Made by a program: the position numbers and the translations under genes. Below are positions 1 to 64,000 of a DNA stretch of 64,000 nucleotides, in pieces. Numbering within the stretch: the stretch's first letter is position 1; the number at the start of each line of letters is the position of its first letter. Location of the stretch: IMG/VR virus record IMGVR_UViG_3300045391_003842, positions 32,001-96,000 of that record; one strand, written 5' to 3'. The stretch comes from a virus. Under the pieces are notes generated by a model. It was given only the letters and a program-made list of their open reading frames with translations. It made no database searches and was not told the origin of the DNA.

Positions 1-425
1 AACCCGTGCATGAAATCGTACTTGGCCTTCATCTCGCGGTATTTCAGGAAGGCTTCGTACTCGGTCTCGGGCATCCCGATCGTGTCCAGCAGGTGGCTAT
101 AGGCCGCGATGTGGACGGTTTCGATGTTGGAGAAGGCTGACAACATCATCAGCACCTCCGTGGGTTTGAACACCCGCGAATAGTGCTTCATGTAACAGTT
201 GTTCACCTCGACATCCGCTTGCGTGAAGAAACGGAAGATCTGAGTCAGCAGGTTGCGTTCCGAATCGTTTAGCTTCTTACGCCAGTCCTGGACATCGTCG
301 GCGAGCGGCACTTCTTCCGGCAGCCAATGCACCTTCTGCTGGACCAGCCACGCTTCATAGCACCATGGGTAACGAAACGGCTTATAGACCGGGTTCTCGG
401 TCAACAGGCTGCACGGGCTGTTCAT
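1..425 (-). CDS. nrdB: Ribonucleotide reductase class Ia beta subunit (5' part, runs off window edge)
   Basis: Manual translation from ATG at 425: MNSPCSLLTENPVYKPFRYPWCYEAWLVQQKVHWLPEEVPLADDVQDW...FRFFTQADVEV...FSNIETVHIAAYSHLLDTIG. Contains the R2 motifs HWxPEEV, FFxxAD and ExxHxxxY. GGAG RBS upstream. Absent from the ORF track because it is truncated. Confidence 0.95.
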   Translation of the reverse strand, partial: MNSPCSLLTENPVYKPFRYPWCYEAWLVQQKVHWLPEEVPLADDVQDWRKKLNDSERNLLTQIFRFFTQADVEVNNCYMKHYSRVFKPTEVLMMLSAFSNIETVHIAAYSHLLDTIGMPETEYEAFLKYREMKAKYDFMHG

Positions 426-894
426 AGTCACTCCGGGGTAAATGCGACCGCGCAAACAGACTACCTGTTGTAGCCATCGTCAAGACAACATCCAAGATGT
501 AGCATAGTTCCTCGAACGAATCAGCGCGAACTGTCGCATGGCAGCGACAGGACTTCGGCACCGTGGTGCGCGGGAGCGCCGCCATCGCCGGGCTGAACCG
601 GAGCCCGTGCTTGTACTGGGTCGGCAGGCGCCAGAACATCGTGAAGCGGTTGACCATGTTGGCCGCCCGGTGCCCGTAGAGCCGCACCGATGTCTTTGCG
701 TCATGCACCGTCCTGATATGCACCACCGCAAGCTGATCGTTCGGATTGGAAGCGTGCTCCACGGTCACGGCGGCACCATGCCGCTCACCGATCCGTCTCA
801 AAATTCCGATCATGACCGGCCGGTGCTTGCGGCGAATCTCCAGCCATTGGTCAGGCTTCGCGCGGACGGCCGCCAGCGCGTTCTTCATGTCCAT
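382..894 (-). CDS. Hypothetical protein
   Basis: 170-aa ORF coupled to the upstream ORF and overlapping the nrdB start. Confidence 0.65.
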   Translation of the reverse strand: MDMKNALAAVRAKPDQWLEIRRKHRPVMIGILRRIGERHGAAVTVEHASNPNDQLAVVHIRTVHDAKTSVRLYGHRAANMVNRFTMFWRLPTQYKHGLRFSPAMAALPRTTVPKSCRCHATVRADSFEELCYILDVVLTMATTGSLFARSHLPRSDYEQPVQPVDREPGL

Positions 895-1067
895 CAGTCG
901 GTATCCATCAGCAAGACGCAGAGCACCGTAGCGGCGCCCATCGCCAGAAGCACCACGATCGAAGCCGCTATGCCGAACGCCTGGAACGCCGCTGATGTCA
1001 GCACGAACAGCTTCAACACCAGGGCGAGGATGACCAGGATGGCCATCGCGCAGAGCCAGTATGTCAC
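894..1067 (-). CDS. Small membrane protein (2 TM)
   Basis: GTG start overlaps the previous stop. Hydrophobic: VTYWLCAMAILVILALVLKLF... Confidence 0.6.
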   Translation of the reverse strand: MTYWLCAMAILVILALVLKLFVLTSAAFQAFGIAASIVVLLAMGAATVLCVLLMDTD

Positions 1068-1216
1068 AGCCGCGGTTTCTGCGGACCGGCCAGGACCACG
1101 GACACCACGTATGCCTGCCCGCTCAGCAGGATGACGGCGAGCCACAGGCCGACCAGCTTCCATGCGGCGGCGGAGATCAACAGGGCGACGATGACGTAAC
1201 ACGCAAGCGCTCCCAT
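1064..1216 (-). CDS. Small membrane protein
   Basis: TGATG coupling. MGALACYVIVALLISAAAWKLVGLWLAVILL... Confidence 0.6.
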   Translation of the reverse strand: MGALACYVIVALLISAAAWKLVGLWLAVILLSGQAYVVSVVLAGPQKPRL

Positions 1217-1323
1217 CACAGAACCAGCGCCGCGAGGACGCCGGCCGCCATGCCCATGATGAAAACCACCACCACGAGCCAAACGATAGCCGTGCCGGCT
1301 CCGTCGAACATATTAGGGTCCAC
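1216..1323 (-). CDS. 35-aa single-TM peptide
   Basis: AAGGAC RBS then GTG. VDPNMFDGAGTAIVWLVVVVFIMGMAAGVLAALVL. Too short for the ORF track. Confidence 0.55.
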   Translation of the reverse strand: MDPNMFDGAGTAIVWLVVVVFIMGMAAGVLAALVL

Positions 1324-1374
1324 GGTCAAAGTCCTTCGTGCGTTTGAGGATGTAGAGATGGAAGCAACGAGCGC

Positions 1375-1713
1375 TCAATCCTTGGACTCATCGTGAGCGC
1401 CGTATTCTGCGGCATATAAACGTGCCTCCATCTCCTGCACCATCTCGTCTGACGGAAACACGCGCCAAGCTTCATCAGGCTTGCCAGACCAACACGCCCA
1501 TAGCTCATAACCGATCGGCAGTCGGCGCAACTCGAACTGGGGCGCCTCGAAGGTGTCCTTCGTCATGTCGAAATCGGGGATGTTCGGCCCCTGCGCCATA
1601 ACGATCAGGTGCTTGCCTTCGGCCGCCACCATGAAGGTAATAGTTGAGTCGGGAGGAAGACCCAGTATGCGAGGCAGAATGGACTCGGCGAACATGATAC
1701 GGACGTGGCCCAT
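1375..1713 (-). CDS. Hypothetical protein
   Basis: 112-aa ORF with GGAGA RBS, in operon. Confidence 0.65.
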   Translation of the reverse strand: MGHVRIMFAESILPRILGLPPDSTITFMVAAEGKHLIVMAQGPNIPDFDMTKDTFEAPQFELRRLPIGYELWACWSGKPDEAWRVFPSDEMVQEMEARLYAAEYGAHDESKD

Positions 1714-1715
1714 GG

Positions 1716-2021
1716 CTATTTCTCCCGAACAATGTGGACGATTTGCAGCTTGGTCCCAGGGCTAACCATGCTGCGCGCCAATATGATAGCCTCGGCGGAA
1801 GCCAGGGCGTTGCCCTGCATCGCCATCTCATAGTCCTGCATGGCGCCTGTGTCGGAAACCTCTACCTCTACTCGCACCTGCAAGCGCATCTCGGCGACGG
1901 CATGGCCCTTAGTTGCGCTGGTCCAAAAGTGGATCAGAAAGCGCATCGTGATATGCCTCTCAGGTTCGGACCGGAGCGGCTTTTCAGAAGCGCCAAGCAT
2001 GGCCCGCCACGCTCGCGTCAT
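1716..2021 (-). CDS. Hypothetical protein (start uncertain)
   Basis: In-operon ORF with tight spacing. Confidence 0.55.
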   Translation of the reverse strand: MTRAWRAMLGASEKPLRSEPERHITMRFLIHFWTSATKGHAVAEMRLQVRVEVEVSDTGAMQDYEMAMQGNALASAEAIILARSMVSPGTKLQIVHIVREK

Positions 2022-2023
2022 GG

Positions 2024-2593
2024 CTAGTGCGACTCCTTCTTGAATCCAGGGACGGTGGAAGCGATGGCCCGATTGACCGAGTCGTAACGCGTGCCGAACA
2101 CGATCGGGTTGCGCGTCACGGGGTGAATCCGAACCCGTTCCATGCCATGCTGTTTGACCAGAAGCGCGAAGCCCATGCGTTCCTCCCAGACTTTCAGCGC
2201 CTTGAAGTCCGGGGAGTAGACGACATCGCCTTCGCTACATTGGTACGCCAGGGTTTCGATCGCATCGAAGCATCTCGCAGCGCGGTCAACCGTGGCGATG
2301 ATCGGGACAACGCCAGCCTCGAACGACTGCGCATCCTTGAAGATGCCGTGCGGCCCAGGAAGGTTCATCGGGTTGTCCTGGCAGTCAGGATAGGCCTGCA
2401 TGACGGCTTCGATGTTGAGCGTGAACAGGCGCCGGCCAAGCCGGGTCGCGGCTTTGTGGGTGTTGACGCGCTCGCCCAGGAACCATTCGCTCAGGAAGAC
2501 TAGCCCCCTGATCGGGCTTTCAACGGTCCATTGGCCGCAGATGCCATGCACGACTTTCTGCATGGTAGAAAGGTCAACGACAAAAGCCGACAT
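2024..2593 (-). CDS. Hypothetical phage protein
   Basis: 189 aa. AAAGGACTC RBS and a promoter directly upstream. Confidence 0.75.
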   Translation of the reverse strand: MSAFVVDLSTMQKVVHGICGQWTVESPIRGLVFLSEWFLGERVNTHKAATRLGRRLFTLNIEAVMQAYPDCQDNPMNLPGPHGIFKDAQSFEAGVVPIIATVDRAARCFDAIETLAYQCSEGDVVYSPDFKALKVWEERMGFALLVKQHGMERVRIHPVTRNPIVFGTRYDSVNRAIASTVPGFKKESH

Positions 2594-2627
2594 CTTCGAG
2601 TCCTTTCGTTTCGTTTGTTATGTGGCT

Positions 2628-2656
2628 TTTATAGCTGCCACTTTTTAAGCTGTCAA
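2628..2656 (-). promoter_or_regulatory. Early-type sigma70 promoter, copy 1
   Basis: TTGACA-gcttaaaaagtggcagc-TATAAA, 17-bp spacer. Confidence 0.85.
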
Positions 2657-2925
2657 TCTAAAACAACGTAAAACGGATTCCTGACTTGCGAGGATTGCAC
2701 TACAAAAGCGCAGCACTTCCGCGTGGAATTCACGTCATCTATCCTAACCGCCGTGTCAGGCGGAACACTGCCACTGCGTATGTGCTCACCGACCGCATCC
2801 CGCAGTGCTCCCAGGACTTTGACTCTCAGGAGATTATCCAACGGGGTGTGTCTGAACTTCTCAAGATCACGAAGTATTTGCTGCCACAATTCTGGCGAAA
2901 AATTCTCGTGCTGAAAGTCAACCAT
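2653..2925 (-). CDS. Hypothetical protein
   Basis: 90-aa ORF coupled to its neighbour. Confidence 0.6.
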   Translation of the reverse strand: MVDFQHENFSPELWQQILRDLEKFRHTPLDNLLRVKVLGALRDAVGEHIRSGSVPPDTAVRIDDVNSTRKCCAFVVQSSQVRNPFYVVLD

Positions 2926-3314
2926 TATCGTGTCTCGTTGATTGACTTGAACTCCGCCATCATCCGATAGAAGTTCTCTTGCGGGATGGACACGGTCTCC
3001 ACGCGCGGGCCGTGGGTGGAACCGCCGTACTTGCGCAGGAGCGCATTTATCGCGTCGCGTTGCTTCGCCTCCCGCAGCAGGAGAACGGCCGCAAGCTGAG
3101 CCTGCGTCTTCGGGTCATCGCTGACCGGGAAGCGGACCACGTTCGACTCGTACGCCGGCTGGAGCGACAGCAGCCAGCGCTTGGCATTGCCCCAGTAGCC
3201 GGATTCAACGCAGAGCGGGGCGCCGTTGCTGTCTTCGCTGGCGTCAATGATCGCCTTCCGAAGCGCGTTCACGCCCGCGTCGAAAGCGGCGCGAAGTGGA
3301 TCCACACCGCTCAT
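2925..3314 (-). CDS. Hypothetical protein (start MSGVDP)
   Basis: ATGA overlap with the upstream stop. GAAGG RBS. Confidence 0.6.
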   Translation of the reverse strand: MSGVDPLRAAFDAGVNALRKAIIDASEDSNGAPLCVESGYWGNAKRWLLSLQPAYESNVVRFPVSDDPKTQAQLAAVLLLREAKQRDAINALLRKYGGSTHGPRVETVSIPQENFYRMMAEFKSINETR

Positions 3315-3670
3315 GCCGCCTTCTCCGTGGTGTCCTCTGCGCAGCGGATGAGCACCTGATCCTGCACGCACTTGGGCAGATCGGCCCAACGGATGCGGCG
3401 GTGCGAATTGGCCATCCGCTGGCGATAGCCGGCTGCCTGATGCGCCGGCATCTCGCCCCGGTGAGAGGCGCCGTGCTCGCTGCACCCGACGTAGGATATC
3501 CAGGTGTTGCTATAAGTGCCATCCGCCACAGACGACATCGCCGTGGTGAGCATGATCGTGTAGCGGTCACCTTCGCCTGGATCGTCAAAGACGTCCAGGA
3601 CATAGTCAGGCGCACCGACAAGCCAGCGCCGAAGCGTGGCCCGTCGTGGCGTGTACAACGAGCGCTGCAT
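3311..3670 (-). CDS. Conserved-type phage hypothetical protein (start MQRSLY)
   Basis: GGAGG RBS. DRYT...RIRWADLP motif seen in phage early proteins. Confidence 0.7.
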   Translation of the reverse strand: MQRSLYTPRRATLRRWLVGAPDYVLDVFDDPGEGDRYTIMLTTAMSSVADGTYSNTWISYVGCSEHGASHRGEMPAHQAAGYRQRMANSHRRIRWADLPKCVQDQVLIRCAEDTTEKAA

Positions 3671-3671
3671 G

Positions 3672-4028
3672 TCAGTCCTCCACGCCCAGGTTAAGCAGGT
3701 CCAACACCTCATCCGCGGCGGCCGGGCCAAGCAGGGCCGCCAAGCTGGCATAGCGGTCCTTGGTGACGTTGCCGCTGGGTTCAGGCTTGGACGCCTCGGC
3801 GCCGATCCCTTCAATGACACGGACCGCGATGCCGTCCTTGCCCTGCTCGCCTTCCACCCACCAGGGCGTCTGGCCAGCGTACCGCGTACCATCGGCGCTG
3901 ATGCTGATGGACGTCACGGCGCGATCGGTGCGGTCCTTCAGACCCACACGGATGTTGATGATGCAACCGGGCGCTTCGATGTGCAGAAGCTTGTCGCGCG
4001 ACTTCTCGGTTATGCTGATGTTGGCCAC
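3672..4028 (-). CDS. Hypothetical protein (GTG start)
   Basis: RBS and promoter upstream. Confidence 0.65.
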   Translation of the reverse strand: MANISITEKSRDKLLHIEAPGCIINIRVGLKDRTDRAVTSISISADGTRYAGQTPWWVEGEQGKDGIAVRVIEGIGAEASKPEPSGNVTKDRYASLAALLGPAAADEVLDLLNLGVED

Positions 4029-4066
4029 AGTCCTAAGTCCTTTCGTCTGTTCTTGTTGACATGGCA

Positions 4067-4095
4067 TTTATAGGTGACAGATTTTAAGCTGTCAA
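4067..4095 (-). promoter_or_regulatory. Early-type sigma70 promoter, copy 2
   Basis: TTGACA-gcttaaaatctgtcacc-TATAAA. Confidence 0.85.
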
Positions 4096-4367
4096 CCGGA
4101 AAGAGTGACCGAAACCTCTTCCTCCAGCCATTTCCTGTAGGACTCGTATTGGCCTTTGACAAATGGGATGGCCGGCTCGTTGTGCTCCGCCAGGAACCGG
4201 TGCACCATCCTGGTGTTCCACAGCAGGAATCCGCACATGATGCCGCCGGGCCACCGTAGCCGGTCGCGCTCCAGCATCCCGTTAGGATCGTGCCCGTGGA
4301 ATCGGGCATAGCTCACATAGACCGGATTGAAATCCAGCGGCAGCTTACCGCAAGGATCGCTGTTCAT
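4092..4367 (-). CDS. Hypothetical protein
   Basis: 91-aa ORF with ATGA coupling. Confidence 0.65.
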   Translation of the reverse strand: MNSDPCGKLPLDFNPVYVSYARFHGHDPNGMLERDRLRWPGGIMCGFLLWNTRMVHRFLAEHNEPAIPFVKGQYESYRKWLEEEVSVTLSG

Positions 4368-4744
4368 GACACGGGCGTCCTGGTGATGGCCTGAAGCTTG
4401 ACCATCTCGTTATACTTGCGAGTGCAATTGCCCTCACGCACCATCAGATAGCCGAACGATTTGGCGCACCCGTCGTTGCAAAAGTATTGGCTTTCGTAGG
4501 TCACGCCGTCCCACACGCCGAACCGTGTTATATGGCGTTCCGGCTCGGGCCAGTAGCGCACGGAGACCACCTGAAACTCCGTGTATTGCTCGCAATCGGT
4601 CTTGGTCTTCAGGAAGGTGTCAGGCGTGATGCTGTCCTTCATGGCGGATGGCGGGCTGCCAGGATCGCGCACATAGATGGAGGTGACGCGCTTCGGAATG
4701 GCATTGCCGCAATGGCGGCAGAGAGGTGGAAGTTTTTCAGGCAT
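4364..4744 (-). CDS. Cys-rich hypothetical protein (CxxC ... FCxxxC)
   Basis: 126 aa with a putative Zn-binding pattern. Confidence 0.65.
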   Translation of the reverse strand: MPEKLPPLCRHCGNAIPKRVTSIYVRDPGSPPSAMKDSITPDTFLKTKTDCEQYTEFQVVSVRYWPEPERHITRFGVWDGVTYESQYFCNDGCAKSFGYLMVREGNCTRKYNEMVKLQAITRTPVS

Positions 4745-4996
4745 TTACTCTTCCTTTATTTCAACGCCCCAAATCGTTGTCGTGCCTTGTCTCTCGTTGT
4801 GGTTGTCCATCAGCAGAAGATGAGGCGAGTTGCGGATAACGGCTTTAAGTTTCTCCAGTTCGCCTTTCTTCACCGTGATGGATAACGGGTGATCAAGACC
4901 GCAGATGCTGAACTGATCCATCAGGTTGACCACAGCCGTGGTAACCCGCGAGTCGGCGGGCGCGCCCTGGATCACGCGGGTTGCCGGCTTGGCCAT
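4745..4996 (-). CDS. Hypothetical protein
   Basis: Start MAKPAT coupled to the upstream stop. Confidence 0.6.
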   Translation of the reverse strand: MAKPATRVIQGAPADSRVTTAVVNLMDQFSICGLDHPLSITVKKGELEKLKAVIRNSPHLLLMDNHNERQGTTTIWGVEIKEE

Positions 4997-5775
4997 CAGA
5001 CGATAACCTTTGTTTGGGTGATGTCGATATAGCACCGCGCGTGGCCGTAGTATTCCTGGAGCGGTGCCAGGACATCGTCAATGTTGTCCTTGGTGACGGG
5101 CAAGAACTTCATGTCGGAAAGCGTCTGCCTGGAGGCGGCAACCATGGTCTCCGCCAGTTTAACGGCTTCCGCCTCGGCGGTGCTCGCGTCGCGGTAGACC
5201 TTGTTAATAGCGCTGCCTGGATTGTTCGGGTGGTCCGCTGTCAGGACGTAGACGGACTCCGCCGTCGCCCGCGACTCGAGCCATTGGACCAGGTACGGGA
5301 TCAGTAGCTCCGGGCGCGTCGCGGGATCGGCCTTGAACGTGTAGTCGTCGGGCAGGATGCCGCGCCGTTTCATCTCCCGCCCGATTTGGAGCCGTGCGAC
5401 TCGCTCCACCTCCCGCGTGACCATGTTGTACGTATTGTGGGCAAACAGCCGGTTGACCAGTTCCACAAGCCCCATCTGCGCCAAGCGCTCATCAACCTTG
5501 CTCAGCCGCTCAACCACGATATTGTGCTCGTCCACCACGACGCCGTCTCTGGGCAGCGTGGCGACGTAGACCGTGGTGAACATGCCGCGCTCGGGATCGG
5601 TGGGGTACCCGGAGTCCTCGGCCGCCTTGAACGCGCCACGGAACACGGCGCCGGGCGTGCTGTCCTGCACAGCGCATACCTCGGCGATGTCCGCGAGCCG
5701 GCGCAGCTTGCCAGCGGTCAACCCTCCAGGGAGGTACGCGGCATCTTCCTCGGCGGGGTTTACGATCCTATGCAT
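4996..5775 (-). CDS. Hypothetical protein
   Basis: 259 aa, AAAGGACTC RBS. Its C-terminus resembles the 11071..11337 protein (both end in CY(I/V)xI). Confidence 0.75.
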   Translation of the reverse strand: MHRIVNPAEEDAAYLPGGLTAGKLRRLADIAEVCAVQDSTPGAVFRGAFKAAEDSGYPTDPERGMFTTVYVATLPRDGVVVDEHNIVVERLSKVDERLAQMGLVELVNRLFAHNTYNMVTREVERVARLQIGREMKRRGILPDDYTFKADPATRPELLIPYLVQWLESRATAESVYVLTADHPNNPGSAINKVYRDASTAEAEAVKLAETMVAASRQTLSDMKFLPVTKDNIDDVLAPLQEYYGHARCYIDITQTKVIV

Positions 5776-5874
5776 TGTTTCGAGTCCTTTTCGTCAGAAT
5801 GTCGGGTTTGCCAGAGGGTCAGGCGCGTTCCTCAGAGCGTTGACTGACAACCGTCAATCAACGCCCGAGTCGTG

Positions 5875-6654
5875 TCAATCCGCGCTGGCCGTCCGCGCCT
5901 TCACCGCGCGCTCCGTGGCACGGTCAAGCACGCTTTCCTTGAGCACGGCCGCGTAAAGCGTGGACGCCGTCTCCAGTGACATGGTGAAGGTGCGGGGAAT
6001 GTTGATGATGCCGTTATAGTCAACGATGAAACCAGGAAGGTTGACGTCCTGACCCATGCCCAGCACGATGGAGTCGCCGCGATTGTCGTACCGCTTCATG
6101 CCAGGGTGGCGGCGCAGAAGTTCGATCGCCGTGGCCTTCTGTTTTTCGATGCCGGCGTGCGTCTCGTCCAGCTTGGCGCGGACCAGCGGCAGGATTTCCT
6201 GAGTCGGCACCGCGACTCGCTTCCAGAACTCCGTCGCGATCTTGGCCGAATCTTTCTCGGCCCGCTCCAGGGTGACGGAGGCTTTCAGATCGGGCGCACC
6301 GTTGGCAGCCCGATACTCGTAGCTCAGGAAATCGCGCAGGGGGTGATAGGCGCCATGGCCTGACAGAGTCGGCTTCAGCGGCGGGATGTAGCTGATGTCC
6401 AACTTGGTGTACGGGTGGCTGATGCTGATCAGAAAGCGGCCCAGATCGCCGTCCGTCACGGTCGCCCGGCAATCCATCTTCGACTCGGGCTCATCGCTCG
6501 GCGGCACCACGGTCCAGGGACCGAACCCCACCCGGCTATTGGTGCGATCATCAAAGACGTTCCACTGCACCGTCAGGTCATATGCGAACTTGCGCACAAA
6601 TGAGGTGCGCATACGATTCGCCTCGTTGTAGTCCAGAGTCCGATGGTTTTGCAT
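5875..6654 (-). CDS. Hypothetical protein (start MQNHRT)
   Basis: AAAGGAC RBS upstream of the ATG at 6654. Promoter upstream. Confidence 0.75.
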   Translation of the reverse strand: MQNHRTLDYNEANRMRTSFVRKFAYDLTVQWNVFDDRTNSRVGFGPWTVVPPSDEPESKMDCRATVTDGDLGRFLISISHPYTKLDISYIPPLKPTLSGHGAYHPLRDFLSYEYRAANGAPDLKASVTLERAEKDSAKIATEFWKRVAVPTQEILPLVRAKLDETHAGIEKQKATAIELLRRHPGMKRYDNRGDSIVLGMGQDVNLPGFIVDYNGIINIPRTFTMSLETASTLYAAVLKESVLDRATERAVKARTASAD

Positions 6655-6689
6655 TTTCAAGTCCTTTCGTCTCGTGTTCTTATGCGTCA

Positions 6690-6718
6690 CTTATACATGC
6701 CAAACTTTAAGCTGTCAA
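6690..6718 (-). promoter_or_regulatory. Early-type sigma70 promoter, copy 3
   Basis: TTGACA-gcttaaagtttggcatg-TATAAG. Confidence 0.85.
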
Positions 6719-6845
6719 CAGGGTAAATAAAAAAATCCCCCACAATCACTAGATCGTAGGGGATAAGTTGAAAGGACTCGATTCGCCTGGAATCGAAACA
6801 CCAGACGATGGAGCTAACTTAGGGCCTGTGGATAACCAAAGCAAC

Positions 6846-7151
6846 TCACAACAGACCGAGTATCCGAATTGCAATCCAGACAACAGTGATGGCCGGCAAG
6901 AAACTGGCCATGAAGCTGAAGGTTGAAAAGAATACCACGTCAAACATCGTGGGGCGACGGATGCGGCCCCAGACGTCACGTTGGATACCGCAGCCCATCA
7001 GATAGGTGAGCACCGCGATCGGCACGATGGGCAACCCCAGCGTGCGATAGGCGATCAAGCCGGCGCAGAACGATACCGGAGTCATGGCCGTCAGCGCGGT
7101 GCAGACCATGTTGGAATACTTCACAGCGGAACTACTCTTGCCACGTAACAT
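6846..7151 (-). CDS. Membrane protein
   Basis: 101 aa with several hydrophobic segments. Confidence 0.6.
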   Translation of the reverse strand: MLRGKSSSAVKYSNMVCTALTAMTPVSFCAGLIAYRTLGLPIVPIAVLTYLMGCGIQRDVWGRIRRPTMFDVVFFSTFSFMASFLPAITVVWIAIRILGLL

Positions 7152-7278
7152 CTCATGTACTCCATACGTTGCTGCATAGCAACAGCGTCAGCGCGTTGCA
7201 TATGACGGTCGCGGTGCGTGCCGTCCAGCACGCGATACCAGCGGTCGCCGATCCATAGCTCGAGTCCATAAAATTGGA

Positions 7279-7605
7279 TCATGACGCGAGCGCGTAAGCT
7301 GGGGCGGAAACGGCGGGCGTGATGTCGGTGTGCGCGGTGCGGAGCGCATCGCCCGCGTCAGCCCGGCTCAGGAACCGCTCAGGCAGGGCCAGCCCATCCG
7401 GCGTGGTGGCGCGCCAGAGGAAGTTGGCGGATGCGTGCACGCGCTCATTGGTCACCGTGACGTGCCCGATAACCGTGTTGTCGATCAGGCTGACGCGGTA
7501 GCCGGTCGCCTTGCTGCCGAAGTAGGCAAGCCCAGTCGGATCACGCGTCAGCCTGGGGAAGTTGGGAGCGCTCGCGGCGCGTGCCCGTTGCAGTCGGTTC
7601 GACAT
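7279..7605 (-). CDS. Hypothetical protein
   Basis: 108-aa in-operon ORF. Confidence 0.6.
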   Translation of the reverse strand: MSNRLQRARAASAPNFPRLTRDPTGLAYFGSKATGYRVSLIDNTVIGHVTVTNERVHASANFLWRATTPDGLALPERFLSRADAGDALRTAHTDITPAVSAPAYALAS

Positions 7606-7647
7606 GGCATAGCTCTTAGGTTGATGGTGGATAGAACGAAAGGCGGA

Positions 7648-7776
7648 TCAGGCGATGAGAAGGATCACGAGCAGTGCCGCGCCAACACCTCCCTGAATGT
7701 CCCGACTGCCGCCCCAGGTTCCCAGCGCGACAAACAGGAGCATCAGAAAGACGATGACGGAGACGGTGCGGGCCAT
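7648..7776 (-). CDS. 42-aa 2-TM peptide
   Basis: MARTVSVIVFLMLLFVALGTWGGSRDIQGGVGAALLVILLIA. Fills the gap after the 7780 ORF. Confidence 0.55.
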   Translation of the reverse strand: MARTVSVIVFLMLLFVALGTWGGSRDIQGGVGAALLVILLIA

Positions 7777-7779
7777 GGC

Positions 7780-8058
7780 TCAGCCCCCTGCGGCGCGCAG
7801 CATGGCCGCCGCGTCGGCGTAGGACGGCGCCGGGCCAAGCAGGGATATCGGGGTGTATCCAGGGCCGTAGCACTCTTCACACTCCAGCCGGTCGCAGTCC
7901 TCATTGGCCCACAACGCGTTTTGGAGTTCGGTATACCATTCATCGGCGTTGATGATCGGCCCGGCGAGTCGCGCCGGCTTCGCGTCCAGGTCGTTGATAT
8001 GGACCACGCGCTGGCAGCAGGCGCACCGGCCGTGATCTAAAGGAAGGCCTTCGGCCAT
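7780..8058 (-). CDS. Zn-finger-like hypothetical protein
   Basis: CxxC ... CxxxxCxxC. RBS and promoter upstream. Confidence 0.65.
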   Translation of the reverse strand: MAEGLPLDHGRCACCQRVVHINDLDAKPARLAGPIINADEWYTELQNALWANEDCDRLECEECYGPGYTPISLLGPAPSYADAAAMLRAAGG

Positions 8059-8095
8059 TGTCTTGGAGTCCTTTCGTTGCTTTGCTTATAAGTCA

Positions 8096-8124
8096 CTTAT
8101 ACGTGCCAGTTGCTAAGCTGTCAA
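8096..8124 (-). promoter_or_regulatory. Early-type sigma70 promoter, copy 4
   Basis: TTGACA-gcttagcaactggcacg-TATAAG. Confidence 0.85.
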
Positions 8125-8131
8125 CGCCTTT

Positions 8132-8350
8132 CTACCGGTCGCGGTAGAGTCCAACTCCTTTGACAATTAGCAACACGCAAAGCGGGATCATGATCATCAT
8201 CAGTACCATTCCCTGAGACGATTCCACTTTACTGGATAGCTCCCAGTCCACGGTAAATATAACCATCAGCATGGAAAATAGAATGAGGAACGCGGCACCC
8301 GCCAAGATAAAGAGGATGCCGGTTTGCCGGGTGTCGGTCCTGCGGGACAT
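8132..8350 (-). CDS. Small 2-TM membrane protein
   Basis: 72 aa with two hydrophobic helices. Confidence 0.65.
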   Translation of the reverse strand: MSRRTDTRQTGILFILAGAAFLILFSMLMVIFTVDWELSSKVESSQGMVLMMIMIPLCVLLIVKGVGLYRDR

Positions 8351-8352
8351 GG

Positions 8353-8868
8353 CTATTTGCCCTTGGCGATGCGCTGGAGCGCCGCATACGCCGTGCCATC
8401 CCAGAACAACCCGCCGATCTTCGGGTTCTCATGCGCCTGCACGCCCGGCAAAGGCTCACCCATGAAAACCGCATGGCTCCACAAGGTGTAAATCATGGAA
8501 CGAGCGCAGTCGTTACGGGCGTTTCCCGTCAAGCGCTCGGCGACTATTTGGTCCAGGGTCTTTTGCGCCGCATCCCGCAGGCGTTGCGCGTTGGTCGGCG
8601 CGGTCGGCTCAAACTCATGGGCCACCTGCCCAGGGGGCAAGAGGTGCACAGCGTCAGGGTCTTTGTCCGAGTCGACGTGATCCATGATCACAACCGAGAC
8701 GCCAGTTTCCGCGCTATGGTCCAGGAACACTTCAGATTGGCCCACGTAGAAGCTGATGAAACTCTCGCTCTGAACCACGTGGACAGGGATGGCGCTCGCC
8801 TTATCCAAAGGGTTCTGCCATGTGGGCAGGCTCAGGGTGGCGATGAGTGTACCGGCGATGGATGCCAT
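8353..8868 (-). CDS. Hypothetical protein
   Basis: 171 aa, AAGGACTC RBS. Confidence 0.7.
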   Translation of the reverse strand: MASIAGTLIATLSLPTWQNPLDKASAIPVHVVQSESFISFYVGQSEVFLDHSAETGVSVVIMDHVDSDKDPDAVHLLPPGQVAHEFEPTAPTNAQRLRDAAQKTLDQIVAERLTGNARNDCARSMIYTLWSHAVFMGEPLPGVQAHENPKIGGLFWDGTAYAALQRIAKGK

Positions 8869-8909
8869 GGATAGAGTCCTTGCTGTGTGAGGTGAAACGA
8901 AGGCGCCGA

Positions 8910-9098
8910 TCAGTCCTCGAAGTCGGTTGCGCCGACCACGTCGCCGTGCCTGTTCAGCAACGGTTCGTAGACGTGAAACCCGCTGCCGTCGTATTCATCA
9001 GCCAGTTCCCGCAGGACACGGCAAACGTCTTTGGTGCCGATATCGTCCGCGATGTCTTTGTCAACATTCATGCGGATAGTGATGCAGACCATGGCCAT
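8910..9098 (-). CDS. Small hypothetical protein
   Basis: AAAGGACTC RBS, promoter upstream. Confidence 0.6.
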   Translation of the reverse strand: MAMVCITIRMNVDKDIADDIGTKDVCRVLRELADEYDGSGFHVYEPLLNRHGDVVGATDFED

Positions 9099-9135
9099 GT
9101 CGGAGTCCTTTTCGTTCTTGGTTGATGGTTTGGCA

Positions 9136-9164
9136 CTTATACGTGACAAACTTTAAGCTGTCAA
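9136..9164 (-). promoter_or_regulatory. Early-type sigma70 promoter, copy 5
   Basis: TTGACA-gcttaaagtttgtcacg-TATAAG. Confidence 0.85.
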
Positions 9165-9490
9165 CCAGTCTTTAGCAAAACCCCTTCACGTGCATGTGGC
9201 GGCTCGTATTCAACGCGCTTCCAGGTGGACACCTCGGACTCTCCCGTCAGCATCAGGCACACCGCGACGTCCACGATCCCGCGCTGGTTGGAGATGTCGG
9301 AATGGAATGCCAGTCCAGCCGCATTGATGCAGGAGACCAGATCGCGCATGACACGGCGCGGAAAGAAGCCGATATGGATGGGGTAATAGACGTTGCGGCC
9401 GTCCGCGTCCGTGGCGTGCACATGCAGGTTGATGCGCACCTTGCCCCTGACCTTGGCGTCTAGCATCCCATCCGTAACGATATCTGACAT
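9161..9490 (-). CDS. Hypothetical protein
   Basis: 109 aa, GAGGACTC RBS. Confidence 0.65.
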   Translation of the reverse strand: MSDIVTDGMLDAKVRGKVRINLHVHATDADGRNVYYPIHIGFFPRRVMRDLVSCINAAGLAFHSDISNQRGIVDVAVCLMLTGESEVSTWKRVEYEPPHAREGVLLKTG

Positions 9491-9553
9491 GGCTCGAGTC
9501 CTCTCAGGTTGTCTGTTTGTCGAAAGTCTAGTGGTAGACTGTGGAATTTGGAA

Positions 9554-10240
9554 TCAAAAGACCAGAGAGAGTTGCCTGGATTCCCGTTCTGTTTTCTCAC
9601 GCTGTCGTGCACGCCGTGCGATGCCGGCCTTGATTGCCTCATGGCGACGCCTGGATTTGTCCAGCCGCCTCCGTATCCGGATTTGGGTCACCGCTTCCTT
9701 GCGGCGCGCTTCGGCATTGGCCCGCCATTCGGGTGTCGTGTGCCGGGTGCAGCGCCATGGCGTGAGCGTCGGGATCAGCTTGATGACGGGTTCAATCTCG
9801 GGACCATCCGTCCAGGTGCAGGACGCCCGACCGGCCTTGACGCTGACGGTAAACGCAACGTCGGGGAAGGCCTCCGTCAGCAAGGCCAGATAGCGCTTGC
9901 GGTCCGCGGCAGCCTCTTGCCGCTTGGCGATGCCGTCAGCCTTCGCAGCGGCCCGTTTGGCAGGCTCAGCGGCGCGGCGTGCGGCTTCCTTGATGTCCCA
10001 TTCGCGTAGCATCTCATCCAACTCAGCGCGTGTGGGCTCGCGGTGGAAATGGTACGGGACGAAATGGCCCTGGTATGGATTGCCAGCGGCCGTGCGCACG
10101 TCCAGCGGCGCCGGGCCGCCAATCCAGGACACGCAATGCGCCCGCATCCGACCGCGCCCGGCTTGGCCATAGCTGAATTCGATGTCGGGATACGTCTCGG
10201 CGAGACGCTGCTTGACATCGCGTATCGTGTGCTTGCTCAT
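9554..10240 (-). CDS. Protein with two LPD29-like (large polyvalent protein-associated) domains
   Basis: Internal repeat: LAETYPDIEFS...VSWIGGP and LTEAFPDVAFTVS...CTWTDGP. Confidence 0.6.
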   Translation of the reverse strand: MSKHTIRDVKQRLAETYPDIEFSYGQAGRGRMRAHCVSWIGGPAPLDVRTAAGNPYQGHFVPYHFHREPTRAELDEMLREWDIKEAARRAAEPAKRAAAKADGIAKRQEAAADRKRYLALLTEAFPDVAFTVSVKAGRASCTWTDGPEIEPVIKLIPTLTPWRCTRHTTPEWRANAEARRKEAVTQIRIRRRLDKSRRRHEAIKAGIARRARQREKTERESRQLSLVF

Positions 10241-10404
10241 GCTGCCAAATCCACGGCTCGAGTCTCGCCCTGCGTGCTGAACAGCACGATCTTGCCCGCC
10301 CAATCCAGCGCCAGGGTCCAGATGCGCCGGTTGGCGTCAAAGATGATGTCGCATGACACCGTGAAACCAGTGGGCAGAAGATAGCCTCGGAATTCGGTGC
10401 GCAT
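10237..10404 (-). CDS. Small hypothetical protein
   Basis: AAAGGACTC RBS, MRTEFRGYLLPTG..., ATGA coupling to the next gene. Not in the ORF track. Confidence 0.55.
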   Translation of the reverse strand: MRTEFRGYLLPTGFTVSCDIIFDANRRIWTLALDWAGKIVLFSTQGETRAVDLAA

Positions 10405-10441
10405 GGCCAGGAGTCCTTTCGTGCGGTGTTCTTATGTGTCA

Positions 10442-10470
10442 CTTATGCATGACAAACTTTAAGCTGTCAA
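10442..10470 (-). promoter_or_regulatory. Early-type sigma70 promoter, copy 6
   Basis: TTGACA-gcttaaagtttgtcatg-CATAAG. Confidence 0.8.
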
Positions 10471-10473
10471 CAC

Positions 10474-10785
10474 CTATCGTGCACGTTCAATGCGTTCGAT
10501 CGTCAGGCACCATGCCTTGCTGGACGGCTCAAAGCTTTGCCGTTTGTAGCCATGGCCATGGCACATGCGGACAAACTCGCGGTTTAGCTCAAACAGCATG
10601 GGCCAATGCTTACGCTGCGCCCCCTTGACGTTCAGTCTCGCCACGGTGATCTGGCTTTCCACCGCACGCATCGCGGCCGTGCGGGTTGGCTTGGTCGCCT
10701 CCCAGCGCTGATCAGGCTCGTTGTTCGGACCGATAACGACAGTTACGGACACCTTCCAGACAGGTGGCTTGCGCTTCAGGGCCAT
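10474..10785 (-). CDS. Hypothetical protein
   Basis: GGAGG RBS, in operon. Confidence 0.65.
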   Translation of the reverse strand: MALKRKPPVWKVSVTVVIGPNNEPDQRWEATKPTRTAAMRAVESQITVARLNVKGAQRKHWPMLFELNREFVRMCHGHGYKRQSFEPSSKAWCLTIERIERAR

Positions 10786-10788
10786 GGC

Positions 10789-11061
10789 TCAGTCCTCCAA
10801 CGATTTGGCTTTGGCCACAGCCATGTCGTGCCAGGAATGCCGCTCCAGATTGGTGATAATCTCCACCATGATGGCTGACGCTGTACTATCTGCGGTGTGG
10901 TGGTCGCCGATAAACCGGCGCCGTTTCATCTCACGCACGATCTTGCCGCGCTCGGCCCGCTCCGCCTTGCGCGTGAGCACGTTGCAAGTGCTATTGGCGA
11001 AGAACGAACGCGCCAGATAGGCCGCTGGAATGGCGCGCAATGGGTTGGTGCTCTTGGTCAT
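10789..11061 (-). CDS. Hypothetical protein
   Basis: AGGAG RBS, in operon. Confidence 0.65.
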   Translation of the reverse strand: MTKSTNPLRAIPAAYLARSFFANSTCNVLTRKAERAERGKIVREMKRRRFIGDHHTADSTASAIMVEIITNLERHSWHDMAVAKAKSLED

Positions 11062-11070
11062 GGCTCACTC

Positions 11071-11337
11071 CTACTGCAACGTTTCTTCGCGGATGCAAAC
11101 ATAGCAATTCGCGTCGCCGAAGGATTCCGGAACCGACTCCAGCGCCGCTTCCCACGTATCCGCCGTGGCCGGCGTGTAGTCCTCTTCCCGAATCTCGCAA
11201 AAATCTTTCAGGATGAGGTTTGTTAATTCCACTGCCTCAGCAACGGCCCGATCCTTGTCCGTGTACAGACGCATGACCAGACCTGGAACGCTGTAATGTT
11301 CGGCCATAACGATATGGATTGTCTGCGGCGTGCTCAT
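11071..11337 (-). CDS. Hypothetical protein
   Basis: GGAGA RBS, in operon. Confidence 0.65.
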   Translation of the reverse strand: MSTPQTIHIVMAEHYSVPGLVMRLYTDKDRAVAEAVELTNLILKDFCEIREEDYTPATADTWEAALESVPESFGDANCYVCIREETLQ

Positions 11338-11349
11338 GGCTGATTCTCC

Positions 11350-11553
11350 CTAGTCTTGTGTGGCAAGGTACGCGGTGATGACAGGGTGCGGCGTGCCATC
11401 CTCGGCGGGCGGGTAGTCGCAGCGGGCAAACCAGTTGCCCATGAACGGCACGGCCGTATGGTGGCAGGCGTCGCCGCCGCATTCCTCGCAGAACTCGAAT
11501 TCAAAGGTCTCTGCCAGCCATTGCGAGGCTGGAGTCGTGAGGTTGCTTGCCAT
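11350..11553 (-). CDS. Small Cys/His-rich protein
   Basis: CEECGG..HH...C motif, GGAGG RBS. Confidence 0.65.
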   Translation of the reverse strand: MASNLTTPASQWLAETFEFEFCEECGGDACHHTAVPFMGNWFARCDYPPAEDGTPHPVITAYLATQD

Positions 11554-11556
11554 GGT

Positions 11557-11790
11557 TCAGTCCTCCGTCGATGGCCTGATGTTGCGGCCCCTGGCATCGG
11601 TCAGGGCAGCGCCGTACCCCCTCGGCAGGCCAGTGCGCAGGGTGGTAAGCAGTTTGAGCATGGACTCGAGCGATACCCCTTCCTTGAACTCCAGGGCCAG
11701 ATGCAGGTGCGCCTTGTTACCCTCGAATCGGTACACGCGCAGGTTGCAGGGGTATTGAGTGTCGGTGCCTTTCGGCGCGTTCTTGGCCAT
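11557..11790 (-). CDS. Hypothetical protein
   Basis: Coupled ORF. Confidence 0.6.
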   Translation of the reverse strand: MAKNAPKGTDTQYPCNLRVYRFEGNKAHLHLALEFKEGVSLESMLKLLTTLRTGLPRGYGAALTDARGRNIRPSTED

Positions 11791-12149
11791 TATTCACCCT
11801 CCCGAAAGACCGTCCCGTGCAGATCGCCGAGAGACTGCACCATGGCGATGCAATCCGCATCCCTATGGTTCATCTCCGCCGCGATGCGGGCCGCCTCGCG
11901 CTTGGTACGCCAGCCGCGCTGGACCCGGACGTTGTAATGAGGATGCCGGCGCATTGGGACGTCAGGTTGTGCCGTCCGCATGGTGTAGCGGCCGTTGTAC
12001 GCCGGGTTGGTCCCGAACACATACCAGCCAGGGCCATAGCCAGGATCACGCCGCGCGAAGTGTTGGGTGAAATGGCCACCACGGAACCCGGTCAACTGGA
12101 TGATGACGGGCTGATCGCAGATGGTGGCGTTGATGCGCTCTTGCGCCAT
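11790..12149 (-). CDS. Hypothetical protein (start MAQERI)
   Basis: TAATG coupling. Confidence 0.6.
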   Translation of the reverse strand: MAQERINATICDQPVIIQLTGFRGGHFTQHFARRDPGYGPGWYVFGTNPAYNGRYTMRTAQPDVPMRRHPHYNVRVQRGWRTKREAARIAAEMNHRDADCIAMVQSLGDLHGTVFREGE

Positions 12150-12358
12150 TAGGACGCACTCCCCTTGGCCGCGCAATGCTTGCAGAGATAGGTTTGCAAA
12201 CGGCCGCCCGTGTAACTGTCAGCCGCTTTGGCGTCCTCGAAATAGTTGAAAGGTGTGACGGTGAGGCCGCAGACAGTATCGGCGCTGCGGAACGCCTTGG
12301 CCCGGTCAAATACGCCGGCCATCTTGTGGAACTTGCCGCCGTTCACTGAGATAAGCAT
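12149..12358 (-). CDS. Small Zn-finger-like protein (start MLISVN)
   Basis: H...CG...CKHC. AAAGGACTC RBS. Confidence 0.6.
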   Translation of the reverse strand: MLISVNGGKFHKMAGVFDRAKAFRSADTVCGLTVTPFNYFEDAKAADSYTGGRLQTYLCKHCAAKGSAS

Positions 12359-12398
12359 CCGATGAGTCCTTTCGTGGTTGCTGTCGTTGTTGATGTCA

Positions 12399-12427
12399 CT
12401 TCTATATGACACGACAGCTTAACGCAA
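12399..12427 (-). promoter_or_regulatory. Variant early promoter
   Basis: TTGCGT-17-TAGAAG with the same palindrome over the -10 box. Confidence 0.55.
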
Positions 12428-12448
12428 GGACTCTTTTTACATTGTCAC

Positions 12449-13072
12449 CTATACGTGACAGGATACTTTGACGTTATCGCGCAGGATGCAGGGCGATTGC
12501 CAGGGCAGGGCGAGAATGCCGGTCGCCAGGGCGCGTAGCTCCGCCGTGAAGTCGGCTATGGGCATGCGTGGCGTCATGGGTGGCTGTGTCTCACGCAGTA
12601 GGGTGGAGAGGCTGGCCCAGAGCGCCAACAGGTGGTCTGCCATCGATAGCGCCTGCGATGGGAACTCGACGTACGACTCCGCATGCAGCCAATCCATGAG
12701 CGCGCTGCGTCTGAGACGGGCGGTGATCAGCGCCGGCTCGTTGCCCAGGAATTGGAACATCAGGTTGATGTCGGAGGCCACGGTGCGCAGCGCGCCGGTC
12801 ATGTCGTTCTGCGTGAGACTGGCGGGTGCCAGGGACAGACGGAAGAACCACAGCGTGAGCGCACCATCCACGGTGAGCGTGAAGCGGTATTGGTGCAGGC
12901 CCTTCTGCGTCGGGCTGTCGGTGATCGGCCGGGCGCAGCCTGCCAGGAGCGTGAGGCGCAACAACCGATGCGGCAGGGGCAGCGTGCAATCCAGCCGGCC
13001 GGGAATGGGCTGGGACGCCGTAGGCACACATGCGTTGGGGCTGGAACTGATTAAGGGGTTGGGGAGTGTCAT
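12449..13072 (-). CDS. Hypothetical protein
   Basis: 207-aa ORF, first gene of the leftward block. Confidence 0.55.
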   Translation of the reverse strand: MTLPNPLISSSPNACVPTASQPIPGRLDCTLPLPHRLLRLTLLAGCARPITDSPTQKGLHQYRFTLTVDGALTLWFFRLSLAPASLTQNDMTGALRTVASDINLMFQFLGNEPALITARLRRSALMDWLHAESYVEFPSQALSMADHLLALWASLSTLLRETQPPMTPRMPIADFTAELRALATGILALPWQSPCILRDNVKVSCHV

Positions 13073-13622
13073 GTCTATCTCTCTGGCGGCTGATTGGGCT
13101 TTTAGTGCAGGGCCATCATAACGTGTGGGATGTCATGCGATGGTGACGTTTGTGTGATATATCGGTAAAGTCACGCGTTGAAATGTTTAGTTATGCCATT
13201 TTTTGGCGGTATCTCTAGGGTTGTGTTGTGGCATAGACGATTCGATAGATAATTCTGCTATTGTCCGTCCTATGCATTATGAAGATATGATATAAGTGTT
13301 ATCGTTGCATATAAGGCTAGATATAACGGCTTCACGCTCGACATGGAGCCTTAATGGGGAGATTATTTAATTGGCTTGACTTTACCACCAAAAAACAAGG
13401 ATTCAGGCCTGTTTTAGGGGTTATTCTCATGGTTCGACGCGTGACTTGACCGATCATATTATCACAGTTTTTGTTTTATTTCTGTTGACATGGTCTAAAT
13501 TGTTAGGCACATTATGGAATCACGGTAATGATTGACTGGTTTACGAGGCTTAAAGTATGATCGCAGATGCGTCTAGTCCGCAAAACCATGGTCCGAGGTG
13601 TAGTTTGTAATGAGTTTCATAA

Positions 13623-14240
13623 ATGACACGATTTAATTGGGATAATTTCCCGCCTGGAGCCACGCGCACTTTTCATAATTGCAGTCGTGGTTCTGCGATA
13701 TCCAGCTTCCGTAAGTTTTGCGAGGTGCGCGGCCCGGACTGGAGAACCGCACAGATCAAAACGCGGACCGAAAACCCATTGCAGCGCAAGGGGTGGTATG
13801 GATTCGTTCACTGCACGCGCGTTGTGGCTGGCATGGATGCCAGTACGGATATCATAAAAGAGCACATGGTTGATCCTAAGATGGTCCCGTGCCATGTGCG
13901 CAAACGCGGCTTCAGTCACGATAAAATGGAACTGATCAAAGCCTATGGCAAAATCCACGTCCTTGATCTGCGTTTGCTACCGGAAGATACGATAGCCTAC
14001 CTATGGAAGACCCGGAACCAAAACGCGCGGGTTAGTCGGGTGCGCTGGGAGTTCATGGAGATAGGCGAAAGCGTGGCGGTCACCATGTCACCATCCATCT
14101 TATCGAAGCTGATACCCAACACGCTTATCGGAAAGATGATGTTCCTGCGTTTTCATATCAGGCGGTGCTCCACGCCACTGTCTGAAGCGCATGGAAACGG
14201 TGCCAATAAGCGATGGTATATGGTCACCCGTGTTGAATAG
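13623..14240 (+). CDS. Hypothetical basic protein
   Basis: 205-aa ORF after an AT-rich gap, followed by a hairpin. Confidence 0.65.
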   Translation: MTRFNWDNFPPGATRTFHNCSRGSAISSFRKFCEVRGPDWRTAQIKTRTENPLQRKGWYGFVHCTRVVAGMDASTDIIKEHMVDPKMVPCHVRKRGFSHDKMELIKAYGKIHVLDLRLLPEDTIAYLWKTRNQNARVSRVRWEFMEIGESVAVTMSPSILSKLIPNTLIGKMMFLRFHIRRCSTPLSEAHGNGANKRWYMVTRVE

Positions 14241-14262
14241 AACGAACCGTTTTGTATGACAT

Positions 14263-14298
14263 GGGAGGGTGCCACCCTTTGCGGTAGCACCCTCTTTT
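14263..14298 (+). terminator. Intrinsic terminator
   Basis: GGGAGGGTGC...GCACCCTCTTTT. Confidence 0.6.
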
Positions 14299-14372
14299 CG
14301 GGTAAGGTTGAAAAATGCGGAAATGATCGAAGCGAACCGCTTTGATCGGAACTTTACTTCGGAGCGGAAGCG

Positions 14373-14876
14373 ATGGGAGCGGACACGCCTAGCTTGGTCC
14401 AGGCGCGGGCAGACTGGAGAAGCGATGAGAAGCGTACGGCGCGTGCGGCCGTGTCAGCGAAAACCACGATGATGGTCCCGCCCATGGTGCTCTTGGAAGC
14501 GGAGCGCATGGCGTCGCAGATGATGACGATAGATCAGATCGGCGCGGCGCTGGGGTTTCCCTTGGATGTCTGGGGAGCGATGCTGTACCACACGACAGAG
14601 ATTGCCGATGCGGTGCGACGCGGCAAAGCGCGCGGGATCGATATCGCTACCCGCGCCATGGTCAAGAACGTGGAAGCAGGGGATTCCAGCATGGTCAAGT
14701 TTATGCTGGAGCGCAGCGCGCCGCAGTTCGCCAAGCAGGATGGACCCGCCGTCGTGATCCATACCGACAACCCGCTCCAGATCGATGCCGGGCGGCTTCA
14801 GGAACGCATCCGGGAGCAACAGAAGCTGATTGAAGGAAAGGCGGAGCCGGTTGCGGATCCACCATCCCAGATCTGA
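14373..14876 (+). CDS. Terminase small subunit-like HTH protein
   Basis: HTH (MTIDQIGAALG) followed by EIADAVRRGKARG...VEAGDSSMVKFMLER, a pattern typical of TerS-like proteins. Confidence 0.55.
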   Translation: MGADTPSLVQARADWRSDEKRTARAAVSAKTTMMVPPMVLLEAERMASQMMTIDQIGAALGFPLDVWGAMLYHTTEIADAVRRGKARGIDIATRAMVKNVEAGDSSMVKFMLERSAPQFAKQDGPAVVIHTDNPLQIDAGRLQERIREQQKLIEGKAEPVADPPSQI

Positions 14877-14877
14877 C

Positions 14878-15090
14878 CTAAGCCGGTTTGTGGCATTGCG
14901 TGCATGAGCCGCCATAGATCGGCGTCCAACACCATGGGCTTGCCTGTCGCCAATGCCAATGCGGTGCGCCGCGCGGCATGACCACATGAGCGGTAGACGT
15001 TGGCTCCCATGGGATGGCGTCCTGTGCGCACGCGTCGCAGTAGATGACGCGTCCCGTAGCCGGCGCGCGATGTCCGTTGAAATAGGCCAT
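14878..15090 (-). CDS. Small Zn-finger-like protein
   Basis: YCDACA...CTQC. GGGACTC RBS. Confidence 0.55.
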   Translation of the reverse strand: MAYFNGHRAPATGRVIYCDACAQDAIPWEPTSTAHVVMPRGAPHWHWRQASPWCWTPIYGGSCTQCHKPA

Positions 15091-15127
15091 GCCTCGAGTC
15101 CCTCTATGCTTGCTTGTGGTGAATGGA

Positions 15128-15595
15128 TTAGCGGCGGATCACAGTCACAGACGTGAACTCTTCTCGCGCACTGACCGGCGCACCACCCATGGATCGCGTG
15201 TTGTGGACGCGAAGATGGCACGGCATCCAACCGGTTGACTTGCCCACGTTGAATCGCTCTGTCGTGCCGTCCGGATGCGTCACCATGACGCGTGCGCCTT
15301 CCAAGCCCATAAGCTTCGGGTGCAACTCCATAGGGCAGCGTACGCGCTTCTCAGCGGCATGCCGTGCGCCCTCGGCCATGTTGCGCCGGTACTGCGCGTA
15401 GGACTCGAGCGTGCCACGCTCTGCCGTGTTGCGAAGGTCAAGCCGATTGAGCCAGACAGCTACCGCGTTGGTCCGCTGTATGGTGACGTCGAAACCAAGA
15501 CAGGAATAGCCATTGCCTTCCTTGATAGCGAATAGCTCCTGTTCCGTGTTGACTGTCACGGGGTTGTCTTTGGTCGGCACTGTGGTGGCAGGCAT
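15128..15595 (-). CDS. Conserved-type phage hypothetical protein
   Basis: RFNVGKSTGWMPCHL...SMGG motif. AAGGACTC RBS. Confidence 0.7.
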   Translation of the reverse strand: MPATTVPTKDNPVTVNTEQELFAIKEGNGYSCLGFDVTIQRTNAVAVWLNRLDLRNTAERGTLESYAQYRRNMAEGARHAAEKRVRCPMELHPKLMGLEGARVMVTHPDGTTERFNVGKSTGWMPCHLRVHNTRSMGGAPVSAREEFTSVTVIRR

Positions 15596-15668
15596 GATCT
15601 GGAGTCCTTGTGTCTGGGGCTGTGGTACGCGTGTAGCTGAAGGTTGGCAGAGCGGGTTGACGTAGAGG

Positions 15669-15878
15669 CTAAGACACATCTTCTCCGTCAATCTCTACCA
15701 AATCAGCATCGCCATCCTGACTTGCCTCCCCAGTTACAGAACCGCCGTTTTCGTCGGAGTCGAAATTGGCGTCAGCACAGTCAAAGATTTTGTTCAGCTT
15801 CGCACGGGCATCCGCTTCTGTCTCGGCCTTGATGCGGATAGCAGCGAATAGTTTCACATCAAACAGATATTCATGCAT
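15669..15878 (-). CDS. Small acidic hypothetical protein
   Basis: 69 aa, AAGGGAC RBS. Confidence 0.6.
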   Translation of the reverse strand: MHEYLFDVKLFAAIRIKAETEADARAKLNKIFDCADANFDSDENGGSVTGEASQDGDADLVEIDGEDVS

Positions 15879-15920
15879 GGTTGTGGTCCCTTGGTTTGGG
15901 TTGTGGGTTGTCTGGGAAGG

Positions 15921-16103
15921 CTAGGCGTTAGCCGGTTGACTGTTCATGTGGCCAGTGTCCAGCCACGCTTTAAGCCAGCCATCAGCCCATAGGCGCGCCA
16001 CATAGGTGTTAGGCGTTCCGGGGTTGTCCGATAGGGATTTGTTGGCTTGGTAGTCCAGCCTGCCCCAACGTGGCATGGTCAAAGCCGCTCTGGCGTATGT
16101 CAT
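15921..16103 (-). CDS. Small hypothetical protein (NP...W..GW pattern)
   Basis: GAGGACTC RBS, ATGA coupling. Confidence 0.5.
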   Translation of the reverse strand: MTYARAALTMPRWGRLDYQANKSLSDNPGTPNTYVARLWADGWLKAWLDTGHMNSQPANA

Positions 16104-16525
16104 TGGTCGGAGTCCTCAATCGCGTCACCATCGGAATCATCTGGCGCGTAAGCACACTCAATAGGCTGGTTTGTGGCGCAGCATATCATGTCGGAGTCTT
16201 CGTAATTTATATCGCACGATACTATGCGCCACCCATCGTTAGCCTTAGTCGCTACGGATTGTATGATCTGTCGCAGGTTGGCTATGGCACCGTCAAAAGA
16301 CATGGTGTCGTTATCATCTGTTAGGAGGTACAGTGGATAGCAACCTAAGTCCGTGTAATTGCCACTACGCAAGGTCGCTTTGAGTTCGTGTACCGTGTCA
16401 ATTTCCGCATGGGTGTAGCGGTATTGCTTGCGGAGCGGCGGAAATTTGGACCAATTGGCGACTCGCGTATCGAACAAATCGCCATTGGACGTAATGAACA
16501 GATGGGTGGGCAAGGGACGGGACAT
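16100..16525 (-). CDS. Conserved-type phage hypothetical protein
   Basis: GCYPLY...GWRIV..DINYED...C...IECAY motif. Confidence 0.7.
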   Translation of the reverse strand: MSRPLPTHLFITSNGDLFDTRVANWSKFPPLRKQYRYTHAEIDTVHELKATLRSGNYTDLGCYPLYLLTDDNDTMSFDGAIANLRQIIQSVATKANDGWRIVSCDINYEDSDMICCATNQPIECAYAPDDSDGDAIEDSDQ

Positions 16526-16646
16526 GACGCGAATCCTTTGGTCTTGGGTTGATAGGGATAGCCAAGCCTTACGCAAGGCGGAGCGTGGATTGTGTGGGCT
16601 TTAGGGTGCTCCGCCTAACGTCAGTATTGGTACGGGCTGGAGGTGG

Positions 16647-16766
16647 CTACCATCGATAGCCGTTGCGTCGATTGTGCTTGATGGTAGCTACAACGTCGGG
16701 GCCGAATGCGATGATAGCCGGTACCACAACGGGCAGCATGTATAGCAGGAATATCAGAAACGTCAT
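16647..16766 (-). CDS. 39-aa membrane peptide
   Basis: MTFLIFLLYMLPVVVPAIIAFGPDVVATIKHNRRNGYRW. Starts just after the upstream stop. Confidence 0.45.
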   Translation of the reverse strand: MTFLIFLLYMLPVVVPAIIAFGPDVVATIKHNRRNGYRW

Positions 16767-16769
16767 GAC

Positions 16770-17345
16770 TTAGGCCTCTACCTCGCGCCACCCGTTGGGG
16801 ATGTCTTGTGTGGTGGATACAACGTCCGTCACGGTCATGTCGTACCGATTGTAAGGAACACGGGCATAGGAGTCGATCTTGACTCCGTTCACCTCAACCC
16901 ATGGCGACAACAGGAAATTCCAGCCAAAGGGATGATACCGCGCGAATTCGGAGTCGGGGCTGGGAGGTGATTGCGGCTTGCGTCCCTTGTGCGCCGGGTA
17001 ATAGCTGGCCAAAAACCAATCCCGCGCGTCCTGCTCACTGGCTGGCTTGTGCGGCATGACCATGCGGAACGCCACGTTGCCACGGCGGTTTACGGCGGGT
17101 ATCGGTCCGGCGCAATAGATCATTTCGTTTGTAGCGATACGTTCGCCACGGGCATAGGCTTGCGTTCCCGGATCGATAGGGGTTTTCGTCACGTAGCGTG
17201 CGGCGGGATAGTGGCCACCTCGAATGATGACGGTGCATGGCGTGGCTTCTGTCACGTGGGGCAAGGTCAGAAGATACGCGACTATATCCTGGGGAGGTGT
17301 CATCAAGCCTTTGTTGGGGATGGTTTGTGAGGTGGCTACGGTCAT
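16770..17345 (-). CDS. Hypothetical protein (start MTVATS)
   Basis: AAAGGACTC RBS. Confidence 0.65.
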   Translation of the reverse strand: MTVATSQTIPNKGLMTPPQDIVAYLLTLPHVTEATPCTVIIRGGHYPAARYVTKTPIDPGTQAYARGERIATNEMIYCAGPIPAVNRRGNVAFRMVMPHKPASEQDARDWFLASYYPAHKGRKPQSPPSPDSEFARYHPFGWNFLLSPWVEVNGVKIDSYARVPYNRYDMTVTDVVSTTQDIPNGWREVEA

Positions 17346-17407
17346 GGTCCGAGTCCTTTGGTTGTGTTTGATACTGCTATCCCAAACCATGGCGCACCAT
17401 GGCTTGA

Positions 17408-17439
17408 GAAAGCAGGGGAGGGTTTGCGCCTCCCCACGC
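17408..17439 (-). terminator. Intrinsic terminator after the DUF932 gene
   Basis: GGGGAGG-cgcaaac-CCTCCCC then GCTTTC on the minus strand. Confidence 0.55.
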
Positions 17440-17444
17440 TTAGG

Positions 17445-18422
17445 CTAGGCTTGTGCGTAGTCTAGCGCCATGTCGCGCGCCTTGTTCTTTAGCTCATCCC
17501 CACGTCCGAACATGGTATTATTGAACCGATTGACGTCCGTTGTCGCGGCCGTTCCCATGGCATGGTCGGCGTACTCCGTGACAGCATTCAGCCAGCCCCA
17601 TACGGTGCCACGGACTCCGTCAAGATCAGAACCAAGCCCCTTGCCCATGAACCGTTCCAGAATGCCAGGGGTTGACTTGTCGTTAGCCGCTTCGCCTAAA
17701 AGCTTTTCGGTCATGGTTTCTGCCATATCGCCAGACAGACGGGTTTCGCCGAGGTGGCGCATTTGATCCATGAACGCGGTAAAGGTCTTAGGCGCAACGC
17801 CAAGCTTGTCCTGTATCTTGGCGATGTCAAACTTACTGCGATGGCTGATTGATACCGTGCCATCCTTGTGCTTCTCAGACAGCGCCATGGCCAGCGTGTT
17901 GGCGCATACGATCCGGGTTGACGTGTGCTTGGCAACCGTGGCCAGGGAACCATCTGCGGACGTGATAAGGCTGAGATACCCGCGCACCAAATCCCGATTG
18001 TCCAACACGGCTTGTTCGCCGATCTTGGCGCATACCAGATAACGCTTGCCACCTCCAAGAGACATCATGGTGGATATTTCCAGCCCGATGCCGCGCAATA
18101 GGTTGTCAAAGAAACCGATTATTTCAGCCGGCTGTACGATCTTGTACTTGTCAGACACAATCCCCAGATCAGCGCCGGTATCACTGCGATGCAGAACGCG
18201 CTTGTCGTCAATCGTCATGACTCGGCCTTCCGGCTGGCCAGCTACCTTGGCGCGATACACCACCCGAGAGGCTTCCACGCGCCAATCCAGACCCGCCGCT
18301 TTCTCCCATTCCGTGAGGCTTGCGCCGGCCGTCATGATCTGGCCAAGGCCGTGCCAAGGCTTATCGCCGATATAGGCCATTTCCACGGTACCATCGTTAC
18401 GCACGGTAAGGTCATGAGACAT
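17445..18422 (-). CDS. DUF932 / phage-plasmid protein (TIGR03299-like)
   Basis: MAYIGDKPWHGLG, AAGLDWRV, LGIVSDKYKIVQPAEI, RIVCANTL, GTVWGWLNAVTEYADH. Confidence 0.9.
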   Translation of the reverse strand: MSHDLTVRNDGTVEMAYIGDKPWHGLGQIMTAGASLTEWEKAAGLDWRVEASRVVYRAKVAGQPEGRVMTIDDKRVLHRSDTGADLGIVSDKYKIVQPAEIIGFFDNLLRGIGLEISTMMSLGGGKRYLVCAKIGEQAVLDNRDLVRGYLSLITSADGSLATVAKHTSTRIVCANTLAMALSEKHKDGTVSISHRSKFDIAKIQDKLGVAPKTFTAFMDQMRHLGETRLSGDMAETMTEKLLGEAANDKSTPGILERFMGKGLGSDLDGVRGTVWGWLNAVTEYADHAMGTAATTDVNRFNNTMFGRGDELKNKARDMALDYAQA

Positions 18423-19366
18423 GGTGGACTCCTGTATTGTCAGTTAACTATGCCAAGCCACGATTGACTTGCTGATTTTCTCGGGGTTTTGCTTGCCGAT
18501 TCCCGAGAAAATCCGAAAATCAATCAAAATATTCTATTTTACCTTTCGCATTACTTTAGAGGCAAAAAACCCCATTGGAATTGAAACGACAATCCAGACC
18601 GTTAGAAACTCAGTGAAAACGTGCATGGCAGGTAACTCCAGGGTTGCGGCGTTTGTGCCGTGCTCATGGTATATAGAACGGTTAGCCGTTCTGCAAGTAT
18701 TTAATTGGCACATTTACCCGCCATGTCAGCTAACATGGTGTCAATAAACCAGCCTCATAGGCCGGTATTCTCTATAAATGACAAATATGTTATATTCCCT
18801 AGAACGTCGAATGTCCGACTCATCCTGCAGGTACCGTTGTATCTAGCACGTGCTCTAGCTGGCCTATTCCAGCCCCAGGAATGCCCGTCTGTGGCTTCGC
18901 CGATCAGCGGCGCACCGGTACTAGGTCTGCCATTCGAGACCCTATGCGCTGATCTGTGGTCAAGACGTGCTGTCTGGGGGCTTGTCGCCCAGGTAATGCC
19001 TCACCACATGATACACATGAGAATATCGGCCATATACTAGGGAATCTCACGAGTCTCACGCTATGAGTTAACATAATGTAGATTCTACGGTCTTCGAGCA
19101 CCACATAACACATTGATTCTATTGGTGTTATGCATACGTAATGGAATGATTACCCATTGTCATGCGTATGTGACACCTCACATGGCACATAGATAGGACA
19201 TTAAGCACAGGTTGTATATCAAACGCGTGATGCGAGACACGGCATACCGACACAACCATACCGGGGAGGTGGGGCAACCTGTGGTTGTTTTGGCCGGGTT
19301 TGGGGGTTTAGCACCTCTCGATTTTTTAGAATTTTTTGATTATGGCAGTTTTACATGCCAATCTAC

Positions 19367-19456
19367 TGACACTGCCTATCGGCTCACACCCCAAATCCCC
19401 TGACACCCCATATCAGTTGACACGGCCTATCAATTACTGACACTATCAACTGACAC
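19367..19456 (+). repeat. Cluster of five direct TGACAC repeats
   Basis: TGACAC at 19367, 19401, 19418, 19438 and 19451. Four are followed by TATC within 0-4 nt. Confidence 0.6.
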
Positions 19457-19508
19457 CCCTAAACCAACCACCCCCTATATCCACTCCATAACCCCAGGAG
19501 CCACCCCC

Positions 19509-19748
19509 ATGGACCAAGCCACCCACGACATGCACATCCGCGCCGGCACCGCCTATGGTAAAGCCGCCACCTGCGGTCAGAAGGTCGATTACCGCACAGA
19601 AGAATCCGCTGACCGATCGGCCGCGGTTATGATGCGCAAGGGCAGCAAAGCGCTGGAGGCTTACCCGTGCGCCTTCTGCCAGGGCTGGCATATCGGCCGT
19701 GCCATGACAGAGGCCGAACGCGTGCAGTTCTCGACTCCAACGCCTTAA
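19509..19748 (+). CDS. Small Cys/His phage protein
   Basis: CGQKV.Y...AYPCAFCQGWHIG. AGGAG RBS. Confidence 0.7.
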   Translation: MDQATHDMHIRAGTAYGKAATCGQKVDYRTEESADRSAAVMMRKGSKALEAYPCAFCQGWHIGRAMTEAERVQFSTPTP

Positions 19749-19910
19749 TTGACACTATAATACGCCAAAACCTATAACCACCCCAGCCAAGCCGCCTTAC
19801 CACGCCCTATCCGACACCGGGGATTGATCCTGTCGGACGTATGCAGATACCGAACTGGCGTGGGAGGCTTGGCCACCAGCCTCAATCAACCCCCCAACCC
19901 AGGACCAGCC

Positions 19911-20345
19911 ATGCCAGCACCGCCAGCCAAGCCCGATCCCTGGTATGCCGATCGGCCGAACGAGGCGAACCAGCCGCCGGTCACCATTCCCCTGTCTTTG
20001 GCGCGTGCGCTGGAGGATCGCTGCTGGGCGACAGGGGAGAACGAATGGGCGGCCTTCATGAACAAGGCGATCACAGCCGCGGGCCACACACCGGTTGGGC
20101 TCCTGCCGTCTGACACCACGCCGACGCCAGAAGAGGATGCGCTGACCAAGGCTTTCGCTAACGAACCGCACATTCTGGATTTCAAGAAGGCCTGGGCGAT
20201 CCAGCGGGCGCGCGGCAACAAGCTGATGCATCAGCCGCGGTGCAGTTCGGTACCTGGATGGGATAAGCTATCCGGGCCGACGTTCCTGTGCGATTGCGGC
20301 GCGATCGTCGCCGAGTGGCAGAAGATCAGGGGCAAGCTGCCGTAA
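19911..20345 (+). CDS. Hypothetical protein
   Basis: AGGAC RBS before MPAPPAK. Confidence 0.6.
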   Translation: MPAPPAKPDPWYADRPNEANQPPVTIPLSLARALEDRCWATGENEWAAFMNKAITAAGHTPVGLLPSDTTPTPEEDALTKAFANEPHILDFKKAWAIQRARGNKLMHQPRCSSVPGWDKLSGPTFLCDCGAIVAEWQKIRGKLP

Positions 20346-20419
20346 GCTTCCGTGCATTAAAAAGGGCCGCCTCCCAGCAGCCCTTACCGCTCGCCCGTTA
20401 ATTGCTAATTCACACGGTG

Positions 20420-21256
20420 CTATCCAAGCGCCTCGCGGACCATCCGGTTCACCAGATCCGGGTCTTCCGCGAGCTTTGCGGCCAAGCACCTGCGTTCGTC
20501 GGCTGTCAGCGAAAACCATCCGCTGGCGAAGAATTTTCGGCCCGCCGGTACCGTGGCTGGGCCGAATAGCGAGTCTACGTCTTCCACATCTGCGTCCTCC
20601 CAGGTTCTGCCGCGTTCCGCGGCGATCTCTCTTATCTTGGCCACCTGATCTTCCGGCGCGGCCTTGGCTACGGTCAACAGCACGGATTGGTTGTCGGCGA
20701 GCCCGGCGGCGCGCACGATGGTTTTGGCGGCTGGTTCGATGTTCGCCACCCGCATGGCGCGCTGCGCCTCGGTGCGGTCAATGCCAAGATCGCGTGCGGC
20801 TGCATTAATTCCACTTTCGGGGCGCCCGGCCCGGCGCTGGGATTTCGACGCAAGTTGAGCCGAAACTTCCCGCGACTCGCGCAACCGGATCCACTTCGCG
20901 ATGAGTTCCTTGCGCTCCAGGGCCACCAGTTCGCGCCGATGGAGGTTTTCCGCCACCTCCCACATCTGCGCCGTCTCCAGGTCTGGAGCCTTGTTGAAGG
21001 GAACGGATTCCCAGCCCAGGCGCGTCACCGCCTCCAGCCGGTTGCGCCCGGCGACAAGCATCACGGCGTTACCGATGATACCTTCGTCGGGCGTCTCCAG
21101 GTCTTTGACATAGAGCAATGTGATTGGCGTCCGGAGCCCGATGTCCTTGATAGACGACATCAGGTCCGTAACGGTTTTCTCATCTACGGACCTGCGGTGC
21201 ACAGGAACATAGATCGACTCTACGGATTCGTATCCGTCGCAGGCTATGGTTTTCAT
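20420..21256 (-). CDS. ParB/Srx N-terminal domain protein with HTH
   Basis: LMSSIKDIGLRTPI, LVAGRNRLEA, EVAENLHRREL. HTH INAAARDLGIDRTEAQR. Confidence 0.85.
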   Translation of the reverse strand: MKTIACDGYESVESIYVPVHRRSVDEKTVTDLMSSIKDIGLRTPITLLYVKDLETPDEGIIGNAVMLVAGRNRLEAVTRLGWESVPFNKAPDLETAQMWEVAENLHRRELVALERKELIAKWIRLRESREVSAQLASKSQRRAGRPESGINAAARDLGIDRTEAQRAMRVANIEPAAKTIVRAAGLADNQSVLLTVAKAAPEDQVAKIREIAAERGRTWEDADVEDVDSLFGPATVPAGRKFFASGWFSLTADERRCLAAKLAEDPDLVNRMVREALG

Positions 21257-21292
21257 TGCGATATTAAACCCGCCGCAAGATAGGGTTTCGGA

Positions 21293-22396
21293 TTAGGCTA
21301 CCGGCGGGAATATATCACTGTGCCAGTGCAGTGATCCAGAAAGTTTCTTTTGATTTTGCGTGTACGCGTTCCAACCGAGAATGATCGATGCGGCGGTGTG
21401 CACGGCGGGGTATCCGTCCACGTTCTTTTGCACGTCGCCGCGCAGGATCGCCTGATGCAGCACGCGCGCCGGATCTTTCGGACCGAGCGGCGAATTGCCG
21501 GTCATCAAAACCTCATAGAACGGCTCAAACAGGGTATCGGCGAACTTGCTCCGCTGCTTGATCAGGTAGCAGGCCGCGGCGCCGGCTGCCTGGGAAAAGC
21601 CAGGGAACCGCTTCCTCTCTTCGGTCGGTCTGCTTTCCTTGAAGCTGTCGTGGATGCCGCGGTACAGCCGAGCCCCAAGCTTCACCGACTCATGCACGTT
21701 GGGATAGCGCGCGAGCACCGGCATGATGTCGTAAGTCTGGATGGTGATGCGGGTGCGGCCGTTGAACTTGATGTCCTCCAGCAGCCGCACCGTGGCGTGC
21801 GTGTGGTCCGAATCCGCGACGTTGTTCACCTCCATGATGTCGTTGCCGGCGCGCTGCTTGTTGGTATCGATATTGATGCGGCTCGCGGCGCTGGCGCCTG
21901 TGGTCAGATATACGCCAAGGGTTTCACCTGTAACGAGGCAGGCCAAGCAACGATGCTGGCCAGTGCCCAGGTTATAGTCATCGTGCATGACGATGGCTTC
22001 CGGGTGCGCGTGGTCCCATTTCCCGTCGCGGATCCAGGTGATGACCCGCTTGAGATCGTCCAGGCTGATGTTGCGGTTGTGCTTGTTGTGTTGGAGAAGG
22101 ACGTAGGCATGGGCCGGCGTCATCCGGATCGCCTGCGAGTGCAGCTTGTGCTGCGCTGCCGACATGCCGGTGAACATCTCATCGATTACCAGTTGTTCCT
22201 TGATGGTTTTGTCGAACCACTGCTGGGCTTCCCAGATCTGCATCGCCGTTAGCTTGTTGATGCCGCGGAGCGTTTCCAAAAGCTTCTCAGAGTCTCTAGG
22301 CCGAGAAGAGTTGTGTACCCGAATATGATACGCGAGCACCTTCATGACACTTTCATCATGGCTGCTCAGTGTGTATTTCTTGCTCGTGGTGGGCAT
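21293..22396 (-). CDS. Divergent ParB-like domain protein
   Basis: MTPAHAYVLLQHNKHNRNIS...GKW...GQHRCLAC...IDTNKQR. Matches the phage NR...GQHRL ParB-like family. Confidence 0.7.
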   Translation of the reverse strand: MPTTSKKYTLSSHDESVMKVLAYHIRVHNSSRPRDSEKLLETLRGINKLTAMQIWEAQQWFDKTIKEQLVIDEMFTGMSAAQHKLHSQAIRMTPAHAYVLLQHNKHNRNISLDDLKRVITWIRDGKWDHAHPEAIVMHDDYNLGTGQHRCLACLVTGETLGVYLTTGASAASRINIDTNKQRAGNDIMEVNNVADSDHTHATVRLLEDIKFNGRTRITIQTYDIMPVLARYPNVHESVKLGARLYRGIHDSFKESRPTEERKRFPGFSQAAGAAACYLIKQRSKFADTLFEPFYEVLMTGNSPLGPKDPARVLHQAILRGDVQKNVDGYPAVHTAASIILGWNAYTQNQKKLSGSLHWHSDIFPPVA

Positions 22397-22537
22397 GGAG
22401 AATTAACCTTTCTTGGTTGATCAAGCTGGAAGTCGTGCAACCCGGCCATTCAAGCGGGTGTAGGCTAGTAGCTGATATTTGTAATGTGGAGACAAAATGC
22501 TACATTGTCAATATCTGACACATAAATGTGCCAATAA

Positions 22538-22819
22538 ATGAACACACGTCTCATTTCTAATTCTGTTCCTCTGCCAACGTTGCAGCGTATAGCTCAGTTT
22601 GTTAGAACGGAGGCCCAACGCCGCAAGCGCGGATTGGGTTTCGGATACGGTGATGACAAAACCGCAGAATCGCTGATCGCCCAGGCCGACGCGTTTGAGG
22701 CAGGCCTGAATGGGACTATCCCGCCGCAGTGGGAGTCCTATATATCTGAGGCTATGCACAAGGACGATCCCGAGTTTGACTTGTACGTGCGGCTGAAATC
22801 CAAGTTTGAAAACCCCTAG
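22538..22819 (+). CDS. Hypothetical protein with C-terminal DPExxxYxRLKxKF motif (1)
   Basis: Ends DPEFDLYVRLKSKFENP. Confidence 0.7.
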   Translation: MNTRLISNSVPLPTLQRIAQFVRTEAQRRKRGLGFGYGDDKTAESLIAQADAFEAGLNGTIPPQWESYISEAMHKDDPEFDLYVRLKSKFENP

Positions 22820-22831
22820 CAGGACACTCTA

Positions 22832-23101
22832 ATGCCACATAACTCAGTACAACTTCGTCGCGTTGCCGAACTGGCGTTGCTGGAAGGCAACCGTCAGATA
22901 CGCGCCGTTGGCAAATGCGGCTTGCCGAACCCTCCGCGTGAGGCAGCCTTGCGTCTGATCTCTCAGGCGGAAGGCTTTCTGGCGGCGTTGAGCGGGAACG
23001 CGCCGACCGATTGGCGGAGATTTGTGATTGCTGCGGCCCACGAAGGCGATCCTGAATACGCGCAGTATCTGCGCCTGAAGGAGAAGTTCGATGGAGAATA
23101 A
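22832..23101 (+). CDS. Hypothetical protein with C-terminal DPExxxYxRLKxKF motif (2)
   Basis: Ends DPEYAQYLRLKEKFDGE. Paralog of (1). Confidence 0.7.
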   Translation: MPHNSVQLRRVAELALLEGNRQIRAVGKCGLPNPPREAALRLISQAEGFLAALSGNAPTDWRRFVIAAAHEGDPEYAQYLRLKEKFDGE

Positions 23102-23435
23102 TGCAGTGCCTGACACGGCCGATGCGCCGGTACCGCCGAGGCGTGACCCGTTTCCGGCGGCCTTGTTCGCTAACCTCGCCGGGCTCACGCCTGATCAGAT
23201 CGGGGCCACGGCGCAGCGCGTTTGGGCCACGGCCAAAACGGAATCCGGCCGGACGGCCAAGCCGGAAATCCTCGAAGTTTGCAAGATCCGTGAGGCCCAG
23301 GCCGTGGCGGTGATCGCGACGCTCAGAGGCACCGTGCTCATCGGGTGGGAGCCTGACGCCAAGGAAGTGCTCATTCGCTGCGATCCTGAATGGGACACCT
23401 ATCAGCGGCTGAAACGGAAGTTCGGCGACCGTTAG
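23091..23435 (+). CDS. Hypothetical protein with C-terminal DPExxxYxRLKxKF motif (3)
   Basis: Ends DPEWDTYQRLKRKFGDR. Confidence 0.7.
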   Translation: MENNAVPDTADAPVPPRRDPFPAALFANLAGLTPDQIGATAQRVWATAKTESGRTAKPEILEVCKIREAQAVAVIATLRGTVLIGWEPDAKEVLIRCDPEWDTYQRLKRKFGDR

Positions 23436-23455
23436 CACGCACAGTTGAGGATAGA

Positions 23456-23629
23456 ATGTCAGGCACGACTCCAGCCGATCATCTGAAATGCCGCTACTGC
23501 ACGTGGATCACAGCGAAGTGGCTCACCAAGAACGGCAAGCGGACATCCGGCTGGAGCCGGCTTGAAGCGCATCTGGAGGACGCGCACGGCATCATCGCCA
23601 AGCTATCGTCAACTTCAGAGGACGATTGA
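23456..23629 (+). CDS. Small C2H2 zinc-finger-like protein
   Basis: CRYC...HLEDAH. GAGG RBS. Confidence 0.6.
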   Translation: MSGTTPADHLKCRYCTWITAKWLTKNGKRTSGWSRLEAHLEDAHGIIAKLSSTSEDD

Positions 23630-23687
23630 CTGAGCCGAACCCGTATGTCACATATATCTGCCACTTAACCATTAACCAGGACTCGTC

Positions 23688-24047
23688 ATGAAACAACTCA
23701 CTATTGACCTTATTGATATCGGTCTTGAGCGTGCGCTTGCAGCCCTCGAAAATCACTCCGTTGGCAGTGCGGACGCACTTCCCGTCCTGCACGCGATCGA
23801 AGTGATCGCCGAAGCCCGCAAGGCCGCGGCGTTAGCCAGTATGGCCCAGGACGTGCACGACATGGCCCAGACGCTTCGCGCCTTCGGCGCCTCCAACCAG
23901 TTCGCGTTGCTGGCGGATCTCGTGGAAACAGGACTGGCAGCGGCGGTGGTCGGGCTCGACTCGGAGATCGGCAAGCAGGTTGATCCAGGCTCGCGCGCCG
24001 CCGCCACGCTGCTGGCGCGCATCGCCAAGATGGGAGGGAAGGCATGA
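23688..24047 (+). CDS. Hypothetical protein
   Basis: AGGAC RBS. Confidence 0.65.
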   Translation: MKQLTIDLIDIGLERALAALENHSVGSADALPVLHAIEVIAEARKAAALASMAQDVHDMAQTLRAFGASNQFALLADLVETGLAAAVVGLDSEIGKQVDPGSRAAATLLARIAKMGGKA

Positions 24048-24604
24048 CGGCCGCGGACGAACTCAAACGCATTGACGGCTATATGGGCGGCCGTATTCCC
24101 TATCACTGGGTGGAGCAACGCGACGGCAAGGCCGCTTTCTTCATCGGCTCCATGCATATTGGGTCCGCGAGCTTTGACGGCGCCACCGAACTCTGGTCCT
24201 GGCGCAGCCAGTTCTTTAGCATACCGCCGCACGCGTCGCACAAGTCTCTGGCGAAGTTGACCATGGACGTGGAGCGTGCGGCCGGCGTGCGCCACGTGGA
24301 GCCGCCGCTGACGATGGTTGTCAGAGAGGCGGCCGATGTCGCGCAGCGTTGGTTGCAGACCTACGTCATGCAGTTCGCCGACGCCCAGCCGATCAAGAGC
24401 GCCGACGCCGAATCCTTGGCCATTGCCATGTATGGGGCCATGGATATGGAGACGCGGGCCAACCAGCAGACCAGCCTGCGCCTGAGCGTGGATATGACGG
24501 TGGAGTCGCTGGCCAAACAGATCGGCGTCAGTGAGGCGGCCCTGTTGAGCCATATCGGTCAGGCGAACAAAACGCGCGTGCGCAGCGAGAAGGGGGCAGC
24601 CTGA
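24044..24604 (+). CDS. Hypothetical protein
   Basis: ATGA coupling. Confidence 0.65.
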   Translation: MTAADELKRIDGYMGGRIPYHWVEQRDGKAAFFIGSMHIGSASFDGATELWSWRSQFFSIPPHASHKSLAKLTMDVERAAGVRHVEPPLTMVVREAADVAQRWLQTYVMQFADAQPIKSADAESLAIAMYGAMDMETRANQQTSLRLSVDMTVESLAKQIGVSEAALLSHIGQANKTRVRSEKGAA

Positions 24605-24605
24605 C

Positions 24606-25211
24606 ATGCTGACTCTCGGCCCTGAGTTCATCCCTCTCCAGATCAACTGGCGCCAGTCACCGACCGATCCCAACATGCTTGTCGGCCGCCTGGGTGAAAT
24701 CGTCCTGTGGAAAATAAACATCGCGGGCGACAAGGTGTTTCTGCGCAGTACCACCATCAGTTCGATTCCGGTGGAGATGCAGAAGCTGCGGAAACTCACG
24801 AATGTCGAGATGATGCAGCCACTGCCGTTCGACACCGTGGATCAGGCGAAGATGGCGGTGCAGATCTACGTCGCCGGTATGCGGGTGAAGCTACCAGACC
24901 ATGACGATATGCGTGAGCGGAGCACCGAGGCCACGGCGGCGCTGGTGCGAATTCGCGACGTGCTCGCCGGCTGCCCGATGACCGTACCGATGCCGGGCTC
25001 GTACGACATCATGAACGGCAACGTGAGCGTCGCGGCGACGGCTGACCGGATATGCACGGCGGTCCGCGTCCTCTGCGATGCCTGGGAGCGACGGCCCAAG
25101 GTGACGAAACTTGAGCCCAGCTTCCCGCCGATCCCCTGGCGTGAGCAGGTTTGGCGCTGGGGACTCCTCGCCACGCTCGCCATTGATGTCGCGGTCAACA
25201 TCCTGCACTGA
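24606..25211 (+). CDS. Hypothetical protein, C-terminal TM
   Basis: In-operon ORF. Confidence 0.65.
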   Translation: MLTLGPEFIPLQINWRQSPTDPNMLVGRLGEIVLWKINIAGDKVFLRSTTISSIPVEMQKLRKLTNVEMMQPLPFDTVDQAKMAVQIYVAGMRVKLPDHDDMRERSTEATAALVRIRDVLAGCPMTVPMPGSYDIMNGNVSVAATADRICTAVRVLCDAWERRPKVTKLEPSFPPIPWREQVWRWGLLATLAIDVAVNILH

Positions 25212-25219
25212 GGCCTGCC

Positions 25220-25771
25220 ATGCTGCACCAAAAAATAGACAGTTTCAGCGGCTACCATGATTTTCTGTCGAACTTCTTTCCCGATGATATATGGATCAAA
25301 GGAAAGGCCTACAGAACACTTGAACATGCTTTCCAGGCGGCGAAACATACTGATCCTGTATTTCAGGAACAGATACGGTTGACGCGTGAACCCGGCGCCG
25401 CGAAGCGTTTGGCGCGCTCCAAGCCGGCCCGTGACAACTGGGATTACATCAAAGTGGGCGTCATGCTGGAATTGCTGCGCATGAAGTTCGCCGATCCTCG
25501 CTTGCGGGCGATGCTGCTGGATACCGGTGATCTGTATCTGGAGGAAGGCAACACCTGGGGCGACGAGTACTGGGGCACTGTGAAGGGTGTCGGCAAGAAC
25601 ATGCTGGGGCATTTGCTGATGCAGGTTCGCAAAGAACTCAAAAAGACCAAATCAAGAACAGAGATGGAAGATCTGCTGAATCCGGCGAGCATCAAATGCG
25701 ACGACCAGAACTGTTCCAACTACAGGAACATGCGCGGCGGGTGCGATCTCTGCGGCGCGCCCTGTCTCTAG
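25220..25771 (+). CDS. NADAR (YbiA-like) family hydrolase
   Basis: FLSNF, EHAFQAAK, AKRLAR, MKFADPRLRAMLLDTG, EGNTWGDEYWG, GKNMLGHLLMQVR. Cys-rich C-terminal extension. Confidence 0.92.
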   Translation: MLHQKIDSFSGYHDFLSNFFPDDIWIKGKAYRTLEHAFQAAKHTDPVFQEQIRLTREPGAAKRLARSKPARDNWDYIKVGVMLELLRMKFADPRLRAMLLDTGDLYLEEGNTWGDEYWGTVKGVGKNMLGHLLMQVRKELKKTKSRTEMEDLLNPASIKCDDQNCSNYRNMRGGCDLCGAPCL

Positions 25772-25917
25772 GCGATTTCATTTGTATCGACCGCGCGACC
25801 AGCGCTATGGATAGAGCGTCGGTTGCGCGGTACGGAAATGATGACGCTCGCTGAACACATCCTGGTATGTTCTGGGTTGGTTATCTGCATTCTGGCCATG
25901 ATCGTGGTGGTGCGACG

Positions 25918-26301
25918 ATGAGTTTTCCTGTTCCGCCGGGCGGCCGGACGACCAAAGAGCGCATGCGTCAATTATTGGACGAGGCGAAAGCCAACGTCAA
26001 ACGCCTGGATTCCTGTCCAGGACCACACGATTTCCGACAAATCTCCGCGAAAGTCTTTGGTGGGCGCTGGCAATGCGCGTCCTGCGGTGGTGAAGTCGAT
26101 ACCGTAGCTTACGCGTGGTATATGAAAGGACTGATCCATGGACGATCTACCCTCTCCAGCGCCGGACGGCCCGCGTGCTCGTCTGACGGAGACCTACCGT
26201 CAGGATTTGATGGGTGTGGCGCGGACGATGAAGATCCATGCCCAGCAACTGCTGACGAAGGCGGAAGCTGCGGAGCGGATGCTGACGGAGGTGATGTCTG
26301 A
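25918..26301 (+). CDS. Zn-ribbon hypothetical protein
   Basis: CPGPHDF...WQCASCGG. Confidence 0.55.
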   Translation: MSFPVPPGGRTTKERMRQLLDEAKANVKRLDSCPGPHDFRQISAKVFGGRWQCASCGGEVDTVAYAWYMKGLIHGRSTLSSAGRPACSSDGDLPSGFDGCGADDEDPCPATADEGGSCGADADGGDV

Positions 26302-27274
26302 GTCGCGGCCGATCGGCGTTTCGCATGAACAGTACATGGCGGCCTGGAACAGCCGCATGCATGACGTTCTGCACGCGGCCGATCGCATGGCGGATATCGA
26401 CATCCCGGAGCCACCGGAACTGCTGACAGGCAAGCATGGCAGGATCATCGTCATGGATGACCTGGGTGCTGGGGTCGCGGTGGCGTCGCACACCCATCCG
26501 ATGCCGGGCGACTATACGCAACTGGAGGCCTACGCCATGACCTGTCCGATGCGCCCGCGTTTGGCAGGGCTCGCGCCGTCGCCGGTCTTCAAGAATGCCA
26601 GTGGTGAGCGCCTTGGCAAGCCCAACGAAGAACCAAGGCCGGATGAAATCTGCGTCGGCTATGTGCCGGTAACCCATACGGGCCGGTTCCAGCCGCAGAA
26701 ACTGAGCCACGATGGCAAAAAACTGTCATTGGCGGCGATGTACGGCGGCAAGCTGCATGAAAACTTGGTGCAGAGTTTCAGCCAATTCGTCGGCATGGAC
26801 GTGAATGACGCCAAGGTGCAGATCACGGCGGAGACTGTCGCGTTGGTCAGCAAGATGCAGGAAGACATGATGACTACGCTGGGCGTGGCGCCACACTGGG
26901 ACATCCCTGACCAACGCGTCATGGTGGTGGCGCCCGGTACGGCCGGCGCTTGCACCGACGCCGAGCGTGAGCAGATCGAACGTTCTATGGCGGATCCGGC
27001 CATGCTGGAGCCCGAGCGCGCCCGGCTCGAGTCGCTGGGGTTCAAGGCGGCGCCGGTACCGACATCGGGCACCACGCGAATCGCGGACATGGACGTGACG
27101 CAGCGCCTGCGAGAGATCCAGGCCGATCGCGAGGCCGCGGAGAAGCAGACGGCACTGCCGGCGGAGGATTGGCGGCACAACGGCGCGTGTCCGATCTGCA
27201 AGACGGGCAAGGTGCGCTATGACACCTCGTACACCCGGCTTGGCTGCGAGGATTGCGGCGCCCAACCCACCTGA
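26138..27274 (+). CDS. Hypothetical mosaic protein with C-terminal Zn ribbon
   Basis: 378 aa, AAAGGA RBS, CPIC...CEDC at the end. Confidence 0.7.
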   Translation: MDDLPSPAPDGPRARLTETYRQDLMGVARTMKIHAQQLLTKAEAAERMLTEVMSESRPIGVSHEQYMAAWNSRMHDVLHAADRMADIDIPEPPELLTGKHGRIIVMDDLGAGVAVASHTHPMPGDYTQLEAYAMTCPMRPRLAGLAPSPVFKNASGERLGKPNEEPRPDEICVGYVPVTHTGRFQPQKLSHDGKKLSLAAMYGGKLHENLVQSFSQFVGMDVNDAKVQITAETVALVSKMQEDMMTTLGVAPHWDIPDQRVMVVAPGTAGACTDAEREQIERSMADPAMLEPERARLESLGFKAAPVPTSGTTRIADMDVTQRLREIQADREAAEKQTALPAEDWRHNGACPICKTGKVRYDTSYTRLGCEDCGAQPT

Positions 27275-27284
27275 TTTGACCCTA

Positions 27285-27314
27285 GTATCGTGGCATGAGA
27301 CAGTGCCACGATAC
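27285..27314. promoter_or_regulatory. Perfect 11-bp inverted repeat containing TGGCA-N8-TGCCA
   Basis: GTATCGTGGCA-tgagacag-TGCCACGATAC, just downstream of TTGACC. Confidence 0.65.
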
Positions 27315-27331
27315 GCAACCCTGGATGAACC

Positions 27332-27793
27332 ATGCGCCCTAGACTCTACCTTGCCGGCCCGATCGGCGGCGAATCCTACTCGGCCGCGACCGATTGGCGC
27401 GTGGCCACCACATCGGTGCTGGATGGCGTCATTGACTGCTTCTCGCCGATGCGCGGCTTTACCCATCTGAAGGGTGAGCAGTCCATCTCCGACACCGTCA
27501 GCCTGAGGGCGCCGCGCGTGCACACCACCAAGGGTGTGATCAGTCGCGACCACAACGACGTCCTGCGCGCGGACTGCCTGCTGGTGCGCCTGCATGGGGC
27601 GAAGAAGATCTCCACGGGCACGGCGATTGAACTGGCCTGGGCCTATCACCTGCACAAGCCGGCGGTGGTGTGGATCGAAGACGGCGACGAGAATATCCAC
27701 GCTCAGCATCCGATGCTGGTGGAGACGTTCCGCTGGCGCACGCCGTCCATCTCCGAGGCGATTGAGATCGTCAGAGGGGTTCTCCTGCCATGA
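27332..27793 (+). CDS. Nucleoside 2-deoxyribosyltransferase-like protein
   Basis: LYLAGPI, SPMR, RDHNDVLRADCLLV, STGTAIELAWAY..KP. Confidence 0.85.
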   Translation: MRPRLYLAGPIGGESYSAATDWRVATTSVLDGVIDCFSPMRGFTHLKGEQSISDTVSLRAPRVHTTKGVISRDHNDVLRADCLLVRLHGAKKISTGTAIELAWAYHLHKPAVVWIEDGDENIHAQHPMLVETFRWRTPSISEAIEIVRGVLLP

Positions 27794-27981
27794 GTTTCAT
27801 CACGCTGTTTAAGGCAGACCGCGTGAAGCTGGTCACGACGCGGGCGGTCCTCATTCAGTATGACGGGCTCCGTGAGATCTGGATTCCGCGGTCTGTCATC
27901 GAAAACGGCGACACGATCGCGAAAGACGATGAAGACGTTGTTGTGCAGGAGTGGTTTGCCGAACGAGAAGGTTTGGAATGA
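27790..27981 (+). CDS. Small hypothetical protein
   Basis: TTRAVLI...EIWIPRSVI...WFAEREGL. ATGA coupling. Confidence 0.7.
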   Translation: MSFITLFKADRVKLVTTRAVLIQYDGLREIWIPRSVIENGDTIAKDDEDVVVQEWFAEREGLE

Positions 27982-28120
27982 AACTACCACAACGCCATCA
28001 CAAGTATGACCTGTACCCGGCCGATCCTTACGCGGCCGTGGCGCAGTTGGTCATCTGTGTTAACGTTGTGGTTTTGATTGTAATGGCTTTGATCGGCGTT
28101 TGGAAATTGGCGGGTGGATA

Positions 28121-29419
28121 ATGTCGGACTGTTCTATCTGTGGGCGCCCCCAGTTCGACACACCGAGTGGCGTCACCTGTGAAAATGGACATGGAGGTGC
28201 ACCTTCCGATGGCTATGAACGCTTTGATGGGATACCTGACGCTGGGCCTGATGACATGCCTGTCGCTGCTGATTGGGATGGAGGTCGCGGTGCGTCGCCG
28301 CCGCTTGCGCCCGGCAAGCTACCGCCGCAAAGGTCGCGCGATCCGCTGAGCAACATCGTCCTTTCGGATGAACAGCAAGAGCTATACGACAACATTGACC
28401 GGTTCATCGGCGATCCGTTTGCTGGCGACGTCTATCACTATGATGGGCTCGCCGGCACCGGCAAATCTGTCGTGTTGGCCAAGGCCGGGCAGAACAACCC
28501 TGGCTGCATGATGGTGGCGCTGTCCGGCCGGGCGGCGTCGCTCCTGCATCAAAAGTCAGGACTAAGCACGTCAACCATCCACGCGGCGATCTACAAGCTG
28601 ATGCGTGAGATCGAATTTGACAACGGCAAGCGCCAGATGGAATGGCGCAGCGCGCATAACGACGGCGCACTGTCCGGCGTGACGTTCCTGCTGGACGAAA
28701 AGTCCATGATCGGGCACCGCATCGCCCGCGACATCCTGCGTACGGGCGCGCGGATCGTGGCGGCCGGCGATCCAGGCCAGTTGCCGCCGATCCAGGATCA
28801 GCAGTACTTCGTCAACCCGGATTTCACCCTGCGCCAGATCCACCGTCAGGCGCTGGAAAGCCCGATCGTGCGGCAGGCGCACCGGGTGCGGGCCGGCGAA
28901 CGCTACCAGAACGATGGGTCGAACTTCCGCGTCGTGGATCGATTGCCGCGTGACGAGTTGATGCAGGCCGACATGGTGCTCTGCTGGAAGAACACCACGC
29001 GCGTTGAGATCACCAAGGTGATCAGATCCATGAAGGGTCTGGCCAAAAACTATCCGCGGGCTGGCGAGTTCGTCATGTGCCTGAAGAATGCGCCTGACTA
29101 TGGCCTGTTCAACGGCGCCGTCTATACGCTGACACGAGACTTTAACAACGGCGACAATGTCATCTGGCTGGACTACGAAGGAGAGGAAATCTACGTTCCG
29201 AACGTCAAGTTTGAAGGCATGGTCAACACGGTGCCGGTTGGTGACGTGGTAACGACTAGCTTCACGTTTGGTTACGTGTACACCGTTCACAAGGCTCAGG
29301 GCTCCGAAGCGAAGAGTGTAGTACTCGTGGATGAGTATGCTATGCCTGATTTCGCGATCGAGTGGCGTTATACGGCCATTACGAGAGCGCAAGAACGTAT
29401 CACGATTATCCCACACTGA
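28121..29419 (+). CDS. Dda/RecD-like SF1B DNA helicase
   Basis: Walker A GLAGTGKS, STIH, LLDEKSM, GDPGQLPP, IHRQA, TVHKAQGSE, YTAITRA. Confidence 0.93.
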   Translation: MSDCSICGRPQFDTPSGVTCENGHGGAPSDGYERFDGIPDAGPDDMPVAADWDGGRGASPPLAPGKLPPQRSRDPLSNIVLSDEQQELYDNIDRFIGDPFAGDVYHYDGLAGTGKSVVLAKAGQNNPGCMMVALSGRAASLLHQKSGLSTSTIHAAIYKLMREIEFDNGKRQMEWRSAHNDGALSGVTFLLDEKSMIGHRIARDILRTGARIVAAGDPGQLPPIQDQQYFVNPDFTLRQIHRQALESPIVRQAHRVRAGERYQNDGSNFRVVDRLPRDELMQADMVLCWKNTTRVEITKVIRSMKGLAKNYPRAGEFVMCLKNAPDYGLFNGAVYTLTRDFNNGDNVIWLDYEGEEIYVPNVKFEGMVNTVPVGDVVTTSFTFGYVYTVHKAQGSEAKSVVLVDEYAMPDFAIEWRYTAITRAQERITIIPH

Positions 29420-29429
29420 GAGGTTCACG

Positions 29430-29882
29430 ATGAGCCAGTACCCTACGGTCTACCGCTTCAGCGGGGACGGCTCGCTTTCTCAACTCGGCCTGCTGCCGGA
29501 TTGGCTCAGCTTGGTGGTTAGGGAAGCCAATGCGACCGGCGAATGGGAAGACGCCATGGAGGACATCGGCAACTGCAAGATAGTTGAAGCCTACGGCGTT
29601 ACAAATGAAACTTTAACGGTATGGCGCCGTAGCGGTGATGAATGGCTGGTGGAGTACCATGACTTTGATCGGCCTATCATGATGATTCACATCCTGGGCG
29701 GCTTGGATTTCTGGAAGTTCCAGATGACACAACTTCATGTTCTTGCGCAGAAAATCATGGTGGCAGATCGCTACCACAAGGATATTCGGTCAAATTGCGG
29801 CCTAGCGACGGATGAAGAAGAGGACGCCGAGACCGACGCGGATAGCCTATCAAAATTGACACGTCCGACGCGGATGAATTGA
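29430..29882 (+). CDS. Hypothetical protein
   Basis: GAGG RBS before MSQYPT. Confidence 0.65.
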   Translation: MSQYPTVYRFSGDGSLSQLGLLPDWLSLVVREANATGEWEDAMEDIGNCKIVEAYGVTNETLTVWRRSGDEWLVEYHDFDRPIMMIHILGGLDFWKFQMTQLHVLAQKIMVADRYHKDIRSNCGLATDEEEDAETDADSLSKLTRPTRMN

Positions 29883-29929
29883 TAAGAGAGAAGTGATATA
29901 GCAGGGCTCCACGCAACAGGAGCCCTGAA

Positions 29930-30148
29930 ATGCCTTCGCAGTCCCGAGCCCAGCACAATTTCATGGAGATGGTGGCGCACGATCCAGGCGCGGCCAAACG
30001 CACGGGCGTACCGAAGAAAGTCGGCGAAGACTTTGCAAACGCTGACAAAAAAGACGATGGTTACAAAGACCGCGAGCATGTCGCAAAGAAAGCGGCAGAG
30101 CACGGGATGAGCCCTGAAATATACAGGACGTTGTACGGCATTCGCTGA
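29930..30148 (+). CDS. Small conserved-type phage protein
   Basis: MPSQSRAQHNFM..VAHDP..AK..GVP..V..DF..AD. AGGAG RBS. Confidence 0.7.
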   Translation: MPSQSRAQHNFMEMVAHDPGAAKRTGVPKKVGEDFANADKKDDGYKDREHVAKKAAEHGMSPEIYRTLYGIR

Positions 30149-30223
30149 ACGTTCTCTTGCGTCCGGCGGATCTGCCTGTACAGTCCGGCCGGGTTTTGCA
30201 TTCCGCAATTCCTTTATCCAAAA

Positions 30224-33200
30224 ATGGAGACACACCTGATGAGATCAGTGGTGACGGTCTATCCGATCGGCTCCCAAGTCTCTGGCGTGCCTTTTGTCGT
30301 TTCGGGAACGATCAACTACTATCCGACGATCGATGTCTCAGACGATGGCGTGAATTTCGATGATGCCAATGTGGGAGGATCGGCGCTGTCCACCTCCACG
30401 TGGCATTTCACGCACCAAGGCATGCCGGTCGGCAACTACACCTTCCGCTTTGAGTCCGGCGACGGATCATCCGGCGTCGTGACGTCCAACCCGTTCGCTG
30501 TCGTCAATCCGCACACCATCACGCCAAACGCGCCAACCGGCGCCGTGGAAGGCGCGCCGTTCATCTTCACCGGCTCGCTGGGCAACTACGCGCAACCGCC
30601 CAACCTCACCGCGGCAATCGACAGCGGCACGCCGTTCGCGCTGTCTGGTGTCAGTGCCAGCGGGTGGAACACCACGCTGACTATCGAGACATCCGGCACC
30701 CACACGCTGACTGTCAGCGATGGCACCTTGTCTACGACCACCGCGGCCTTCAGCGTCGCCGCATCGGGCGTGGCGCCTCCGCCGCCGGTATCCGGCGTGG
30801 TGTGGGATGCAACGCACAAGTCCAGCACCATCGTCCTGTCCAACGGCAGCGGCACGGCGACGTCCAGCGGCACCGGAGCCCAGTCGGTTCTGGCCACCGT
30901 GCCGGTCCCGGCGTCCGGCTTCGCCGCCTGGGAGGTCATCGCGAGCGCGGTCACCACGGATTGGGCGGCTGGCGTGGCCGATCGCAGCTACGCGCTGGAT
31001 TTCGGGGGCGGCCTTGGCGGCGATCAGCACGGCGCCGGCTACTACATAAACAGCCCTCCGGAGGAAACCTGGTACAACGGCACGTTGGTCAACGGCTCCA
31101 GCGGGACCGATTCGACCGGCGCGGCCATCTCGTTCGTCGCGTCCGGCCTGCAACTCTGGGTATCGACGCCGGAAATGCGGGCGAACGGCTTTAACTTCAA
31201 CAATTCGACCACTGCGGACCCGGCAACTGGCGTCGGCGGCATCAACGTCTCCGGAATCGGCCTGCCGTTCTATCCGGCGTTCAACGTGCTGGAGACTGGC
31301 GCGTCGGCGACGATCAACGGCGGGGCAAGCGGGGCGTTCTCGGCCTTCCTGACCACCTACATGGCGGCGCACACCGCGATCAAGGCGCTGGACGGCACGA
31401 TTGTGTCCGGCGGCGGATCGTCTGGCGTGCCGGCGGTTCACACCATAACGCCGGTTTCGCCGGGCACCGTGACGGCCGGGCAGGCGTTCACCTTCCACGG
31501 CACGATCAGCGGCTATGGCGGCACGGCACCGACGCTGCTGTACGAGGTGGACAACGGTTCGCCGGCCCTGGTGTCAGGTGTCACGGCGTCCGGGTGGTCC
31601 ATGACGCTGAACCTGAGCGTCCTGGGATCTCACACCCTGCTGGTGACAGACGGTGCGGTGTCGGGTTCCACCACGGTGGTGGTCCAGGCAGCCTCCGGAA
31701 CCGGCGGCGGCGGAGCCAATGGCATCCCGCGCGTGACGGCGCCGTTGACGGGCACGGTCACCAAAGGCACGTGGCTGCAAAATCAGCGGCTGAACGTCGC
31801 GGCGATGCCTCATGGGTTCATCGCCTACGATCTGTTGCTGCCGGCGCAGTACGATCCGAGCCTCGTCTATCCGATCATGGTCTACGGCCATGAGAATGAC
31901 GAAGGCATGAACGGGGGCTCGTATCCGTCCTCCAATCTGGCGACGGAAAATGGGGCGGTCGGGCCGGGTCTGAGCGCGGACTCGTGTTTCAACACCGTTG
32001 CATTCAGAACGGCGTTCCCCTGCATCGTGGTCGTGCCGTACTGTGACCAATCTCTCGACACCTCCGGTGCCAATCCGAATGCTAACTTTGGCGGCTACGC
32101 GGATACACCGGATAGTGGCGGCAACGAACAGGGCGTGCTGGCGCTGGTGCGGTTCCTGCAATCGACGTACAGTGTGGATGCAACGCGTATCTACATCACA
32201 GGCGACTCGTTGGGCGCGATCGGGGCCTTGGCCCAGATGGTGGACAACAACGCCTATGGTACCGGTACTGTCAACCACGTGTTCGCCGCCGGCATGGGTT
32301 TTTCCGATCAGCTTTACCGGCCGACCATTTCCGGTGGATCGAACAGCCCCGTCATCCAGGCGATGAAGAACGTCCCGTACTTGGCGATCGGCACACCCGA
32401 CGACAACAACGAGGCGATCTACGATCAAGCGGCGTGGCAGGCGTACACGGGCGGCGCTTCCTACCCGACCGCGGCCAACTACACGTCAGGTGGCGTGGCG
32501 GCGCTGAACGCACCCGGCACCCAGTTCTACTATCTGCATGACGCAAACGATGTGCCGTGGAATGACGGCTATCGCCAGTTGGATGCGGACGGCGGCAAGG
32601 GTACCGCGCTTTATACGTGGCTGTTCGACCAGATCGTCAGCGGTGTGTCGGTCGGCACAGTGCCGGCACCGGCCGCCTCGGCTGGGTACCACACGATCAC
32701 CTACGGTCCGACCATCGTGCTGGGTAAAACGGCTGATCCGGTGACCAGTTTCCCTGAGTTCTCGGGTTCGGTGAACTGGGTGCCGTTCACCTTCTATGGC
32801 ACATCGTGGGCTTCGATCGGTGCGGTGCAGAACGCGGACGGCTCTGTCACGTTGGATGGAACCGGCCAGACGTTCGGCAACGGGCTCGCCACGGCCGCGG
32901 CAGGCGACGCCAACCTGACGTCGGATCGTCTGTCCTTCACCGGCACGGCCTTTGGCGGCGGCTTCTACGTTGAAGCTGTCATGAAGGGTGACGGGCCGAT
33001 GTCGTTCTGGGCGAACGATATCGAAACCATGAATGGCGTCTCGGTGAATGCCGGGCCGAATGCATGGGCCGGTCAGGTGTCAGGCTACGGCGATTGGATC
33101 GAAGCGGACATCGCGGAGTTCGACACGACCGGATCGTACGGCATCGCGCTCCACAACTGGTACGGAGCGGTCGGGTCCAACAACGATGTCAACACCGGCT

Positions 33201-35083
33201 TTGCCAAGGTGGCGCCCTCGCCGACGCCTGATTACACGCAGTACCACACCTACGGTGCTCTGTGGGTGCCGGCGACGGTATCGGGGCATGGTTCCTTCAA
33301 GTTCTATTTTGATGGAACGGAAGTTGCGGAGGTAACCTGGGATCAGTTCAATGCTGCGCTGACTCCGCCGCCGACCGCTCAAGCCTCTGTCACGTCGGGA
33401 GTGCCGCAGACGGCTGGCGGCCTGACCGCGTTTGGCGTCATGGACAACCTGCATCTCGCCCTCATCATGGGCGCGGGCAGCGGGAGCACCGTGACGTTCA
33501 AGAGCGTAACGGTCTGGCAGCGGGACGCCTCGAAAAACCTCGCTCCGTCCGGCACGATCATCCCGCCGCCGTCTGGCGAATCGAGAGATGGCACGATCGT
33601 CAATGGTACGACCGGCCAGCTTATCGACAGCCAGAACAACGTCTGGGCGATCAACGCTGGTGGCGTGATCACGGTCAATGGCACGCCGGACAACACTACG
33701 GGCAACGTGCTGCGTCTCGTCTATTCCAACCACACGATCTGGCAGCAGAACGCGGATCTCATGTGGTGGAACAAGACAAGCGCGGGCGCGTCGTGGACGC
33801 CGGCCACCGGCACGTCAACATCGCCGTTGTCCAACGCGGCGCCGTCATCGAACAAGGCCACGATCACGGCGCCGACTGCCACCGTGCTGACGGATGTCTC
33901 GGGCAACGCCTACGGCATCAACAGCGGGCAGGTGATGGTCAACGGCACGGCAGACTCCAGCACGTCCAACGTGGTGGAACTGGCGTATGTCGCGGGCGTC
34001 ATGTGGCAGGAAACCGCGTCCGGCGTCTGGTATGGCAAGTCCAGCCCGACCGCGGCATGGTCCCCATCCGGCGGTACCACGACGTCGCCTTTGGCGTCGG
34101 GCAGCGGCGGTGGCGGAACGCCAACCGGCCAGTTCCATATCAGCGGCGGCAAGATCATCGATCCGAACGGAAAGGTGTTCATCGCGGCCGGTGTCAATAT
34201 CTATGACACGGATCTGGCGGGCGCGATCACGGGACCGGACTGCAATCCCCTGCTGTCCACGTTCCCAGGCTGCAACTTCGTGCGGGTGCCGGTCTACGCG
34301 TACCAAGATCCCTCTTTCTTCGCGCAGCAGATTGCCTGGGCGACGGCGAAAGGGATCGTGATCGAACTCGAAGACCACACCAACACCAGCGGTGGCAACG
34401 CTGGCGGCAATGACCAGGGCGGTGTCATCTTCTCTGGCTCCAGGCTAACCCAGGAACTGAACTGGTATGCGAGTTGCGCGGCCTATTATGCGAACAACCC
34501 GTATGTCTGGTTTGGTACCGACAACGAACCGGCGACGAAAACCAACGCGAGCGGATCTTCGGACCCGAACGCGTTGTCCTCGTGGCAGCAGCAGACCTAC
34601 AATGCTGTGCGCAACGCGGGCTCCGATGCGATCGTGATGATTGAGGCGGTGGGCTGGGATACGCCCCAGTCGTACGGCCAATACATCACACCTTCCTATT
34701 TCACCGGCATGACGAACGCGATTATCGACATGCATGTGTATGGAGAGGCCTATAGCGGCACGACGGCGAGCAACATCGCCAGCGTGATCAACGAGAACAT
34801 CGCGTACATCCAGGGGAACCAAACCTCTGCGGATGGCGTGATGCCAGTGCTGATCGGAGAGTTCGGCAACGCCACGGACGGGCAACACTTCGACTCGAAC
34901 GGCGCGGCGACGGTGACGGCTGTCACCCAGGTGGCCGGTGCCAACTCCGCGGGTTTCGCGGCGTGGAACTGGCAGCCCGGCAACGGCGACATTGACGCTC
35001 TGCGGAACGGCAATGGCAGCCTGACGGACTACGGTCAGCAGATTGCGACGGGCATCGCGGCAGCGGCAGCCAATCGCAGCTAA
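30224..35083 (+). CDS. Large multidomain polysaccharide-degrading protein: Ig-like, SPRY/ConA-like, alpha/beta hydrolase, GH16-like, repeats, GH5
   Basis: Nucleophile elbow RIYITGDSLG. GH16-type EADIAE. GH5 acid/base DNEP, HVY and nucleophile IGEFG. Confidence 0.85.
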   Translation: METHLMRSVVTVYPIGSQVSGVPFVVSGTINYYPTIDVSDDGVNFDDANVGGSALSTSTWHFTHQGMPVGNYTFRFESGDGSSGVVTSNPFAVVNPHTITPNAPTGAVEGAPFIFTGSLGNYAQPPNLTAAIDSGTPFALSGVSASGWNTTLTIETSGTHTLTVSDGTLSTTTAAFSVAASGVAPPPPVSGVVWDATHKSSTIVLSNGSGTATSSGTGAQSVLATVPVPASGFAAWEVIASAVTTDWAAGVADRSYALDFGGGLGGDQHGAGYYINSPPEETWYNGTLVNGSSGTDSTGAAISFVASGLQLWVSTPEMRANGFNFNNSTTADPATGVGGINVSGIGLPFYPAFNVLETGASATINGGASGAFSAFLTTYMAAHTAIKALDGTIVSGGGSSGVPAVHTITPVSPGTVTAGQAFTFHGTISGYGGTAPTLLYEVDNGSPALVSGVTASGWSMTLNLSVLGSHTLLVTDGAVSGSTTVVVQAASGTGGGGANGIPRVTAPLTGTVTKGTWLQNQRLNVAAMPHGFIAYDLLLPAQYDPSLVYPIMVYGHENDEGMNGGSYPSSNLATENGAVGPGLSADSCFNTVAFRTAFPCIVVVPYCDQSLDTSGANPNANFGGYADTPDSGGNEQGVLALVRFLQSTYSVDATRIYITGDSLGAIGALAQMVDNNAYGTGTVNHVFAAGMGFSDQLYRPTISGGSNSPVIQAMKNVPYLAIGTPDDNNEAIYDQAAWQAYTGGASYPTAANYTSGGVAALNAPGTQFYYLHDANDVPWNDGYRQLDADGGKGTALYTWLFDQIVSGVSVGTVPAPAASAGYHTITYGPTIVLGKTADPVTSFPEFSGSVNWVPFTFYGTSWASIGAVQNADGSVTLDGTGQTFGNGLATAAAGDANLTSDRLSFTGTAFGGGFYVEAVMKGDGPMSFWANDIETMNGVSVNAGPNAWAGQVSGYGDWIEADIAEFDTTGSYGIALHNWYGAVGSNNDVNTGFAKVAPSPTPDYTQYHTYGALWVPATVSGHGSFKFYFDGTEVAEVTWDQFNAALTPPPTAQASVTSGVPQTAGGLTAFGVMDNLHLALIMGAGSGSTVTFKSVTVWQRDASKNLAPSGTIIPPPSGESRDGTIVNGTTGQLIDSQNNVWAINAGGVITVNGTPDNTTGNVLRLVYSNHTIWQQNADLMWWNKTSAGASWTPATGTSTSPLSNAAPSSNKATITAPTATVLTDVSGNAYGINSGQVMVNGTADSSTSNVVELAYVAGVMWQETASGVWYGKSSPTAAWSPSGGTTTSPLASGSGGGGTPTGQFHISGGKIIDPNGKVFIAAGVNIYDTDLAGAITGPDCNPLLSTFPGCNFVRVPVYAYQDPSFFAQQIAWATAKGIVIELEDHTNTSGGNAGGNDQGGVIFSGSRLTQELNWYASCAAYYANNPYVWFGTDNEPATKTNASGSSDPNALSSWQQQTYNAVRNAGSDAIVMIEAVGWDTPQSYGQYITPSYFTGMTNAIIDMHVYGEAYSGTTASNIASVINENIAYIQGNQTSADGVMPVLIGEFGNATDGQHFDSNGAATVTAVTQVAGANSAGFAAWNWQPGNGDIDALRNGNGSLTDYGQQIATGIAAAAANRS

Positions 35084-35112
35084 GGCAGAGCGGGAAACCG
35101 CTGGCTAAGGCA

Positions 35113-35149
35113 GGGCGCCAGGGTCTTCGGACTCTGGCGCTTTTTCTTT
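35113..35149 (+). terminator. Intrinsic terminator
   Basis: GGCGCCAGGGTC-TTCG-GACTCTGGCGCT followed by a T-run. Confidence 0.85.
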
Positions 35150-35174
35150 CACCCGTAGGTGACAATTTTTAGAC

Positions 35175-35203
35175 TTGCACGACCGCGCAAAATGCGCGAT
35201 ATC
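35175..35203 (+). promoter_or_regulatory. Candidate promoter for the RNA array and rsr
   Basis: TTGCAC-17-GATATC. The predicted start coincides with the first RNA unit at about 35210. Confidence 0.45.
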
Positions 35204-35209
35204 TCCGCC

Positions 35210-35276
35210 TGTCGATAGCGTGAGCCCACGGATACTTCTGGCATGTTGTAAGCCCGTGAGCGATTAAACTTCGACA
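35210..35276 (+). ncRNA. Y-RNA-like unit 1 (short; Ala-GGC-like loop)
   Basis: TGTCGA/TCGACA outer stem, TAGCGT, CACGG/CCGTG inner stem, ATACTTC, TTAAACT. Confidence 0.7.
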
Positions 35277-35284
35277 ACAGTTTT

Positions 35285-35376
35285 CGCTGGATAGCGTAGA
35301 ACTCGGTTGCATCGGTCTGATAAACCGTTACGGGCTTGCGCCCGTGGCACTGCCGGGATCGCCTAACCTTCCGGCG
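35285..35376 (+). ncRNA. Y-RNA-like unit 2 (Ile-GAU anticodon stem-loop)
   Basis: CGCTGGA/TCCGGCG stem, TAGCGT, CTCGG/CCGGG, cggt-CTGATAA-accg hairpin, CCTAACCT. Confidence 0.75.
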
Positions 35377-35385
35377 TTTGAATAT

Positions 35386-35522
35386 GTGGGTAGCGTATGT
35401 AGCGGTTACTTCTCAAAAACTTTGGGTCGGTGGTTCGAATCCACTTCTGTCATCTTCGGGTGGCGGGTAGCTCAGGGGTAGAGCAAAAGTCAAACAAGGT
35501 CCGTTGCAGTCTGATCTCCCAC
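35386..35522 (+). ncRNA. YrlA-type Y RNA unit 3 (permuted tRNA body; Leu-CAA-like loop)
   Basis: Scaffold plus T arm GGTGG-TTCGAAT-CCACT, acceptor stem closed by cUUCGg, then D arm GCTC-AGGGGTA-GAGC. T-before-D order. Confidence 0.88.
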
Positions 35523-35557
35523 TTTTAGTTTGCGTATGGAGGTAGAACACGAAATAC

Positions 35558-35623
35558 ACTGGATAGCGTTAGATTGCGGTTACTTCTTTGGTGAACCACA
35601 CCGTAGTCGATTGATCTTCCGGT
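35558..35623 (+). ncRNA. Y-RNA-like unit 4 (short; Gln-UUG-like loop)
   Basis: ACTGGA/TCCGGT stem, TAGCGT, GATTGCGG/CCGTAGTC, TTACTTC, TTGATCT. Confidence 0.75.
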
Positions 35624-35630
35624 AGTAAAC

Positions 35631-35769
35631 GATGGATAGCGTAGAGAACGGTTACTTCGCATCTGGAGCGCGAGGTCGTTGGTTCGAGTCCAACTCCGTC
35701 CACCTTTCACGGGCGGGTAGCTCAGTCGGTAGAGCGCGTACTGTTACTGTTGTCGCCTGATCTTCCATC
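35631..35769 (+). ncRNA. YrlA-type Y RNA unit 5 (permuted tRNA body; Gln-CUG-like loop)
   Basis: GATGGA/TCCATC stem. AGGTC variable loop, T arm GTTGG-TTCGAGT-CCAAC, closed acceptor TCCGTCC/GGGCGGG, D arm GCTC-AGTCGGTA-GAGC. Confidence 0.88.
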
Positions 35770-35805
35770 ACTCGCTACCGGCTCACTTTCAACAGGAGCC
35801 AAGCC

Positions 35806-37182
35806 ATGCGCCTAAACCGAGCCGTCAAGCAGCCGCCGATCGTTACCCATGAGGGTGGTAAGGCCTCTCGTATCAATCTGGTGCAGCAACTGCGCCGGTC
35901 TGTCCTCTCCTGCATGCTGTGGGAGAAGGAATTTTACGAGGATGGCGACACGATCTCTGCGCGGATCCGCAGCCTCATTCCTATGATTTCGCCGGCTGTC
36001 GTGTCGGCCCTGGCGATCGAGGCGCGCACCAAGTTTCATCTGCGTCATATCCCGCTGTTTCTGACCGCGGCGCTGGCGCAGACGGCTGCCGGCACGTCGA
36101 TTGTGTCGGAGACGCTGAACGGTGTCATCCAGCGCGCCGACGAGTTGTCGGAATTTCTGACGATCTACGCGCAGATGAACGGCGTCGCGCCTGACAAGAT
36201 CAAGCCGAAGCTGTCCAATCAGGTGCGCAAGGGCCTCGCGGCGGCCTTCGGCCGATTCGATGAATACCAGTTGGCCAAGTACAACCGCGACGCTGTGATC
36301 AAGTTGCGTGATGTGCTGTTTTTGTGCCACGCCAAGCCGAAGGATATTGCTCAGGCAGCGCTGTGGGAGCGGCTGATCAACGGCAAGATCGCGGTGCCGG
36401 ACACCTGGGAAGTCGCTTTGTCCGGGGGCGCCGACAAGAAGACCACCTGGGAGCGCCTGCTTGGCGCCAACCAGCTTGGTTACCTCGCTCTGTTGCGGAA
36501 CCTCCGCAACATGCAGGAAGTCGGCGTGGACCCGAACCTGATTCGTGAGGCGATCTTGGCGCGTCGGGGCGGTGCTGATCGGGTGTTGCCGTTCCGGTTC
36601 ACCGCGGCGGCTCGAGTCGTGCCGGCGTATGAGCCCGAATTGGATAAGGCCATGATGGCGAACATCATGGCGCTGCCGAGTCTGCCGGGCCGGACGGCGG
36701 TGCTGGTGGACGTCAGCGCCAGCATGGACGAGCGTCTGTCGGCGAAGTCGGATCTGTCTCGGTTGGATGCGGCGGCGACGCTCGCTTCCATGATAAACGC
36801 ACAGGATCGTCGGGTGTTCTCGTTCTCGACACAGGTTGTGGAGGTGGCGCCGCGCCTGGGTATGGCCGGCGTGGATGCGATCCGGACCAGCCAAATTCAC
36901 CATGGCACGCATCTGTTTGATGCGGTGGATCTGATCAATCGGACGGTACCGCATGACCGGCTCATCATCATCACCGATGAGCAGGCGACCGGGGCGGTGG
37001 GTTTTGGCTACCGCCTGGGCGGGACGCTCCGGAGCATGCCGGCGCCGGCTTGTGATCATGGCTACGTGATCAACGTGGCGAGTGCGCTGAACGGCGTTGG
37101 ATATGGTCCCTGGACTCATATCGACGGCTTTTCAGAGCAGGTGTTGCGCTGGATCGCGGAATACGAGGCCGCGGAGGTCTGA
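35806..37182 (+). CDS. rsr: Ro60 / TROVE domain RNA-binding protein
   Basis: THEGGKA, LRRSVLSCMLWEKEFYEDG, RADEL, FDEYQLAKY, LRDVLFLCH, PDTWEVALS, ALLRNLRN, LPFRF. vWA MIDAS DVSASM and IITDEQ. Confidence 0.95.
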   Translation: MRLNRAVKQPPIVTHEGGKASRINLVQQLRRSVLSCMLWEKEFYEDGDTISARIRSLIPMISPAVVSALAIEARTKFHLRHIPLFLTAALAQTAAGTSIVSETLNGVIQRADELSEFLTIYAQMNGVAPDKIKPKLSNQVRKGLAAAFGRFDEYQLAKYNRDAVIKLRDVLFLCHAKPKDIAQAALWERLINGKIAVPDTWEVALSGGADKKTTWERLLGANQLGYLALLRNLRNMQEVGVDPNLIREAILARRGGADRVLPFRFTAAARVVPAYEPELDKAMMANIMALPSLPGRTAVLVDVSASMDERLSAKSDLSRLDAAATLASMINAQDRRVFSFSTQVVEVAPRLGMAGVDAIRTSQIHHGTHLFDAVDLINRTVPHDRLIIITDEQATGAVGFGYRLGGTLRSMPAPACDHGYVINVASALNGVGYGPWTHIDGFSEQVLRWIAEYEAAEV

Positions 37183-37191
37183 GATCCGGTC

Positions 37192-37377
37192 ATGTCACCA
37201 TCTGACCTGATCACCGCTGGCGAGAGGTTATTTGGCGTGCACTGGCGCCAACCTCTCGCCGACTGGTTGGGGGTGAACATATCGACGGTGCGGCGATGGG
37301 CATCGGCCGAGGTAGCGATACCCCGGTCTGTGGCCATCGCCATCACCCTACGGTTGAAACACGAAGGATCGCCTTGA
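37192..37377 (+). CDS. Small HTH DNA-binding protein
   Basis: WRQPLADWLGVNISTVRRWASAEVAIP. Confidence 0.75.
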   Translation: MSPSDLITAGERLFGVHWRQPLADWLGVNISTVRRWASAEVAIPRSVAIAITLRLKHEGSP

Positions 37378-37408
37378 CGCTGCTGGTTGCGGTGCTGATC
37401 ATGGCGGG

Positions 37409-37594
37409 TGGTTGGGGCGCAAGTTCACAAAGCCGGTGGCGTTGGAGGGTTCATGGCACCCGCGGCTTCGAGGGCTTACCTCCGTACTGCGACCGGGACC
37501 AAAGTGGTAGTCAAGCCCGGAAGCGACACCGGATATAACCGGGCGGGAAAGCCGGGCGCTTCGTAAAATGGAGCCGGCAAAGGTAGGTCACCAC
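37409..37594 (+). ncRNA. Candidate ~190-nt structured ncRNA
   Basis: Lies between TTGACG-17-GATCAT and a strong hairpin. Nested helices and no credible ORF. Confidence 0.55.
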
Positions 37595-37598
37595 GCTA

Positions 37599-37643
37599 GA
37601 GAGGGTGCGATGCACTAACCTGCATTGCACCCTTTCATTCTAT
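37599..37643 (+). terminator. Intrinsic terminator
   Basis: GAGAGGGTGCGATGCA...TGCATTGCACCCTTTC. Confidence 0.7.
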
Positions 37644-37681
37644 TAAGTGGCATGTTATAGTGACACTTAATGGAGGGTTGA

Positions 37682-37933
37682 ATGTCCAGTCTCTTACGCC
37701 CGCAATTCGTTGTTCCAATTCCGTTTTTCATCTGGCTTGGTATCGCCACGGCCTATAGCTATGCGGTGGTGGCCGGGCTTCTGGTGTTCGGGATATACTG
37801 GCTGTTCAAGCGCTATTTGATCTGGGCGCTGGATGTGCCGAACAAGGCCTGGGAGAAGCACGGGAAAGGCTACTACACGGCGCCCGGTAACATCCTTGTT
37901 TACGATCCGAGTGACCCACGCGCCGGCCGTTGA
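37682..37933 (+). CDS. Small membrane protein
   Basis: GGAGG RBS, long hydrophobic N-terminus, palindromic site upstream (37642-37671). Confidence 0.75.
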   Translation: MSSLLRPQFVVPIPFFIWLGIATAYSYAVVAGLLVFGIYWLFKRYLIWALDVPNKAWEKHGKGYYTAPGNILVYDPSDPRAGR

Positions 37934-37964
37934 CGCGGCCCTAGGTCTTTGCCATAACACTCGA

Positions 37965-38074
37965 ACGACGGTCGCAAGACCCTTTGACATTGACCATGTC
38001 GGCTCTGCCCACGCATAGGTCACAGTTCATAGCAGTGTCGTCTAAGGGGCTGGTCCTTCGGGATCAGCCCCTTT
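37965..38074 (+). ncRNA. Candidate ~110-nt sRNA including terminator
   Basis: Promoter TTGACG-17-CATAAC (37930-37958), GGTC-GCAA-GACC hairpin, GACATTG/CAGTGTC stem, terminator GGGGCTGGTCC-TTCG-GGATCAGCCCC-TTTT. Confidence 0.55.
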
Positions 38075-38133
38075 TCATTTACGAATATCTCCGGTTGGCT
38101 TAACTTTGCGTGACACGCCACTCGGAGTCCCCG

Positions 38134-39015
38134 ATGTTTGAAGACCAGGATTATGCGCTGTGCATGGAGTTGCCCATCTTGGTCAAGGCCAAGACGGAAG
38201 GCGACAAGCGCATTGTAGAGGTGGAAGCCTCCAACGAGCAGGTGGATACCGAAGGCGACGTCATCGAACAGAAGTCGCTATTGGATGCCGGCGCCGGATT
38301 CTGCGCTACCGGGCATCTCGATATCGACCACCTGTCAGAGATCGGCGAACGCCTGGGTATCCGGAATCCTTCGCAGTACATCGTCGGCGTGCCGCTGGAG
38401 GTGAAGGATCTCGGCAAGGGCCGGACCGGCGTGCGTGGTGAGTTGAACAAGTCGGCCAAGGCGGAAGAGTTGTGGGCCGGGCTCACGATGGATCCACCCG
38501 TGCGCTGGCGCGCTTCGATTTATGGGTTCCCGAAAGCTGGCATGATCGATGACATGCGCGTCAGCAAAGGGCCGAACCCGACCGGTGCCAAACGTTACGT
38601 GGTCAAGGGAATCAACTGGCGTTCCTTGGCATTCACCCGGAACCCGATCAACGACAGCATCACCGGTAACGCACACATCGTCACGGCGAAAGCCATGATG
38701 GCGATCATGAAAGCACGTCTAGGGCCTGACGCTTTGGCGGCGATCGAAAAAGGGCCATACGCTTCGGATATGGTTGGCGGCCCGGTGAATCCGATGGATT
38801 TCATTCTTCCGCCCAGAAACCGCGAAGAACTGATGGGCCACTTCCACTACCAGATGAAGGGCAATCGGTCACCGTACGCCAATCCGGACCTTGGGTACTC
38901 GGTGTCTAATTTTCAGAACCACTTCCAGTACGTGTGCGGGTGCGCCTCGTGGGAAGCAGATCTTCTGGCAAATGCGCTGATGAATTTGTTGAAGCGTGAA
39001 CGGCGCGATAACTGA
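38134..39015 (+). CDS. Prohead (capsid maturation) protease
   Basis: EASNEQVDTEGDVI...GHLDIDH...SIYG...LAFTRNPIN. Located upstream of scaffold and MCP. Confidence 0.8.
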   Translation: MFEDQDYALCMELPILVKAKTEGDKRIVEVEASNEQVDTEGDVIEQKSLLDAGAGFCATGHLDIDHLSEIGERLGIRNPSQYIVGVPLEVKDLGKGRTGVRGELNKSAKAEELWAGLTMDPPVRWRASIYGFPKAGMIDDMRVSKGPNPTGAKRYVVKGINWRSLAFTRNPINDSITGNAHIVTAKAMMAIMKARLGPDALAAIEKGPYASDMVGGPVNPMDFILPPRNREELMGHFHYQMKGNRSPYANPDLGYSVSNFQNHFQYVCGCASWEADLLANALMNLLKRERRDN

Positions 39016-39146
39016 CGCGCATTGGCACCTGTGACTGTCACGGAGCCGTGTCATATTGACATGCCCAAAACATAGTTGCAGGTTTTCACTTCTCTGTGGT
39101 AGTCAGCCACGTAGTGATTCGCATTTTTGCGACAGCAGAGGTACGC

Positions 39147-40397
39147 ATGAACGTCAAGACAAACGCCAATCGTCCGTCCATTGCGGCCCTATTCGCTGGG
39201 TTCAGCAAGCTGGTTAAGGCGATTCCCGAAGACAAGATGGAGGACATGAAGGACGTCCTCGACATGTGGAATGAGCCCGGTGGCGAGCACAAGAATCCCT
39301 CCGCCGCGGAAATCACCACCGGCCCGGCTCAGGCTGCGGCAGGCCACGGCGCGGAGAAGATGATCGGCGAATACTCGCAGCCGGCGCCGCAGCAGGGCAT
39401 GACCCAGCAGTACCAGGCGTTCGATGGCATGCTGCGGGACTTCGGCAAGTCGTTCCAGGCGCAACTGGCCGCGACGCTCAATCCGGTTCTGGCCGGGCTC
39501 CAGCGCGACAACACCCAGATCAAGAGCTTCCTCACCGGCATTGCCCAGGTGGCGAAGGCCGAGGAAGAGGCGAAGGAAAAGGAAGCGGAGGAAGCCAAGA
39601 AGGCAGCCGCGACCGTCACCATCGATCCGGACGGCTTTTTGGGCAAGGCACAGGCCAAGCTGGTATCCGCCAAATCGCTCAGCAATGCGGCGTTCATGGC
39701 TGGTATCGACGGCGATTTTCCGACCGTCAAGGCCAAGCTGACGGAAGCCCGCACCGTGCTGAAGTCGGCCACTGCCCTCATCGCCAAGGCGATGGAGGAA
39801 AAGGAAGATCCGGAAGCCGAGTGCGAAAAGGCCATGACGTCGGCCAAGAATATCGGCAAGGCGCTCAGCAAGGCCGAGGACGAGGACAAAGAGCGCGACG
39901 AGAAGGAAGCCGCAAAGGCCAAGACGGCAGCGGAAGCCGAAGCCACCGCCAAAGCAGCGGAAGCTGAAGCTGCGGCGAAGGCTGCGGCAGCCGGCGGCAC
40001 GGCCGATCCGGCGGCAGCCAATATCGCGGCAACCGCGGCGCAGATCAAGGCGGCCGGTGAGGCGCTGACGAAGGCGGCCGAAGGCAACGCTGTGTTGATG
40101 GGCAACATCGAAATGGTCATGAAGGCCCTGATGGGCCAGTCGCAGCCCGGCGGCGCGACGGCGCCTGTCATTCAGAAGGGCACCGTTGAGCCGTTCGATC
40201 CCAAGGTTCGTGTGGCTGCCGCTCTGGAATCCCAGACCTTGAGCGGTGACGACACGATGAAGGCGCAGCAACTCCTGCAACAGCACGGTCTGGTGAAGGC
40301 CGGGCGCATGGAGCAGAGCATCTTCGACCGAAACCTCTCTCTGGCGGTGCCTGCCGTCCAAGCATTGTTTGCGGCGCCCGCGGCTGCCGCGGCGTAA
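39147..40397 (+). CDS. Scaffold-like protein
   Basis: Ala/Glu/Lys-rich coiled coil with many KA/KS sites, between protease and MCP. Confidence 0.7.
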   Translation: MNVKTNANRPSIAALFAGFSKLVKAIPEDKMEDMKDVLDMWNEPGGEHKNPSAAEITTGPAQAAAGHGAEKMIGEYSQPAPQQGMTQQYQAFDGMLRDFGKSFQAQLAATLNPVLAGLQRDNTQIKSFLTGIAQVAKAEEEAKEKEAEEAKKAAATVTIDPDGFLGKAQAKLVSAKSLSNAAFMAGIDGDFPTVKAKLTEARTVLKSATALIAKAMEEKEDPEAECEKAMTSAKNIGKALSKAEDEDKERDEKEAAKAKTAAEAEATAKAAEAEAAAKAAAAGGTADPAAANIAATAAQIKAAGEALTKAAEGNAVLMGNIEMVMKALMGQSQPGGATAPVIQKGTVEPFDPKVRVAAALESQTLSGDDTMKAQQLLQQHGLVKAGRMEQSIFDRNLSLAVPAVQALFAAPAAAAA

Positions 40398-40445
40398 GGA
40401 TCAACATCGGCCTCGCTGCATAAGCGCGGAATTCAGGAGTCATAC

Positions 40446-42269
40446 ATGAACGTCGCGATGCAACAGAACCCTGTGTTGATGAAGGCATATCAGCAGGCCG
40501 TTGCTGCTTCAAATGCCCTCATGCGGACGCATGGGGAGGGTGAGATCCAATCGTGGCTGGCGGCCATGGCGTCGGCACAGGCCGTGGCAAAGACGGATGG
40601 TGATATCCGCACCATGGTCATGGGCCACGTTGACGCGACCGACGAACTGCGCCGGTTCGAGGGGCCGATGGGGCATATGAATGCCCTGGCGCGCTTCCGT
40701 CGCGAAAATCCCTTCGCCAAGTCGCTGCCGCGTGGCAGTGAGAAATACGCCGACATGGCGGGCGACAATGCCATCATGAAAGCGGATCTGGACGTTGGCA
40801 CCCTGACCAATCTGGCGCAGGTGACCGGCGGGCAGACGCTGGGCTGGATTTCACTCGACACGCGTATGGCGCGCAGCACAATTCGGCCGGGCAGCTTCAC
40901 GCTGTATCAGATGCTGAAGAAGACCCGCGCCAATCAGATCGTGGATTACTGGCCGTCCGCGACCAGCACGGGTGGCGCCCTGCCCGGTTCTGCCTTCAAT
41001 TCGTACGGCTCCGTGACCAACGGCGCGTTGGCGACCAACGCCGGCACGTACGACATGAACTTCATCACGCTGAAGCTGGCTCTGGACGGCCGCGCCATCA
41101 CGATGGCCCTGGCAGCCCAGAACTCGTTTGTGAACGTGGCGGAGCAAGAGACCACCAATGCGGCGCTGTCCCTGCTGTCCAGCATGGATTGGGCTTGCTA
41201 CTGGGGCGATCCGACCATCTTCCCGAACCAGCCGCAGGGCCTGTATGGGGCGATCGTTTCGGGCGCACCATCCGGCAACGTGGTGGACTTCCAGCAGTAC
41301 AAGGTAGCGATGGAGTCGGGCGGCTTCAGCGACCCGGAACTGCTGTTCAAGCTGATCTTCCAGCAGGCGGCGGAAGTCGTCGGGTTCAACCGTTTCGGCG
41401 TCATCACCCACGCCTTCATGGCGCCCGACACGGCCGGCGATCTCCAGGGCATCCCGACTGGAATCCTGAACGCGATCGTCAACGGCACGAACCGCATCGC
41501 CGACCATCAGGCGCTGGTGATCAACGGCAACCTCCAGGGGCTGAATACCCGCTTCGGCGACATTCACTTCCCGGTGGACCTGCTGATGGTCTCTCGTGAT
41601 CTGCCGGCCCAGGCGATCACCGTTCCGGGTGTGTCTGGCAACGCGGCCAGCACCACGTTGACCAAGCCGACGTCGGTGACAGTGGCGGTATCCGGCGCGA
41701 ACGCGGCCTCCGACTGGTTCGGCGACTACATCGCGACGGTGTCCGGTGGTGTGGTCTACGGCGTGGCCGCGGCCGACTCGCTGATGAACGAGTCCACCCT
41801 GACGTTCTCCGCGGTGACGTCGGGCGTGGCGGCCGGCGGCGCCTACGTCGTGACGGTAACACCCGCCAACGACACCAACGTGATCGCGATGCGCGTGTTC
41901 CGGTCCGGCATCTACGCATCTGGTGTGGCGACATCCACCGATCCGAATTCGGTGCGCTTCATCGGCACGATCGTGGTTCCCAACGGCAACGGCACCAACC
42001 CGGTGACGTTCACCGATTTGAACACCCACATCCCAGGCAGTGAGACGGTCTTCCTGCTGGATCTGGACGAGGAAGACGACGCGTTCGACTATCGCTACCT
42101 GCTGCCGCTGACCAAGTTGGACCTGTTCGCCAACAATGCCTACATGCCGTGGGCGGTCACCAGCATCGGCGCGCCGCGGGTTCGCATTCCGCGCTTCCAC
42201 GGCTTGATCACCAACTATGTGCCGACCACGCCGACCTTCAATCCGCTCAATGGAACGAAGTTCCGGTAA
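40446..42269 (+). CDS. Major capsid protein
   Basis: Highly biased codons, GQTL...SLD..M and EW/DW..YWGD motifs, Ig/FN3-like insertion, strong terminator after it. Confidence 0.85.
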   Translation: MNVAMQQNPVLMKAYQQAVAASNALMRTHGEGEIQSWLAAMASAQAVAKTDGDIRTMVMGHVDATDELRRFEGPMGHMNALARFRRENPFAKSLPRGSEKYADMAGDNAIMKADLDVGTLTNLAQVTGGQTLGWISLDTRMARSTIRPGSFTLYQMLKKTRANQIVDYWPSATSTGGALPGSAFNSYGSVTNGALATNAGTYDMNFITLKLALDGRAITMALAAQNSFVNVAEQETTNAALSLLSSMDWACYWGDPTIFPNQPQGLYGAIVSGAPSGNVVDFQQYKVAMESGGFSDPELLFKLIFQQAAEVVGFNRFGVITHAFMAPDTAGDLQGIPTGILNAIVNGTNRIADHQALVINGNLQGLNTRFGDIHFPVDLLMVSRDLPAQAITVPGVSGNAASTTLTKPTSVTVAVSGANAASDWFGDYIATVSGGVVYGVAAADSLMNESTLTFSAVTSGVAAGGAYVVTVTPANDTNVIAMRVFRSGIYASGVATSTDPNSVRFIGTIVVPNGNGTNPVTFTDLNTHIPGSETVFLLDLDEEDDAFDYRYLLPLTKLDLFANNAYMPWAVTSIGAPRVRIPRFHGLITNYVPTTPTFNPLNGTKFR

Positions 42270-42294
42270 GCTGCCGGCGACGGATAGGTGACAG

Positions 42295-42325
42295 AGACGC
42301 CGGGTTGAAAGACCCGGCGTTTTCT
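42295..42325 (+). terminator. Intrinsic terminator
   Basis: GACGCCGGGTT-GAAA-GACCCGGCGTTTT. Confidence 0.85.
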
Positions 42326-42366
42326 ATATCAGGGCAAGATCTGACGTGCAGCAGGGAGCCCGCCAC

Positions 42367-43017
42367 GTGCCTACCCACAACAACGAAGATGTCACAATCC
42401 GTAGACTCCTGGCTGAGCATGAAGATCGACCGCGCGCCTATCGGTTCCCGCGGATCTACCTGGACGTCGGCGCCCACGATCCTCACACGACATCCAACAC
42501 GCACGGGTTCTATTTGGAAGGGTGGCGCGGCGTTGACGTGGAACCCCTGCCGGCCTTGGCCGCCAAACTGCGTGAGGCGCATCCGGAAAACCACGTGTTC
42601 CAATGCGCCGTGGGCGACGTGGATGATGGGCTCATGAGCCTGTACGTTCCGGATCGGTCGGATATTCTGGGGCTCGCGACGTTAGATCCAGCTATCGCGG
42701 TGCGGCATGTTGAGACCGGGTTCGGCCGGTTTCAAGCGCAACAGGTGGAAGTGCACCGGTTGGCCACTATCCTCGAATCCATTGACCTGGACGGTGAAGA
42801 TATCGCCTTCATGAGCATGGACGTGGAAGGTTTCGAGGCTGCGGCATTGCGCGGGCTGGACCTGCGCCGCAATCATCCTTTCGTCTTGGCGATCGAAGCG
42901 ACTATACCTAACACGCGCATTCCTTCCTGGGCGACCTGGGAGCCCTATGTTCTGGAGAACGGGTACGAGTTCGTTGAATTCGACGGCTGCAACCGGTTCT
43001 ATCGTTTGAAAGGTTGA
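42367..43017 (+). CDS. FkbM family methyltransferase
   Basis: YLDVGAHDP...SNT, GWRGVDVEP, FMSMDVEGFEAAALRG, FDGCNRFY. Confidence 0.9.
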   Translation: MPTHNNEDVTIRRLLAEHEDRPRAYRFPRIYLDVGAHDPHTTSNTHGFYLEGWRGVDVEPLPALAAKLREAHPENHVFQCAVGDVDDGLMSLYVPDRSDILGLATLDPAIAVRHVETGFGRFQAQQVEVHRLATILESIDLDGEDIAFMSMDVEGFEAAALRGLDLRRNHPFVLAIEATIPNTRIPSWATWEPYVLENGYEFVEFDGCNRFYRLKG

Positions 43018-43481
43018 CCATGCAGATTCGAGCCATCCTGAAGCGCACCAGTACCGCATACCGGCGGTGGCGTGCCCATAAGCGCCGGGCCGGAAAACTG
43101 AACGGCGTGCGCTTCGTGCTGGTGGGGCAGGACTATCTGACAGCCTCCAGCCCGACCACGCCGGATGAGATTCAGGCCTTGCGCCACAACTCCATGGTGT
43201 CGCTGGAGATGATGTCGAACCCACCGGCCGGCGTCGTGGAAGAAGCTGGAATTGATTCCCTGTTCCAGAGCGGTGACGATGGCGACAACGACGGCCAAGG
43301 GGACGGCGGCCAGGGTGATGGCGACCAGGGCGATGACGGCCAGGATGATGGTCAAGGCGGCGACGCCGGCACCGATCAGGCAGAACTGAACGCGCTGTTC
43401 GGCCGCAATGTGCCAGACCAACCGCCGCAGCCGATCAAGCGCCGGCCCGGCGGCCGGACGTCGTCGCGCACTGGAGCCTAA
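43014..43481 (+). CDS. Hypothetical protein with acidic G/D/Q low-complexity tract
   Basis: GDDGDNDGQGDGGQGDGDQG repeat. Confidence 0.6.
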   Translation: MTMQIRAILKRTSTAYRRWRAHKRRAGKLNGVRFVLVGQDYLTASSPTTPDEIQALRHNSMVSLEMMSNPPAGVVEEAGIDSLFQSGDDGDNDGQGDGGQGDGDQGDDGQDDGQGGDAGTDQAELNALFGRNVPDQPPQPIKRRPGGRTSSRTGA

Positions 43482-43484
43482 GTC

Positions 43485-44486
43485 ATGGGCGTACCCGGGT
43501 ACATTTCCTTCTGCTCGCCCGGCGCGGCGTCGGTGGTATCCGGGCGCGCACTGTGGAACTGGGACATCACCAATCCGAACGAACCGGTGGTCAAGAGCTA
43601 CAGCGGCAACAAGGCGACCAAGACGGGCCTGGGCGTCACGGATCTTCAGCAGGCTGCCGGCGTGCCTCTGGTGTACTACAACACTGACCCGCCGACGCCG
43701 GTACCGGCGCCGCAGTTGCTGGATTGGATCCGCGACGCGGAGGATTGGGTTGAGCAGGAAACCGGCCTGCTGTTGACGCCAACCTGGATCGCGTCGCCGC
43801 CTGAGATCCAGCCGTATGCCGCGCTGTCCACTGGGACGCCTGTCGCGTCGGGAGGCTGGGGCGGCCAGCGGCAGGGGATCGATTACGATTTGGCCGACGC
43901 CGGCTACGATTTCATCTTCGATCGCGCGCAGGATGACGGCTGGGTGGTGCAGCCCCTGCGGTATCGGCCGATTCGGAATGTCCACGTCAGCGCGGCCGAT
44001 TTCACCGCGGTCAAGAACATGGCCGGAATCTACCCGCTGCTGAGCGACTTCTTCCGTGTGCCGCCGACGTGGTTTGTGGAAGACCAGGACTACGGCATGC
44101 TGCGCATCGTGCCGGCCGAGAACGTGCAAATGCTGCCGATGTTCGCGATGCAGCTTGCGTTGATGGGTTTTGCCGAATCGGTACCGGGCGCGTGGCATTT
44201 CCAGTACACCGCGGGGCTCACGGCGACCGACTACAGCAGCCGATTCCGCTTCATCAAGCGCCTTGTCGTGTTGGACGCAGCGATGCGCGCTCTGAACTCC
44301 ATTCAGAGCACCGTCAACATGGGCCTGCTGCGAACGTCGGTGCTGGTGGATGGCATGCAGACCCAGTTGCAGTACCCGGAACAGGGCGCCTTCGGCGCGC
44401 AGATTACGGCCTTCAGCAAAGAGCGAGATTCCCTGATGCACACGGCCCAAACCAAGGTTATGGGGCCGTCTCTCCTGACCCTGTGA
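43485..44486 (+). CDS. Head-tail connector / neck protein
   Basis: Synteny, plus WIRDAEDWVE...YTAG...SVLVDG...FGAQI pattern. Confidence 0.65.
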   Translation: MGVPGYISFCSPGAASVVSGRALWNWDITNPNEPVVKSYSGNKATKTGLGVTDLQQAAGVPLVYYNTDPPTPVPAPQLLDWIRDAEDWVEQETGLLLTPTWIASPPEIQPYAALSTGTPVASGGWGGQRQGIDYDLADAGYDFIFDRAQDDGWVVQPLRYRPIRNVHVSAADFTAVKNMAGIYPLLSDFFRVPPTWFVEDQDYGMLRIVPAENVQMLPMFAMQLALMGFAESVPGAWHFQYTAGLTATDYSSRFRFIKRLVVLDAAMRALNSIQSTVNMGLLRTSVLVDGMQTQLQYPEQGAFGAQITAFSKERDSLMHTAQTKVMGPSLLTL

Positions 44487-44536
44487 TATACCACACATTT
44501 GTGATTGGAATCGTGTCGTTTTAGCTAGGATGCGGC

Positions 44537-45331
44537 ATGTCCAGCTTGCCGCTATTCCCCGTCCCGTACATCCCGAATTTTGGACGGCGACTCATGCCGC
44601 CGGCCCTGACGAACGCCACGATCCGGAACAACGGCCTGCGCTTGCAATGGCTGCAAAGCCATCAGTGCCCCTGCACGTACTCGACTGAGATTCCAGGCTC
44701 CCCTGATCCCGCCTGCAACACCTGCCACGGCCGCGGGCGCTACTGGGACAGCCCGACTCCGGATGGAAGCTTCATCGGGCTCGTCACCTTCATGCACACC
44801 AGCGAGGCGGCCGACGAACCGGGTGTCACGACCAACCCGGCGATGGGGCAGATCGCGCATGCTGAGCCCACCATTACCGTTCCATCCGACGTGCATCCAG
44901 TATGGGATCTGGCCAGTGAGTACGACGCCTTCGTGGAGACTGACGCGATCAATCGTTTTGAAACCGTATTCACGGTGGGCGATAATCAGATCCTGCCTTA
45001 CCAGCAGAACCTGGAGATCTTGGACGTCACGACTTACGATCTGGCCGCTAAGGAAGTGATTCCGCTCACGTCCGGCAGCTATGTGGTGTCGGGCGCCTCC
45101 GTGCTCTTGCCCGGCTACGCGGACGGCACGTCCTACGTGGTGGCCTACAATGCCAGCCCGGTGTGGGTGGCGTTCCGCCGGGCCGGCGGCTTGGCGCACA
45201 ATCGGCCGTTCGGTGCGGGCGTCGCACTGCCGAAACGCTACCGCGGCATGCTTCTGGACGTTTGGACTCGAGCGCAGAATAATGGAGGCCTTGGCCAATC
45301 CCGGTCACCACAAGGCATGCTCCCTCCATGA
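44537..45331 (+). CDS. Neck / head-closure protein
   Basis: CPC...CNTCHGRG motif typical of large-myovirus neck proteins. Confidence 0.65.
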   Translation: MSSLPLFPVPYIPNFGRRLMPPALTNATIRNNGLRLQWLQSHQCPCTYSTEIPGSPDPACNTCHGRGRYWDSPTPDGSFIGLVTFMHTSEAADEPGVTTNPAMGQIAHAEPTITVPSDVHPVWDLASEYDAFVETDAINRFETVFTVGDNQILPYQQNLEILDVTTYDLAAKEVIPLTSGSYVVSGASVLLPGYADGTSYVVAYNASPVWVAFRRAGGLAHNRPFGAGVALPKRYRGMLLDVWTRAQNNGGLGQSRSPQGMLPP

Positions 45332-46203
45332 TCCACATGTACGTTCAGGCGCCGCCCCAGTACGAGAATATGCAGTTGATGGGCGACAGCATAGCGCAGT
45401 TGCCATTCATCTATGCCATGTCACAGAAAGACAAAATCGAAATAACCGGAGGTTTTAACGTCCATGTCATGGAACTGACAAAAGGCTGGAATGTCGAATT
45501 CCAGCCTTTATTTGACCGGGCTGATGGCTCCATTCTGCTTTACGCTTCGGAAGCGCTGAGCACCCACATCCAGACCGGGCGCCGGCTCTATATGGGCCAG
45601 TGCTATTTCAGACAGAACGGCCTGGAGGTTCCGGATCTTCCTTTGTCGGCACCCTTGCGCCGCACGCCTGTGGACCTCCCGCCGGGCATCATCATCTCGC
45701 CGTATAGCGTCAGCGACATGGGCGGCAACAAGCTTTGGAGCCCAGAAAGCTGGATCGCGACCATCCAGGAAATCCGCCGGGCCGGCTACGTTTGGCCGGT
45801 GTATGTGCTGGGCAGCAACCGGCGTGATGACTTCCTGCCGTACGAAGCCGCCGGTATGGTCAAGGTGTTCGACAGGCCGTTGTCTCAAATTCTGCAACTG
45901 ATGCGGGAATCGCCCTGCGTCATGACGTTGGACACAGGCACCAACCATTTGGCGCATATCGGTGGTGTGGAACGGCACGTGATGCTATATCCCGCGTGCC
46001 TGCCTAATGCCTTCGCCGAATCACCGCGAGCCATTCATGTGCGCGGCCCACGCCCGAACATGATCACACCGCGCCAGATGGCAGAGGCGGCACTGACGAT
46101 GTTGCAAAAAGGTGCACCATGTGGCCAGCGTTTGTCGCGTATCTCTCCCGCTGTGGCATTGAATTCGACATCAGCATCAATGTCCTCACAGGCGGCAAGC
46201 TAG
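45328..46203 (+). CDS. Glycosyltransferase, GT9 (heptosyltransferase-like)
   Basis: MGDSI, ISPYS...KLWSPESW, TLDTGTNHLA. Confidence 0.8.
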   Translation: MIHMYVQAPPQYENMQLMGDSIAQLPFIYAMSQKDKIEITGGFNVHVMELTKGWNVEFQPLFDRADGSILLYASEALSTHIQTGRRLYMGQCYFRQNGLEVPDLPLSAPLRRTPVDLPPGIIISPYSVSDMGGNKLWSPESWIATIQEIRRAGYVWPVYVLGSNRRDDFLPYEAAGMVKVFDRPLSQILQLMRESPCVMTLDTGTNHLAHIGGVERHVMLYPACLPNAFAESPRAIHVRGPRPNMITPRQMAEAALTMLQKGAPCGQRLSRISPAVALNSTSASMSSQAAS

Positions 46204-46562
46204 GGCAGACTGTCAGCTACCGAGTCGCCGACGCAGACCGCGAAGGCAAGCGCTGGGGCTGCGTGTTCTGTTGGTTTTTGTACTATTTCGTGCAGCCCGA
46301 TCACTGCGCGCTTCAGTTCGTCAAGGGACCGTCCACGTTTTGGACCTACATCCGCGCCGGCATCGCATTCGGGGTGGCCATTGCCATCCTGGTTGGTGTC
46401 ATTGGCGCGCTGTACGTGTTCATCACTGGGCATCCCTGGAACATCGGACGGCCGCTCTGGACCGGCGTCCTCATCTGGGCAAGCATCCTGCTGATCATGG
46501 CCGTCGTCAGTCTGCTGCTGGGCCATGTTAAGCGGGCCTGGACGATGTTCATCACCGGCTGA
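46119..46562 (+). CDS. Membrane protein
   Basis: INVLTGG...TVSYR..., DHC, two TM helices. Confidence 0.65.
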   Translation: MWPAFVAYLSRCGIEFDISINVLTGGKLGQTVSYRVADADREGKRWGCVFCWFLYYFVQPDHCALQFVKGPSTFWTYIRAGIAFGVAIAILVGVIGALYVFITGHPWNIGRPLWTGVLIWASILLIMAVVSLLLGHVKRAWTMFITG

Positions 46563-47140
46563 TGCCCGGCCGCACCTACAACGTCTACACGAACCTGCCG
46601 CCCGGCCAACTTCAGGACGTGGCGGCAGTGTTCTATTTCACGTGGCTCGCTTTTGCGATCGGCAAGACGGATATTGGCGGCAAGCGGTTGAAGCACCCGT
46701 CCGGCCGCTACGCCGCGGCGCTCCGCGTGGAGAAGCGCGGCGACAACCTGATTTCGATCATCGCCGATGACGACGCGGAGCCACAGGTCGGCATCATTGA
46801 GGAAGGGCACCCTGCCTTCAGCTTGAAGGATCGCATGCTGGCGAGCCCGAAAGCCAAGATGTCGAAAGCCGGGTACCTGTATCGCGTCCTCTATCTGCGG
46901 CCGGATCAGCAGGGCGAACCGCCGGCCACCATGTTGGATAAGGTGGTGACCGAAAACGACGCGATGAATATCCCCAAGATCTGGGCACGGCCGCGCCCGT
47001 TTGTGGATCCGAACAGCCGCGGCCCGTTCACGATGTCTAACAAGCCTGGGTCATCGCCATGGCGAATCCCGGCCATGGTGGCATACTCACCTGCCGCGAT
47101 CCTTGCGGCTGAGATCAGGCGGGCGTACGGTAAGCGATGA
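46562..47140 (+). CDS. Tail completion / neck protein (putative)
   Basis: Synteny, plus IEEG.PAFSLK...TMSNK...W pattern. Confidence 0.55.
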   Translation: MPGRTYNVYTNLPPGQLQDVAAVFYFTWLAFAIGKTDIGGKRLKHPSGRYAAALRVEKRGDNLISIIADDDAEPQVGIIEEGHPAFSLKDRMLASPKAKMSKAGYLYRVLYLRPDQQGEPPATMLDKVVTENDAMNIPKIWARPRPFVDPNSRGPFTMSNKPGSSPWRIPAMVAYSPAAILAAEIRRAYGKR

Positions 47141-48015
47141 GCATCACGGGCGAAGCCGGGACAGACCCGAAAATCGGCTGGGCCGTGTCGCCGACCGGCG
47201 GCATTGTCACCTTGCGCCTGGGCTCCAACGCGGACTCAGAGACCTGGACGTTGACGCGGGGTGTGGTGTCAGGCGGCGTCGTGGTTGAGTCCACGACGCT
47301 ATTTCAATTCCTGGATACGCCGCCTTTGGTGTTCGTGGACATCGGTGACCAGCTTCAGACGCCGTTGGACCCGACCAAGCTGTACCGGTACACGTTCACG
47401 ACGGTGTCAGGTTCGGTGAGCACGGATGATCTGAGCCCGGCGGTGACGCTCACGCTGGAGCCCGACAGCCTGACCCAGATCCTGATCCGCGCCTTGCAGG
47501 CAGGCCTGCGGTCCCTGGTGATTCCGACCGAGTTCAAAAAGCGACCGTCCGTGTTCCACGCGATGCCGATGGGCAGCCTGCCGCCGCTGCCGTTCGTCAG
47601 CGTGAATGACACATTACTTCAGCAGGACTCGATACCGATAGGCCAGAACTCTGTACCGATGAATACAGAGAACCGGTATGCAGTCGGCGGTCTAGCTAAC
47701 CATGGCTATACTATCGCTATATTTACAACGACGTCACAAGAACGGACGTTCTACAAGAACGCCGTGATCGGTATTTTCACGGCCGCGCTCGGCCCGATCA
47801 TGGAGGCGATCGGCGAAAACGCTACGCACCGGTTTATAGCCAACTCCAGCCAGATGGTGAGCGAGGATACGCAGCCTGGGTTCTACTATGTGGAGATCGG
47901 ACTCGAGATGGTGGGCAACTTCCAAATCGGCGTGTCCACCCAGTACGGTGTCATAAATGAGATCGATTTCACCGACACGAACACCGGTGATGAAGTGATT
48001 GTGCCTCCCCACTGA
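47137..48015 (+). CDS. Tail terminator-like structural protein (putative)
   Basis: Synteny before the sheath gene. Confidence 0.5.
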   Translation: MSITGEAGTDPKIGWAVSPTGGIVTLRLGSNADSETWTLTRGVVSGGVVVESTTLFQFLDTPPLVFVDIGDQLQTPLDPTKLYRYTFTTVSGSVSTDDLSPAVTLTLEPDSLTQILIRALQAGLRSLVIPTEFKKRPSVFHAMPMGSLPPLPFVSVNDTLLQQDSIPIGQNSVPMNTENRYAVGGLANHGYTIAIFTTTSQERTFYKNAVIGIFTAALGPIMEAIGENATHRFIANSSQMVSEDTQPGFYYVEIGLEMVGNFQIGVSTQYGVINEIDFTDTNTGDEVIVPPH

Positions 48016-48053
48016 TCGTAGGACTATTGCGGCGCTACACTGGTAAGTGATAA

Positions 48054-48290
48054 TTGCGTGGTGGTGTACACCGTCTTGGAGCCAATCCTGTGGTCCAGCC
48101 GCTCGCGATTACGCTGAACGCGTATATGTCCAGATTGGCGCTGGGCGACAAAAGGCGCCTTCAACTGCGTGCGCTCCTGCGCACCAACGGTGGTCAAGTC
48201 CACACCCCTGCCGAATGGGATGCGCTGATGGCGGAAAATTCAGGGCGCCCGTTGCACGACAAGCCCCTGAGAATGACGGCGCGGAGTTAA
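48054..48290 (+). CDS. Small hypothetical protein (start uncertain)
   Basis: Fills the gap before the sheath gene. TTGCGG-17-GATAAT lies upstream. Confidence 0.45.
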   Translation: MRGGVHRLGANPVVQPLAITLNAYMSRLALGDKRRLQLRALLRTNGGQVHTPAEWDALMAENSGRPLHDKPLRMTARS

Positions 48291-48294
48291 GCTC

Positions 48295-50097
48295 ATGCCC
48301 AATGCAAACGTCCAGTTTCAGGGCCAGATCTTCCCGATTCCCGGCTCATACGAGGCGGATAACGTTCAGGCCGCACTGCCGGCGAATCCGGGCCTCATCC
48401 CGCCGCTCATTTTCATCGCCTACGGCTACGGCGGCAAATACCTGACGCCGAAGTCGTACCCAGGCGGCCTGGGGCTCCAGACGCTTCAAGATGACATGCG
48501 TGGTGGGCCGGGCGCGAGCTTCGTGCCGTTCATCGCCAATCCGTCGCCCGTTCTGTTTGGTGCGAATCAGGTCACCTACATCAACGTTGGCGACAACACG
48601 GCGTCGACTCTGACGTTGAACAGCACGTCCGGCACAGCACTGCTGAACCTGACATCGGCCGATTATGGGCCACCGTCCAATCTGCTCCAGGCCGAGGTGG
48701 ATGCGGGCTCGCAGGCAGGTGTCCAGATCACGCTGGTGGACGGCTACAACAACGCCAACACCCTGCAAGCCGACAACCTGGGTTATCCGTTCTCTGTGGC
48801 ATACACGGGCGCCGAGACCACGGCGACGTGGACGGTATCGGGTTCGGCCACGGAGATCGTATCGCTGACCCTGTCGGACGGCGCCGTGTCAGGTGCATCG
48901 ATCACCTTCCCGCTCGGGACCGGTCAGTACAACACGGTGCAGCAGCTTGTGGAAGCGATCAACGCCGCTTCGCAGCCGTTCATCGCCCGCGTCACGGCCA
49001 ATCAGAGCAACGCGCAGCAGCCCACCAGCACGCTGGACGTGGCGAATGGCACCTTGGCAGAACCCAATGCCGGCGCACCGCAGTACGTGTTCATTCCAGG
49101 CACGAAGGGCGGTATCAATTTCTGGATCAATCGGTTTGCTTCGAGTTTGGCAACGTCGGCTATCGCGCCTACAGCGTCCGGCACGCTTGGCGTGGCATTG
49201 CCATCCGGCACTCCGGCGACGCACTTCAGCGGCGCCACGGCGGTGGCACCGACGAATGACGACTATATCGCGGCGTTCGGCGTCGCAGCCACGATTCCCG
49301 GCTGGGCGATGTTCGCCGATTCGAACGATCCGGGCGTGATCGCGGCCGGCGTGCAGTCAGCGTTCGATTGCAGCCAGCCGGCGGTTGGCCGCCCGCGGCG
49401 TTTCATCTCGGGTTCCAGCATCGGCGACACGGTGACAGAGGCGCAGACCCAGGCTCGCGACATGCAGGTGATGCAGGGAACCTACGTCTATCCCGGCATC
49501 TATGCCACTGACACATCCACGGGAATCAACACGCTGTATGGTGGCTTGTACGCTGCCGCGGCCGTTGCATCCATGATGTCGGGCAACCTGATCGCGCAGC
49601 CGTTGACCCAGCAGCCGCTTTTTGGCACGGGTGTGGAAGTGCCTCTGACCCTGGGCGCTGGCGGTGAAATCGATCTGCTCCAGCAGGCCGGTGTAATGCC
49701 GGTGTACATCAGTTCGTCCAACGGCCAGCCGACGATCGTGTCGGATTTCACCACGTGGCAAACCGACAATAATCCCGAAAACGTATTCAACCAGCAGGTG
49801 GCGTGCCGGCAGGCGCTGGCCTATTCTCTGTCGCAGGGATTGCAGCCGTATGCCGGTTCGATCGCGTCGCCGTTTGGCCTGACGGCGATCAAAAATGCGA
49901 CGAAGTCCATACTGAACCAGTTGATCTATTCGCCGGGCAACAACGGCATCCTGGTGAGTTGGGACGCCAAAAACCTCAAGGTGACGTACACGGGCTCCAC
50001 GCAGACCGTGAACATCCAGGTACCGGTGGTCTTCGTTGGTCAGGTGCGGTTCATCTTTGAGTATGTGCTTGTGCAGCCTTTGAACCTCGCTGCGTAA
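48295..50097 (+). CDS. Contractile tail sheath protein
   Basis: 600 aa, N-terminal PGSY, C-terminal AAAVA..MSG...PLT, LLQQAGV, DFTTW. Confidence 0.85.
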   Translation: MPNANVQFQGQIFPIPGSYEADNVQAALPANPGLIPPLIFIAYGYGGKYLTPKSYPGGLGLQTLQDDMRGGPGASFVPFIANPSPVLFGANQVTYINVGDNTASTLTLNSTSGTALLNLTSADYGPPSNLLQAEVDAGSQAGVQITLVDGYNNANTLQADNLGYPFSVAYTGAETTATWTVSGSATEIVSLTLSDGAVSGASITFPLGTGQYNTVQQLVEAINAASQPFIARVTANQSNAQQPTSTLDVANGTLAEPNAGAPQYVFIPGTKGGINFWINRFASSLATSAIAPTASGTLGVALPSGTPATHFSGATAVAPTNDDYIAAFGVAATIPGWAMFADSNDPGVIAAGVQSAFDCSQPAVGRPRRFISGSSIGDTVTEAQTQARDMQVMQGTYVYPGIYATDTSTGINTLYGGLYAAAAVASMMSGNLIAQPLTQQPLFGTGVEVPLTLGAGGEIDLLQQAGVMPVYISSSNGQPTIVSDFTTWQTDNNPENVFNQQVACRQALAYSLSQGLQPYAGSIASPFGLTAIKNATKSILNQLIYSPGNNGILVSWDAKNLKVTYTGSTQTVNIQVPVVFVGQVRFIFEYVLVQPLNLAA

Positions 50098-50113
50098 TCA
50101 GGAGTTGTAACCC

Positions 50114-50632
50114 GTGCCCGGATACAATCAGCAGCAGCTAAACTACAAGGTTCTGAACGGCAACGCCTGCTCGCTGATGATCGGCGACCAGTTGATTGGC
50201 TTCGCTCAGACGGTGTCGCCATCCATCGATATGGGCGCCGAAGGCCTCTATGGTATCGGCTCGGCCAAGCCGCAGGAGATCCAGCAGCTTCGGTTCACCA
50301 ACTCCATCACCTTGGACAAGTTCAAGTTGACGGATGAGGGTGTCGCATTTTTTGGCGGCAGCACGGATCTCGCCACCATTCTTGCGTATAATCAATTCAA
50401 CATCTTCATGTTGGATAACGCGGGTGTGGCGTTCCTGTCATATGTCGGTGCCGTTGCCGGGACGAACAACACCAGCATTTCGTCCAACCAGCCTATCACC
50501 GAAGGTGTGAGTTTCCTGGCGCTTGACGTTCTCGACAAGGACGGCAACTCTGTGCTCAACAGCAATTCTGCCGACGTGTTCAACACGCTGGCGAGCGCTG
50601 TGAATCTGCCGCTCGTAACGCCGGGCGGCTAA
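50114..50632 (+). CDS. Tail tube protein
   Basis: Follows the sheath. IGFAQTVS...GAEGLYGIGS..PQE motif. Confidence 0.8.
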   Translation: MPGYNQQQLNYKVLNGNACSLMIGDQLIGFAQTVSPSIDMGAEGLYGIGSAKPQEIQQLRFTNSITLDKFKLTDEGVAFFGGSTDLATILAYNQFNIFMLDNAGVAFLSYVGAVAGTNNTSISSNQPITEGVSFLALDVLDKDGNSVLNSNSADVFNTLASAVNLPLVTPGG

Positions 50633-50650
50633 CCGCCACCCGGAGTTTCC

Positions 50651-51061
50651 ATGAACGCCATTTTGAATCAGACCATCGAACTATCGTCCGGTGGTCATAA
50701 ATTCGTGTTTGCTGTCCCGACTCCTGTGGAGCGCGCCCGGCTCGGCCTGCGGGAAGCCGGCCTGCGTCGCCAGTTCGATCCGGCCAGTGGCGGCTGGCCT
50801 GACGGCATGGACATGGACACGTTCAACCTCATCCGCGGTTTCGCCGTGCTTCAGCTTTACCTGCGGCAGACCGACGCCGAATGGGTGTACACGGCGACCG
50901 ACAAGGGCGAGCCGATCGTTGACATCGATAAGTTCCCGGCTGGCAAGGATTCCGTGATCATCGAACTGGGCCAGGAGTTTCTGCCCGCCCTGGCTCGATT
51001 TCACGGAGAAGGGTCTAAATCTGGACGACCCGATATTCAAGAAGCTGTGGACCGTAGCTAG
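50651..51061 (+). CDS. Tail assembly chaperone
   Basis: Between tube and tape measure genes. Confidence 0.7.
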   Translation: MNAILNQTIELSSGGHKFVFAVPTPVERARLGLREAGLRRQFDPASGGWPDGMDMDTFNLIRGFAVLQLYLRQTDAEWVYTATDKGEPIVDIDKFPAGKDSVIIELGQEFLPALARFHGEGSKSGRPDIQEAVDRS

Positions 51062-51392
51062 TATCCAGGGGCATTTTGATCCCTGGCATCCGAATCTGCT
51101 GGCACGGACCGAAGCCCAACTTGACGCGATCCTGGAAGCCTACAGCGTCGATTACCCGAAGAAGCTGAACTTCGTGCGCGAGTCGACACGGCGCGAGCAA
51201 GAGCGTCCCTTAAATGAGATGCGTGGGTTCGCGAACGTGCTGCTCGGCGATGCGAAGGCCAAGCTTATGGGCAAGGTGGCGTTCAAGCTGCCGGCACGGT
51301 TCCAGGGTCCACAGATGGGGAAGATACCCCAGGCGAAAGCTACCGCGCCGGGCGCTGGTCATGTATCATCCCCGCCGCCAAGGCGGAGATGA
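51000..51392 (+). CDS. Frameshifted extension of the tail assembly chaperone (+1 frame)
   Basis: The +1 frame is open from 50958 to 51392. Candidate slip site CGA-TTT-C at 50996-51002. Confidence 0.6.
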   Translation, partial: FTEKGLNLDDPIFKKLWTVASIQGHFDPWHPNLLARTEAQLDAILEAYSVDYPKKLNFVRESTRREQERPLNEMRGFANVLLGDAKAKLMGKVAFKLPARFQGPQMGKIPQAKATAPGAGHVSSPPPRRR

Positions 51393-51395
51393 TGC

Positions 51396-54161
51396 ATGCC
51401 TACCATCAATATTCATGGCAATGGTGGCCAGTCTCCCGGTAGGCCGGGCATGACATCGTCCAGCGGGTTCGATGCGGCAGAGCGCCAGAAGATGCAACAG
51501 GACCGCTCGGCGCTCCAAGCGGCGCAGCGTAAGGATCGCGATTACGGTCGCATGGAGGCGGCCCAGCGGGCGCAGCAGCGCGCCTTGGATGCGGAGATCC
51601 GGTCCTGGGAGAACTACAAGAAAGAGGTGGAGCGGGACGCGCAGCGCCGGCAGCAGAGGCTTGAGCGGATCCGCAGGGCTGACGATCGGTTCCATGACCG
51701 GTTGGAGCGCCAGCAGCGTGCCTACGAAGTCTCCGACGCGTTGGCTATGGACCGGCAGCGCACGCAGCGCCAGCGCCAGCAGCGTGCCTACGAAGTCTCT
51801 GACGCCATGGCAATTGATCGGACACGCACGCGGCGCATGCGTGAGGAACAGCGCCTGCGGGATCGTTACGATATCCTGCAAACCAAATCACGCGATGTTC
51901 TGACGCCGGCAAACTTCCGCACGATGACGCGTCAAACCGGAATTCTGGAGCGTGACGTCAACCGGTACGCGGCGCGCTACGGCGGGGCGCCGGGCTGGGC
52001 CGGTGGCATCGGCGGTATGCGGACCGGGTTCGGCTCGGAGATCGGCGCCTTTGGTGTGCAAAACGCGGTGCGCCTGGGCGTCGCCGGCCAGCGCGCCGCG
52101 GAAAACAAGGACTGGGTTGAGCTTGCACGCATCAACCAGGAATTGAAACGTATTGAGAACATAAACGCTGCCCAATTGAACAGCCAGCGCGCCATGTCGC
52201 AGGAGCAAAAGGCGAACGCACAGCGCATGTTGGGCGCCGTCGCCCAGGCGCGATCGCGGATCGGCGCCGGGCGGTCTGGCCACAGCGCCGTGACGAACGC
52301 CATGGGCAGCATCAGCGGCATGCTTGGCATAGCAGATGAATTCCCTGTCGTTGCAGGCGTGATGGGAGCCGCCAAGCTGGGGTATCAGGCATTCATGCTG
52401 CCGGCGACGATCTCCAGCTACGCGCACGGACTGGCCGGGCTTGCCAAGCCCTGGGACCAGTTCGTTATGGATACGTCACGCGTCGGTCGCGGTGGCAATT
52501 TCAACAGCCGGGCGCTGCGGGCGCAACTGTATGGTGGATACAATGGTGGTCTCGCCGGTCAAGTGCCTGACTGGGTGAAGACGCTCGGCGTGACATCCGA
52601 CAACGCCAACTCCATCTTGGGCGCTTATGGCCGCAGCTTCGGCGACGCGCAGTCCGCGGCGCAGTTTGTCGGCACGGTGCGGCATTGGAATTTTTCACCC
52701 TACATGGACATGGGCGACCAACGCCTTGCCCAGTCGGCCGGGCTCGCGACTCAGTTGGGCCTGCGCCTCGGTACCGTGCGGCAGGGCGACATGTACGGCA
52801 CTGACGTGAACGGCGCCGCCAGCAAGGGGTGGTTCGCGACGCTGCAAAAAGTCATGGCGGCGGCGACCGCGCAGGGCCTGGATCACTCCATCGCCATCAA
52901 CAACGTGGAAGGCTTGCTGCGGCAGGGCGCTGGGGCCGGTGCCACGTCGCTGTCCGGCGGCGGCATGGCCAGTTTCTGGAATCGCATGGTGTCGTCTGGC
53001 CTGCCCGGCATGCGCTCGGGCGAAGGCGTCATGGCGGCGGCCGGCGGCATGAATGCGGCTATGAGCAAGATCGGCGTCAACGGCGCGCCGGCTCAGATGT
53101 TCATGATGCAGTCGTATTTCCAGAAAAACGGCGGCATGCCGAAAACCGCCAGTGCGTTGCAGAAGTTTCTTGGCGTCAGTGGTGATCAGTGGGAGTCGAT
53201 GAACAGCACGCCGGCCAAGCGTGCGATGGTGCAGCAATACCTATCGGCGGCCCAGGCTGGCCAGTTCCCGTTGGCGATGTCCTATCTCCAGCCGTTGATG
53301 GCCGGCAACTATGACCTGTGGAACAAGATCTTCCAGGGCTCGGCCTACGGCGGTGTCAACCCGCTGATCAAGCCGTTGGTGGGTTCGCAGGTAATGGGCA
53401 CGTCGCTTGGCGGCTACAACGCCATGACCTATGGCGATAAGAGCCTGCCGAACGGACCGGGACAGGTGCCCATCGTGGCGCCGAACATCCGGTCGGCCTT
53501 GCGCACGGCCGCTGGGGCGACAGGCCTTCCATACGCCGTCGTGGCCGGGCTCGCGCAGACCGAGTCTAGCATGAACCCGAATCAGACGACGCCGGGTTCC
53601 AGCGCCGCGGGCCTGATGGGGATCATCAAAGGCACCCGCGACCAAATGGGCCTTGCGGATGCTGACAAGTTTGACCCTGGGCTGAACGCGCTGAAGGGCA
53701 GCCAGTATTTCGCCAAGATCTACGCCAGCCTGGACGATATTCAAAATCCGCAAGAGCGGCTTCGGATGGCGTACGAGTTGTACAACTGGGGGCCGGGCGG
53801 CGACCACGCGACTGCGGTTAAGCGAGGTATGGAGCCCAACGACATCAGGGCCAACGGCGCTCGTTTCATGCGCAATGTCACGGCGTTTGCCAACATGCCT
53901 GGACAGCAGAACGAAACCGCGGCGCAGCTTAATCAGCTTGACCTGAACATCGGTCGGCAGATCCGGCAGAACGTGATCAACCCGGCGAACAACATGGGTG
54001 TCACTGATGCGGCCGTTTCATTCAGCACGGCGATCGTCAACGGCACCAGCGCGGTGGAACAGTTCACCCAGGCCTTGATTCAAGGCGCCGCGGCGATAGG
54101 CCATCGTCCAGCGGTGCGCGGGTCTATGTCGCTTCCCTATCCAGCGCCGATGCAGCCCTGA
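51396..54161 (+). CDS. Tape measure protein with C-terminal lytic transglycosylase (SLT) domain
   Basis: Ala/Gly-rich. AQTESSMNP...AAGLMGI...YNWGPG motifs. Confidence 0.85.
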   Translation: MPTINIHGNGGQSPGRPGMTSSSGFDAAERQKMQQDRSALQAAQRKDRDYGRMEAAQRAQQRALDAEIRSWENYKKEVERDAQRRQQRLERIRRADDRFHDRLERQQRAYEVSDALAMDRQRTQRQRQQRAYEVSDAMAIDRTRTRRMREEQRLRDRYDILQTKSRDVLTPANFRTMTRQTGILERDVNRYAARYGGAPGWAGGIGGMRTGFGSEIGAFGVQNAVRLGVAGQRAAENKDWVELARINQELKRIENINAAQLNSQRAMSQEQKANAQRMLGAVAQARSRIGAGRSGHSAVTNAMGSISGMLGIADEFPVVAGVMGAAKLGYQAFMLPATISSYAHGLAGLAKPWDQFVMDTSRVGRGGNFNSRALRAQLYGGYNGGLAGQVPDWVKTLGVTSDNANSILGAYGRSFGDAQSAAQFVGTVRHWNFSPYMDMGDQRLAQSAGLATQLGLRLGTVRQGDMYGTDVNGAASKGWFATLQKVMAAATAQGLDHSIAINNVEGLLRQGAGAGATSLSGGGMASFWNRMVSSGLPGMRSGEGVMAAAGGMNAAMSKIGVNGAPAQMFMMQSYFQKNGGMPKTASALQKFLGVSGDQWESMNSTPAKRAMVQQYLSAAQAGQFPLAMSYLQPLMAGNYDLWNKIFQGSAYGGVNPLIKPLVGSQVMGTSLGGYNAMTYGDKSLPNGPGQVPIVAPNIRSALRTAAGATGLPYAVVAGLAQTESSMNPNQTTPGSSAAGLMGIIKGTRDQMGLADADKFDPGLNALKGSQYFAKIYASLDDIQNPQERLRMAYELYNWGPGGDHATAVKRGMEPNDIRANGARFMRNVTAFANMPGQQNETAAQLNQLDLNIGRQIRQNVINPANNMGVTDAAVSFSTAIVNGTSAVEQFTQALIQGAAAIGHRPAVRGSMSLPYPAPMQP

Positions 54162-55792
54162 TGCCCCAGTTCACCGCGATACCGGCGGCGTTCGCCGACA
54201 TCTATCCGTTCGAGGGTGGCGTGTACTCGGTGCACGGCAACAACGGTGGCATGCTCGCGCTGGAAACGGACAAGAGCCTCAAGGGTTCGTTCGGTACCTT
54301 TAACATAACCTTGGAGGATGGCGGCCCGCTCGGGTTGAATGCTCGGCCAACATGGCTGGAGACAATCACGACCATGTCCCTGGTGGTGATCGGCATGGCG
54401 CGCATGGGCCGGGCCAAGATTGTCATGATCGGTGTGGTGCGCAACGTATCGGCAGATACGGCCTGGATACCGGGCAAAGGCGTTCGCCGGGTGATCAAAG
54501 TGGCCGGTGACGACTTCGGCTATTTCTTCTCGTTGCAAAACTATTATGTTCAGAGCCTTTTGAATTTCAGTCTGCAAGGCGTGCTCGGCGCGGCCGGATC
54601 GCTCGCTGTGTTCCAGCCGAACGCCCTGGCGGGAACGCCGGCTTCGGTAGGCCAGCAGTGGTACGAAAAGATCATGGCCGGACCGAACAGCATCATGGCC
54701 AAGCTGACTTTTCAATACCAGAACGGAAGGGTTGGTTTCTATGATCTTGTGGCCACGTGGTGGGAGACCCTTGCCGCCGACTCAGCATCCGTACAGATCC
54801 CGTTCGGTGATAATTTTATGGTGGCCGGCGGTAATTGGATCAGCAAATTCCTTCAGATCTTCCCGTTTCCTTGGTACGAATTCTTTGTCACCACAGGAGA
54901 TATTGGCGAATTTCCCGCGGCACAAAGGATGGGCTCCGGGCTTAGCGTCCAGTCCATGCCGTATGCCGCCGCAGCCGCACCGCAAGTCGTTGCTCGCGTC
55001 AATCCGCTACCGCGCATGCGGAATACAGGCACCACATCCACGCCGCAATTCACGACGGACATGACGCGCTGGAACGCGCTCCCGTTGTTTTCCCTGGACT
55101 CGCCTCAGTTCCAGCAGAGCTTCAGCTTCTCCGATGACGAGATGCGCAACTTCTACATGATCGATCCGCTCTGGATCAGCAACCAGATCGGCGTGGATAA
55201 CGCCATGCAGACGCCATTCGCCTACTTGTTCAATGCGTGGCTGGATGAAGCGAGCGTGCATCGCTACGGCTTTCGCCCGGACATCAGCGACCTGCATTGG
55301 TTCTACGATCCGAACGGGCTCATCGCCCAGAGCAATGCGGCGGCCGGCGTCGGCATCCCGGAGTATGACGGGTTGATCGAACAGCTTGCGGCCGTAAAAT
55401 TCAGCTATCATGAGCCGACTCCGAACATGCTGTCTGGTGCGCTGACGACAAACCTTCGGCCTGACATCACGATCGGATCGAAGCTGCGTGCCAATCCGTA
55501 CAAAGATCCGCAGCCATGGTTGTTCTATATCGAACAGGTCTCCCATAAATGGGCCTTTGGAAATAACGCGGCGACGCAGCTAGGCCTGTCGCGCGGCTTG
55601 CCCGAATCGGTCTATTCGGATGACGCGATGATGGTGGCCCTGCACACAGGCAATGCAGAGCGGGTGGACGGCGAATACCTGATCGGTCTGCCGCCGGGAC
55701 TCGGCGATCCGATCAAGCCCATAAACTACCAGAACGCGCAGCAGCTTACCGGCTCCCTGGCTGCGATCTTCACGCAGGCCCAGGCGAAATGA
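54161..55792 (+). CDS. Baseplate hub protein
   Basis: Synteny. RPDITIG...FYIEQVSHKW...TQLGLSRG C-terminus. Confidence 0.65.
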   Translation: MPQFTAIPAAFADIYPFEGGVYSVHGNNGGMLALETDKSLKGSFGTFNITLEDGGPLGLNARPTWLETITTMSLVVIGMARMGRAKIVMIGVVRNVSADTAWIPGKGVRRVIKVAGDDFGYFFSLQNYYVQSLLNFSLQGVLGAAGSLAVFQPNALAGTPASVGQQWYEKIMAGPNSIMAKLTFQYQNGRVGFYDLVATWWETLAADSASVQIPFGDNFMVAGGNWISKFLQIFPFPWYEFFVTTGDIGEFPAAQRMGSGLSVQSMPYAAAAAPQVVARVNPLPRMRNTGTTSTPQFTTDMTRWNALPLFSLDSPQFQQSFSFSDDEMRNFYMIDPLWISNQIGVDNAMQTPFAYLFNAWLDEASVHRYGFRPDISDLHWFYDPNGLIAQSNAAAGVGIPEYDGLIEQLAAVKFSYHEPTPNMLSGALTTNLRPDITIGSKLRANPYKDPQPWLFYIEQVSHKWAFGNNAATQLGLSRGLPESVYSDDAMMVALHTGNAERVDGEYLIGLPPGLGDPIKPINYQNAQQLTGSLAAIFTQAQAK

Positions 55793-56553
55793 GCATTACG
55801 CCCCTCATCGCACGGGCTCGAGTCGTCGCAGTGGACGTGCCAAGCCGGCGGCTGATGGTGTCGTTGCCGTCCACCCAGATCGTGATTGTGCAGACTGGCT
55901 ACCATGGGCAGGCCGATGGTTTGCGCATTTCGCATAAGGCGCTCCCAATCCGCGGCACTGAAGGCCTTGTCGTATTCCCGTCCGGCGACAACCGGAACGG
56001 CGTCTGGCTCATGTCCATCTACGTGCAGCAGGTGAATGCGCTCACCACGCAAACCGATGCCAATATGGAATATGACGCGCACTGGTCCGGCTTCTGGCGC
56101 CTGCTGGATGGGTCAGGAAACCTGACTAATCAATTTCCGGATGGCACCTTTATTCAGATCGGCTCCGGTACCACGCCGCCGGCCACGACGCGCAACATCG
56201 TCAACGCCAAGCAAGAGCAAGAGCAAACGCCTGTCGAAATGTCGGATCGTGTGGCCAAGCCACCGAGTCCGTTCAATGTCACGGTAAAGCACGCAACCGG
56301 AACCACACTGAACGTTGCGCCAAACGGCGACGTGTCTGTGTCAGGCGGCGCCGGCAACAAGATGACGATGACGTTCGGCGGCACTGTGGTCACGATCGAT
56401 AGCCAGGGCCTGCACGTGAACAACAGCATAACGGCACAAGGAAATATCACGGCGGGCAGCGGCACGAATGATTCTGTGACGCTCCAGTTGCACACCCACA
56501 AAGAGAACGGCACAGGCGGTGGGACAACCAATCCGCCCAACGCAGGCACCTAA
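55789..56553 (+). CDS. Baseplate spike (gpV/gp45-like)
   Basis: OB-fold N-terminus, beta-helix, C-terminal LQLHTH iron-binding motif. Confidence 0.8.
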   Translation: MSITPLIARARVVAVDVPSRRLMVSLPSTQIVIVQTGYHGQADGLRISHKALPIRGTEGLVVFPSGDNRNGVWLMSIYVQQVNALTTQTDANMEYDAHWSGFWRLLDGSGNLTNQFPDGTFIQIGSGTTPPATTRNIVNAKQEQEQTPVEMSDRVAKPPSPFNVTVKHATGTTLNVAPNGDVSVSGGAGNKMTMTFGGTVVTIDSQGLHVNNSITAQGNITAGSGTNDSVTLQLHTHKENGTGGGTTNPPNAGT

Positions 56554-56555
56554 AT

Positions 56556-59500
56556 ATGTCAGGCACACAGACTAACACCGTTGTCATGACCTTCCCTGGC
56601 GGCAACCAGACCGGCCGGGCTGTTTCGCTGACGCCATGGGGTGTCGCCGATCTGCTGATGCCGCTCTGGCCGAATAAGGCGGCCTATGGGTTCAGCGCGT
56701 CAGGGAATGCCGTTGTTGTCACGCCGGTACCGGTACCTGTTTTCGCACTGCCACTTCTGCGCCCTGGCGCGCCGGGTTCCATCACCGACAGCAATGGCCT
56801 GATCTACGAACTGACCAGCGACGAGCATATGACCGTCAACGGCCAGGAAATCGGCGACAGCGCCGGCACGGTCGCGCTTACCTATGTGAGCGGCACGATC
56901 TGGGCGGAATCGGATACTTTCAACACGGGGGATTGGTTCACCTACAGCCCGGCTACATCCGGGTTCACGCCGATGGCGCCGGCCCAGCCGCCGGGCTGGA
57001 ACGGCGTTTCATCTCTAACGGTGGATTCCACACCCGGGTACGCGGGTGCCGTCTCCGACGCGTCGGGCAATGCATGGCTTGCGCCCTATAATGGGCCGCT
57101 CACTTTCGTGCCCGGCGATGGCTCGTTTGGCACCCTGTATCCGATGCCGTTGACTGCGTCAGGCACCATCACAACTGACATCGTGATGCTGAACGATGTT
57201 CCTTACGTGGTCACCACGTCAGGCAGCATTTACGGCCTGTCCGGGTCCATCGTTGTGCCGATTACCGGCAGCTTCGGGGGCCTGACGCGAGGCGCCGCGG
57301 CGGATACCAGCAACATCTATGCTTTGCTGCCGCAGACCAAGCAGATGGGCGTCTTTTCGTTCTCGGCGCCGTTCTCGGGCTCCGTCGCGAAGCATACCAC
57401 GCCGATGGACGTGCCAGCATTTGTGGTGTCCGGCCCGAACGGCACGGCGATCGGCGGATGGTCGCAGAGCACGTTCAGCTTCGTCACGACGGCGGTTGAC
57501 CTAAGCCCGGCGTCAGGCTTCGCCGCGGCCGTCACCAGTGGCACTGGGGATCTCACGCTGCTGACGGGCCATGATCCATCTTGGACGGTGGTGCAGACGG
57601 TCTCGGGCCTGACCGGGCCGGCAGATGTGGCCTGGGCGAACGCCGGCACGCAGGTGCTGGTGACAGAACCTTCCGCGAACCACGTTGCGATCTACAATCT
57701 GATCACCGGCACGCTGACATTTGACATCAATCTGTCTGTGTCAGGCGCAACGAATATCGCGATCCTGACGACAGATTCGCAAGCTTTGGTGTCGCAGTCG
57801 TCGCATAATCAGGTTTCTCTCATCACCTCCGAGGTGAACAACTGGGTTGTCAGTTCCGTCGTCACAGGGATCGCCGCGGCGTCTGACATAGCCATTGTAT
57901 CTGACACGGAAGCCTTGGTGGCGTGCGCGAGCGGCGTCGCCTTCCTTTCGTTCAACACCGGCACCTGGGGGGTGAGCAAACTCGTATCGGGACTGCCCTA
58001 CAACCCGACCGGGATGGATTGGTTCATTGATACGGATGGGCTGATCACGGCGGTTACGGCCGGTGTGGTGGGTGCGTCCGGCCGCGTGGATCTGGTGAAG
58101 ACCACAGGACTCGGCGCCAGCGGATCATGGGCGGGTTCGGCCGGCGAGGTGCTATGGCGTCAAGGCCAGATCGCGATTGCGGACCCAAGCAATGATGTGG
58201 TGCGCGTGTTCGGTGAAGTCGGCGCAAGCTTGCGGAGCATGGGCACAAACGCCGGGCCGGATGGCGTGGCCACGATCGGGCAGACCGGCACGAGTCTGTG
58301 GCTCGGCGGCAGCGCGGCGACATGGCAGAGTCGGTTCACCGCGCCCTACAAAATCGTGCCGTACAACCATGGTTATGTCGCCACCTGGGATGGTAGCAGC
58401 TTCACGACGGTGGACCTGGGTGTGGAGCACCAGCCGAGTGCTGGCGTGTGGGGGCCGTCCGGCGTTTGGGTGGCGACCACACAAAATGATCTTTACGTCA
58501 TAAACGATGGTATCCTGGTGCAGCAGCTTATCCTGCCCGCTGATCCGCAGCCGGCAGGCGTGCCACTGGGCATGTCGGAATTCCAGTTCTGGAACGGCGA
58601 GCTTTACGCGTCCAGCAGTCTGAATAATGGGCTCATGGCATTGGCGCCAGCCCAGGCCAGCGGCGCGCCGGTTCCGCCCAGCAACCTTGTTTTGGCGCTG
58701 TCCGGAGCCGCAGCTACGTCGGTGGGATTGACTTGGAACGTGCCTGCCGGAACACCGCCGTTTTCGTACGAAACATTCTACCGCGTGGGATCGCTTGGCT
58801 CGTTCTCGCTCTATGCGTCCGGTACGGCAACCAGCCTGCTTGTCTCGGGCCTGAGCGGCAACACCAACTATAACTTTGCGGTATCTGGCATCAACGAAGC
58901 TGGGCACACGACGTCGAATATCCTTTCGGCGCAGACGCAACCTACGATCGGGTCTCCGACTCTGACCGGTACGCTTGGCGCGTCTGGCGTAGAGAACCTG
59001 TCTTGGACGGTGCCAAGCGGCGCGCAACCGATCAACTACCAGCCGTTTTTCCAGGACACCACGCTGGGCTCCACGTGGACTCCGTTCGGTGGCGTCACGT
59101 CGCAAACCAGCACGCAGATTGGCAACCTGACGGCAGGCCACACCTATAACTTCGCGGTGTCGGGCATCAATTCGACTGGCAACAACGTGTCTAACACGGT
59201 GACGCAGCTTGTGCCGGGGCCGCCGGACGCGCCTGTGCTGAGCGTCACGCAGATCAATTCCAGTTCTGTGGCGGCGTCTTGGAACTTAGTTGCAAATGCA
59301 ATAAACTATCAAATGCAGCTAGGGCCTGTGACGCATGGCTCGCCGACCTTCGTAAACTACGGCGGACCGCTGTCGAACACGACAACATCGATCACTGTCA
59401 GCGGTCTTAACCCTCTGACCACGTATAGCTTCCGGGTAGTGGCCACGAGTGCCGGCGGCTCTACGAACTCGAATGTGGTGACGCTGAATGCGGCGACGAC

Positions 59501-61523
59501 ACCGCCAACGTCTATAGCATTCACAGGCGTCAGCGGTGTGACCAATAGCTCCGCTCTGCTTGGCTATGTGGTTTGCGGCGGATCAACGCCGATCACGACT
59601 CAGTTTCGTGGCACAAACGAGACTAATTCCATAGTTGCCAACATGGCGACCACGACAGCCACGTCTGGGTCTGTTTTGATTAACGGTCTCTTTCCGGACA
59701 CCAGTTATGCCTTTGTCGCGACCGCGCAAAATAGCGCCGGTATCGTAATAACGAGCCAAGGCGTCGGCTTGACAACGAAGGCCTTGGCAGCGGCGAGCGG
59801 CACCCAGGTTGCGACGTTCTCGCCATCTGGCCAGACGCCCGTGTTTGTCGGCCCGACCGGGCTCACGGTTGCACCCGGCATGACGATCGCGCTCAATGGC
59901 ATATCGGTGTTTGACGAACCGACGTCGGATACGGTGATTCTGGTCAACACAAATTGGGATAACGCCACGGTGTTCGCCACCAGCAGCGGCGTACCGTGCC
60001 AGGGTGCAGGGACCGGCGGCCCAGATGGCGGCATGGCCATACCGTCCACCAGCAGCGGCCTGGACATCAACGGCATCAACGCGGCGCTGGCGACGCTGAC
60101 TTACACCGCACCGCCGAACGGCTCTGGAATCACTAGCGACGTCATCCAGATCCTGGGTTTTGACAGCAATACACCGTCCGGCTCGCCGACGGTACCGAAC
60201 ATCAGCATCGCGGTGACGATCACAAGCGGGGTGGCCAGCGGCTTTCCGGTGTCTGGCTACAGCCAGTACCATCCATCTGCCTATACCAACCCTGGTAGTG
60301 GGCAGGCGCTCCTACTGCCACAAGGCTACCTGTCCACCAGCGGCAACCAGTTTGTGGATCCGAACAACGGCAACCTGCCGGTGCGCATCATGGGCGCCAA
60401 CTACGCCGGGATGGAGTTTGGCAACGCGCTCAACACGGAGTCTGACCCGTCCTCCATTCCGTTCTGCACGTGGCAGGTGTCTTACAAGGTCTTCTTCAAA
60501 TCGCTGGTGCAGAACGGCATCAATGCGATCCGGTGGAATTACTGCGATGCCGGACTAGCAGGCACGCCGCCGATGAGCACGGACGGCGCCAACTTCAGCA
60601 TCAACACCACGGTCAATCCGGATCTGGCCGGCAAGACGGTGCTGGAGATCATCGATACGATGCTGGCGTATTGCGCCGAAATCGGGCTCAAGGTGTGGTT
60701 TGGCCGCATGTGGCAGAACCCGACCGTGGGTCAGACCACGCTGCCTTACGGCACTCCGTCTGGCATCGGCAGTCTTGTCAACTGGACCCAGCAGGCGGTT
60801 ATCGACAACATGGTTATGTTGGCACAAAGATATGCCAACAATCCAACTGTTATCGGCTTCGAGTTGAACAATGAGATCTTCTCGCCGCCGTGCACATGGG
60901 GCGACGGAAACCCGGACACGGACGTGCGGCTGTGGTGGCAGAACGCCGGCAACGCGATCTTGGCCGTTAACCCGAACGTGCTCATCATCTGCCAAGCCTA
61001 TGGCATCCTGACTCCGCCGCCGTTCAGCGCGGATGGCGGCACGATCGCGGACCTGTCGCCGTTCACCCAGTTTCCGGTGGCGCTGACGATACCGAACAAG
61101 CTGGCTTTCTCGGTGCACTCGTACGAACCGTCCATTAACTCGGGACCGCAGCAGCCGGCGACCTGGAATCCGTACTGGGGTTTCCTCTACAGCAGCAACA
61201 CCGTGCCTATCCTCATGACGGAGTACGGTTATCTTGCCGCGGACATCGCCTCCGGTGCGCCCAATTTTGCGTCTACCCAGGCCTGGGTAAGCCGCCTGAC
61301 CACGTATGTCACGGCCGGCACGTCCGGATCCATTTCGGGCATTCCGGCCGGCGGCTATCCGCCATCCATGACATGGTTTTGTGCTGATGCGAGCGGGCCG
61401 ACCGAAGGCGACGGCGCCAGTGTGGACAACTCCGGGTTCTGCTTAGTGGCAGCCGCTGACTGGACCACGATCCTGCCGGGCCAGTTTGCGTGGCTTCCGC
61501 CGGTAATGTTCTATAGGAAGTAA
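56556..61523 (+). CDS. Large tail appendage: propeller-like region, FN3 repeats, C-terminal GH5
   Basis: FN3 (LTW...Y...YNFAVS) x3-4. GH5 motifs GANYAGME, FELNNE, VHSY, MTEYG. Confidence 0.85.
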   Translation: MSGTQTNTVVMTFPGGNQTGRAVSLTPWGVADLLMPLWPNKAAYGFSASGNAVVVTPVPVPVFALPLLRPGAPGSITDSNGLIYELTSDEHMTVNGQEIGDSAGTVALTYVSGTIWAESDTFNTGDWFTYSPATSGFTPMAPAQPPGWNGVSSLTVDSTPGYAGAVSDASGNAWLAPYNGPLTFVPGDGSFGTLYPMPLTASGTITTDIVMLNDVPYVVTTSGSIYGLSGSIVVPITGSFGGLTRGAAADTSNIYALLPQTKQMGVFSFSAPFSGSVAKHTTPMDVPAFVVSGPNGTAIGGWSQSTFSFVTTAVDLSPASGFAAAVTSGTGDLTLLTGHDPSWTVVQTVSGLTGPADVAWANAGTQVLVTEPSANHVAIYNLITGTLTFDINLSVSGATNIAILTTDSQALVSQSSHNQVSLITSEVNNWVVSSVVTGIAAASDIAIVSDTEALVACASGVAFLSFNTGTWGVSKLVSGLPYNPTGMDWFIDTDGLITAVTAGVVGASGRVDLVKTTGLGASGSWAGSAGEVLWRQGQIAIADPSNDVVRVFGEVGASLRSMGTNAGPDGVATIGQTGTSLWLGGSAATWQSRFTAPYKIVPYNHGYVATWDGSSFTTVDLGVEHQPSAGVWGPSGVWVATTQNDLYVINDGILVQQLILPADPQPAGVPLGMSEFQFWNGELYASSSLNNGLMALAPAQASGAPVPPSNLVLALSGAAATSVGLTWNVPAGTPPFSYETFYRVGSLGSFSLYASGTATSLLVSGLSGNTNYNFAVSGINEAGHTTSNILSAQTQPTIGSPTLTGTLGASGVENLSWTVPSGAQPINYQPFFQDTTLGSTWTPFGGVTSQTSTQIGNLTAGHTYNFAVSGINSTGNNVSNTVTQLVPGPPDAPVLSVTQINSSSVAASWNLVANAINYQMQLGPVTHGSPTFVNYGGPLSNTTTSITVSGLNPLTTYSFRVVATSAGGSTNSNVVTLNAATTPPTSIAFTGVSGVTNSSALLGYVVCGGSTPITTQFRGTNETNSIVANMATTTATSGSVLINGLFPDTSYAFVATAQNSAGIVITSQGVGLTTKALAAASGTQVATFSPSGQTPVFVGPTGLTVAPGMTIALNGISVFDEPTSDTVILVNTNWDNATVFATSSGVPCQGAGTGGPDGGMAIPSTSSGLDINGINAALATLTYTAPPNGSGITSDVIQILGFDSNTPSGSPTVPNISIAVTITSGVASGFPVSGYSQYHPSAYTNPGSGQALLLPQGYLSTSGNQFVDPNNGNLPVRIMGANYAGMEFGNALNTESDPSSIPFCTWQVSYKVFFKSLVQNGINAIRWNYCDAGLAGTPPMSTDGANFSINTTVNPDLAGKTVLEIIDTMLAYCAEIGLKVWFGRMWQNPTVGQTTLPYGTPSGIGSLVNWTQQAVIDNMVMLAQRYANNPTVIGFELNNEIFSPPCTWGDGNPDTDVRLWWQNAGNAILAVNPNVLIICQAYGILTPPPFSADGGTIADLSPFTQFPVALTIPNKLAFSVHSYEPSINSGPQQPATWNPYWGFLYSSNTVPILMTEYGYLAADIASGAPNFASTQAWVSRLTTYVTAGTSGSISGIPAGGYPPSMTWFCADASGPTEGDGASVDNSGFCLVAAADWTTILPGQFAWLPPVMFYRK

Positions 61524-61526
61524 GGT

Positions 61527-62195
61527 ATGGCCAACGCGCTCACCTCCCTGCTGTCGCAGAACTTCCGCACGGTAAAGGTGCCGAATGTCCGGCTCGCGCT
61601 CTACACGCTGAGCATACGGAGCCCTGGCTTCTCCCTGCTGTCGTTCTTCACGTACACGTTTGCGATCAGCCCGATGTCACTGCGTAAAGCGCCCGTGGCG
61701 ATGAGCGCGGTCTACGATTCTTCCGGCCCGGCGTCGAAAGGTGGCGTCACGCGGAATATCGACAGCTTCGGCATGGCGCCGCCGATCTTCATGCTGGAGG
61801 GCACCACTGGCTGGGACCGTCACAATATTGACGGCTATATCTTCACTGGCCAGCAGTCAGTGCAGCAGTTGCAGTACTTGTTTGAACTGTATGCGCAGCT
61901 AAACCAAGCGCAGAAGAACGTCAACAATCCCAATCTGTACACGCTGGAACTGTACGATTACTTCAACCAGGATTACTGGCAGGTTGAACCGATCGGCGAG
62001 ATGGAATTCCGACTGACGGCGCAGGCGCCCATGCTGACGTTCTACAGTCTGCGGCTCGCCGCGATCCAGCCGGTGAGCGCGCCGATCATCTCCGACATCT
62101 TCGCCGATCCGGTGCAGCAGATCTTCGCCGCCGGGGCGAGTTCAGCGGCTTCTGGATTGAAAGACGCAATCAGTGGCATATTAGGCGCCTACTGA
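61527..62195 (+). CDS. Baseplate / tube-initiator-like protein
   Basis: Synteny. IDSFG...LEGTTG motif. Confidence 0.55.
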   Translation: MANALTSLLSQNFRTVKVPNVRLALYTLSIRSPGFSLLSFFTYTFAISPMSLRKAPVAMSAVYDSSGPASKGGVTRNIDSFGMAPPIFMLEGTTGWDRHNIDGYIFTGQQSVQQLQYLFELYAQLNQAQKNVNNPNLYTLELYDYFNQDYWQVEPIGEMEFRLTAQAPMLTFYSLRLAAIQPVSAPIISDIFADPVQQIFAAGASSAASGLKDAISGILGAY

Positions 62196-62207
62196 CCGAG
62201 GGTTGTT

Positions 62208-63620
62208 ATGGCACTGCCGCTGGCCGGATACCCGCTAACGATCTGGACAGCCATTCGCGCTGCCCTGACGTACGCGGCTGCCAACATCAATGCCAGCGAT
62301 CCGACGCAGACTAAGGCGCTGATCATGGCCTTGGCCGAGACGTTGGACAACGGGCAAGCCGCCTTGGCCGCATACCAATTCTCGGTTGGTACACAGGTCA
62401 ATTTTGAAGCCCTGGTGCAAGTCGCCTCGCTGCCTCTGACCCTGGACCCTGCCACCAAGGCCGCCCTGCTGAACCGAATCGAGGCGATGCAGGAAGCCGT
62501 GCTTCAGGCGCAGGCGCTCCAGGTTGTGCCGACTGTCAACCCGGCGGTCATGGTGAACGGCACGCCGATGATTCCAGATCCCAAGTATCTGGAGTTCCTG
62601 TTGAATTTCACAGGAGAGGCGATACCGGACGGACTCACCCTGACCAATTTGACAGCCCAGGCGGCGGCCAACGCCCAGGCTTGGACCACGATCGCACAGG
62701 CCTTGCAGACCCAGGGTGTGAATTTTACCGGTACCTCCTTAAACGAGGTGCAGCAGATGGGCCGGGCCGCGTCGGTGGTGGCCAGCATCCTGCCGAATGT
62801 GCAGCTTGCCTCGAATGCGAACCTGCTCACGGTGTGGAACACGCTGGTGGCAATGCCGACGATCGGGCGCACTGCCTCTATGACAGCTACGGACCCAACC
62901 AGCCTGACAGCGCAGGCGATGGCTATTGCACGGTTGGTCACGCTGACCGCTCTGCAAAAAGTGAACAACCTGATCGTCACCATGCGGGCCTCCGTCGTGG
63001 TGGGCCAGCCGCGGCTGGCAACCGTGCGGCGCAATGACAATCTGATGGACATCGCGAGTCGGGAGCTTGGCAATTTCGAGGCGTGGCGCGACATCGCGAC
63101 GCTCAATAATCTGTCGCCGCCGTACGTGGCGAACGTCAAGAGCCTGGGCGTCGCTGGGCCGGGCGATCAGTTGTTCATTCCGCAGCCCGGCGCGACAATC
63201 ACAAGCACGGGGCAGGCGCCGAACTATCTGAACAACTACCTTGGTGTGGATCTCTACCTGGGGCCGCTCAATTCGGACATGGCGCCATGGGCCGGCGACT
63301 TTCAGGTCATTGGCGGCTACCAGAACCTTTCGTTCTCGCTCGGGCGGCGCCTGCAAACGCCGCTGGAGCAACTGATCTACCATCTCAATTTTGGGTCACG
63401 CATCCCGCCTGAGATCGGCTCCATCACGGATTCCAGGATTGCCGGCGTGCTGGAAGCGTACACGGAATCCTGCCTGCAATCTGACCCGCGTGTGGATAAG
63501 ATTGTCAGCGTTGATGTTTCCATTCAGCGAGACAACGCGTTTCAAATAAAATCAGTTGTGCAGCCGAACGGCTTGGGTGCCAATGACGTGACGGTCAACG
63601 AAGTGTTAGGGCCTATCTGA
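62208..63620 (+). CDS. Baseplate wedge protein (LysM-like + gp25-like)
   Basis: VRRNDNLMDIASRELG...WRDIATLNNL. RRLQTP...YHLNFGS...LQSDPRV. Confidence 0.8.
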   Translation: MALPLAGYPLTIWTAIRAALTYAAANINASDPTQTKALIMALAETLDNGQAALAAYQFSVGTQVNFEALVQVASLPLTLDPATKAALLNRIEAMQEAVLQAQALQVVPTVNPAVMVNGTPMIPDPKYLEFLLNFTGEAIPDGLTLTNLTAQAAANAQAWTTIAQALQTQGVNFTGTSLNEVQQMGRAASVVASILPNVQLASNANLLTVWNTLVAMPTIGRTASMTATDPTSLTAQAMAIARLVTLTALQKVNNLIVTMRASVVVGQPRLATVRRNDNLMDIASRELGNFEAWRDIATLNNLSPPYVANVKSLGVAGPGDQLFIPQPGATITSTGQAPNYLNNYLGVDLYLGPLNSDMAPWAGDFQVIGGYQNLSFSLGRRLQTPLEQLIYHLNFGSRIPPEIGSITDSRIAGVLEAYTESCLQSDPRVDKIVSVDVSIQRDNAFQIKSVVQPNGLGANDVTVNEVLGPI

Positions 63621-64000
63621 TGTCAGGATCGCAAGCCTCCACCATCACCGTTGCCTCGCCGCCGACGACAGAGGAAGTCGCCGCGGACTTTTTGGGCTGG
63701 ATGGGTGCACAGAACGAGGTGGTGACCGACGTCAACGAGGGCTCGCAGGTGCGCACCTTCGCCGAAGCCGTTGGCTCCGTTGTCGATACCGAATCCGTCT
63801 CTGCCCAGGCCTTGGCATTCCAGGCCTTGGTCTACTCGGCGTTTGCTGCGTTCCAGGTTTTCCCGATCCCGGCGCAGCCGGCGACCACGACGCTGACATT
63901 CGGCACAGGCGCAGGGGCGAATCCGCCGCCGGTACCGGTGGCTGTCGGCATCCCCCAGGGCACCATCACCCAGACGGTGGGCGGTATCCAATTTCAGACG
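63620..64000 (+). CDS. Baseplate J-like protein (5' part)
   Basis: Manual translation MSGSQ...VTDVNEGSQVRTFAEAV. TGATG coupling. Runs off the window edge. Confidence 0.8.
   Translation, partial: MSGSQASTITVASPPTTEEVAADFLGWMGAQNEVVTDVNEGSQVRTFAEAVGSVVDTESVSAQALAFQALVYSAFAAFQVFPIPAQPATTTLTFGTGAGANPPPVPVAVGIPQGTITQTVGGIQFQT

What the first reader, a model, noticed from the sequence alone, without database searches (positions are those of the whole stretch)
35210..37182. Tandem array of five modular Y-RNA-like units co-transcribed with a phage Ro60
Seen: between a strong terminator (35113-35149) and the rsr start there are five units (35210-35276, 35285-35376, 35386-35522, 35558-35623, 35631-35769). 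Each has the same architecture: outer stem, RUAGCGU, inner stem ending CGG, (U/A)UACUUC (UUGCAUC in unit 2), variable cargo, return strand, YU(G/A)A(U/C/A)CU, outer stem. Stem sequences differ between units but keep their pairing (GUCGA/UCGAC, CGCUGGA/UCCGGCG, GUGGG/CCCAC, ACUGGA/UCCGGU, GAUGGA/UCCAUC), while the internal-loop bases are conserved. That is covariation within one locus. Known: bacterial Ro60 (Rsr) binds Y RNAs, YrlA RNAs carry a tRNA-like domain with the T arm before the D arm, and described loci such as Salmonella rsr-yrlBA-rtcBA have about two RNAs. Inference: this is a constant-scaffold, variable-cargo cassette that loads one Ro60 with five different RNAs. No RtcB is present in the window.
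Basis: partly seen in the sequence, partly recalled or inferred. Interest (0 to 1): 0.92.

Follow-up and report, generated by a model that had tools for sequence, protein, structure and literature searches.

The report
Five Y RNAs before phage Ro60
An uncultured phage carries five small Y-RNA genes in a row in front of its Ro60 RNA-binding-protein gene; this is a real but expected example of the known Ro60/Y-RNA partnership, and rows of 2 to 8 such RNAs are normal next to this kind of Ro60.

Summary
Five units lie at exactly the stated coordinates, on the Ro60 strand, and nowhere else in the 115.8-kb phage record. Each unit has an outer stem, a bulged U, two covarying pairs, a CGNA internal loop, an inner stem ending CGG, and a UUACUUC-type word.

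This shared handle is the published Y-RNA module: the GNCGAAN0-1G and YUAY motifs of YrlA/YrlB, and the CGAA bulge bound by Thermus phage phiLo Ro60. Units 3 and 5 are YrlA-type tRNA mimics. Units 1, 2 and 4 are short YrlB-like hairpins.

A model built only from other loci finds units 4, 1 and 2 (E 3e-13 to 4e-7). All 33 related Ro60 loci that I fetched (phages, MAGs, bacteria) carry 2 to 8 units, median 3. Caulobacter phage CcrColossus, already cited as a Y-RNA carrier, has 8.

So this is a new member of a known kind, not a new system. Transcription, processing and Ro60 binding were not tested.

Extras found here:
- The handle's base-pair variant is uniform within an array.
- Unit 5 is orthologous to the CcrColossus "tRNA-Gln" unit.
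- Many long units keep an anticodon-like arm.

This scan has noted similar arrays on other phage DNA.

The parts
35112..35149 (+). Intrinsic-terminator-like hairpin plus T run that ends the upstream 1619-aa GH5-domain gene
   Evidence: Terminator scan; sequence; Pfam Cellulase hit on the upstream ORF
35175..35203 (+). Candidate promoter: TTGCAC, 15 nt, GCGATATC. It would start transcription near the first base of unit 1. This is inference only.
   Evidence: Read from the sequence. The resemblance to the alphaproteobacterial housekeeping promoter consensus is from memory. The sigma-70 scan did not call it.
35210..35276 (+). Unit 1: short YrlB-like Y RNA (handle plus a small hairpin, AUACUUC word)
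   Evidence: Descriptor. R3 (a model built without any window sequence) gave 27.8 bits, E 2e-7. R1 gave 21.4 bits.
35285..35376 (+). Unit 2: short Y RNA with two extra hairpins in the interior (UUGCAUC word)
   Evidence: R3 gave 33.6 bits, E 4e-8. R1 gave 30 bits. Fold z -2.4.
35386..35522 (+). Unit 3: YrlA-type Y RNA. T arm, 9-bp acceptor-like hairpin sealed by UUCG (G3:U70), D arm, and a 5-bp anticodon-stem equivalent (35419-35423 with 35486-35490).
   Evidence: Rfam YrlA 30.2 bits, E 2e-4. R2 (not trained on this unit) 37.9 bits..
35558..35623 (+). Unit 4: short YrlB-like Y RNA, the closest of the five to the family consensus
   Evidence: R3 46.1 bits, E 5.5e-12 over the whole window. Fold z -2.5.
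35631..35769 (+). Unit 5: YrlA-type Y RNA. Anticodon-like arm (loop AUCUGGA), AGGUC, T arm, 7-bp acceptor-like stem with G3:U70 followed by ACC, then D arm. Ortholog of the CcrColossus unit annotated tRNA-Gln.
   Evidence: Rfam YrlA 31.9 bits, E 7e-5, and tRNA 27 bits (below the 29 cut-off). R2 51.8 bits. 75% identity to L001:2499-2669..
35806..37182 (+). Ro60/Rsr homolog (458 aa): TROVE plus vWA with a DxSxS metal site; AGGAG ribosome-binding site 7 nt upstream
   Evidence: Pfam. PHROG 850 'RNA-binding protein', E 5e-46. Thermus phage phiLo Ro60 9KOP/9L5Y, E 2e-17.
37192..37377 (+). 61-aa HTH-like ORF 10 nt after Ro60, probably in the same operon. Homologs follow Ro60 in five related loci.
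   Evidence: PHROG 3626. tblastn hits just downstream of Ro60 in L010, L011, L015, L017 and L027.

Best explanation
The stretch 35210-35769 encodes five Y RNAs of the bacterial/phage YrlA-YrlB kind. Two are long and tRNA-like (units 3 and 5). Three are short hairpins (units 1, 2 and 4).

Shown here:
- All five share one handle: an outer stem, a bulged U, two pairs, a 4x7 internal loop holding CG(U)A, and an inner stem ending CGG followed by a UUAC-type word.
- The handle is conserved with heavy covariation in 97 units next to 32 Ro60 genes.
- It corresponds to the published Ro60-recognition motifs.

Inferred:
- The array and rsr are made as one transcript from a promoter just upstream of unit 1.
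- Host RNases cut the transcript in the A/U-rich spacers. RNase P may also cut unit 5.
- Each RNA docks by its handle on the outer face of the phage Ro60 ring.
- The variable interior recruits or occupies host partners: PNPase through the pyrimidine-rich single strands, and tRNA-binding enzymes through the tRNA-like elbow. In this way the phage re-tunes host RNA decay or tRNA-linked processes during infection, as proposed for Thermus phage phiLo.
For: Identity and structure:
- RNAalifold on a MAFFT alignment of 15 long units shows compensatory changes in 30 of 35 pairs.
- On 23 short units from other loci, 94.6% of cells pair against 63% when shuffled, 0 of 500 shuffles reach this, and slid controls give 42-54%.
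- On 97 units, 95.5% pair against 64.7%, and all 16 pairs show double changes.

Leave-out test:
- Model R3, built without any window sequence, finds units 4, 2 and 1.
- R2, built without units 3 and 5, finds both.
- There are no other hits in the window or in the rest of the phage record.

Link to Ro60:
- Every hit in 33 loci is on the Ro60 strand and adjacent to the gene.

Match to known Y RNAs:
- Rfam YrlA local hits cover T, AS and D.
- The family consensus GGCGAAG equals GNCGAAN0-1G, and UUAC equals YUAY (PMC4201824).
- The nearest solved protein is phiLo Ro60. It binds two upstream Y-like RNAs at a stem-bulge holding CGAA, and forms complexes with host PNPase.
- By my residue mapping, three of the five RNA-contact basic residues of phiLo Ro60 are kept.

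One transcript:
- There is no terminator between unit 1 and rsr.
- M. smegmatis YrlA and YrlB are processed from one precursor upstream of rsr.
Against:
- The Rfam YrlA scores (31.9 and 30.2 bits) are far below the 69-bit gathering score.
- No window unit matches the literal GNCGAA word. All five read AGCGU, and the first change is compensated in the pair.
- The promoter is read by eye only.
- The record encodes no PNPase, RtcB, RNA ligase or CCA-adding enzyme. Any partner must therefore be a host protein, and the host is unknown.
- The PNPase role is borrowed from Deinococcus, Salmonella and phiLo.
Confidence: 0.72

Rival explanations
1. The five structures are not separate RNAs. They form a cis-acting structured leader of the rsr mRNA, for example one through which Ro60 autoregulates its own translation or stability.
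For: The units lie directly upstream of rsr on the same strand, with no terminator between unit 5 and the start codon 36 nt later.
Against: In L013, L018 and L019 the units lie immediately downstream of the Ro60 gene, so a 5'-leader position is not required. Units are separated by A/U-rich spacers, and each closes on its own outer stem. In M. smegmatis and phiLo the upstream RNAs are discrete Ro60 ligands.
Confidence: 0.1
2. The array is a tRNA-decoy set. The tRNA-derived interiors are held or presented by Ro60 and soak up host tRNA-targeting defence nucleases or tRNA enzymes. Unit 5 carries an Ala-type acceptor (G3:U70, A73, CC) and an anticodon-like arm.
For: 14 of 37 long units in the family have a perfect 5-bp/7-nt arm just before a 4-5-nt variable loop, with U33 in 14 of 14 and a purine at 37 in 14 of 14 (shuffles: mean 0.78, maximum 4), and their loop triplets differ. 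Unit 5 and its CcrColossus ortholog keep G3:U70 and A73, followed by ACC in unit 5 and ACCA in CcrColossus. M. smegmatis YrlA is cut by RNase P and receives CCA.
Against: In this window only unit 5 has such an arm, and it has one mismatch. Units 1, 2, 3 and 4 do not. Nothing here links the locus to a defence system. The acceptor ends are sealed by loops. The idea is untested anywhere.
Confidence: 0.1
3. The units are decayed tRNA genes (a pseudo-tRNA cluster) with no function of their own.
For: The Rfam tRNA model scores 27 bits (cut-off 29) at 35630-35702. The orthologous CcrColossus unit is annotated tRNA-Gln.
Against: ARAGORN finds no tRNA in the window or in the whole record. The arm order is permuted. 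Three units have no tRNA arms at all. The handle shows strong purifying selection with compensatory changes, and it is strictly linked to Ro60 in 33 loci.
Confidence: 0.03

Closest known systems
Bacterial Rsr (Ro60) with YrlA and YrlB Y RNAs (Salmonella Typhimurium, Mycobacterium smegmatis; Chen et al. 2014, PMC4201824; Rfam RF02553)
   Same: - The RNAs are encoded next to Ro60 on the same strand.
- A 5' motif of the GNCGAAN0-1G type sits in a stem-bulge.
- The YUAY word is present.
- The long form has T arm, closed acceptor-like stem and D arm in that order.
- A short hairpin form occurs beside it.
- In M. smegmatis both lie upstream of rsr and come from one precursor.
   Different: - There are five units instead of two.
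- The motif reads AGCGU(N)AG in all five.
- Rfam scores are less than half the gathering score.
- Many long units of this clade, including unit 5, keep an anticodon-like 5-bp/7-nt arm, whereas Salmonella YrlA lacks an anticodon loop (bioRxiv 10.1101/312249).
- There is no rtcBA neighbour.
Thermus phage phiLo Ro60 with Yrl1 and Yrl2 (NAR 2025, PMC12135203; PDB 9KOP, 9L5Y)
   Same: - It is the nearest solved protein (E 2e-17).
- It is phage-encoded.
- Its Y-like RNAs lie upstream of the gene.
- The handle is a stem-bulge-stem with a CGAA-type word.
- The phage has no PNPase of its own.
   Different: - phiLo has two RNAs and no reported tRNA-like module.
- Binding and the PNPase complex are shown there and only inferred here.
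Caulobacter phages CcrColossus and CcrPW: TROVE gene with upstream Y-RNA-like units
   Same: - The handle family is the same (R1 and R2 hits of 30-122 bits).
- Unit 5 is 75% identical to CcrColossus unit c.
- Rfam YrlA scores are similarly below threshold (42, 30.5 and 29.9 bits).
   Different: - These phages have eight units, not five.
- The handle pair after the bulged U is G-C there and A-U here.
- They are jumbo phages of a known host.
- One unit is mis-annotated as tRNA-Gln.
Metazoan Y RNAs (hY1, hY3, hY4, hY5) with Ro60
   Same: Several paralogous RNAs share a bulged-helix Ro60 site formed by the 5' and 3' ends, and they differ in their internal loops, which bind other proteins.
   Different: They are separate Pol III genes, they have no tRNA-like domain, and the handle sequence differs (GGUCCGA).

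Membership tests
YrlA-type Y RNA (Chen 2014; Rfam RF02553) | Encoded within about 4 kb of a Ro60 ortholog, on the same strand | tested here: met
   Units lie 36-596 nt upstream of the TROVE ORF on the + strand.
YrlA-type Y RNA (Chen 2014; Rfam RF02553) | GNCGAAN0-1G motif near the 5' end | tested here: inconclusive
   The window units read AGCGU(N)AG. The literal motif fails at two positions. The same alignment columns read GGCGAAG in the family consensus, and the G-to-A change is compensated in its pair.
YrlA-type Y RNA (Chen 2014; Rfam RF02553) | T stem-loop, closed acceptor-like stem-loop and D stem-loop, in that order, with tRNA-like T and D loops | tested here: met
   Met for units 3 and 5 (cmscan alignment to model positions 24-84; covariation of the three helices). 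Not present in units 1, 2 and 4.
YrlA-type Y RNA (Chen 2014; Rfam RF02553) | Conserved YUAY word after the handle stem | tested here: met
   UUAC in units 3, 4 and 5. AUAC in unit 1 and UUGC in unit 2 are variants.
YrlA-type Y RNA (Chen 2014; Rfam RF02553) | Score at or above Rfam's gathering threshold (69 bits) | tested here: not met
   31.9 and 30.2 bits. The accepted CcrColossus units also score only 30-42 bits, so the model under-covers this clade.
YrlA-type Y RNA (Chen 2014; Rfam RF02553) | Bound and stabilised by Rsr/Ro60 | not testable with these tools
   Needs RIP, EMSA or a deletion strain.
YrlB-like short Y RNA | Ro60-type handle closing a hairpin with a pyrimidine-rich loop and no tRNA arms, encoded beside a YrlA | tested here: met
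   Units 1, 2 and 4. R3, built from 23 short units of other loci, scores them at 27.8, 26.7-33.6 and 46.1 bits. No curated family exists to test against.
Ro60/Rsr protein | TROVE domain followed by a vWA domain with a MIDAS DxSxS site | tested here: met
   TROVE 69 bits (cut-off 23). vWA families score 24.5 and 22.9 bits, just under their cut-offs. DVSAS aligns with the DVSGS of phiLo Ro60.
Ro60/Rsr protein | Closed HEAT-repeat ring with a basic outer Y-RNA surface | not tested
   I predicted no structure. Sequence alignment to 9L5Y covers residues 13-396. By my mapping, 3 of its 5 reported RNA-contact basic residues stay basic.
tRNA | Canonical cloverleaf recognised by tRNA finders | tested here: not met
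   ARAGORN finds 0 genes in the window and in the whole record. Rfam tRNA scores 27 bits, below the 29 cut-off.

The most novel reading that the evidence does not exclude
The array is an adaptor or decoy set tuned to the phage's own Ro60. The handle carries an array-wide base-pair signature: A-U in all 5 units here and in all 6 units of L025, and G-C or other pairs elsewhere. This signature changed in concert even in units that are old orthologs of units in other phages, which would make Ro60 and its RNAs a private, orthogonal pair. The tRNA-derived interiors then act as decoys or sponges for host tRNA-targeting defences or tRNA enzymes, rather than only tethering PNPase. Unit 5 has an Ala-type acceptor (G3:U70, A73, CC) and an anticodon-like arm.
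Probability: 0.1. Interest if true: 0.75.

Novelty: new member of a known kind. Interest (0 to 1): 0.35.

Why it matters
This locus adds one more phage to the Ro60/Y-RNA systems known since 2014, so by itself it changes little.

The comparative by-products are more useful:
- The Rfam YrlA model misses this whole clade at its threshold.
- Short YrlB-like units, which earlier searches could not find, are readily found with a handle-only model.
- Arrays of 2-8 units, not one or two RNAs, are the rule next to this Ro60 clade in phages and in several bacterial phyla.
- Many long units retain an almost complete first tRNA (anticodon-like arm, variable loop, T arm, 3' acceptor strand, sometimes CCA). 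This is the intermediate predicted by the published idea that YrlA arose from a tRNA dimer.

CcrColossus on Caulobacter offers a tractable system to ask what phage Ro60 particles do.

Tried and rejected
- Rfam at gathering thresholds gave no hit in the window. Only sub-threshold YrlA and tRNA hits appeared in a small search.
- ARAGORN found no tRNA or tmRNA.
- cmscan aligned the YrlA 5' motif of unit 3 to the second UAGCG word (35402-). I rejected this register. In the family alignment the GGCGAAG columns correspond to the first word, and YUAY corresponds to UUAC.
- I first read UAG/CUG as a 3-bp helix with an AUCU bulge, from single-sequence folds. Covariation favours a bulged U plus AG/CU.
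- The supplementary tables of Chen 2014 and the 2020 Annual Review are not held. I therefore could not see how many CcrColossus units were already listed.
- I searched the phage record for RtcB, RNA ligase, CCA-adding enzyme and RNase PH/PNPase and found none. The record is about 76% complete, so absence is not proven.
- The Ro60 tree is poorly resolved (9 of 28 inner branches left open), so it cannot show how often the handle variant switched.
- I attempted no complex or structure prediction. The tools cannot model the RNA, and the protein family is not in doubt.
Full report
**What is there**

The window is part of a 115,788-bp uncultured phage record. It is about 76% complete, 60% G+C, and has no tRNA genes. 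Its major capsid protein is only about 27% identical to any cultured phage.

A 1619-aa gene with a GH5 domain ends at 35083 and is followed by a terminator-like hairpin at 35112-35143 plus a T run. Then comes about 600 nt without a credible ORF. The next ORF, 35806-37182, is a Ro60/Rsr homolog:
- TROVE at 69 bits, followed by a vWA domain with a DxSxS site.
- PHROG 850 at E 5e-46.
- Nearest solved structure: Thermus phage phiLo Ro60, 9KOP/9L5Y, E 2e-17.

**The observation**

The descriptor asks for a 5' U-R-GCG-Y word, a 3' Y-N-R-W-H-C-Y word and at least 5 flanking pairs.

TAGCGT occurs five times in about 430 nt, against 14 times in the whole window on both strands. The joint 5' pattern reached five matches in none of 100 shuffles. 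So the array is real and not a chance pattern. A handle model finds no further unit in the window or in the other 52 kb of the phage record.

**Anatomy, refined by comparison**

I fetched 33 related Ro60 loci:
- two cultured Caulobacter phages;
- 19 IMG/VR contigs;
- 12 bacterial or MAG contigs from Alphaproteobacteria, Acidobacteriota, Latescibacterota, Desulfobacterales, Chloroflexota and a CPR lineage.

I built three covariance models:
- R1, from 15 long units.
- R2, from 22 short units.
- R3, from 23 short units with no window sequence.

The shared handle consists of:
- an outer stem of 5 to 16 pairs;
- one bulged U;
- two further pairs;
- an internal loop of 4 nt (CGAA, CGUA or CGCA) against 7 nt (GCUUGUU-like);
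- an 8-bp inner stem that ends CGG/CCG;
- the word UUACUUC.

Covariation is strong.
- On a plain MAFFT alignment of long units, 30 of 35 predicted pairs have compensatory changes.
- On the 23 non-window short units, 94.6% of cells pair against 63% in shuffles, 0 of 500 shuffles reach this, and slid registers give 42-54%.
- On 97 units aligned to R2, 95.5% pair against 64.7%, and all 16 pairs show double changes. That alignment is fitted to the model, so it leans towards the structure. The two MAFFT-based results do not have this bias.

The AG of UAG pairs with the CU of the 3' word.

**Independent recognition of the five units**

R3 has never seen the window. It finds:
- unit 4 at 46.1 bits (E 5.5e-12 over 64 kb);
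- unit 2 at 33.6 bits;
- unit 1 at 27.8 bits with filters off.

R2 was not trained on units 3 and 5. It scores them at 37.9 and 51.8 bits. Rfam's YrlA model gives local hits on units 5 and 3 (31.9 and 30.2 bits; E 7e-5 and 2e-4 in an 801-nt search) that cover the T arm, the closed acceptor-like stem and the D arm.

**What it is**

The handle's 5' word in the family consensus is GGCGAAG. This is the GNCGAAN0-1G motif that Chen et al. found in YrlA and YrlB and linked to Rsr binding. UUAC is their conserved YUAY. In Thermus phage phiLo, two Y-like RNAs upstream of the Ro60 gene bind the protein at a stem-bulge-stem holding CGAA, as shown by EMSA and cryo-EM.

Units 3 and 5 are YrlA-type. Units 1, 2 and 4 are YrlB-like short hairpins with pyrimidine-rich loops.

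All window units carry a variant, AGCGU(N)AG. The G-to-A change is matched by C-to-U in its partner.

**How unusual is five?**

It is not very unusual. Every hit in all 33 loci lies on the Ro60 strand next to the gene.

| Units per locus | Number of loci |
|---|---|
| 2 | 13 |
| 3 | 11 |
| 4 | 4 |
| 5 | 2 |
| 6 | 1 |
| 8 | 2 |

- The two loci with eight units are CcrColossus and CcrPW.
- A few counts are limited by contig ends or include one weak hit.
- In three loci the units lie just downstream of Ro60.
- CcrColossus is already cited as a carrier of Y-RNA-like RNAs. Its units score as poorly against Rfam YrlA as the window's do (30-42 bits).

**How it probably works**

Shown: family membership by sequence and structure, and linkage to Ro60.

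Inferred:
- A promoter-like TTGCAC-15 nt-GCGATATC at 35175-35203 would start transcription at unit 1.
- No terminator separates the units from rsr, so they are probably made as one precursor. This is the case for M. smegmatis YrlA and YrlB.
- The precursor would be cut in the A/U-rich spacers.
- Each RNA would dock on Ro60 by its handle and present its interior to host partners.
- The phage record has no PNPase, RtcB, RNA ligase or CCA-adding enzyme, so partners would be host proteins, as argued for phiLo and host PNPase.

I put about 0.9 on 'Y RNAs of the phage Ro60' and about 0.4 on the PNPase-type effector role.

**Extras**

1. The two pairs after the bulged U are uniform within an array. 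They are UAG/CU in 5 of 5 units here and in 6 of 6 in L025. They are GC/GC in L010, L011 and L028, and UGG/CC in most other arrays. Yet unit 5 is closer to CcrColossus unit c (75% identity) than to its own neighbour, unit 3 (66%). So unit types are old, and the handle variant seems to have changed array-wide, as expected if it tracks the cognate Ro60. The Ro60 tree is too poorly resolved to count the switches.
2. In 14 of 37 long units a perfect 5-bp stem with a 7-nt loop lies directly before a 4-5-nt AGGUC-type variable loop and the T arm. U33 is present in 14 of 14 and a purine at position 37 in 14 of 14 (shuffles: mean 0.78, maximum 4). Unit 5 has this arm with one mismatch (loop AUCUGGA). 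Its acceptor-like stem has G3:U70 followed by ACC. The CcrColossus ortholog has G3:U70 followed by ACCA. This explains the tRNA-Gln annotation there and the 27-bit tRNA hit here. These units look like a nearly intact first tRNA fused to the 5' part of a second one. That fits the published tRNA-dimer origin model and differs from Salmonella YrlA, which lacks an anticodon loop.

**Verdict**

This is a new member of the known phage and bacterial Ro60/Y-RNA systems, with a larger than median array. Earlier notes of this scan describe similar handle-sharing arrays beside Ro60-like genes in other phages. I did not test those notes.

Noticed in passing
window 35216-35218 with 35269-35270, and the same columns in units 2-5; L025, L010, L011, L015, L028: The two handle pairs after the bulged U are the same in every unit of an array but differ between arrays (A-U/G-C here and in L025; G-C/C-G or G-C/U-A elsewhere; G-C/G-C in most). 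Arrays with the A-U variant are scattered on a poorly resolved Ro60 tree. This suggests the handle co-evolves with its own Ro60.
   Followed up: partly
window 35655-35676 (unit 5); L001:2499-2669 and 13 other long units: An anticodon-arm-like 5-bp/7-nt stem-loop with invariant U33 and a purine at 37 lies just before the variable loop and T arm in many long units, with different loop triplets. Chen 2014 calls this region the V stem-loop. Salmonella YrlA lacks an anticodon loop.
   Followed up: partly
window 35446-35467 (unit 3) and 35695-35717 (unit 5); L001:2499-2669: Both acceptor-like stems have a G3:U70 wobble pair, the alanine identity element. Unit 5 is followed by A73-CC, and its CcrColossus ortholog by ACCA. 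Of 37 long units only these three and L030:153-290 have G3:U70. Processing by RNase P and charging were not examined.
   Followed up: partly
window 35630-35702; L001:2506-2573: The 5' strand of the outer stem can alternatively pair with the acceptor 3' strand to give a near-canonical cloverleaf (Rfam tRNA 27 bits, cut-off 29). The same region of CcrColossus is annotated tRNA-Gln in GenBank, which is probably a mis-annotation of a Y RNA.
   Followed up: partly
window 37192-37377: A 61-aa HTH-like ORF (PHROG 3626) starts 10 nt after Ro60. Homologs sit just downstream of Ro60 in L010, L011, L015, L017 and L027, so it may be a conserved partner or regulator.
   Followed up: partly
window 30224-35083: A 1619-aa ORF with a C-terminal GH5 cellulase domain (Pfam E 1e-20) lies directly upstream of the array. 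It may be a virion-associated polysaccharide depolymerase.
   Followed up: no
L013:4341-4546, L018:4351-4625, L019:4331-4630: In three viral contigs the Y-RNA units lie immediately downstream of the Ro60 gene rather than upstream, so the position relative to the gene is flexible.
   Followed up: no

What the first reader, a model, noticed from the sequence alone, without database searches (positions are those of the whole stretch)
35238..35667. Each array unit displays a different anticodon-loop mimic: a possible tRNA-decoy library
Seen: right at or after the conserved UACUUC, every unit has a 7-mer with the anticodon-loop signature of U at position 33 and a purine at 37. They are CUGGCAU (35238, GGC=Ala), CUGAUAA (35317, GAU=Ile, closed by a cggu/accg stem), CUCAAAA (35412, CAA=Leu), CUUUGGU (35586, UUG=Gln) and AUCUGGA (35661, CUG=Gln, closed by cgc/gcg). 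In units 3 and 5 the 7-mer sits exactly in tRNA register, followed by a 5-nt anticodon 3' strand, a 5-nt variable loop (GGGUC or AGGUC) and the T arm. In unit 3 that strand (ACUUU) pairs with AAAGU after the D arm. The acceptor ends are sealed by a loop, so these RNAs cannot be aminoacylated as transcribed. Known: many anti-phage effectors are anticodon nucleases (PrrC, RloC, VapC-type, PARIS AriB). Inference: Ro60-stabilised RNAs may act as decoys, sensors or guides for tRNA-targeting toxins or modification enzymes, with cargo swapped like spacers. Units 1 and 4 lack a clear closing stem and are the weakest cases.
Basis: partly seen in the sequence, partly recalled or inferred. Interest (0 to 1): 0.88.

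Follow-up and report, generated by a model that had tools for sequence, protein, structure and literature searches.

The report
Anticodon-arm mimic in phage Y RNAs
Two of the five small Y RNAs in front of this phage's Ro60 gene carry a genuine look-alike of a tRNA anticodon arm, a feature shared by about 60 related phage RNAs and so far read as a "variable arm"; the other three 7-mers are chance, and the decoy function is untested.

Summary
The window is a phage record. Bases 35210-35769 hold five tandem Y-RNA units directly upstream of a Ro60 (TROVE+vWA) gene.

All five 7-mers exist; one coordinate is off by one.

- **Unit 5 (AUCUGGA):** a real anticodon-arm mimic. In 60 distinct homologous units the same position has a 7-nt loop with U33 in 56/60, R37 in 60/60 and A38 in 53/60 (2% background), while positions 34-36 vary freely.
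- **The stem is composite:** two or three pairs with the strand after the D arm (pair 28'-42 holds in 36/36 units, with all four Watson-Crick types) plus two or three local pairs.
- **tRNA finders agree:** ARAGORN and GenBank call several such units tRNAs with exactly these anticodons.
- **Unit 2 (CUGAUAA):** a "mini" type that keeps the anticodon-like hairpin but has no T or D arms.
- **Unit 3:** classical YrlA with no anticodon loop.
- **Units 1 and 4:** YrlB-like. Their U33 is only the U after the conserved UACUUC.

So this is not "each unit", and not a spacer-like library within one array. Across phages, though, the anticodon triplet is hypervariable. Decoy function is untested.

The scan has noted phage Ro60/Y-RNA arrays on other DNA before, but not this arm.

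The parts
35112..35143 (+). Terminator-like hairpin ending the upstream 1619-aa gene's transcript. The Y-RNA array starts after it.
   Evidence: 14-bp stem followed by a T run; inverted repeat I3.
35210..35276 (+). Unit 1: short YrlB-like Y RNA. It has an end-closing stem, the 5' box GAUAGCGU, and GGAUACUUC in a ~20-nt apical loop.
   Evidence: Fold; repeat families; relatives of this type show no fixed 7-nt loop.
35285..35376 (+). Unit 2: 'mini' Y RNA, a three-way junction with an anticodon-like hairpin and a GC hairpin. The anticodon-like hairpin is CGGU 35313-16, loop CUGAUAA 35317-23, ACCG 35324-27. The GC hairpin is ACGGGC-UUGC-GCCCGU at 35330-45. There are no T or D arms.
   Evidence: MFE and centroid fold. 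The same architecture occurs in L020 1277 (CGAU-CUUGUAA-AUCG plus GCC-GAAA-GGC; Ro60 60% identical), and in L028, L030, L044, L102, L017 and L065 with loop CUUGAAA. CUGAUAA is also the commonest loop of the full tRNA-like type.
35386..35522 (+). Unit 3: classical YrlA-type permuted tRNA mimic without an anticodon loop. Strand ACUUU 35419-23 pairs 5/5 with AAAGU 35486-90. Other elements: variable loop GGGUC 35424-28, T arm 35429-45, sealed acceptor with a UUCG cap, D arm 35470-84.
   Evidence: Rfam YrlA 30.2 bits; model R1 65 bits; pair counts; relatives of this type.
35558..35623 (+). Unit 4: short YrlB-like Y RNA. After UACUUC there is a 3-bp UUC/GAA mini-hairpin with a 6-nt loop.
   Evidence: Fold. 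Relatives share a ...UGGU(A/G)... motif with loops of 3-10 nt.
35631..35769 (+). Unit 5: YrlA-type permuted tRNA mimic with a complete anticodon-arm mimic ('class H').
   Evidence: Model R1 94.8 bits (this unit was in the training set); Rfam YrlA 31.9 bits and Rfam tRNA 27 bits on its 5' half; the same architecture in 60 units.
35656..35677 (+). Anticodon-arm mimic of unit 5. Its 5' strand is UUCGC 35656-60 (the end of the conserved UACUUC plus GC). The loop is A32-U33-C34-U35-G36-G37-A38 at 35661-67. Its 3' strand is GCGCG 35668-72, followed by the variable loop AGGUC 35673-77.
   Evidence: Counted back from the T stem in tRNA register. The loop is identical in L022 and in Caulobacter phage CcrColossus, where GenBank annotates it as tRNA-Gln.
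35736..35739 (+). G26, then CGU (tRNA positions 27'-29') directly after the D arm of unit 5. CGU pairs with GCG 35670-72 (positions 41-43) and forms the base of the composite anticodon stem.
   Evidence: Covariation in 36 units: 28'-42 paired 36/36 (GC14 AU10 CG8 UA4) and 27'-43 paired 35/36. Partner columns slid by 1-3 give 22-48% paired cells against 96.8%.
35678..35735 (+). tRNA-like core of unit 5: T arm 35678-94; acceptor 3' strand UCCGUCC 35695-701; cap 35702-10; acceptor 5' strand GGGCGGG 35711-17; U8-A9; D arm 35720-35.
   Evidence: T, acceptor and D helices covary.
35806..37182 (+). Ro60 (TROVE plus vWA) gene, the presumed protein partner of all five RNAs. No terminator lies between the array and this gene.
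   Evidence: Pfam TROVE E=6e-19; PHROG 850 'RNA-binding protein' E=5e-46.

Best explanation
The stretch is part of a five-unit Y-RNA array co-transcribed with a phage Ro60 gene.

Unit 5 is a YrlA-type, circularly permuted tRNA mimic. Unlike the crystallised Salmonella YrlA, it keeps a whole anticodon arm:
- Two or three base pairs form between positions 41-43 and the strand that follows the D arm (tRNA positions 27-29).
- These stack on two or three local pairs made by the end of the conserved UACUUC motif.
- A 7-nt loop N-U33-NNN-R37-A38 closes the arm.
- The Ro60-binding stem is a side branch entering through the break in the 5' strand of this stem.

Unit 2 keeps only such a hairpin. Units 1, 3 and 4 have no anticodon-loop mimic.

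Shown: the anatomy, its conservation, the covariation, and the hypervariable 'anticodon' between phages.

Inferred: the arm is kept by selection because the tRNA-like module is the effector-binding end of the Y RNA. Here it lets Ro60 be joined to, or compete for, host proteins that read the anticodon arm (modification enzymes, synthetases, anticodon nucleases). Which protein this is remains unknown.
For: - The window is a virus record. The Ro60 gene is identified.
- Unit anatomy.
- Loop signature in 36 and then 60 distinct units from IMG/VR, metagenome, genome and GenBank phage loci: U33 56/60, R37 60/60, A38 53/60, positions 34-36 near zero information, loop of 7 nt in 26/28 hairpin-type hits. 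Background for the triple signature is 2%.
- Covariation: 28'-42 paired 36/36 with four Watson-Crick types; local pairs 30-40 and 31-39 use CG/GC/AU/UA; a composite 5-bp stem is present in 35/36 units.
- The hairpin is followed by a 5-nt variable loop (A/G)GGUC, the standard short tRNA length and unlike the 1-2 nt that follow a long variable arm (that comparison rests on my own knowledge).
- Independent tRNA finders read the same anticodons. ARAGORN does so on 9 units. GenBank has tRNA-Gln in CcrColossus, tRNA-Ser in Gurke and tRNA-Arg(tct) in Gordonia phage VanLee.
- 12/60 loops are identical to the loops of real tRNA genes in neighbouring clusters, against 4.7 expected.
- In the same RNAs the acceptor is capped mostly by GNRA or UUCG tetraloops (17 of 36), whereas this loop stays at 7 nt.
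Against: - RNAalifold on the MAFFT alignment predicts the T, acceptor and D helices but not the short anticodon helices.
- The RNAfold MFE of unit 5 prefers a 7-bp ACUUCGC/GCGAGGU hairpin with a 9-nt loop.
- Class H was selected on pairs 30-40 and 31-39, so those two pairs are not an unbiased test.
- The units are related by descent and their tree is poorly resolved. The 36-37 coupling (UA 28, GG 19) rests on only 2-5 independent contrasts.
- There is no RNA, probing, modification or binding datum for any of these RNAs.
- The published model calls the hairpin a variable arm (PMC4201824).
Confidence: 0.7

Rival explanations
1. The anticodon-like loops are decoys, sensors or guides for tRNA-targeting toxins (anticodon nucleases of host defence systems) or for modification enzymes. 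Ro60 stabilises them, and the triplet changes in an arms race.
For: - The element is phage-encoded.
- Full tRNA mimicry, including the anticodon loop, is conserved while the triplet changes on almost every branch: 30 changes on a 43-tip tree against 4 for U33.
- Some loops equal real tRNA loops.
- A phage Ro60-like protein (Bas63 gp130) was reported to counter the Ppl defence system (PMC11482910).
- The Salmonella rsr-yrlBA-rtcBA operon is induced by anticodon-loop-nicked tRNAs (PMC7790460, PMC10159003).
Against: - Only one or two units per array carry such a loop.
- The commonest triplets (GAU, GCU, UGG, UGU, CUG) are not the classical PrrC/PARIS target Lys-UUU, which occurs in 1/60 units (the target list is from my own knowledge).
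- Free variation at positions 34-36 is equally what neutral drift predicts.
- There is no RNA-repair gene in the record.
- There are no cleavage or protection data.
Confidence: 0.15
2. Relic plus scaffold. The arm is what is left of the first tRNA of an ancestral tRNA dimer (the Sim and Wolin model cited in 10.1101/312249). It is kept only as a stable three-way-junction element. U33/R37/A38 persist because the U-turn loop folds well, not because anything reads it.
For: - The 5' half of unit 5 scores 27 bits with the Rfam tRNA model.
- Y-RNA arrays often adjoin real tRNA clusters.
- Positions 34-36 carry almost no information.
- Other lineages replace the arm by nothing (class T), and some acidobacterial units replace it by a GCAA-capped hairpin.
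Against: - The 7-nt loop and its signature persist from alphaproteobacterial phages to actinophages whose Ro60 is only 26% identical. Over the same span the T stems and acceptor caps turn over completely.
- The same RNAs use tetraloops where only stability is needed.
- The 36-37 dinucleotide follows the tRNA rule (UA, GG, AA, CA in 57/60).
- 'Mini' units keep the hairpin after losing the tRNA core.
Confidence: 0.25
3. The published topology. The hairpin upstream of the T arm is a long variable arm ('V'), and the helix leading to the Ro60 module is the anticodon-stem equivalent, so there is no anticodon-arm mimic.
For: Chen et al. 2014 (PMC4201824) drew most YrlA RNAs this way, with YUAY beginning the V loop. 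The Salmonella YrlA crystal structure has no anticodon loop (10.1101/312249).
Against: - The two or three nucleotides right after N26 covary with positions 41-43, not with the strand 5' of YUAY.
- Six to nine nucleotides separate the D arm from the Ro60-proximal helix.
- Five nucleotides (A/G)GGUC follow the hairpin, and the stem-plus-loop geometry is 5 bp plus 7 nt.
- tRNA finders accept it as an anticodon arm.
Confidence: 0.1
4. The 5' halves are working tRNA genes that are cut out of the precursor, as annotated in some GenBank records.
For: ARAGORN and GenBank make tRNA calls in relatives. The stretch GAUGGA 35631-36 can pair with UCCGUC 35695-700.
Against: - In the window ARAGORN finds nothing and Rfam tRNA stays below threshold (27 against 29 bits).
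- The 'D arm' is the conserved Ro60 box and cannot form a D stem.
- The acceptor 3' strand pairs better (7/7) with the next strand, giving the sealed YrlA fold.
- The same 5' box occurs in all five units.
Confidence: 0.03

Closest known systems
YrlA Y RNA of Salmonella Typhimurium (Rfam RF02553; crystal structure 6CU1, 10.1101/312249)
   Same: - Encoded next to Ro60 on the same strand.
- Permuted order: T arm, sealed acceptor, D arm.
- YUAY motif present (here UUAC).
- A stem made from the two ends carries the Ro60 box.
- Window unit 3 has this topology, with a 5-bp stem under the D arm that runs on towards the Ro60 module.
   Different: - Unit 5 and its 60 relatives add a closed 7-nt anticodon-like loop. 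The Ro60 stem is a side branch of the anticodon stem, not its continuation.
- The Rfam model scores only 30-32 bits against a gathering score of 69.
- The Ro60 box is AGCGUAGAG rather than GNCGAA.
YrlA RNAs with a 'V' stem-loop (Chen et al. 2014, PMC4201824; includes mycobacteriophages and Caulobacter phage CcrColossus)
   Same: [quoted passage not shown] CcrColossus carries the same AUCUGGA loop as window unit 5.
   Different: That paper assigns the hairpin to the tRNA variable arm. The evidence here assigns it to the anticodon arm: register, loop signature, the 28'-42 covariation and tRNA-finder calls. I could not see their figures or supplements.
Genuine tRNA anticodon stem-loop
   Same: - 5-bp stem and 7-nt loop.
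- Position 32 is mostly C or U; U33; R37; A38.
- 36-37 is mostly UA, GG, AA or CA.
- A 5-nt variable loop and then the T arm follow.
- Several 7-mers are identical to real loops (UUUGGGA, UUUGUAA, CUGUUAA, CUUUUAA).
   Different: - The 5' strand of the stem comes from two separate chain segments.
- A32 occurs in 14/60 units.
- The acceptor is sealed, so the RNA cannot be charged as transcribed.
Other tRNA mimics with an anticodon-domain equivalent (TYMV TLS, tmRNA-SmpB), as compared in 10.1101/312249
   Same: An L-shaped mimic that also imitates the anticodon end.
   Different: Those have free CCA ends and are aminoacylated. These RNAs are sealed and are tied to Ro60.
Phage tRNA strategies against tRNA-targeting defence (for example a phage tRNA-Lys that escapes PARIS; review PMC11455837)
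   Same: A phage-encoded tRNA-shaped RNA that could interface with anticodon nucleases.
   Different: Those are working replacement tRNAs. A non-chargeable, Ro60-bound mimic acting as a decoy has not been described in the library I could search.

Membership tests
YrlA / bacterial and phage Y RNAs (RF02553) | Encoded within about 4 kb of a Ro60 (TROVE) gene on the same strand | tested here: met
   The array at 35210-35769 lies directly upstream of the TROVE+vWA gene at 35806-37182.
YrlA / bacterial and phage Y RNAs (RF02553) | Permuted tRNA-like domain: T arm, closed acceptor-like stem, D arm | tested here: met
   Present in units 3 and 5 only. Units 1, 2 and 4 lack it and are YrlB-like or 'mini'.
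YrlA / bacterial and phage Y RNAs (RF02553) | Rfam gathering score (69 bits) | tested here: not met
   31.9 and 30.2 bits, E = 8e-5 and 2e-4. This is a divergent subfamily.
YrlA / bacterial and phage Y RNAs (RF02553) | 5' motif GNCGAAN0-1G and the YUAY motif | tested here: inconclusive
   YUAY is present as UUAC in units 3-5. The 5' box is AGCGU(A/U)AG in the window and GGCGAAG/GGCGUAG/GGUGAAG in relatives.
YrlA / bacterial and phage Y RNAs (RF02553) | Bound by Ro60 | not testable with these tools
   Needs RIP or EMSA.
tRNA anticodon stem-loop (structural motif) | 5-bp stem, 7-nt loop, U33, purine 37, in register with the variable loop and T arm | tested here: met
   - Unit 5 and 60 relatives meet it.
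- Unit 2 has a 4-bp stem and a 7-nt loop but no T arm.
- Units 1, 3 and 4 do not meet it.
tRNA (RF00005) | Cloverleaf with free acceptor ends, above the detection thresholds | tested here: not met
   ARAGORN finds none in the window or in the whole 115.8-kb record. Rfam tRNA gives 27 bits against a gathering score of 29.
Permuted tRNA genes (Cyanidioschyzon type) | The 3' half lies upstream of the 5' half, with processing through a circular intermediate to a working tRNA | not tested
   The order of the halves is similar, but no processing signal was looked for and no RNA data exist. The acceptor caps are stable tetraloops in 17 of 36 relatives.
Anti-defence tRNA decoy | Binding to, or cleavage by, a tRNA-targeting effector, with protection of the phage | not testable with these tools
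   No such family is defined. This needs bench tests.

The most novel reading that the evidence does not exclude
Phage Ro60 particles display a complete, non-chargeable tRNA mimic. Its 'anticodon' evolves fast between phages and serves as bait for host proteins that read the anticodon loop. These could be anticodon nucleases of defence systems or anticodon-loop modification enzymes. Under this reading the Ro60/Y-RNA array would be a tRNA-directed counter-defence or host-takeover module.
Probability: 0.15. Interest if true: 0.85.

Novelty: new variant of a known kind. Interest (0 to 1): 0.6.

Why it matters
Which proteins the tRNA-like end of bacterial and phage Y RNAs recruits is an open question. 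The only solved example has no anticodon loop.

A widespread subclass keeps a full anticodon arm, with the loop signature conserved and the triplet free to change. That narrows the candidate partners to proteins that read the anticodon end of a tRNA.

It gives direct experiments in culturable phages: CcrColossus on Caulobacter, the Xanthomonas 43-kb phages, and Gordonia phage VanLee.

It also flags annotation errors. Some 'tRNA-Gln/Ser/Arg' genes next to phage Ro60 genes are halves of Y RNAs.

Tried and rejected
- **Rfam at gathering thresholds:** nothing.
- **ARAGORN on the window and the whole record:** no tRNA.
- **Energy-based folds (RNAalifold and single-sequence MFE):** they do not recover the short anticodon helices, so the structure rests on covariation and register.
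- **Pairing of the loop with another part of the same RNA:** 4- and 5-mer complements occur at chance level. Rejected.
- **Phylogenetically independent test of the 36-37 coupling:** the unit tree is too poorly resolved, giving 2-5 contrasts. Suggestive only.
- **Reverse-strand control for loop signatures:** unusable, because the reverse complement of the T loop gives the same signature.
- **RNA-repair partners in the record:** no RtcB (PF01139) or RNA ligase (PF09414).
- **Papers not held:** Sim and Wolin 2018 and Sim et al. 2020. The supplements of Chen et al. 2014 are not held either. I therefore cannot exclude that the anticodon-arm reading is in print there.
Full report
**What is there**

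The window belongs to a virus record of 115,788 bases. A terminator-like hairpin lies at 35112-35143, and a TROVE+vWA (Ro60) gene at 35806-37182. Between them are five tandem units:
- unit 1, 35210-35276
- unit 2, 35285-35376
- unit 3, 35386-35522
- unit 4, 35558-35623
- unit 5, 35631-35769

Each unit is closed by pairing of its two ends. Each carries a 5' box G(A/G)UAGCGU, the motif GG(U/A)UACUUC (UUGC in unit 2) and a 3' box ...UGAUCU(U/C)CC.

Units 3 and 5 contain a permuted tRNA-like core: variable loop, T arm, sealed acceptor, D arm. They match Rfam YrlA below threshold, at 30-32 bits against a gathering score of 69. ARAGORN finds no tRNA in the window or the whole record.

This is the known design of bacterial and phage Y RNAs next to Ro60 (PMC4201824). 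The crystallised Salmonella YrlA 'lacks the anticodon loop' (10.1101/312249).

**Checking the observation**

The five 7-mers are present; the fourth starts at 35585, not 35586.

Within the window the evidence is weak. 14% of all 7-mers in the array have U at position 2 and a purine at position 6. In units 1, 3 and 4 the 7-mer begins with the last C of the conserved UACUUC followed by U.

**Homologues**

The Ro60 protein retrieved 19 IMG/VR loci, 77 metagenome loci and 12 genome loci, at 37-60% identity. It also matched 91 GenBank phages, including Caulobacter and Brevundimonas jumbo phages, 43-kb Xanthomonas phages, Rhizobium phages and actinophages. Nearly all carry units with GGYUACUUC upstream of Ro60.

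A scan anchored only on a T arm followed by a D arm gave 60 distinct tRNA-like units. Counting back from the T stem in tRNA register (5-nt variable loop, 5 nt, 7 nt, 5 nt) splits them into two types.

- **Class T (12 units, including window unit 3).** Positions 39-43 pair 4-5/5 with the five nucleotides after N26. There is no closed loop, the distance from UACUUC varies (0 to about 8 nt), and U33 is not kept.
- **Class H (36 units, including window unit 5).** Positions 30-40 and 31-39 pair locally and close a 7-nt loop.

**The loop in class H**

A covariance model built from class H (R1) found 18 more units outside the training set. In the combined 60 units:

| Position | Content |
|---|---|
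| 32 | C30 / U16 / A14 |
| 33 | U in 56/60 |
| 34-36 | 0.02-0.32 bits of information; 24 different triplets |
| 37 | purine in 60/60 |
| 38 | A in 53/60 |

The triple signature U33+R37+A38 holds in 50/60 units, against 2% of 7-mers in the window. The loop is 7 nt in 26 of 28 hairpin-type hits. The 36-37 dinucleotide is UA (28), GG (19), AA (6) or CA (4) in 57/60, the pattern of real tRNAs. Only 2-5 phylogenetically independent contrasts support this coupling.

Twelve loops are identical to the loops of real tRNA genes lying in neighbouring clusters (UUUGGGA, UUUGUAA, CUUGUAA, CUGUUAA, CUUUUAA, CUCUUAA). Column shuffling predicts 4.7.

Window unit 5's loop AUCUGGA recurs with the same stem in L022 and in phage CcrColossus, where the T stems and acceptor caps differ.

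**The stem**

Pair 28'-42 joins the second nucleotide after N26 to the second nucleotide before the variable loop. It is formed in 36/36 units with GC14, AU10, CG8 and UA4. Pair 27'-43 is formed in 35/36. Position 41 pairs either with 29' (23/36) or with the local position 29 (26/36). The local pairs 30-40 and 31-39 use CG, GC, AU and UA.

A 5-bp composite stem results in 35/36 units. The pair-counting tool gives 96.8% paired cells against 79.8% in shuffles and 22-48% with slid partners.

So the anticodon stem is built from two chain segments. The Ro60-binding stem enters through the break in its 5' strand, and the conserved (A)CUUC is the local 5' strand.

This fits the tRNA-dimer origin proposed for YrlA (cited in 10.1101/312249). 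The 5' half of unit 5 scores 27 bits as a tRNA.

ARAGORN relatives' 5' halves tRNAs with exactly the anticodons read here. GenBank annotates tRNA-Gln in CcrColossus, tRNA-Ser in Gurke and tRNA-Arg(tct) in Gordonia phage VanLee at such units.

Chen et al. [quoted passage not shown] The register, the 5-nt (A/G)GGUC that follows, and the 28'-42 covariation argue for an anticodon arm instead.

Against this, energy-based predictions do not recover these short helices.

**The other units**

Unit 2 has no T or D arm. It folds into CGGU-CUGAUAA-ACCG plus a GC hairpin. The same 'mini' design recurs: L020, the closest Ro60 relative, has CGAU-CUUGUAA-AUCG plus GCC-GAAA-GGC, and six other loci have CUUGAAA loops.

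Among 115 units without a T arm, 66 have a hairpin using the UUC of UACUUC. Loop lengths run from 3 to 10 nt with 7 the commonest (20 units), and 18 of those 20 have U33 and R37.

Units 1 and 4 are not of this kind. Unit 1 has a roughly 20-nt open loop. Unit 4 has a 3-bp stem and a 6-nt loop, and its relatives have variable loop length.

**Function**

Nothing here tests function.

In favour of a selected role:
- The 7-nt loop persists as far as actinophages whose Ro60 is 26% identical.
- The same RNAs cap the acceptor with GNRA or UUCG tetraloops.
- Mini units keep the hairpin after losing the tRNA core.
- The loop has no partner inside its own RNA.

In favour of drift: positions 34-36 are essentially free.

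The record has no RtcB, no Rnl2-type ligase and no tRNA gene.

The literature held shows phage Ro60/Y RNA binding host PNPase (PMC12135203). A Ro60-like phage protein counters the Ppl defence system (PMC11482910). The Salmonella rsr-yrl-rtc operon is linked to anticodon-nicked tRNAs (PMC7790460).

I take the arm to be part of the effector-binding end of the Y RNA, read by a host protein that needs the anticodon end of a tRNA. The decoy idea is one version of this, at about 15%.

**Verdict**

This is a new variant of a known kind.

I found no description of an anticodon arm in YrlA in the searchable literature, but two reviews and the 2014 supplements were not available.

Earlier notes of this scan record phage Ro60/Y-RNA arrays on other DNA, none of them with this arm.

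Noticed in passing
L109 (JX100810.1 109217-109284), L111 (ON529850.1 157691-157765), L117 (MZ028627.1 65454-65525): Three GenBank annotations look like the 5' halves of Ro60-associated Y RNAs rather than tRNA genes: 'tRNA-Gln' in CcrColossus, 'tRNA-Ser' in Brevundimonas phage Gurke and 'tRNA-Arg(tct)' in Gordonia phage VanLee. Each is preceded by the Ro60 box and followed by a sealed acceptor and a D arm.
   Followed up: partly
L020:1172-1247: In the locus with the closest Ro60 (60% identity), a proper cloverleaf tRNA-Ile(GAU) sits between Y-RNA units. Its loop reads CCGAUAA, with C rather than U at position 33.
   Followed up: no
L023/L097 70-1082; L025/L099 119-602; L011/L037: Y-RNA arrays often lie directly after clusters of real tRNA genes. 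L025 holds both a real tRNA-Arg(ACG) with loop CUACGAA and a Y-RNA mimic with loop CUACGGA.
   Followed up: partly
L050:1279-1423, L066:582-707, L068:83-206, L069:830-985, L070:1279-1392: In these mostly acidobacterial loci, UACUUC is followed by (A)GUGGUAGAGCGCCGC..GCAA... This looks like a D-arm remnant plus a tetraloop-capped stem. It suggests that UACUUC descends from U8-A9-G10-C11-U12-C13 of the first tRNA of a dimer, and that this lineage lost the 7-nt loop.
   Followed up: no
window 30224-35083 (+): A 1619-aa ORF ends just before the array. It has no PHROG hit.
   Followed up: no
window 37374-37636 (+): A promoter-like site lies at 37374-37402 and a 16-bp terminator-like hairpin at 37599-37636. 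They enclose an ORF-poor stretch downstream of Ro60 that could be another small RNA.
   Followed up: no
window 35695-35705: In unit 5 the acceptor 3' strand UCCGUCC is followed by A-C-C, like a discriminator plus CC, before the cap loop. CcrColossus has ...CCACCACCA at the same place. This is probably a trace of the 3' end of the first tRNA.
   Followed up: no
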